Positions 1-64,000 of a stretch of 64,000 bases of DNA are shown here, one piece after another (within the stretch, counting starts at the first letter, position 1; each line of letters begins with the position of its first letter). The notes beneath the pieces were generated by a model. The model had not been told where the DNA came from. It searched no databases and saw only the letters and a program-made list of their open reading frames with translations. The position numbers and the translations under genes are program-made. Location: NCBI GenBank assembly GCA_053919585.1, contig CM132804.1. One strand, 5' to 3'. This DNA comes from Euprymna scolopes. Its lineage: Eukaryota.

Positions 1-1780
1 AGTTATCTTAATTGACTCACTCTCTTTGGGTTTTGGTTTCGAGTATTTTTTATTTACAATAAGTGGACTGTTTGGAAAAAAATCATAATACTCGCATGTA
101 TATGTATCAGTTGCTGTATGAATTAAGCTATAATATTTATGGATATTTTATGACCGGGCAACGATGAGAGGCCTGCTAGTTATATAGTAAAATTCACGCG
201 GAATAAGCAAAAAAAAAAAAAAAAAAGAAAAAAAAGAAAAGATAATGCCACTATCATAAATAACAAAATCCTATATTATAACTATATGTTTTAAATGAGA
301 AGGACATTTTTTTATAGAATCAAATTAGGTTAATTTGAATTTACGTACTTTTTGATTACAATTAATTTTTGTTGCTTATTGCTTTAGTTTTCGCTTTATC
401 AATTGTTAATATTACAAATGCACATTGGAAAAATAATGTCAAACTTGTTCTAATAGTAATACATATTGCGTAAGAACTTTCGAAATTGTTAAATTCACAC
501 TTTGCCAAAACTATTTTGTGAATTCTTTTACTACGTTCATGCCAATGCGAAATTCTGGCTATCTAAGCGTTCAGCATCATTGGTGTATGTACGATAACGT
601 TGAAAATCAGTCTACCACTTTTCAACGGATTTCCGATGGAGCACAGTCCAATTAATATTCATCAAACCATACCACTGCTTGACTGATATGTTTTTCAATC
701 AGAAAGCAATGTCTTATCACCACAAGTAATTCGGATGTTTAATTGATTTGAAACTTTAGAATAATAGCTTTACATTAATAATTATCATTTGGACACTAAT
801 AATCTTTTTGTTTTTTCTAAAATCTGACACGTACCATTTGAATGTCTTTATGTGAATCATATTACTGGTGAAATTTATGTGTTAGGCTCGAGTGATGTGT
901 TAATAATGATTTTACACGAATTATAAAGAAAAAAGATTTGCACGTCGGAATAGATTGTGATGTCATAATCTGATATCTCTGTACCTCACTCACTCACTCA
1001 CTCACTCACTCACTCACTCACTCACTCACTCACTCACTCTCTCTCTCATTACTTTCTATCTTATATTTTCAATCTTATCCGATATTTCGCCTCTGTATAC
1101 GATTTTATGTTATCTTTTAATTACTTTTATTATCGCATCTCTCACTATTTCTTTAGCTGCACCTTTACCAATATTTCAATCATAGTCATTTGTTTTTCTA
1201 GTTTTGAATATGAATATTACAAAACATCTGATATTTCCCAAAAACTCTGGTTGTGGTTCCGGAAAAGCCCATTTAAATATTTAAATGGGCTTTTCCGGAA
1301 CCACAACCAAGGTAAATGTTTCTCGCATGTTTTTCCCGTTAGGGATCCCCTCCCCCATCTTTTTTCTTTCTATTCAAAAAATACTACATTGCCAAAAGTG
1401 TATTTAATCATAAAGTCTGAAGAAATGCTGGTTTTTGAAAATTTTCAAACGATATAATGTTTGAAATTATCGAACTGGACACTGAAACAATTGTAACATA
1501 AAATGAAATATACTTTTCGTTGCCATCAACACCTTGTCTANNNNNNNNNNNNNNNNNNNNNNNNNNNNNNNNNNNNNNNNNNNNNNNNNNNNNNNNNNNN
1601 NNNNNNNNNNNNNNNNNNNNNNNNNNNNNNNNNNNNNNNNNNNNNNNNNNNNNNNNNNNNNNNNNNNNNNNNNNNNNNTATATATAATAAATTCCACAGC
1701 AATACAAAGTCGCAGTCTTAGAGTTCCGGTTCGTTGTCTGTTTGGCTTTTGGGGCTGCGACGTTGTTTGGCTGTGAAATT

Positions 1781-1837
<57 letters not shown>

Positions 1838-2644
1838 CATATATATACATATACACATATATATGATGATTGCGACGTCTGGTCAGACGAAAAAGAAAAC
1901 AATTAAATCCTTGCAGAAATCAATCGCATCAATTTTAAAGTGATATAGACCTATAATATTGCTCATTTTTCTTCTGGTATAAGTTCCCATAAAATTCTTT
2001 TGGAGGTTTTGGTATTTCTTAGGGATGACAACGAAAGTAAAAGTAAAGAAAAAAAACGACCATTTTTTTATTTATCGATCTACGTGACCTCCGATTTTAA
2101 ACGTCCTTAACAATATTACTTAAATTTGAAGACCCGACGAAAATGCTGCTCGAAACAAAAGAAAAACTGATGTTTAAAGAAAAATTACATTGAAAGTAAA
2201 ACATAAATGTTTTAATATAATGAATAAGAATATACCTAAACTGAGATGTTTAAAATAAATACTTTTACTTACATATTTTTATATATGCTAATTTACTAAA
2301 CACATTTTCTTGAAGAAACTATTGATAGTAAAATATTTTACCGTGCAATCAAGGAAGATAAATAAATTACATTGAAATGGAATGTATTCTTAAATAAATT
2401 GAAAATAACCCGATTGAATGTTAACATAGTTATAAACATTTTTCCTTATTAATAAATAAAATCATATAAGTTGAATTGAGAAAATATGCATTTATCAAAA
2501 TATAATTAAAATACAGATTAAACACGAAGCAAGTAAAAGATCGTAAAAAATAAAGTATAAGAACGCAATTCAACACGTAGGATTGTAATAGATTAAAGAA
2601 ATGAACTTAATATAGCGGTAAAAATCGTAATACATTAGGTATAC

Positions 2645-3433
2645 AACTTAAACTTGGACGCCGCAAATTCCGCCAATTTCCATTGTTTGTCTAACTTGGA
2701 AAAGATAACAGAAAAAAAAGGACGACGACATTGTCGTGTACTGCGCTCATTTACAGGAACTCTACGGGAATATGTCAGATTCATAAACCGATTTTAACTT
2801 GAAATCCCTGGTTAGGTAATCGATCCGTTTACTGAAGCCAATACAGAGGTGCCAATCCATCTAGAAGAACTTGTAGGTTTGCAAAATGACGTGGATCTGA
2901 AACCAAAGTTCAAAACCTCTTAACAAGCTTTTTGGATAGAAACAGCGATTCCAAAACGCTAACAACCCCGTGGAAAGAGATCAAATAATTTTTCTTTGCT
3001 TTTCTGACTTCCTACTTGATTGAAAAGGGGATTTGGCGCTGTGCCCAGGCTCCTCACCAAACAAAGAAACAAACTCAATATAACAGAGTGTGGTGATCTC
3101 CTGACTGCTCCTGATAAACTATCCTGATGTTGGCAGTTTGATTGCCATGCACGAAGCCAGCCCATCTTATTAAGCAGAGTAGTTGTTAATAATTTCTCGT
3201 TCGTTCGGTTTTACAATTTATTTCATGTTCAGTTCAAGGTGTTTGTGATAGAAAAATAAATATTAATAATTTTTGTTAGTTAAAATTGTTTATTATACTG
3301 TTTGTGATTGACGAATCAACTAATTCTTAATTTATCATGTATGTCGTTCTGACGTTCGTTGGAAGAGGGTGGGAGCTGGCATTGTGGTCCGGTGGGAAAA
3401 GGGGGTAGTGGCAAAGACGTTTAAAAAACCACT
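2645..3433 (+). mobile_element. hAT (Buster/Charlie-like) transposon 3' fragment, degenerate
   Basis: Frameshifted C-terminal dimerisation-domain-like peptide (TSYLIEKGFGAV..LLTKQRNKLNITECGDL...QPS) at ~2990-3172, then a right end ...AAAAACCACTG at 3433. No left TIR seen. Confidence 0.7.
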
Positions 3434-3935
3434 GAAGTATAGGAATCGAAAATAGCTACGAGGATTGTAAATAAACGCAATGCAGCGGTAAGAATCTTAA
3501 GTTAGAAAAGGAGCGTAATATAATAACTAGGATCGGAAAAGATAAATTAAAGGAACATAATATAGCCACAATGGTCGTTATAGATTAAGTAAAGGAACTG
3601 ATAGATTAAAAAGAATATAAGGTAAACGTACAGATTAAAACGTAATACTTAAAGTAAATGAACACGTAATACAACGACAGTGATCGTAAAAGATACAGAA
3701 AAGAAACATAATATAGCAGTAAAGAACGTAATAGATAAAATAAAGGAACGTTATAGAGCGCAATAGTTCGTTATAGATTTAATAAAAAGAACGTAATATG
3801 ACAAAAACTGTAATGAATTACGTAAAAGAACGTGATAGAGCGGTAAAGATCGTAAATGAAGATAATATACTTGTAAGACTCGTAATAGATTAAATAAAAT
3901 AAAACATATTATAACCATATATAATAAGTAACGTA

Positions 3936-4062
3936 CCGTACTTTGGAGTAATTGCGCCAATTAGCTAAAAGTGCTCTTTTGGCAACCATACATATAAAGA
4001 GCACTTTTTTTTTTAGTTGGCGCAATTATCCCTAGATTTGGCGCAATTACCCCAAAGTACGG
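3936..4062. mobile_element. 127-bp MITE (Tc1/pogo type, TA TSD)
   Basis: TA-CCGTACTTTGGAGTAATTGCGCCAA ... TTGGCGCAATTACCCCAAAGTACGG-TA, inserted at a TA of the minisatellite unit. Confidence 0.85.
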
Positions 4063-4123
4063 TAATATATAAAACCAGAAAGGATAAAGTAAATGAGCAT
4101 AATAGAGCAGTAAAGAAACGTAA

Positions 4124-4561
4124 TCTATAACATAAATCTCACCTGTCTGTTTAAATGTATGTTTGTATGTATGTATGTATGTATGTATGTATGTATGTAT
4201 GTATGTATGTATGCCTAAAACTTTCGACAGAGACGATGGATTTTTACAGATTGGTATCATTTTGAAGTTCGACTCTTCGGACGACAAATATCGAAGAATT
4301 TGCCAAAAACATTAATTCCATTTACTCTGGCACTTTTTTACAGGGACAGGTCGCTTTTTCGCCGATATTTCACAAAATAATCGTCTTCTTTTCGATTAAC
4401 TAGCCTTAATTCTAGCATACGTCACTTCCGGTTTGGCGATCGGTGCAACCGCACAGACGTCACGTTTTTACGGGTTCGAGCCTGCCTGCCTACCACCACT
4501 TTTTTTTTTTTTGCTCAACACATATCTCCAAACACCCGGGCTACGCCGGGCGCCAGGCTAC
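4124..4561 (+). mobile_element. Non-autonomous Helitron, family A
   Basis: 5' TC, internal (GTAT)n, 3' GC hairpin CCCGGGCTACGCCGGG then CTAC (CTAG variant). Inserted between A and T of the minisatellite with no TSD. Homologous copies at 25448-26380, ~29465-29852 and 45402-46131. Confidence 0.8.
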
Positions 4562-5379
4562 TATAGCATAATACTTAAAGAAAAAAGACCGTAATATAAT
4601 AACAAAGATCTTAATAAGTGTAATAAATGAACATAACGATAAGAACCGTAATATATTAATAAAGCAACGTCATATGTATCGACGATTGTAGTAGTTTAAG
4701 TAAAGTGACGCAATGTAGCGGTAGAAATAGTAATAGATACAATAAATAAGGTTAATTAAGCGGCAAGGATCGTAATATATTAAGTAATGGAACGTAATAT
4801 AGCAGTAAGAATCGTAATAAATAAAAAGCCATAATATAACAACAAAGATTGTAATAGATTAAGTAAAGGAACGTAATATATCGGTAATGACCGGAATGAA
4901 TTATGGAATAGCATAATATAGCAAGATATATCTCAATGTATGTAATACAGGAACATAATATACTGGAAAGGATCGTAATAAAAATGTTTTTAGTAAATTA
5001 GCGTATTTTAAGTAAAGCAACCTTACATAATTGCAAATAGTGTAATGGATTAATTAACAACATTTAATATAGCGACAAAGATCGTAATAAATCAAGTAAA
5101 ATAACGTAATATATAAGGATCGTGAAATATTAAATATAAGAACGCAATATTTTTCTTGCTATTTCACTCCCAAACAATGCACGATGCTATTATTACGAAA
5201 GGTGCTACTTGTAATGAAAACATGACGACAGATTCCTTCTAGTCATCTTTTATTCAATTAAGAATTCTACTACTTGTCTACTTGAGATGTGGAAATGTTC
5301 AGCTTTTATAGTTTGGATTATCAAAGAAGAGATAATCCATATTCACAACACGACTATTTTGGACCAATTGTGCATGCAT

Positions 5380-6510
5380 AATATGTAGTAGGTGAGCAGC
5401 GAGATGTCTGTTTACATTACATTTGAACTTCTGCATGTCAGTACAGTTAGGGAAGCAAGTACCACGGAGGTAATTCCAAAGTCTTGCAGTTCTAAGAATA
5501 AACGATTTGAGTAGAAGGCTTTCCGACATCTAGGGATTTCTACAGTGTAAGGATGGGATGTTGCTGCTTATCTGGTTAGTCGCGGGAAAAAGTGTGTGGA
5601 GTCTGTCGGGGTACTTTCCATTTAAATACTTGTAAAATAGATAAAACATCTAAAATTCGTCGATGGAACAAAGGTTGGGGTTGATTGTGTGGGACTAATA
5701 AGGTTGATGACTCTGTTTTGAACCTTGTCTGGCAGCAAGCGACAAGGGTCACATGCACCAGCCCAGGTGTGACAAAATACTACATGCATGAGTGAAGGGT
5801 GATTTGAAAAGGTAACGACGAAAGCAACTTGCAAGCACGCAAGAGAGAACCCACTTTATTCGGAGCAGCCTTGGCAATGCCATAAATATATTTGCTCTAA
5901 TCTATGTCTAAGTATGTAAAGCCGAGGAGTTTGAATGAATAGTTCTCGGGTAGCGTATCATTAACTATGATTTCAGTGTTTGAGAAGGTTTCTTGTAATT
6001 ATTAAGAGAAAGGAACCAAGTCTTACCATCCACTTATTCTCATTCCCCTACAGACTAGAAGTTTTCTTCTAAGATTTAAGCCATTTCCTTAGATGTGTTT
6101 TCATTTGTTCTTCCCTTCGTGTCTGTTATAAAGCGTGGTGTTATTAGCAAATATACCCATCTCAGATACAATTTTATCAAGGAGGTTATTTATGAATATG
6201 ACGAAATAATAAATACCAAAGAATCGACCTCTGTGGCACACTCGCGTTAATATCAGGTTGTTTTTATGAACAACGTTTAAGGGCAATGCAGATCTCTCTC
6301 TTATGTATGAAATATTTATGTTAAGTATCCGTCTATGTATTACTAAATTATTTCATTTTTGTAAGAAGACAATCGTGCAAACCCCTGTCAAAGGCCTTAC
6401 ACATATCGAGGGCTACTGCACCAGTCTCCCCTGCTTTATCCAGTACGCGATATATACATTCGAAGAGTAGAGTCATGATATCTGCAGTAGAACAGGGTTG
6501 CCCTAACATA
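5380..6510 (-). mobile_element. CR1/Jockey-group LINE RT 3' fragment, degenerate
   Basis: Remnant peptides FINNLLDKIVSEMGIFANNTTLY, CHTWAGA, RTARLWNYL..CFP.C.DMQKFKCNVNRHL. Confidence 0.85.
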
Positions 6511-7550
6511 TAAAGTTAAAGTAACATTACATGTTTAGTTAACGTTACATGACATATTTAGTAAAAGTAACACGACATATTTAGTGAAAGTAACATGACA
6601 TATTTAGTTTAAGTAACACGCCATATTAAGTTAAAGCAACATGACGTATTTCGGTTAAGTAATCTGATATATTCAATTACAGTAACATGAAATATTTAGT
6701 TAAAGTAACATGACATATTTAATATGAAGTACCATAACATATTTAAAGTAACAGGACATATTTAGTTAAAGTAACATATTTAGTTAAAGTTACATGACAT
6801 TTTAAGTTTAGGTAACATCACATATGTAGTTAAAGTAACATATTTAGTTAAAGTAACATGACATATTTAGTTAGAGTAATGTATTTAGTTAAAGTAAGGT
6901 ATTTAGTTAAAGTTATATTAAATATGTTGTACAAGTAACATGACCTATTTAGTTAAAGTAACACAACATACTTAGTTAAAATAATATGACGTATATTTTT
7001 AAAGTAACGTATTTAGTTAAAGTGTCATAAAATATGTAGTTAAAGTTACATAACATATTTAGTTAAAGTAACATTTCATATTTAGTTAAAATAACATAAC
7101 ATATTTTATGTAACACGACATATGTAGTTTAAGTTACATTACCTATATTGTTAGAGTAACATATTTAGTTAAAGTAACATCACATATTTTTTAAGTAACA
7201 TGACATATTAAGTAAAAGTAACCTGACATATTTAGTAAAAGTAACATGACATATCTAGTTAAAGTAACAGTACATATCTAGTTAAAGTAACATGACCTAT
7301 TTAGTTAAAGTAACATGACATATATAGTTAAAGTAACATGACATATTTAGTTAAAGTAACATGATATATATAGTTAAAGTAACATGAGATATTTTTTAAA
7401 GTAACATGACATATTTAGTTAAAATAACATGACATATTTAATAAAGTAACTTGACATATTTAGTTAAAGTAAAATATTTAGTTAAAGTAACATATTTAGT
7501 TCATGTAACATAACTTATTTAGTGAAAGTAACATGACATATTTAGTTTTA
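6510..7550. repeat. 23-bp minisatellite (AAAGTAACATGACATATTTAGTT)n with 18-bp variants
   Basis: Direct tandem units over ~1 kb. Confidence 0.95.
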
Positions 7551-8864
7551 GTTTATTGCCAATTACTTTTTAAAAGAGTAACACGGATGAACTATTAAAT
7601 GTGCAAAATAACTGGAAAAATTATAGAAAAAATGTTTTCTGCAACATACTAAAACTATACACACCGGTCCACGTGCGATCGCCGACGTTAAGCAACGTTG
7701 AACTTTGTCAGTACAAAAATGGGTGACTATTTGATCTCCACTCATCTCAGCATTGCTTCCAGACGTCCTGGACTTCCCCTTGCCACCTGACAAGCAGTTG
7801 CGATTCAGGAGAAGTATCGGTAGAGATTGCACCACCCTTGCTCTACAATTACAGTACAGCTACTATTACAGGGGGTATCCATTGTCTCTTTAGACTGAAT
7901 GTACACATCGATTAAGACCTAATAGAGCACTATAGGGCCATTTGCGTTTGAACTTAGCCGATCTCATCGTCTGCATCGTTATCCATTAAACCAATCTCAT
8001 TCATAATTACTAATGAAAATAGCGTTCTTTCTCTATCTTTTATATAATTCCCATAAACTCGTTTCAAACATGTTTATGATATTCTTATTTTAAATGTCAT
8101 TAAATTACAATTTATAATTGTTTATAGAAGGAATGCTATTTCCCCGATCACACAGATTTACATAGAATTTTGTCCGAAATTTTAAGGGTTCAGCAAATGT
8201 GTTGAAAATTAATAGTTGTCAAAGGGGACAGTTGAAACCCCGCGTTGGTTGTACTAGACGACCCGGACCTACTGCGCGCTAACCGGTTGCTGAAATGGAG
8301 AAAATCTCCAGACTACCAAACCTTTCCACTTTCTTTTTTCTTATCCTCTTTAAATTACACTTAGAGAAAGTGTGCGCGTGGTTGTGTGCATGTATGTGTG
8401 TGTGTACGTGCGTGAAAAAAAGAGAAAGCTAAGAGTTAGGGGCGCCTGTGTGAGTGACTTGAAAATGATCGCTGGCATCGCATTGTCTACGAAATGTTTA
8501 CAACCCCTCTCGTTAGGTAGGCCTTCTAAAATTCTTAAATAAATGAATAAATAATTAAATAAATAAATAACAGAAAGAAAGAATACCGAACCAGAGTTTT
8601 GATGTTGAATGACACTCGGCTGTTGTCGGAAGCTTAAGACGAACTCGATGGGAATAAACACCCAGCGACAGACAGACTGGCAGCAGATTTTACCAACTTT
8701 GTCTGGCTGATCTCCATTTTTAACATTCCTGGTATAAGGTCTGACCACCTGACCTGACCTTCGACATGCGGTCAATGGTTCTGCGATCATTATCTATGCC
8801 TTTCTGCACTAATATTAATACCTAATTTCGAACCATGAATCTAATAGTAAACATGTTCCAATAC

Positions 8865-11050
8865 AAGGAACAAGTGCAATATAAATACAAGTGCAATTTA
8901 AAAACAATTGCAATTAAAAAAAATACAATTTAAAAATAACAAAAACAAATTAATTTAAAAGCAAGTGGTGATCACTGTGTAAAAAAAAAAAAAGCAAGTG
9001 CAATTCTAAAGAAAGTGAAATTTAAAAACATGTGCAATTCAAAAACAATCGCAATTTAAAAACCAGTGCAATTGAAAAACAATTGCAATTCTAAACAAAT
9101 AGCAATTCAAAAACAAGTGCAATTCAAAAAAAAATTCAAAAACAATAGCAATTCAAAAACAATAGCAATTCTAAAAAAATAACAATTGAAAGACAATAAC
9201 AATTGAAAAACAATAGCAATTGAAAAACAATAGCAATTGAAAAACAATAGCAATTCAAAAACAATAACAATTGAAAAACAATAGCAATTCAAAAACAATA
9301 GCAATTAAAAAACAAATGCAATTGAAAAACAATAGCAATTGAAAACCAATAGCAATTCAAAAACGATAACAATTCAAAAACAAATGCAATTGAAAAACAA
9401 ATGCAATCCAATAACAGTAGCAATTCAAAAAACTAGTGCAATTTAAAAAACAAGTGCAATTCTAAAAAATAGCAATTCAAAAACAAGTGCAATTCAAAAT
9501 CAAGTGCAATTCAAGAAACAATTCAAAAACAATAGCAATTCAAAAACAATAGCAATTCAAAAACAATAGCAATTTAAAAACAATAGCAATTCAAAAACAA
9601 TAACAATTTAAAAACAATAGCAATTAAAAAACAAATGCAATTGAACAAATTAGCAATTAAAAAAACAATAGCAATTCAAAAACGATAACAATTCAAAAAC
9701 AAATGCAATTTAAAAACAAATGCAATTCAGTAACAATAGCAATTCAAAAACAAATGCAATTCTAAAAAAAAATAGCAATTCAAAAACAAGTGCAATTAAA
9801 AAACAAGTGCAATTCAAAAAACAAGTGCAATTCCAAAAATACAATTAAAAAACAATAGTGATTGAAAAACTTTAGCAATTGAAAAACAATAGCAATTGCC
9901 AAAACAATAACAATTGAAAAACAATAGCAATTCAAAAACGATAACATTTCAAAAACAAATGCAATTGAAAAACAATAGCAATTCCAAAACAATAGCAATT
10001 CAAAAACAAATGCAATTCAATAAAAATAGCATTTTAAAAACAAGTGCAATTTAAAAACAATAGCAATTCAAATACAATAGCAATTTAAAAACAATAGCAA
10101 TTCAAAAACAATAGCAATTTAAAAACAATAGCAATTCAAAAACAAATGGAATTCAAACAAAAGTGCAATTGTAAAACAAGTGCAATTCAAAAACAATAGC
10201 AATTCAAACACAAGTGCAATTTAAAAACAAATGCAAATCAAAAACAAATGCAATTCAAAAACAAATGTAAATTCAAAAACAAATACAATTGAAAAACAAT
10301 ACTAATTTAAAAAACAATAGTAATTTTAAAATAATAGAAATTCAAAAACAAATGAAGTTCAAAAACAAATGTAATTTAAAAACAATAGTAATTTGAAAAT
10401 AATAGAAATTCAAAAACAAGTGCAATTGAAAAACAAATGCAATTCAAAACCATAGTAATTACAAAACGAAAGCAATTCAAAAACAAGTGCAATTCAGAAA
10501 CAAATTTAATTTCAAAAACAATAGCAATTCAAATACAAATGCAATTTCAAAACCAGTGTAATTAAAAACAAATGCAATTAAAAAACAATAGCAATTTAAA
10601 AATAAATGCAATTCAAAAACAAATTCAATTAAAAAACAAATACAATTCAAAAACAAATGCAATTTAAGCACAAATGCAATTCAAAACAATAGCAATTCAA
10701 AAACAAGTGCAATTCAAAAACAAGTACAATTTAAAAATAAATGCAATTCAAAAACAAATGCTATTAAAAAAATGCAATTGAAAAACAATAGTAATTCAAA
10801 AACAATAGTAATTACAAAACAAAAGCAATTCAAAATCAGGTGCGATTCAAAAACAAAATGCAATTCAAAAACAATAGCAATTCATAAACAATAGCAATGA
10901 CAAAACAAATGCAATTAAAAAACAATAGCAATTCAAAAACAAAAGCAATTCACAAACAATAGCAATTCAAAAACAATAGCAGTTCAAAAACAAGTGCAAT
11001 TTAAAAACAAATGCAATTCAAAAACAAATGCAATTCAAAAACATGTTCAA
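8865..11050. repeat. 17-bp minisatellite (GCAATTCAAAAACAATA)n, ~2.2 kb
   Basis: Tandem units with variants caatagc/caagtgc/caaatgc. The 17-aa periodic ORFs on the minus strand are by-products. Confidence 0.95.
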
Positions 11051-11084
11051 TTTAATGACAAGTCACAAAAATGTCTACACTCTT

Positions 11085-11415
11085 ATAGGTTCTGCATTAT
11101 CTGCTCGGCTTCGACTCTTGTTCCATCATCGCAGTAAACATCACTTTGCCTGTTGTACAGGAATTTTAATGGAATATGCTCTGAAGGACTCGGTGCATGT
11201 GTGCCCTTTCGACGTATATATTCTCCACTAACACAACAAGCAGCTAAATTTCACCCTTACTGTTGACGTCCTTGACGCCGGAAAGACTACTTTAATAGAT
11301 TCTTCCCTCAGACTGCTAAACTGTAAAATTCCCTTTTCTTATTTCCATTTCTCTGATTGTACTTACATGCAAAAAATGATATGTAATGTGAACAAAGATC
11401 TCGCTGCTTTACACT
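11085..11415 (+). mobile_element. CR1-group LINE 3' fragment, degenerate
   Basis: LIGSALSARL..L.HR and downstream sequence match the CR1 3' end at 50040-50380. Confidence 0.65.
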
Positions 11416-11569
11416 TTCTTAAGTTAGAAACGAGCCTAAATAATAGCCTTTTACTTTTCTAAATTAAAATGGGCCCTGTTTTTGTCAAAAAGAGAAAAAA
11501 AAACGTATTGTTAAATGACCAAAAACAAAACCAAGAACAAACGAATAAAGGTTAAAAGTCGTGTAATAC

Positions 11570-12350
11570 TTATTTTAATCACTCTCACCTCGAACACGGC
11601 AGATTGTCACTTGGAGGTAAGGGGCTATTAGGCCTAGGAATAATTAAAACGATATTGGTTTACGTTATATTTGAACTTCTGCATATCAGTACAGGCAGGG
11701 AAACTAGTAGCAAGAAGGGAATTCCGATGTCTAGCTGTTCGAGGGACTGCGTGTTACAACAGCTTTCTGGCATTTGGAGACCTCAATAGTGAAGTGGTGT
11801 GATTTTACTGCTAGACTAGTGGTAGATGCACCAGCCCAGATGTGGCAACCATATGTGGGCGAATGGTGGCTTTATAGAGGTACAGGATGGTCTTAGGCGT
11901 GAGTAGTTTTCTAGCAAAGTAAACATAGCCCACCTTCATTGTAGCAGATTTTGCAATGTCCTCAATGTATTTGTTCCAGTCCATATTTTCTGTGAATGTA
12001 ACGTAGAGGAGTTTTGAAGAGTTTGAAGGAAGAAGTATTTGTCATGGATACAAGTGGTGCGAGAGCCATCTGGTAATTGTTTAGGGAAAGCAGTTTAGTT
12101 TTACTAGGATTAAATATAACCGCCCATTTACGGTCCCATTCCACTACGGCCTCGATGTCATTTTCTAAGGAATCAGGTGTTGTCTTAGAATTGTGTACAT
12201 CTGTTCTTCCGTTGAGCATGCTATAGAGAGTTGAATCATCAGCGCATATCCCCATATCGGACTCAGTATTATCAGGGAGGTCCTTAAAACATATCAGGAA
12301 TAATAGTGGTCCAAGGATCGACCCCTAAGATACTCCTGCTTGAATCTTAC
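11570..12350 (-). mobile_element. CR1-group LINE RT fragment
   Basis: GSILGPLLFLI, MGICADDSTLY, VVEWDRKWAVIFNPSKTKLL, LYKATIRPH; 3' UTR resembles 50400-50470. Confidence 0.85.
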
Positions 12351-12599
12351 ATTAAATCTTAACTTGTAAAATCGTGTGAACAAGTTTCAACTGAAGTTTT
12401 CATTTATTAAATTCGCTTACATTGGAATGCCGTTCGTAAAAACCGGAACCAATACCTGAACCAATACACTTCAGCCATTTGTCTCATGTTTCCTTTTCTT
12501 CTTAGAAAGTCCTCTGCTGTCTCCACTTTTAAAAGTGATAGTGATCAGTCTGCCCCAACTAAATATCGTCCCGTTTTCTTACTATTATTAGTTTTTTTG

Positions 12600-13480
12600 A
12601 AAGGCTGACCAATGGCAAGCTTATTCATTTTCTGGAAAGTCTGAGCTTCTTTAGTAATTTTCTGTATAGCTTTCGTGATTTCAACAGCTGAACTATTAAC
12701 TGAGATAACCTAGAAGTAATGTCAGTTTATTGATAATTCAAATGGGGAGGAGGACCATTGCGCTTGATATTTCAAAGCCGTTTGACAGAGCGTGGAATTA
12801 TAGTAGATATTTACTTTCACTCCAACATAGTAAGATGTGACACAAGGTCAAATTGTTTATGGTAATTAATGATTTTTAAATATAAAAGTAAGTTTATTTT
12901 ATCAATGCCAGGGCGAGAAAAGAATTCAACTTTATAGGCATATAGATATATATATTAATGAATAGTAAATATAAAAAAAATATGTGTAGTAATATATAGC
13001 CATATATAGTGATAATTAGTAGGCCTGCACATTGTGGCGTAGTGGATAAATTACGTGGCCTAGTGAATAAGTCATTTGGCAAAATCTAACTATAAATTTC
13101 GCTCTTCTTGAGGTGAAAGTTCGATCCTCATTTTGGGGGCGACATTTACCGTACAATTTCAAATTACTTAGGACTTCTTCTCCTTAAGATTAAATAACTA
13201 AAAGACTATCAACGAAAAGCTTGTTCATTTTTTCGAAAGTCTGGGCTTCTTTATTGATTTTTCGTATAGCTTTCATGGGTTCCATTCAACAAGTGATCTA
13301 CTAACTGATGTAGCAGGGGAGATATGACAGTTTTGTTGATAATTCAAGGAATGGGACGGCTTTTGTGCTTAACATTTCGAAGGTCTTTGACAAATTTCGC
13401 CATTGTGGCATTCAGCATAAACTTCAAGATTATGGTATTGTTGGTAAGGTAATTGTTATTAATAAGTCTTGTCTCTTTGA
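12600..13480 (+). mobile_element. Two short degenerate LINE RT fragments (ALDISKAFD.VW region) at ~12600-12800 and ~13200-13480
   Basis: 'ttgcgcttgatatttcaaagccgtttgacagagcgtgg' and 'gtgcttaacatttcgaaggtctttgacaaa'. The two segments resemble each other. Confidence 0.6.
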
Positions 13481-13720
13481 TTCTGCATTGTCTCGAGCGA
13501 CCTCCCACAAAAAAACAAAATGATCACCATTTAAATATAATCATTTTCAAGTGATAATAATTGTTCAGTATAAATAAAACTGACAAAAATTAAGTTGTCG
13601 TAAAACTGGTTAGCCTAATAAACAAGATGTGTTTCGGAATAAAATAACTCCAAACGAGTTGGTATGTCTTAATACAAACGACTTAAAACAGTTATATAAT
13701 CGGCACAAATTTCTTTTTTA

Positions 13721-14191
13721 CTAGCGGAGGAGGCGGAGCGCTCGTTTTTACCCAGTCATAAAATACGCTTAAATATGTTATTTTAATTTGTCAAGATTCC
13801 GTATATATTATTATAGAGTCGTGATTTCAAAAGTAAAAAAAAATGTATTTGGGTGTCATCAGCTAGAATCGAAACCCAAAGCAAAACTGTAGCATTCAAA
13901 GCTTTTGACGTTAACATTGTGCCAACCTGACACGCATATGAACTAAGTAAAATACATAAAGATGAATGTACAAAATGTATAACGATTTTTCGTCAATTTT
14001 TACCTATTTTTGACCTCTTAAAAACTCTTTTAACCGGCAAAAACCCATGAAAAATCCAATCATTTGAAGTTCCTAGCGCCGCTCTATGATTTTTAATTTC
14101 GGAGGGATAGGGTTTGAAAATATAAAGACAGACCGACAGAAAGACAGATAAACAGACAGGCAGACGGGAATAGTGTGTTCTATGAATTAGA
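13721..14191 (-). mobile_element. Non-autonomous Helitron-like element with (GACA)n-like tract
   Basis: On the minus strand: 5' TC (14191), (CTGT)n-like tract, 3' GC-rich segment then CTAG, between A and T. Confidence 0.55.
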
Positions 14192-14337
14192 TTTCAAGAT
14201 TACATAACAAAAAAAAAAGAAAAAGAAAAAATACCACGCCCCGAATAATAATAAATCTAATAAATGACTATTTTTGAACAGGTTTTGTATTTCGTTATTC
14301 CATTCCCTATAATAAGATAAGATTTCATAAAACACAT

Positions 14338-42530: not shown

Positions 42531-42603
42531 ATTGGTACCGTCGGTTTCAAGCCCGATAATAAGGCCCGTTTAAGGTATCCTTATCAAGCTCTCTTCAGCC
42601 AAT
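42531..42603 (-). ncRNA. Type I hammerhead ribozyme (mirror copy in the palindrome)
   Basis: Exact reverse complement of 42628-42700. Confidence 0.85.
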
Positions 42604-42627
42604 ATTCGTCTCGAATTCGAGACGAAT

Positions 42628-42700
42628 ATTGGCTGAAGAGAGCTTGATAAGGATACCTTAAACGGGCCTTATTATCGGGCTTGAAACCGACGGTACCAAT
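42628..42700 (+). ncRNA. Type I hammerhead ribozyme
   Basis: AUUGG-CUGAAGA-[GAGCUUGAUAA...UUAUCGGGCUU long stem II]-GAAA-CCGACGG-UA^-CCAAU; all core nucleotides present. Confidence 0.85.
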
Positions 42701-42811
42701 GACCTGTCTCAACTAACAACTTTCTGTACACAAAATATAAGTACGCTCTTAAAATTTGGATTTTCCTTTTAATTGAGCACTCTGCTGGAATTCTTTTTCC
42801 AAAAAAAACTA

Positions 42812-42847
<36 letters not shown>

Positions 42848-42856
<9 letters not shown>

Positions 42857-42865
42857 AAGCTGAAC

Positions 42866-42901
<36 letters not shown>

Positions 42902-44948
42902 TCACGAATAGGCTCCTATATGGTTGACTATTTAACGAAATTGATTAATATAATGATAGAAGATGTATCGAGACACAAGAAATGGTATGTTTGATCTGGC
43001 AGAATGGTAATTCATAAAAATTATGGGGTCTGCGTTCGCGCCTGGCCCCCAAAGTATGGAAAAAATGAAGAAAAAAAAGCGTTTACAAGGAGGTTTGATA
43101 TAGATGTACATAAGAATACTTTGATAAGTATGTTTCAACTAAAATAGGGATGGTATAATTAAATCGTGGGGTCTGCGTTCGCGCCTGTTCTCCATGGAAA
43201 TATGGCACAAACTTTAACAAAGACTTTTCATATCTATCTGCATAAGTATACTTTGATAATTATGTTTCAGTTTGAAGAAATATGGTATAATAAAATTATA
43301 GGGTGTTCGTTCGCGCCTGACCTCCATAGAATGTAAATATGTCACAAAAGAAGATTTTTTAAAAGGTGTAAGGGTTCACAATAACACCTTAACTTTAATC
43401 TTAATTCACGTTAGCTTTTATTTAGTTTTTGAGTTAAATCATATTATGTCGAATAAATTCACTTCATAAATTCACGTTCTTATTAAAGTGAAACCCCCCA
43501 AAAAAAAAGAAAAACTCGGAACTTTAGACAATTCACGACACAAATTTTGCATAACTCTGTTTTTTTTCCTTCTCCACTTGCACGTGCCACTCTTTCGAAA
43601 ATAGATAAATAGATAAATAATAAAAATAAGAACTTTACTTGTTATCGTGTCAAAAGAAGGAAACAATCCTGCTCACGTGATTACGTGTCTTTTTAAAAAC
43701 ATTTACATAACCCTTTTATTTATATATCTGTCTAAGCATTTTTCGTCAGTGTACTAGACGGAATTCAGTTGATTACAAACCTTTCTGCGTGGTTTTTACA
43801 TTACAATAGTACAACCCTGATTCCGAAGCCGCAATACTACGACGTTCAATACTGTAAAACTGAAACGGAGCTATTCTTTGCTTTACAAAACTAAAGTAAT
43901 TGCGGGTTTTCTTTTTTAATATCCCATTTTGCTGTTTCGGATTATTTTACCAAAGTAAGTAAAGCTTCATTATTTTTCAAAACTGTTTTTGTTTCTTTGT
44001 TTTTCGATATTTCGTCGATATCATTTAGTAAGCGGGTTTAGCAGAAAAGCCAACAAACGACTACCCGAAAAATAAATATACAAGAAATAAATGTTACCAT
44101 AGTCAATAAGAGTTCAGTTAATGTTTTATTTTTGTTTTTAAATAGTTTTTAATACTTTTTACTTGAAATAATTTCAGCGAACCGAAATTAAAACGAAATT
44201 TGAGGCAATAACTACTTAAATGAATTTTTATATACGGGGTGGTCAAAAAGCCAGGTAACATTTTAAAGAAAAACGATATTAGCAATACACGTATATTTAA
44301 GTACCATACATTGAAATATAAAATGAAACAAACATGAAATATGTTTATTTTGTTAATTGTCGTCCATTTATCTCTATCAATCGCTGGAAGCGATTAACCA
44401 CTGATTGTGTAACACGTGTAATTATGTCAGCTGATATTCGCGCAATCTCCTCTTCAATAAATAACTTTAAAGACGCTATTGTATCAGGCTTCTTGCCATA
44501 AACGCTATCCTTTACATAGCCCCAAAGCCAGAAATCAGGAGGGGTAAGATCCGGAGATCTGGCTGGCCATTCAACTTATAATAAAATAATATTAAACGAA
44601 TAGAGATTATAATGGATCATATTGTTTTTTCTACCTTAAACATGTTACCTGACTTTTTGACCACCCTGTAGACTACACATGCCATAATCGAATATTCCTC
44701 AAGCACAAAATAACAGAAAACAATAAAATAGGTTTCCTTACGTTGAGGGAACTCTCTTAAATTGTTAACACAGAATGCTCAGGTGCTCCTCATTCAAATT
44801 GAAAACGGGGCTCTCTATTTTAAAGTCGCTGCCATTGTTATTTTTTTTTAAACGGTTCGTGAATTTTCACAAACTACTTAAAAATACAAACCAATGAACT
44901 TTTCTACCATAAAAGTAACTTTTATTGACTATGGTAACAGTTATTTCT

Positions 44949-45024
<76 letters not shown>

Positions 45025-45055
45025 AGAAATAACTGTTACCATAGTCAATAAAAGT

Positions 45056-45119
<64 letters not shown>

Positions 45120-45358
45120 ATTTTCTCTTCGTAAGGAAACAGCATTTTTTTGGCTACGAATAGAAGCAATGTGTATATAAAAAATATATTTTCGCGAAAA
45201 TTATCTTCACTTACATTTTGCTTAGGGTAAAATTTTTGTATATCAAAACCTATCTCTTTACAACACCTTCCTTTTCACAACCTATCATATTTTCATCAAT
45301 CGCAGTCCATTTTCTATAGGCTGTTTTTGAATTCAGTCAACGACGGGTACTTCTGCTA

Positions 45359-45359
<1 letters not shown>
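42848..45359 (+). mobile_element. Non-autonomous Helitron family B, ~2.5 kb, with a nested MITE
   Basis: Homologous to 22508-24030; 3' end 'cagtcaacgacgggtacttctgCTAG|T'. Confidence 0.75.
44235..44668 (-). mobile_element. Deleted DD37D/DD41D-type (maT/rosa-like) Tc1/mariner derivative
   Basis: TA|CGGGGTGGTCAAAAAGCCAGGTAACAT / ATGTTACCTGACTTTTTGACCACCCTG|TA; antisense WPARSPDLTPPDFWLWGYVKDSVY. Absent from the homologous site at ~23715. Confidence 0.88.
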
Positions 45360-45401
<42 letters not shown>

Positions 45402-45405
<4 letters not shown>

Positions 45406-46131
45406 CATGGGCGCCGAGCGTTGCCCGGGTGTTTGGATGTGTATGTTTAGAAAAAAAAAAGTGGTAGTAGGAAGGCAGGCTCAAACCCGTACCGCAAAGG
45501 AGGAAAAGAACGGGGTAAAACCTAACGTTTATGCTGTTACGACCACCGCCAAACCGGAAGCGACATTTTTTAAAATAAAGGCTAGACAATCTAAAGGAGA
45601 GGATAACTTTCAAAAATATTGGCGAAAAAAGTTATCCCCTCTGTAGAAAAGTGCCTAGTTGAAGGGGAAGATATTGATGTTTTTAGCCAATTCTTCGATA
45701 TTTGTCGTATGAAAGGTAGAACTTTAAAACGATACTGCTCTTGGTAAAATCTGTCGCCTTTATTGAAAGTTTAAGGCAGACATGCAAACACACATACATA
45801 TATACATTTATATTATAAGTTCTACCTTTCATACGACAAATATCGAAAAATTGGCTAAAAACATTAATATCTTCCCCTTCAACTAGGCACTTTTATACAG
45901 CGGGGGGGGACGTCATTTTTTTTCGCCGATATTTTTTAAAGTTATCCTCTCCTTTAAATTGTCTACCCTTAATTTTTAACAAATGTCGCTTCCGGTTTGG
46001 CGGTGGTCGTAACAGCATAAACGTTCTTTTCCTCCTTTGCGGTACGGGTTCGAGCCTGCCTTCCTACTACCACTTTTTTTTGCTCAACATACACATCCAA
46101 ACACCATGGAAACGCCGGGCTGAAATGCTAG
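45402..46131. mobile_element. Head-to-head inverted pair of family A Helitrons
   Basis: Minus copy 45402-~45815 and 5'-truncated plus copy ~45819-46131 ending CTAG. Confidence 0.8.
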
Positions 46132-46372
46132 TTTATATTATTACAAAATAATAAGATAAAACAATAAATATATACAGTGGAATATTAAAACCGCCACGAC
46201 AAAATTATAGAATAGTGGTAATAAAATATATCAATATAATAATATAGTAATAATGGTAAATAAACAGTGATATGTTGACAAAGTAAATATATATATATTT
46301 TCTCTTGACTAAAACGAGGAAATATTACTATACTAGCAGTTCAGCCCTGCTTTGCTTGGGCCCTATGTACAG

Positions 46373-46430
<58 letters not shown>

Positions 46431-46788
46431 AGAGAGAGAGAAAGAGAGAGAGAAAATAAGAAAATTGTTAGATATTAGCAATTATTATGATCATTATATC
46501 TATATTAATTACTTTTTTTTTAGATTTTAAGTTTCTCTAACTTGGTTGAAGGATTCCAATGTTACATAGTGTTATCATTGAAGTTATCACTAGGGTTATC
46601 ATAGAGGGGCACCAAATTGACGTTTGGTGTATAACATAAAAGGGGAGGACCATAATTGTATTTGTTGTTATGGAATGATTATTATTAGAATGAAAGGAGA
46701 TTATGCGTGTCATAAAAGAATTCCGTGTGCGTATTATCGTCTAGTTTCATATGCGGTTGTGTGCGTTCATCTCTAATTGTTCATATGC

Positions 46789-46829
<41 letters not shown>

Positions 46830-46849
46830 ATGCATTTTCTTCGACATAC

Positions 46850-47169
46850 CTTACTTCATGTGTCGTTGATGTTGATCCATCTGGAATTCATCTTCTCTTG
46901 GAGGGAGACTGATACCTGTTAGACGAAGATTTATCACTCCAAAACGATGAATTGGTTTTATAGTTTTTTATTTACCTTCCAGATGTCGACACAGAATATG
47001 GAAGTGAATCTTGCTTGCTTGAACATGTCAGCGTCCCCCACCCCCAGTGAAGGGGAGGGAACAGCTATTAAGCCGTCCGTCTTCTTCAAAGCCCAAATCC
47101 AGTCTCACAGATCTAGCCAACCTGACCACGTCACTCATACGTAATCTGGTCAGCTGACCCTCGGTTCTG
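46850..47169. other. Non-repetitive GC-richer island with splice-like signals (candidate exons, strand unresolved)
   Basis: Minus: AAG|gtaaat...60 nt...ctaacag| then a 61-66-nt exon |gtaagg or |gtatgt. Plus: ttaccttccag| at 46982 and |gtaaac at 47170. No recognisable protein. Confidence 0.3.
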
Positions 47170-47849
47170 GTAAACGTGTCCACACTCCACGTTTACTCAC
47201 CTCTCTCTCTCTCTCTCAATCCATTCTGTAACACCAATGTGGGGTTTTTATTCTTATATTTCTCATCGGTAGATTCGTATGCGTTTTTGCTGCTAAATGA
47301 CTTTCGTCGGCGTTTGATTCGTAGGAAAATCATGTTTAATTTTCGATTTTTGAGCGATTATTTGGAAAAATAAGTAACGTTACACAAATAGGGAGGATTT
47401 TTTTTCATGTTTGAGTGATCCGTCCGAATGCCATTAACCCGGAATAATCAACGCAGCATTTTTTAAGTTGATAAAAGGTATAAAAACAACAGAAATAAAT
47501 AGGATAATAATGCAATAAAGCAGATTATTAAATATTGCATTGACTAAACATTAAACTAATAAAATAATACATGAGGCATTAAAATAATAATAAAATATTA
47601 CATATTTTACAATAAAATAATGGAACAAAAAGTAAAATAATTAGGCGGTAAAAGGCATATGAAAGCCAGATATACAAAAATGAAGTATAAAGTTTGATAG
47701 AGATTAGGTGGAGGTGCGTATAAGAGGGCACACACTTATGGTGATTTTGCTGATAGTAATCAGTAAAGGAGAGATCTTCATGACTGAGATAATTTTAATT
47801 TTTGTTCTCATCCAGAGTGACCCTTTTTAGTAAGCAGGAATTTCTCCAC

Positions 47850-48725
47850 ATCAAAACCTACCTTGTGTCGTACTCTGCCCCCGTGGGGAGGCAAGTAAAT
47901 AGAAATCATTATAAACGAAATAATCGAACTTCAAACACCAATATATAAACAAGATTACAATTTTAAAGATGTATAAATAAAGGACTAAAAATTTAAGTAT
48001 TTCATGTCAATATTAAATTTGGTATGTAAATTGATAAGATGTGATTTACCTACACTTTATTGTTATTTCATGTTTTATTTTTACTATTAAGGAGCTTATA
48101 TCTGCCATTAACTTTATTATACAAGTTTTTATTAAGACATAAGAACACAATATGAATTTAAAGATTGACAAGTGCTACTTTTCTTTAACATTGATTAGTT
48201 AGTTCTCAATAGTATATACAAAGTGATGTTTTAATTGTGTAATTTGAATTGTTGAAGGAGCATTTATGGCCTGTATATTTTTCCCCCAGGGAAGTTTCCG
48301 CAATATGACCATGGTGTTTGTTTATACAGAACGGAGAAAAAAGGAAAAAAAAGGCCAAAGACCCTAGTGTTTTGATGTGATGTTTTGAATATAATAAACT
48401 AGTTATGACATAAGTTTCAGTTCATTCGGAAAAAAAACAGTAAGAAATGGGGCCTAATTAGAGTTGGGGCCCGTTTTCATGGGTCCCCCTGTACATAGTT
48501 TTTCTTGGTGATTATTTTACTAATTCATTAAGGGATATGTTTGATTATAGATTCTGGGTGGTTAGAAAGGGGTGAGTATGAATCGGATTTGCAGTCTCCT
48601 TTTTATAGGATTCATACAATCAAAAAACCCGCCACCCCTTATAAGACCTATTGTCTCGGCTTCAATATCCATAGCAAGAGAATATATGTAAAGAGTTAGT
48701 GAATCTACCATTTCAACTGAATCCT
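47850..48725. pseudogene. Very degenerate PLE-like RT fragments in mixed orientation
   Basis: Plus FYRIHTIKKP...IRPIVS (~48600-48660) and antisense DSVEMVD...LAMDIEA (~48660-48725). Confidence 0.35.
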
Positions 48726-48859
48726 AAAAAATATGCAGCGATAGATCGAAGGTTCCTACTTGTTTTGTTTGTTTCACTGTTCATTTTCCCAACCGTTTTC
48801 ACTTTCATTTATTATATTTGAACCATGGCCTGATTTCTCTCTGCCTATTATTATTTTTC

Positions 48860-50585
48860 ATTTTTTTTACTCATGTTCACGCCTAATATTACATATAGCC
48901 ACTTGGACGTAAGGGCCACTACTTTGGACAATGCCAAAAAAATTAAAAGATGTTAGTTTACGTTACATTAAAACTTCTGCATATAAGTACAGTTAGGGAA
49001 GCAGGTAGCAGGAAGGGAATTACAAAATCTACCTGTTCAGGGGAAGAAAAGATTAGAGCAGAAAGCTTTCTGGAATTTAAGAACCACAACAGTGAAGGGG
49101 CGAGGTTTTGTTGCTAAGCGGGTTTTCGGGGATATGTATGTCGGGGGGCAAAAGTGCAACGATTTCTTCAGAGCACATCCCATTAAGATATTTTTAAAAC
49201 AGGCAGAGAGATGCAACGTTACAGCGATGGACAGGGGTTGGAGCTTAGTCTCCAAAGTGTGACCAATTAGATTGAAGACTTTTTTTTAGACCCTATCCAA
49301 GAGAGAGAAGCTAGTGGTAGATGCCCCACAAGCATTCTCAAGTGCCCAGCTTTAGGGGTGGGGTGTGTCGGGAGTGGGGGAAACGGCATTCATTGCCCTA
49401 GACAAGAAACAAGATCTACCAATGGGTGTTTCTGTCGAATCACTGTGATAGTATCTCTGCGCCTGACTAATAGGCAAAGAAGGAGTATGGAAGCCGGGCG
49501 ATAGGCAGGACCTATCTACTCCTTAAGCAATTTAGGTTTGCAAACCGGTAATTTGTTTGAGTCACCAGCTCTAGGAAGGTTGTCATCCAAGACTGAAGAG
49601 GCCTCCCTCCTCTTTGGTTTAGTTTCAGAGTTTTCCGTCTCCTAGACGGATGATCTCCAATCCGTAGTGGAATGGGGACAAAAATGGTTGGTCACATTCA
49701 ATGCTGCTAAGACTAAGCCTGTTTCCTTCAATAACTACAAGAAACCTTCTCTACCACCAATAGCAATGGCCAAGAACACATTGCCTGAAAGTACTTCTTT
49801 TAAACTCCTCGGCCTAACGTTTACAGGGAATATGAACTGGAATAGATACATTCAGAGCATTGCCAAGGCTGCTGCAAGGAAGGTTGGCTCCCTCTACCGT
49901 GCTAGAAAACTACTTACGCCTGCCAGTGTCCTATACCTCTATAAGGCAACCATTCGCCCATGTATGGAGTACTGTTGTCACATCTGGGCTGGTGCATCTG
50001 CTGCTTGTCTCTCGCTCCTGGACAGGGTTCAAAAAAGAGTCGCCAACCTGATAGGTCCTGAACTGTCATCTAGGCTTCAACCTCTGTCCCATCGATGAGA
50101 TGTTGCATCCCTTTGCCTGTTCTACAAATACTTTAATGGTGAATGCTCTGACGAACTGCAAACACTTGTACCTCCCCGACGTAACTACCCCCGACAAACC
50201 CGACAAGCTACTAAGTCTCATCCCTTTACAGTAGAGATCCCTAGGTGCAAGAAAGCCTTTTACTCCAATAGTTTCTTCCCCATAACTGCGGGTCTTTGGA
50301 ACTCCCTTCCGGGATTCTGCTTTCCCAACTGCAATGATATGCAGAAGTTCAAGTGTAATGTTAACAAACATCTTTCTACTCTTCTCCCTTCATAATGACC
50401 CCGCTAATTAATTCCCTAATAGTAGCCCCCTGCTTCAAAGTGGCACTGTGCCTTGTTTGGGGTGAAAATTGAATTTAAAAAAAAAAGATGTGGTAAGAAT
50501 ACTCCATATATGGGCGAATGGTGACCTTGTTCATGTACAAAATATTTTCTGGTGTGAGTAGTTTTCTAGCTCGATAAAGGTCGGT
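48860..50585 (-). mobile_element. Older CR1 fragment (48860-49328 plus 50487-50585) interrupted by a younger insertion
   Basis: The antisense reading ...IRPYMEYSYHI (50487-50525) continues into ASTTSFSLLDRV (49325 downward). Confidence 0.75.
49645..50486 (+). mobile_element. Young 5'-truncated CR1-group LINE with poly(A) tail
   Basis: EWGQKWLVTFNAAKT...MEYCCHIWAGAS...LQPLSHR*DVASLCLFYKY; one CGA-to-TGA-type stop at 50096; 3' UTR and A10. Confidence 0.93.
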
Positions 50586-52461
50586 TTTAATGGGGGGGAG
50601 CAGCTAGGCAAAAAGGGATCACTCTGGCAGTATCTAAATAAATAGCAATTGTTTCAGTATGAAAGGTTTCTCCTACATTGGCCAAGGACCAGTTGCAGAA
50701 CAGATACTACCCGGCTCGACGGTCAGGCGCTTGCGTGATTGCATTAGATTAGTTTCACTTTATTAATACGAAAAAGACAAAAAACACTCAAAACCAGGGA
50801 TTTTTTTAAAACTCAATCAAAGAGAAAAATGATAGAGACAATGACCGTTTGCAAATCTGAGATATTACGATCATACACAAACGCGCGCGCCTATTTTGCC
50901 TTTTATATGCTAGATTATATATTGTATAAACTATATGCCATTTAAATCAAGAGTTAAAGTAGCTAATCAATATTTAATTATATTGAGGAAGCTTTAATCA
51001 TTACAAGATGTTTCTTTTTGATGTAATAAATATAAGTACAAAAGTCTGCCTCCTGCCAAGAATCTGACTGCTTGATTAAGTAAAAGAAAATCGACTGATA
51101 AAACTGCTATAGGAACGGCTAAAGATACGACGAAGCCAAAAAGCGAGGAAATAACAGTTTCGATCATGAACATTTCTACAGGAAGAGGATTAACAAGATC
51201 ATTACTTGAAGTTAGCCAAGTCCATTCAGTTACTTAAAACGAATATATTCCTTTCGCAAGACGTATAACTTCATATAGTTTGATTTTTCTACCATACGAC
51301 AACGGACGCTTAAGGCTGGTAAGACAAATAAAAATGGAGATTTTCCCCTTTTCTAGCCCATGAAAGAAAACTAAAACAAATCGATCCTGTTGTTAACCGA
51401 CCAAAACTAGTCCTCCGCTACCGAAAAACAGCGTCTGACAACAAACCGAGCAAACCAAATCCAGGCAGGTTTCCATGTCGCTAGCTTTTAAGTAATGAAT
51501 AAGGCTAAGAAAACAACATAGTCTTTTCATTGTTTTGACTCAGATCACATAAGATATCAATGGATACACACTCGAGAGTCAAAGCAATAAAAAGAATATG
51601 CTGTTGTCCTAACCCTAGTAATAACACTCTCACCAAAATGAGGCAGTCGTAAGTGGCCATGCAATTACGTGCAATTTTTTTTTTTACCGGAAACGTAAAA
51701 TTCAGTTATACCGCAACAGGTACTGGTCGCAACGCTATTTTACTCAGTATTGAAATATTATCTATCTAAAGTCAACGTAACTCAAAGATATTACGCGCAG
51801 CAAATTAATAATACCCCAAATAGTTCTACAATACAGAAAGAACTGCCAAACCGTTTTACCGGGCGTCTCTCAAAAATAGACAGTTTATCGGATTAGCAGC
51901 ACTAGTGGAAGCTCCTTGGTGTAGTAACATCTTTTGTCTGATGGATTACTACAAGCGGGGTCTTAGAGGTCTTAATTGGCTCTAGTGACTGGAGAGACCT
52001 TTTATTACTTGTGACTGAGACTGACTACGCAAGTAATCAATTGTTTTCATAAATTCTTGCCATTAATACCTAAGATAATGGCAATAAAATGTTTCTTCTT
52101 TCCGGTCAAAAGAAAAAAATCGCCTTATCCATAAATCCCCCAAGAAGTGATAGCTATTGAAACTGTTTCGGGCATATTAGTATTAAAAGAACTAATGCTG
52201 TATTTTTGGAGGGCTTTGTTGTGACGGAACTACATGTGTTACCTACAAATGAATTAATCTACACACAATAAATACCGGAAGCCAAAGTAGTAAGACGGTA
52301 TTCGAAATCTTGTAGACCAACCAATGGTTATTCGTTGGCTTGTTGAAAAACACTTACTTTTAGATGTTCTTGTTAATAGATTTTGCTATTCTTGTTTACT
52401 GATTTCCTTTTAACGCTTTGAAAAGGGCTTATAAGCATTACGAATATACTTGAAATTAATT

Positions 52462-52519
<58 letters not shown>

Positions 52520-52522
<3 letters not shown>

Positions 52523-54154
52523 TGATGATCATATTTATTGGCACGATAAAATAAAAGTTAAATTTTGTCTAATAAATTCTAAAAAAGGGATTAAATTAAA
52601 GAAAATAACAAAGTATATTATGTATTTTTACCTGGCCTTTCCGATGCAGCAATCGGATTTTAGAAAAAATAAATAACAAAGGAACAACAAACATAATTGC
52701 AAAAAACCCTTGTTCCAAATTATTGGCACGGCTTTGTTTTTCTTTTAGTATCAGTATAATATCAATCAATTTCCGGTTTACGTGCTTTCTGAACTTTTTT
52801 ATAGCCATATTATGCTTGTTTAACGCTAATTCAGTGAATAATTTTTTTCAGATAATTTTTAGATAGCGATTTATTTAAACTATTATAAGTGACTAAATTA
52901 TAATTTTCAATCGCCATGGTTAAAACTAAGGAACACAGCGAAGACGTCAGGAAGCTTGTTGTAGCATGCCATACCAATGGGGAGGGCTATGATAAGATTT
53001 CAAAGAAGCTAAACCTTCCCAAATCCACTGTTAGAGTCATAATAAACAAGTTCAAATCGCAAGGCCACGTTATGAGTTTAGAGGGTAGAGGGAGAAAAAG
53101 GATTCTTTCCCCAAGAGATGACCGGAAAATTGTTCGACAAGTAAAACAAAACCCAAGGATCTCTGTTGGGGAGATTGTTGATGAACAGAGCACCTCTGGA
53201 GTGAATGTATCTCGACATTCAGTTGGTAGAGTTTTGAAGAGAGCTGGTTTAAAAGCATGTCGTCCGAGAAAGACTCCCTTATTGAAGCCTATGCACCTGA
53301 AAGCAAGGCTAGCCTTTGCAAAACGTCATATTGATAAAGATGTTGCATTCTGGAAACGTGTTCTATGGACTGACGAAACGAAAATAGAGTTATTTGGCCA
53401 TAATAAAGTGTCTTATATTTACAGAAAATCTGGCGAAGCTTTCCTGCCTAAGAACACCATACCCACAATGAAGCACGGTGGAGGCAGTTTGATGTTTTGG
53501 GGATCATTTGCTGCCTCTGGACCAGGGCGACTTGTTAAGGTCACAGGTAGCATAAAAAAAGGAAGATTATGTTAAAATATTGGATGAAAACCTGAAAGAC
53601 TCTGCTAAAGAGCTCTCACTTGGTCGTCGTTGGTGGTTCATGCAAGATAATGACCCAAAGCATTCGGCTAAACTGACTAAGAAATGGCTTGAGGACAATC
53701 ATATTAATGTTTTGGAGTGGCCATCACAAAGCCCAGACCTTAATCCAATTGAAAATTTATGGAGAACATTAAAATTGAGGGTAATGCAAAGGAAGCCTAA
53801 GAATCTTATTCAATTGGAGGATTATTGTCAGGAAGAGTGGGCTAAAATTACTACTGAAGAGTGCAACAACTTGGTTGTAAACTATGAAAAGCGACTGAGG
53901 AAGGTAATCAAGGCCAAAGGCTATACAATTGATTATTAAATAAATCGTGCCAATAATTTTGAACAAGGGTTTTTTGCAATTATGTTTGTTGTTCCTTTGT
54001 TATTTATTTTTTCTAAAATCCGATTGCTGCATCGGAAAGGCCAGTTAAAAATACATAATATACGTTGTTATGTTGTTTAATTTAATCCCTTTTTTAGAAT
54101 TTATTAGACAAAATTTAACTTTTATTTTACCGTGCCAATAAATATGATCATCAC

Positions 54155-54156
<2 letters not shown>
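52520..54156 (+). mobile_element. Tc1 (DD34E) IR/DR transposon, 1637 bp, TA TSD
   Basis: ~210-bp near-identical TIRs (CAGTGATGATCATATTTATTGGCACG...) with inner and outer TATTGGCACG direct repeats; inserted in a (TA)n/(TG)n microsatellite. Confidence 0.97.
52916..53939 (+). CDS. Tc1 transposase, single +1 frameshift in A7 (53554-53560); 340 aa if restored
   Basis: Paired-like [38 protein letters not shown] (34-residue spacing). Confidence 0.92.
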
Positions 54157-54191
<35 letters not shown>

Positions 54192-54254
54192 TATATGCAT
54201 CCATACCTACACATATATATAAGTATAAATACACGTATGTGTGTATGTAAATCC

Positions 54255-54302
<48 letters not shown>

Positions 54303-54328
54303 TATGCGTGCATGTATATACAGCTTAG

Positions 54329-54371
<43 letters not shown>

Positions 54372-55137
54372 GCGTGCATACATACATAAACACACTCACA
54401 CACACGCACATATATATACACACGTATGTGTACATGTATNNNNNNNNNNNNNNNNNNNNNNNNNNNNNNNNNNNNNNNNNNNNNNNNNNNNNNNNNNNNN
54501 NNNNNNNNNNNNNNNNNNNNNNNNNNNNNNNNNNNNNNNNNNNNNNNNNNNNNNNNNNNNNNNNNNNNNNNNNNNNNNNNNNNNNNNNNNNNNNNNNNNN
54601 NNNNNNNNNNNNNNNNNNNNNNNNNNNNNNNNNNNNNNNNNNNNNNNNNCCTATTTTTCTTTTTTCTCAGCTATTTTCCTTTTTCTCAACTTTTCCAAGA
54701 GGGGATTTATGTTTGGGAAATTATTTCACCAAATATAAATTTAATATGATACAAGAGTGTCACCTTTCAAATTTGATTGGAATAGAAAGCTTATCAGTGC
54801 AGGAATCAACTACATTCGCACCTGTGCGATAAAGCATTTTGTGTCAACCGTCACACGATCCCCATCCTTCTCAGATGATGCCATTTTGTCTGTGATTTAA
54901 AACGCCGATCGGTATGTTCATATGGGTCAGCCTGAGCGTAAAAACGCATTTCATTCTGTTGATATGCCGACTCAAGTGACAGATAGTCTAGTCACTAGAG
55001 CAAATCAAATCTAAGTGTTATATCGCTTAAAAACGATAGGATAGAGAAAATGTAGATAAGTACTTTATTAAGTCATGGAACGCTTTTGCAATAGTAGGTG
55101 TTAACTACAAGTCCGTGTTACTAGAATATGCAGTATC

Positions 55138-55640
55138 CTACGTGCTCCGAGTACCGTTTTGGATATCGGCAGGTGACAGAAGTCTTATAGTATGAGCCAC
55201 GTCACAATTCCATGCTAGAGAATTTTTAATCATTTGAATGACATCTTCACAAAATGTATTTCTTTCTTCTTTATTGCGAACGATTTGACTCAGCAAGATA
55301 TAATTTTTGTAAGAAAAGAAATCAAGGTCATCATGTAGCATTCTCAAAACTGACGTTCTCGAAATGTCAGCGCATTGTGAGAATATATTGTTTCTGGTGA
55401 GTTTTGCTAAGTGTTCCTGTAAGATCTGAATATTGTAGGGAATTATAACTGAACGAAGATGCATAGCGTGGTCATTGGGGCCATTTTCCACATTTTCCGT
55501 CTCCCGGAATTTGACCACTTAACGTTTAATTGTTTCTTCTACCAGCTTATAGTTGAATCCATATTTGTGCCAAAAAATATCCCAGACATGTTATCTATAC
55601 AACCACAAAATGTGGGAAAAAGTGTGAAACATATGAAACG
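55138..55640 (-). pseudogene. Degenerate DD37D/DD41D-type transposase N-terminal fragment
   Basis: VVKFRET.NVEN...ISRTSVLRMLHDDLDFFSYK...R..FC. Confidence 0.55.
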
Positions 55641-56466
55641 TTTTTAGTCATTTACTCGCGACATGTTTCCGGTATTAACTATTCCTTGTAGAATTAAGTT
55701 AATCCCAGCGACATATTTATTTTGCGTGTGCGTTTTTATGTGTGAAACATAATGTAGCTGTTTAGGATGTTAAACAAACTTTTTTTTAAAGATCCGCCAA
55801 CAAATTAATTCTTTTTTCTTTCTTGCTCTCTTTTTCTCTCTCTCTTTCTTTCTCATTATCCCTGTATCTCTGCTTCTTAACTCCCNNNNNNNNNNNNNNN
55901 NNNNNNNNNNNNNNNNNNNNNNNNNNNNNNNNNNNNNNNNNNNNNNNNNNNNNNNNNNNNNNNNNNNNNNNNNNNNNNNNNNNNNNNNNNNNNNNNNNNN
56001 NNNNNNNNNNNNNNNNNNNNNNNNNNNNNNNNNNNNNNNNNNNNNNNNNNNNNNNNNNAGAGTGAGAGAGACAGATGGGTAACCCTCTTTATCTGTGTCC
56101 ATGTCTGGCCTTAAAACGAAACCTTACTCGAGAGTGTACCTTACATCTAATTGCATTAACATGTTACTATATGTGCATGCGAACAGAATTGTCTTGCAAG
56201 AGGTGTTGGACTGAAGGAGTAAATTAACAATTGTCTCTTACAGTGTGACTATATTATTTGTATTGAACTATCTAGCACAAAGTTGCTTTCCAAGTATTCA
56301 TTAGTACATATTAATTTTTTTCAGTCCTATATTCAAAATACAATGTTATAAAAGACTATTACTAATGTTTGCTGCATATTGGTAATTTTTCTGTCAAAAA
56401 AATATCCAGAAATATATTAGCTCTATGAATGCAGATTTGGCCAATTGAATATATTTCCCAGTCCGT

Positions 56467-56732
56467 TTGTTGGCTGGTTGTTTTTGTTTTACGACATATC
56501 AACCCTTTTACGGTTATTTAATGCCGAGTTCAGTGATTTTTTTCAGTTTTTTTAATAGAATATATATTTTATTTTTCAAGTTAGTTTCTATTTAACCCAT
56601 AGTTGGGACCCTAACAGATCCGGTTCAGAGTGGACCTGGGGGCAATGGCAATTAAAGGGTGGCTCCATACTCCCCAAAACCCGCAAGCTGGGGCCTCACT
56701 ATCGGATATAGTTTAAGATCATATCCAGGACC
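56467..56732 (-). mobile_element. SINE-like retroposon with 11-bp TSD
   Basis: TCCCAGTCCGT at 56456-56466 and 56733-56743; (CAAC/CAAA)-like tail on the minus strand. Confidence 0.7.
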
Positions 56733-56844
56733 TCCCAGTCCGTGAAATGTCCTTAATAATAAAACCATTAACTTAATAAATAAATTACATTTTTTTTTTT
56801 TGTAAAAGTCTAAATCAATAAAGCGGATTGCATGACTAGAAATA

Positions 56845-57781
56845 CGAGGCCTGTCTAAAATGTGTCCCCCTTAGGCCAAAAAAAATATTTCCCATACCTG
56901 ACAGGGTTTGGACCTTCAACATAGGCCCCTGGTGCTGGCACACATTTAGCCCACCGATCGTTCCACTGCTGGAAATATATCTGGATATCTTCTTTTGGAA
57001 TGGTGTTCATTTACGCCATCACGCTCCGCACTATATCTTCTCTGCTCTCAAAACGGGACCCTTTCAGTGACGTCTTCAATCTTGGAAACAACCAGAAGTA
57101 GCAAGGAGCTATGTCTGGAGAGTGGGGAGGTTGTCGGACGACTGGAACTCAATGTTTGGCAAAGAAATTTTGGATCAAATGGGATGAATGTGCGGGGACG
57201 TTGTCGTTGTACAGGTGCCAAATTTTAGCAGTCTACATGTCTAATCTTTTGCGCCCAACTGCATCACAGAGACGCCGGAGAACATCTTGATAGTACTCCT
57301 TTGTAACTGTTTATCCTTCCGATGCGTATTCATGATGTGCGATTCCACGAATATCAAAAAGACAATCAGTACCCCTTTGATTTTGTTTAACTCCTGTTTC
57401 GTTTTTTTTTTTTTTTTTTTTTTTTTTGCCTCGGAGATTCTGATTGCTTCACTTGCGAAGACTGTCTTTTTATTTACGGGTTGTACCCGTATATCAATGA
57501 CTCATCTCCAGTTATCACGACTTCTGGTTGTTTCCAAAATTGAAGGCGCCACTGAAAGGATCCCGTTTTGAGAGTAGACAAGAGATAATCCGGAACGCGA
57601 CGGCGTACGTGAACACTATTCCAAAAGAAGTCTTCCAGTGGTGTTTCCAGTAGTGGAACGATCAGTGAGCTAAGTGTGTGCGAGCAAAAAGGGCCTACTT
57701 GGATGGGGATTAGGGTCCACCCCCGACAGGTATGTAATATTTTTTCTGACCTAAGGTCGGACACTTTTTAGACAGGCCTCG
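56845..57781. mobile_element. mariner derivative with two transposase 3' ends in inverted orientation
   Basis: TIRs CGAGGCCTGTCTAAAA / TTTTAGACAGGCCTCG. RWAKCV..GAY read on minus at the left end and *AKCV...AY on plus at the right end. Confidence 0.8.
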
Positions 57782-57934
57782 TGAAAACTTGGAGATCATC
57801 AGTCTGATTTACTTCTAACTGATCTATTTAGATTATCTTGTAAATAGCTTTTAAAGCATCACTACAACAAAATAATCATAAATTTCTGATTTACGTCATG
57901 TTTTAGAAGAAATATGTATGCATATTTATTTATT

Positions 57935-58330
57935 TAGTTTTTTTCTGTTCACCTCAAACAAGGCACAGTGCCACTTGGACGTAAGGGGATACCATTTAGA
58001 GCCGAAACTATAGGGATACTATGTAGGGAGTTGAGCAGCTAGATGTCTGTTTACAACACTGGAACTTCTGCATATCAGCACAATCAAGGAAACAGAGATA
58101 CGGGAGAAAATACCGAATGCTGTTCGATGGAATAAACTTTTAAAGTAGATAGCTTTCCGACCTATAGGGATCACTATCGTAAATGGTGTAGAATTTTGTT
58201 GCTTGTCGGGTTAGTCGGGGATATTTACATCGAGGGGGGAACACGTGCGTTGACTTCGTCAGTGCACATTCAATTAAAGTACTTGTAAAACAGGCCCAGA
58301 GACGCAACATTTCGGCGATGGGACAGAGAT
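57935..58330 (-). mobile_element. CR1-group LINE 3' fragment
   Basis: Antisense HRRNVASLGLFYKYF and a matching 3' UTR. Confidence 0.75.
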
Positions 58331-58629
58331 GTGGGTTTGGTTTATGGTGAGAAATTTATTACATTAGAAACTCTTTGTCTGAGAGCGAGACACTAGTGGT
58401 CGGAGGTGGCCTTGTAGAGATATCTGATACTCTCATTTTTTTACAAAGGAATCACCACTTATCAAGGCCCGGAGGCCACTCGAGGATCGGGGGTTAATTA
58501 GTATAAATTAGTCAATGGGATTATAGCGTATTAATCATAATTAGTGAAATGTGTGTAAATTGGACTATTTAGAGGGGAGCGGTTCATCAAAAACCTGTTT
58601 ACGTTGGACTGGAAGGCAATCAAATTGTA

Positions 58630-59185
58630 TATTAATTTATTTATTATCTTATCTTTCTAAGTTGTTATTTCACGACGTTTCGGCCAACTATTCCCCTGGC
58701 CTTCGTCAAGTGGTAACTCCTAACTGCATTCTTAGCAATAACTGCCATCCATAGTTGTTGTCGTCTCACCACGTTTTTTTTTCTTTGGCCAATTAAGCTT
58801 CTGTCCGGCTTTGAAGCCGAAGAGATTCAACGTCTCTATCCACTGTGCCACGGGCCCCGAAGGGCGATCAAGGTTGGATATTTTTCGGTCTTATAAATCC
58901 ACGTTAATTTATTATCTGATCTTCCGGAGACTTACCTGGCCAAAAAAAAAAAAAAAAAAAAAACGTGGTGATACGACAACAACTATGGATGGCTGTAATT
59001 GCTGAGAATGCAGTTAGGAGATTCGGAGTTTCTATCCCGTCGCGGTTAGCACCTGGCGAAGGCTAGACGAATAGTGGACCGAAACGTCGTAAAACAGCAA
59101 CTAAGAAAGATAAGGATAATAGTCCGCAATAAATAAAGTAATAAATAATACTTATCTCAATAATGAATTCCAATTAAATAATACA
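58630..59185. mobile_element. PLE-derived insert: two inverted pLTR-like arms, each with an HHR motif, 12-bp TSD
   Basis: Arms ~58630-58795 and ~58935-59150; flanking direct repeat AATCAA(A/G)TTGTA at 58618-58629 and 59186-59197. Confidence 0.75.
58671..58712 (-). ncRNA. Minimal PLE-type hammerhead motif (C3 to U); partner on plus at 59050-59091 (A6 to G)
   Basis: CAC-UUGACGA-A-GGCCA...UGGCC-GAAA-CG-UC^-GUG. The two-copy consensus restores CUGACGA. Confidence 0.7.
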
Positions 59186-59799
59186 AATCAAGTTGTAGTC
59201 AGTTGGAAAGCAGGCAAAAGGAAGAGAGTTCAACAGGCGTGCAGTTCTAATAAAGAAGCTTTGTTCGCGGAATCTACGTTTATGTTTACGCACAGATAAA
59301 GAGTGGGGGGATTATTGATAGTGTTTTCAGCTAGACGAGTTTTTTGTGAAAGTTTGACGATGGGGGGGGGGCATAGATTGAAGGTCAGAACAGCGCGTGC
59401 CATGAAAATAATGATAAAGCAAAGACAGGTTCGCAACGTATCTTTTTTAAGAAAGAGGTTACAGGGAGGAGAAAAGGGCATCCCCACTAAGTTACGAAGT
59501 ATATTTTGAACTCTCTCAAGGCAGAATGAGCTGCTTCTAACAGCTCCTGCCCAAACATGGCAAAGGTACTCCGTCATTGGCCGCACCTGGCATTTATATA
59601 GGTACAGAACTAAAGCATGAGTGAAATATCTACTGGAGCGGTAGAAGGATCCCACCATTTTTCAGCGGCCTTGGAAACGTATGTTTGTAGCAACTTTTTA
59701 CATCGTGGAGCAAACATACATTCTTTGCAGCAACACTCAATATATTTGTTTCAATTCATGTTGCCCGTGAATGTTATAGCGAAGATATTTAACAAGAAG

Positions 59800-59873
<74 letters not shown>

Positions 59874-59968
59874 ATCAAATTTTAGTCATTCAATGAATTT
59901 AAATTTAAATCAATTTTGATCTGAAGCTCAAACATTTCACGTCATAAATTTTTAAATTCATTGAATGA

Positions 59969-60035
<67 letters not shown>

Positions 60036-60039
60036 TCTG

Positions 60040-60475
60040 TTTTTTTTATAAAAACGTTATTGTTTATATATGTGCATACATATTTCAGTGAGTTCCTATT
60101 TAAAGAGACCCACCTCATCAGACGGAAGAAGGAAACTTATTGAAACTAGAATCACAGTTCAATTCGTTTAAAAGAAATATCTCGGTGTGAATTATACTTT
60201 GAAAACAAAAGGGGGGTATAATTTATGAATATAGACAGTACAGGTTTCTGAACGGAGGTATGGAAAATAAACATAATAGCAGGGACTGGAAGAGGAGGGA
60301 TGTACGATTCGGCATGGGTATCACAGCCGGATATTTTTTTATAAACTAACTGAACTGTGATTCTCGTCTCAGTAAGTGTCCTTTTTGGTCTGACGAGGTG
60401 GGTCTCTATGAATAGGTACTTCACCGAAACATGTATGCACATATGTAACCAATAATGTTTGTATAATAAACAAAC
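60040..60475 (+). mobile_element. PLE 3' fragment with inverted pLTR (arms ~60042-60161 and 60351-60470)
   Basis: Inverted arms carry HHRs; the spacer encodes NLMNIDSTG..EVWK, resembling a GIY-YIG C-terminus. Confidence 0.65.
60385..60452 (+). ncRNA. Type I hammerhead ribozyme; degenerate inverted copy at ~60060-60126 (-)
   Basis: UUGGU-CUGACGA-GGUG...CACC-GAAA-CAUGUAUGCACAUAUG-UA^-ACCAA. Confidence 0.85.
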
Positions 60476-60664
60476 TATATATCTACCCTGTCCTCAATTG
60501 AGAACTTTTTAATAATCACGCGGGTTTTATTGGATTTACATCTGGGAAACCAATCTATACAACAATAACACACACACACACACACATATATATATGTGTA
60601 TATACATATATATATGCGTGCGTGTATGTATATTGCGTCCTAGTTTTAGTAGTTTCTTGTCTAG

Positions 60665-60708
60665 CCGCACTGATGAGCTGTGAAATAGCGAAACAGTACT
60701 GTATGTGG
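60665..60708 (+). ncRNA. Minimal type I hammerhead ribozyme in a ~90-bp insert ending at (TA)n
   Basis: CCGCA-CUGAUGA-GCUG ugaaa UAGC-GAAA-CAGUACUG-UA^-UGUGG; self-complementary ACAGUACUGU. Confidence 0.88.
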
Positions 60709-60710
60709 AT

Positions 60711-60762
<52 letters not shown>

Positions 60763-61097
60763 GCAAATATTATTAAATACAACGGAGACATTTTGTCTTA
60801 TAATTCTTTTTTTTAATTTTTCAATTTTTCGTATTGTCTTTTTTGTTTCAAAATCAAAAATATTAATAAAGGATCCATACATGTTGCTGTTACGAGCGCT
60901 TTCGATTCGTCCATGAATCATCATCAGGTGTTAAAAATACAGGATTGCGAAAATGAGGATTAAAAATGAAAACTAAAATATATATAGTCAGTGATGAGTT
61001 AAAATAAAAGTCGATTAAGAATAAAAGTCGATTAAAAATTCGAGTGTTAAAACCAGCAAGTTCGTAGACACCATGTACGAAGTCCGTCCAACACGGA

Positions 61098-61755
61098 CTA
61101 CGCAAGACATTTCAGAACGTTACTGCTTTTTTGAAATGCAATGTCATTTATATTAGGTTGAAGAGTTCTAATGTACGACGCTTCAAGAATCTTTAATTTT
61201 TTTACATTATTTTCCCGTTGTATAATTTTTGTGTTGTCAACGAGGACCTTTCTAACATTGGAGGGGGGACATCTATGTTCTTTTTTTAAATGTTTGTAAA
61301 TCGCGCTTGTGTCGTTAAGGTGCATAGTTATTCGCCGGGACAACGTTGTTGGTCTATGCCCAATATATGTATTATTTTTGGAGTTACATTCTCCAATAGA
61401 GCATTTAAATTTATACACTACATTGGTTTGTTCCAACGTTTTTATCGCCGGTGAAGAGTTGTTTTTAACCACAAGGTTTTGTGTTCGAAATTTCCTATAA
61501 TAGATAATAAATTTAATTTTAAAATTACTGTCAACAGCGTCAAGTATCTTCGTATAATATTTTTTATTGCATTTTCTTCGATTCTGAAATTAGGCGTCAT
61601 TTGATTTTGGTAAAATATATATTAATGGGGTTTGCATTGCGGTGTTGGCTTACGTTATTATTCTGGTTATCGGAAGATTGTAGCATTTTTTTTATTTGTT
61701 CATCAACAATGTAATTGGGGAAATGATTATTGATGAGTACTTGTTTAATGTTTTT
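61098..61755 (-). pseudogene. PLE RT-thumb/linker plus GIY-YIG endonuclease, 5'-truncated
   Basis: IKQVLINNHFPNYIVDEQI...VVYKFKC...C....TYIGH...LSRRITMH...IYKHL..EH...LKILEASYIRTLQPNIN. Confidence 0.88.
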
Positions 61756-61819
61756 TATTTTTAGTGGAGGATATCATTTTAGCGCGATTTAGTAAATTTT
61801 TTATTATTATTTTTTTTTA

Positions 61820-62087
61820 CATTGGGCATAGACCAACAACGTTGTCCCGGCGAATAACTATGCACCTTAACGACACAAGCGCGATTTACAAACATTTAAA
61901 AAAAGAACATAGATGTCCCCCCTCCAATGTTAGAAAGGTCCTCGTTGACAACACAAAAATTATACAACGGGAAAATAATGTAAAAAAATTAAAGATTCTT
62001 GAAGCGTCGTACATTAGAACTCTTCAACCTAATATAAATGACATTGCATTTCAAAAAAGCAGTAACGTTCTGAAATGTCTTGCGTAG
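61820..62087 (+). pseudogene. GIY-YIG C-terminal half (inverted duplicate)
   Basis: Translation identical to the minus copy from YIGH to the stop. Confidence 0.88.
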
Positions 62088-62249
62088 TCCGTGTTGGACG
62101 GACTTCGTACATGGTGTCTACGAACTTGCTGGTTTTAACACTCGAATTTTTAATCGACTTTTATTCTTAATCGACTTTTATTTTAACTCATCACTTACTA
62201 TATATATTTTAGTTTTCATTTTTAATCCTCATTTTCGCAATCCTGTATT

Positions 62250-62296
62250 TTTATCATCTGATGATGATTCATGGACGAATCGAAAGCGCTCGTAAC
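62250..62296 (+). ncRNA. Minimal PLE-type hammerhead motif; mirror copy 60890-60934 (-)
   Basis: CUGAUGA-U-GAUUC auggac GAAUC-GAAA-GCGC-UC^; palindromic AGCGCU; stem I weak. Confidence 0.7.
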
Positions 62297-62443
62297 AGCA
62301 ATATGTATGGATCCTTTATTAATATTTTTGATTTTGAAACAAAAAAGACAATACGAAAAATTGAAAAAAAAAAAAAAAAGAATTATAAGACAAAATGTCT
62401 CCGTTGTATTTAATAATATTTGCTTGAATGAAAAAATGCTGCC

Positions 62444-62493
<50 letters not shown>

Positions 62494-62498
<5 letters not shown>

Positions 62499-62557
62499 AT
62501 TTATAAAATATATATGGCGATTAAGCTTAATCGCCATATATATTTTATAAATTACTA
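62494..62557. repeat. Perfect 64-bp spacerless palindrome
   Basis: TAGTAATTTATAAAATATATATGGCGATTAAG|CTTAATCGCCATATATATTTTATAAATTACTA; left arm identical to 62717-62750. Confidence 0.95.
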
Positions 62558-62659
62558 ACTAGCTCTACCTACGTATTGAGCACTTTTGAAGTAAATACTT
62601 AAAGTTTATGCATAAATCTATACTTTCGTATATTAAATTTGTGTGAGTAAATGAAGTAG

Positions 62660-62721
<62 letters not shown>

Positions 62722-62744
62722 ATTTATAAAATATATATGGCGAT

Positions 62745-62797
62745 TAAGCTACACTGAATATTCTGCGTTTCATCCACTCTAGGATTCGTCAGGCTTA
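62745..62797 (-). ncRNA. Type I hammerhead ribozyme
   Basis: UAAGC-CUGACGA-AUCC uagagu GGAU-GAAA-CGCAGAAUAUUCAGUG-UA^-GCUUA. Confidence 0.85.
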
Positions 62798-62825
62798 TGC
62801 GCGAATACTGTAGTTGCTTCTTGTT

Positions 62826-62901
62826 TTTATATATGTTGAGGATTTTTAGTTAGCCAATCAGCTTTCTAGTATCCACTGCGTCCCTTCCTATCAGCCAATG
62901 G
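62826..62901 (-). promoter_or_regulatory. Putative Pol II promoter: two NF-Y-type CCAAT boxes and TATA upstream of the HHR
   Basis: AGCCAATCAG (62852-62861), AGCCAATGGG (62893-62902); TATATAAA on minus at 62833-62826, ~30 nt before HHR stem I. Confidence 0.45.
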
Positions 62902-62982
62902 GGATTGCATTTTATCGAACAAAGCATCTGTTTTAGAACTAGGTTAGTGGTTTGAGGTAGACGTAAATCCAATATATATATA

Positions 62983-63420
62983 TTAGGTTGGGAGGATTAA
63001 TCGGAATCGGAATCAGGAATCGGAAAAAATCTGAGCTTTTTGGGGTATCGGAATCGGTATCGAAATCGGAAAAAATTGCGTCTATTTTCCGATGCCAAAA
63101 CCGATTCCCTTAATTATCTTCTTTATTTGATTTTGGTTTAAGAAACATCTTCCACTGCTTGTAATAATAATAAAATAATAAATATTTTTTGATTTAAATT
63201 TCCAGTAAAACTAAAATCTCTTGTTCACTCCCTCATAAGTGTGTTCTTACGTCTGAGGAAATATATGCACATTTAACACGTGTTTTTAAAGTAATCGTGG
63301 CAAAATAACACTTTTATAGTTAAATATTTAGAGATTCATAAAGAATCAGAATCGGAATCGGTAATTGTATCGGAATCGGGAGTTTACTAGAGTATCGGTA
63401 ATTGTATCGGAAACGAGAAA
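62983..63420. mobile_element. Probable hAT-type non-autonomous element end with (AATCGG)n subterminal repeats
   Basis: TAGGTTGGG start followed by clustered AATCGG/TATCGG hexamers; runs into an N gap. Confidence 0.45.
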
Positions 63421-64000
63421 NNNNNNNNNNNNNNNNNNNNNNNNNNNNNNNNNNNNNNNNNNNNNNNNNNNNNNNNNNNNNNNNNNNNNNNNNNNNNNNN
63501 NNNNNNNNNNNNNNNNNNNNNNNNNNNNNNNNNNNNNNNNNNNNNNNNNNNNNNNNNNNNNNNNNNNNNNNNNGGGAGAGAAAGAGAGGAAAAGAAACGA
63601 TCAATGTGCATAGCAGGATCAGACAGAATATATGGCTATGGCCCCCATCCATGTGCTACTCTATACCTGTATAATGCATTTGAGCTGGGCGTCTCACAAC
63701 CGAATGAGCTTCGTTACCTTCACGACGGCGGCAACGTAAAATGAGTTGCTCACACATTGTGCACAACTTTTGACACACCGTAGTGTAAGATTATTTCTTA
63801 CATAAACAAACACGCACAGAACATGTTAATGGCCGCCTCTTCGTGTTACTTCCACTCCGCTTCTTCAACATGTTTCGGAGGGAAGGTGATATTTCGCTAC
63901 ATACTGATAAGGGGAAAATGCTATATCGGATGTATTCTGGATAGACGTTTTACGCCAGAAACTATTTTGAGCCGGCCTTATCAATCCGGCTGATTATTGT

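What the first reader, a model, noticed from the sequence alone, without database searches (positions are those of the whole stretch)
62494..62797. Palindrome that folds back exactly at a hammerhead self-cleavage site
Seen: the minus-strand HHR at 62745-62797 is predicted to cut GUA^GCUUAAUCGCCAUAUAUAUUUUAUAAAUUACU, and that 3' product runs into (TA)n. About 220 bp away is a perfect 64-bp palindrome made only of this 3' product and its reverse complement, with the axis (AAG|CTT) at the first two bases after the cleavage site. Known: PLE pLTRs and retrozymes carry type I HHRs, and PLE insertions often have inverted 5' segments. Inference: RT primed in (TA)n copied a self-cleaved RNA to its ribozyme-defined 5' end, then snapped back or re-primed to copy the opposite strand. 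That would be a DNA fossil of in vivo cleavage and would tie the ribozyme to second-strand or hairpin formation.
Basis: partly seen in the sequence, partly recalled or inferred. Interest (0 to 1): 0.85.

Follow-up and report, generated by a model that had tools for sequence, protein, structure and literature searches.

The report
Ribozyme-tail palindrome in a (TA)n microsatellite
A perfect 64-bp palindrome sits beside a small hammerhead-ribozyme retroelement of Penelope type and consists of two head-to-head copies of the 31 bases that follow the ribozyme's predicted cut, so it may record that a self-cut RNA was reverse-transcribed; one locus cannot rule out coincidence.

Summary
Positions 62494-62557 are a perfect, spacerless 64-bp palindrome. 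Each arm is the 31-nt stretch that, in the neighbouring element Y (62719-62972, minus strand), runs from the predicted cut of a canonical type I hammerhead (GUA^G, +1 = 62749) to the element's 3' end at (TA)n. The two arms overlap by the self-complementary GC that begins the 3' cleavage product.

The locus is a (TA)n tract hit several times by Penelope-type insertions, including a young head-to-head pair of GIY-YIG-encoding copies.

Best reading (about 0.5): a Penelope-type insertion primed on both target strands. Both cDNAs ran off at the ribozyme-made 5' end and annealed through GC. A true single-strand snap-back is sterically unlikely.

Main rival (about 0.3): the same kind of insertion, with the junction at AGCT/GC by chance (1/74 to 1/23 for this sequence).

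Assembly artefact and DNA-level fold-back are unlikely, because the flanks are not mirrored.

No further copy of Y could be obtained, so no breakpoint statistics exist. First-stage notes of this scan list at least eight similar coincidences elsewhere in this genome. They are unverified and have no denominator.

The element kind and its junction palindromes are known. The link to the hammerhead cut was not found in the papers read here.

The parts
62494..62557 (.). Perfect spacerless 64-bp palindrome (axis 62525|62526)
   Evidence: one of only four perfect palindromes with arms of 14 nt or more and at least 3 G/C in 64 kb
62496..62526 (-). Left arm: 31-nt copy of the Y tail (hammerhead 3' product up to the element's 3' end), RNA sense on the minus strand, 3' end facing (TA)24
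   Evidence: 100% identical to 62717-62750
62525..62555 (+). Right arm: the same 31 nt in plus sense, 3' end facing TA plus single-copy DNA; overlaps the left arm by GC (62525-62526)
62446..62495 (.). (TA)24 microsatellite: target, and probably the primer, on the left side
62558..62659 (.). Single-copy spacer. It is not a mirror image of the left flank, which argues against a fold-back artefact
   Evidence: only a self hit in the window
62660..62718 (.). (TA)29 microsatellite next to the 3' end of element Y
62719..62749 (-). Tail of element Y: the 31 nt from the predicted cleavage site (+1 = 62749) to the 3' terminus ...AAAUUAC
62739..62802 (-). Type I hammerhead ribozyme motif of Y (helix I 62793-62802 with 62739-62749; CUGACGA 62786-62792; cut between 62750 and 62749)
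62719..62972 (-). Element Y: 254-nt non-coding hammerhead element with (TA)n on both sides, resembling a solo Penelope pseudo-LTR. It has two ATTGG (CCAAT-type) boxes and TATATAAAAA 32-41 nt upstream of the ribozyme core
   Evidence: promoter motifs read from the sequence only
60758..61367 (-). Penelope-like element Z, minus arm of a head-to-head pair (GIY-YIG ORF 61098-61472; the arm probably runs on towards 61817)
61818..62445 (+). Penelope-like element Z, plus arm. It is 98.7% identical to the minus arm over 611 nt, is 5'-truncated, and its 3' end abuts (TA)24
60654..60713 (+). Second hammerhead fragment (family L). Its 10-nt tail UGUGGAUUAC runs into (TA)22, at the left edge of the same original microsatellite
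   Evidence: weak RF00008 hit, 21.6 bits
42498..42733 (.). Comparison case: a 236-bp perfect palindrome of another hammerhead family. Its axis lies 17 nt upstream of the ribozyme core, not at the cut

Best explanation
The palindrome is a miniature Penelope-type retro-insertion made from hammerhead-cleaved RNA.

Element Y is a solo pseudo-LTR-like unit: promoter-like motifs, a type I hammerhead, a 31-nt tail, then (TA)n. A transcript through Y is cut by the ribozyme. The 3' product begins GCUUAAUCGCC... and carries the element's normal reverse-transcription start (...AAAUUAC/(UA)n).

A Penelope RT-endonuclease supplied in trans cut both strands at the edge of a nearby (TA)n tract. Each 3'-OH primed reverse transcription on a copy of that 3' product. 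Both cDNAs ran off at the ribozyme-made 5' end (...GATTAAGC-3'). Their self-complementary terminal GC annealed, and each cDNA was extended on the other. The result is exactly GGCGATTAAGCTTAATCGCC.

Shown: the sequence anatomy, the ribozyme motif, and the Penelope-type context.
Inferred: cleavage in vivo, priming on both strands, run-off, and joining by GC.
For: (1) Three boundaries coincide with functional landmarks of Y. Both outer arm ends equal Y's 3' terminus next to TA. The inner ends equal the predicted cut, with a 2-nt GC overlap.

(2) The hammerhead has a complete catalytic core and folds as a three-way junction at the MFE. Motifs of this stringency occur 5 times in the window and 0 times in 200 shuffles.

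(3) The same microsatellite carries other Penelope-type insertions: a 98.7%-identical head-to-head pair with a GIY-YIG domain above Pfam's cut-off, and another hammerhead fragment ending ...AUUAC(UA)n.

(4) The literature supports each step. Inverted 5'-truncated copies, junction palindromes and AT-rich/(TA)n targets are PLE hallmarks (PMC3846280, PMC8557442). A purified PLE protein cleaves and extends both DNA strands. It still uses RNA truncated to +20, next to the hammerhead cut at +26. Its hammerhead is protein-assisted (PMC11167929). Mollusc type I hammerhead elements self-cleave in vivo (PMC7229834).

(5) Helix III alone is only -2.0 kcal/mol, so a structural RT stop at that spot is unlikely. 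The dimer fold (-37.6 against 2 x -13.1 kcal/mol) would bring two templates together.

(6) The flanks are not mirrored, which a fold-back artefact or a DNA-level inverted duplication would require.
Against: - This is a single locus, selected because of the coincidence.
- A microhomology-driven junction anywhere in Y would hit this site with probability 1/74 (2-nt sites) to 1/23 (4-nt sites). The genome holds very many such elements.
- AGCT pre-exists at the cut, so a cDNA that read one base past the site on uncleaved RNA gives the same sequence.
- Of four head-to-head structures in the window, only this one breaks at a cut.
- The hammerhead has A10.1-U11.1, a 4-bp helix II and an A.A mismatch in helix III. 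It has no Rfam hit and its fold z-score is only -0.67.
- Frangieh et al. found cleavage unnecessary in vitro and saw no RNA-seq ends at the cut (PMC11167929).
- No second copy of Y was available.
Confidence: 0.5

Rival explanations
1. Same kind of event, a Penelope-type head-to-head insertion of two very short 5'-truncated copies, but made on uncleaved RNA. The two cDNAs stopped early and annealed at the pre-existing self-complementary AGCT/GC, which happens to lie at the cleavage site. Alternatively the RT paused at the base of helix III.
For: Junction palindromes at arbitrary positions are known for PLEs (PMC3846280). The 236-bp palindrome at 42498-42733 has its axis at GAATTC, 17 nt upstream of the core and not at a cut. 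Y has 74 two-nt and 23 four-nt self-complementary sites. The observed junction is also compatible with a cDNA ending one base past the cut. The locus was selected after the fact from many windows.
Against: It needs both cDNAs to stop within one or two bases of the same landmark. Helix III is weak (-2.0 kcal/mol), and helix I would already be unwound when the RT arrives there. The per-junction chance is only about 1-4%.
Confidence: 0.3
2. DNA-level rearrangement. Replication template switching or hairpin-capped break repair in the unstable (TA)n region produced an inverted duplication of the end of a Y copy, with no RNA step.
For: (TA)n tracts are very dense here: 27 tracts of at least 8 units in 64 kb. 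Such tracts are prone to secondary structure. The 4-nt AGCT could seed a switch.
Against: The duplicated segment would have to start exactly at the tail/(TA)n boundary and turn exactly at the cut. The right arm is followed by one TA and then single-copy DNA, not by a mirrored (TA)n and flank. Fold-back repair normally yields long inverted duplications.
Confidence: 0.08
3. Assembly or library artefact: a fold-back chimera at the self-complementary AGCT.
For: The scaffold has N gaps nearby (63421-63575). Palindromes and (TA)n tracts are hard to assemble, and PLE structures are known to trouble assemblers (PMC8557442).
Against: A fold-back read mirrors everything beyond the turn, but here only 32 nt are mirrored and the two flanks differ. 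No palindromic k-mer long enough to mislead a graph assembler exists in parent Y, only AGCT. The same window holds other Penelope-type inverted structures, of a kind reported for PLEs (PMC3846280, PMC8557442).
Confidence: 0.07

Closest known systems
Penelope-like elements: pseudo-LTRs with hammerheads, and inverted 5'-truncated copies with palindromes at the inverted junction (Arkhipova et al. 2013, PMC3846280; Cervera and de la Pena 2014, PMC4209133; Craig et al. 2021, PMC8557442)
   Same: Hammerhead close to the 3' end of the inserted unit. Head-to-head arrangement with 3' ends outward. AT-rich/(TA)n target. Palindromic junction. A GIY-YIG-encoding partner lies in the same tract.
   Different: Here the inserted unit is only the 31 nt downstream of the ribozyme cut, and the junction coincides with that cut. 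The papers read here do not relate junction palindromes to the hammerhead site. Arkhipova et al. explained them by self-priming, possibly on antisense RNA.
In vitro Penelope retrotransposition (Poseidon of Anolis; Frangieh et al. 2024, PMC11167929)
   Same: Cleavage and extension of both target strands. A defined internal start of reverse transcription downstream of the hammerhead. A template truncated to about the cut remains active. The hammerhead is protein-assisted.
   Different: That study found cleavage dispensable and detected no RNA ends at the cut. The present locus would be evidence that cleaved RNA is used in vivo, in a mollusc family with a canonical rather than minimal hammerhead.
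Metazoan non-LTR retrozymes (Cervera and de la Pena 2020, PMC7229834; Li et al. 2026 preprint, 10.64898/2026.07.22.740005)
   Same: Small non-coding AT-rich elements with type I hammerheads. They are abundant in molluscs, self-cleave in vivo, and are proposed to be non-autonomous PLE derivatives.
   Different: Retrozymes are defined by tandem units that give circular RNAs. Y is a single unit, and nothing here shows a circle.
R2 non-LTR retrotransposon with an HDV-like ribozyme at its 5' end (Eickbush et al. 2013, PMC3774820)
   Same: A self-cleaving ribozyme sets the 5' end of the RNA template, and so the 5' junction of new insertions.
   Different: A different ribozyme class and a different retroelement class. 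R2 makes no head-to-head dimers, and its ribozyme lies at the element's 5' end rather than near the 3' end.

Membership tests
Type I hammerhead ribozyme | Conserved core CUGANGA ... GAAA ... UH with the A15.1-U16.1 pair | tested here: met
   CUGACGA, GAAA and GUA^G are all present. Motifs of this stringency: 5 in the window, 0 in 200 shuffles.
Type I hammerhead ribozyme | Three helices around the core, with helix I open and helices II and III capped | tested here: met
   The MFE and centroid structures of 62735-62805(-) give exactly this junction, -14.2 kcal/mol.
Type I hammerhead ribozyme | Match to the curated covariance models (Rfam hammerhead clan) | tested here: inconclusive
   No hit even at E<=10 on 83 nt. 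The other canonical hammerheads of the window are missed too, except for a weak RF00008 hit at 60654-60699.
Type I hammerhead ribozyme | Usual G10.1-C11.1 closing pair of helix II | tested here: not met
   Y has A10.1-U11.1. The other three families in the window have G10.1. This may lower activity but does not exclude it.
Type I hammerhead ribozyme | Self-cleavage at the predicted bond | not testable with these tools
   Needs a transcription/cleavage assay and mapping of 5'-OH ends.
Penelope-like element (insertion signature / solo pseudo-LTR) | RT plus GIY-YIG endonuclease ORF | tested here: not met
   Y and the palindrome are non-coding. Only the neighbouring element Z encodes a GIY-YIG domain (PF01541, 24 bits against a cut-off of 22.6; 932 homologues). 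Y can at most be a non-autonomous or solo-pLTR derivative.
Penelope-like element (insertion signature / solo pseudo-LTR) | Head-to-head inverted 5'-truncated copies, 3' ends outward, often with a junction palindrome | tested here: met
   The palindrome arms are oriented this way. The same architecture is seen for Z, for family B and for the 236-bp palindrome.
Penelope-like element (insertion signature / solo pseudo-LTR) | AT-rich or microsatellite target | tested here: met
   All hammerhead units in the window abut (TA)n or TA-rich DNA.
Non-LTR retrozyme | Tandem repeats of hammerhead units that yield a cleavage-to-cleavage monomer | tested here: not met
   There is only one Y unit and one Y hammerhead in the window.

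The most novel reading that the evidence does not exclude
Hammerhead cleavage is an integral step of Penelope-type integration, not a side reaction. The palindromic loop of helix III lets two RNAs form a dimeric ribozyme inside a dimeric RT-endonuclease particle, and both RNAs are cut. The two 3' products are reverse-transcribed from the two nicked target strands. The run-off cDNAs then anneal end to end and serve as each other's second-strand template. On this view, perfect head-to-head palindromes mark defined RNA 5' ends. The end is the ribozyme cut here, and possibly the transcription start in the 236-bp palindrome at 42498-42733, whose arms begin 17 nt upstream of the core, where related units carry TATA/Inr-like motifs.
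Probability: 0.2. Interest if true: 0.8.

Novelty: new variant of a known kind. Interest (0 to 1): 0.5.

Why it matters
The papers read here leave two questions open. One is what the hammerheads of Penelope-like elements and animal retrozymes do in the transposition cycle. The other is how the odd inverted and tandem insertion structures arise.

The only in vitro system found cleavage dispensable and saw no cleaved RNA ends. If junctions and 5' ends pile up at hammerhead cuts, that would be genomic evidence that cleaved RNA is a real template in vivo. It would also support integration primed on both strands, with the two cDNAs annealing to each other.

The test is cheap: a breakpoint histogram over a genome rich in these elements. 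If there is no pile-up, this locus is an ordinary short Penelope-type insertion.

Tried and rejected
- Rfam at gathering and at permissive thresholds gave no hammerhead hit for Y. The only hits on the palindrome were generic hairpin (miRNA-model) matches, which reflect the hairpin shape alone.
- More Y copies were sought. BLAST within the window found none. An exact-pattern scan of metagenome contigs gave three chance hits with no hammerhead upstream.
- The protein route was tried: homologues of the GIY-YIG ORF, then their contigs. It returned contigs of only 1.4-3 kb, or no DNA at all, so it was useless for breakpoint statistics.
- I considered that the arms are TIRs of a MITE-like DNA transposon with a TA duplication. 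This was rejected. Y has no matching inverted end at 62972, and the first 10 nt of the tail form helix I of the ribozyme.
- A second candidate pair of 'equal inverted tails', at 44914-45059, turned out to be the TIR of an 870-bp DNA transposon and is unrelated.
- No tRNA-like head was found in 59000-64000.
- The central AAGCTT/GAATTC restriction sites were considered as ligation artefacts. This was rejected for this locus because parent Y reads TAGCTT at that place and the flanks are not mirrored.

Full report
**Observation**

The sequence and a scan for perfect inverted repeats show a spacerless 64-bp palindrome at 62494-62557, with its axis between 62525 and 62526 (AAG|CTT). Its 30-nt arm core, CTTAATCGCCATATATATTTTATAAATTAC, occurs exactly three times in the window: 62496-62525 (-), 62526-62555 (+) and 62719-62748 (-). 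None is expected by chance. Only four perfect palindromes of comparable quality exist in the 64 kb.

The third copy is contiguous with a hammerhead motif on the minus strand:
- helix I strands GCGCAUAAGC and GCUUAAUCGC, with a small internal loop;
- CUGACGA;
- a 4-bp helix II;
- GAAA;
- helix III with the self-complementary loop GAAUAUUC;
- GUA^G.

The unconstrained MFE fold of 62735-62805(-) is exactly this three-way junction. A strict descriptor finds five such motifs in the window and none in 200 dinucleotide-preserving shuffles. The first base of the 3' product is 62749. The product runs 31 nt to ...AAAUUAC and then into (TA)29.

Rfam gives no hammerhead hit. It also misses the other canonical hammerheads of this window, apart from one weak RF00008 match, so this says little. 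Features that might lower activity are an A10.1-U11.1 pair, a short helix II and an A.A mismatch in helix III.

**Geometry of the junction**

Written as run-off products, the left arm is 62496-62526 (...GATTAAGC) and the right arm is 62555-62525 read on the other strand. They overlap by the self-complementary GC that forms bases +1 and +2 of the cleavage product. The observed GGCGATTAAGCTTAATCGCC is therefore what two cDNAs ending at the cut would give if they annealed by their last two bases and were extended on each other.

The same sequence also arises from:
- blunt joining of cDNAs one base short of the end;
- a 4-nt AGCT overlap of cDNAs that read one base beyond the cut on uncleaved RNA.

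Outward, both arms end at the same base as element Y does, followed by TA. On the left this is (TA)24. On the right it is a single TA and then 102 bp that are single-copy in the window.

**Context**

Y (62719-62972, minus strand, 254 nt) is non-coding and has (TA)n on both sides. There is no other copy of it in the window. Upstream of its ribozyme it has two ATTGG boxes and TATATAAAAA at -41 to -32 from the core. This makes it look like a solo Penelope pseudo-LTR, although these promoter motifs are only read from the sequence.

To the left, the same original microsatellite carries two further insertions:
- A head-to-head pair of 5'-truncated copies of a Penelope-like element, Z. Homology runs 60758-61367 against 62428-61818 at 98.7% identity. 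The ORF end matches the GIY-YIG domain above Pfam's cut-off and has 932 homologues in the representative library.
- Another hammerhead fragment whose 10-nt tail, UGUGGAUUAC, runs into (TA)22.

The window has 27 (TA)n tracts of eight or more units. Two more head-to-head hammerhead structures are present:
- A diverged pair with unequal arms at 60042-60190 and 60321-60470.
- A perfect 236-bp palindrome at 42498-42733, whose arms contain the whole ribozyme and begin 17 nt upstream of its core.

So the palindrome under study is one of four Penelope-type inverted structures in the window, and the only one that turns at a ribozyme cut.

**What is known**

- Inverted 5'-truncated copies, AT-rich or (TA)n targets, short optional 'tails' and palindromes at the inverted junction are described features of Penelope-like elements (PMC3846280, PMC8557442). 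So are hammerheads in their pseudo-LTRs (PMC4209133).
- Animal type I hammerhead repeats (retrozymes) self-cleave. In a mussel they accumulate as circular RNAs (PMC7229834). A 2026 preprint argues that they are non-autonomous derivatives of Penelope-like elements (10.64898/2026.07.22.740005).
- In the only in vitro system (PMC11167929), the protein cuts and extends both DNA strands. Reverse transcription starts at defined internal sites downstream of the hammerhead. An RNA truncated to +20, with the cut at +26, is still an active template, and the hammerhead needs the protein to cleave. However, cleavage was dispensable there, and no RNA-seq reads ended at the cut.
- For R2, an HDV-like ribozyme is known to set the template's 5' end and thereby the 5' junction (PMC3774820).
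- None of the papers I could read connects Penelope junction palindromes with the hammerhead site.

**Most likely mechanism (confidence about 0.5)**

1. A transcript through Y is cut by its hammerhead.
2. The 3' product keeps the normal start site for reverse transcription at ...AAAUUAC/(UA)n.
3. A Penelope enzyme acting in trans nicks both strands at the edge of a (TA)n tract about 100 bp away.
4. Each 3'-OH primes on one copy of the product.
5. Both cDNAs run off at the cut, anneal by GC, and complete each other.

This accounts for three boundaries at once, for the 3'-ends-outward orientation, and for the loop-less centre.

Helix III alone is worth only -2.0 kcal/mol, so a structural stop for the RT at that base is unlikely. 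A dimer of two ribozymes is predicted to be about 11 kcal/mol better than two monomers. That is the known behaviour of Penelope-type and amphibian hammerheads, and it would place two templates in one particle.

What is shown: the anatomy and the context. What is inferred: cleavage in vivo, priming on both strands, run-off, and the GC joint.

**Why confidence is not higher**

- The locus was chosen because of the coincidence.
- If the joint could form at any self-complementary site of Y, the chance of this one is 1/74 (2-nt sites) to 1/23 (4-nt sites). The genome evidently contains very many such insertions.
- AGCT pre-exists at the cut.
- Two other head-to-head structures in the window pass through an uncut ribozyme.
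- I could not obtain a second copy of Y. There is none in the window, only chance hits in metagenome contigs, and only short contigs by the protein route.

First-stage notes of this scan list at least eight further loci in the same genome where an inversion junction or an element boundary is said to sit at a hammerhead cut. One follow-up states that other copies record in vivo cleavage. These are unverified notes without a denominator. I count them as leads, not support.

**Rivals**

- Chance, or microhomology on uncleaved RNA: about 0.3.
- A DNA-level inverted duplication: about 0.08.
- An assembly artefact: about 0.07.

The last two both predict mirrored flanks, which are absent: (TA)24 plus element Z on the left, against one TA plus single-copy DNA on the right.

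A MITE reading was rejected. Y has no matching inverted end, and the first ten bases of the tail are helix I of the ribozyme.

**A wider reading that the data allow**

Perfect palindromes may mark defined RNA 5' ends.
- The arms of the 236-bp palindrome start 17 nt upstream of the core.
- In family B, a TATAAA lies exactly 31 nt upstream of a TCAGT whose A is 19 nt from the core.
- In Y, a CAGT has its A at -17, downstream of a TATA-like box.

That palindrome could therefore reflect run-off at a transcription start, and the present one run-off at the ribozyme cut. This rests on motif resemblance only.

**Verdict**

The object is a new variant of a known kind: a Penelope-type inverted insertion reduced to the ribozyme's 3' product. 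Its value lies in the cheap genome-wide test it suggests for the role of hammerheads in Penelope-type integration.

Noticed in passing
window 42498-42733: Perfect 236-bp palindrome with a complete type I hammerhead on each arm (cuts at 42535/42536 on the minus strand and 42695/42696 on the plus strand). There is (TA)28 on the left only. The axis is at GAA|TTC, 17 nt upstream of the ribozyme core, which is the distance at which related units carry Inr-like motifs. It might mark a transcription start.
   Followed up: partly
window 62258-62292 and 60886-60920: Element Z carries a minimal Penelope-type hammerhead: CUGAUGA plus an extra U, helix II GAUUC/GAAUC, then GAAA-GCGC-UC^G. A 53%-identical relative from a marine metagenome (L004, about 845-885) has the same extra U, with helix II changed on both sides (GUUCA/UGAAC).
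   Followed up: partly
window 60321-60470 and 60042-60190: Diverged (83%) head-to-head pair of a third hammerhead family. The plus arm has TATAAA exactly 31 nt upstream of a TCAGT initiator-like motif, which itself lies 19 nt upstream of the ribozyme core. The ribozyme would then sit at the very 5' end of the transcript.
   Followed up: partly
window 44081-44950, 45023-45058, 23717-24022: An 870-bp element with 34-37-bp terminal inverted repeats (CAAGAAATAACTGTTACC...) inserted in TA-rich DNA. There is a solo 36-bp end across a (TA)36 tract and an 82%-identical second copy. It looks like a Tc1/mariner-type non-autonomous DNA transposon and is unrelated to the hammerheads.
   Followed up: partly
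window 1248-1309: Another perfect spacerless 62-bp palindrome (TGGTTGTGGTTCCGGAAAAGCCCATTTAAAT and its complement). It is not next to (TA)n and has no hammerhead nearby. Origin unknown.
   Followed up: no
window 59872-59971: A 100-bp segment between two long (TA)n tracts with 22-bp inverted ends (TTAGTCATTCAATGAATTTAAA). It may be a MITE or another small inverted insertion.
   Followed up: no
whole window: Very high density of (TA)n microsatellites: 27 tracts of 8 or more units in 64 kb. Many of them are bordered by mobile-element ends.
   Followed up: partly
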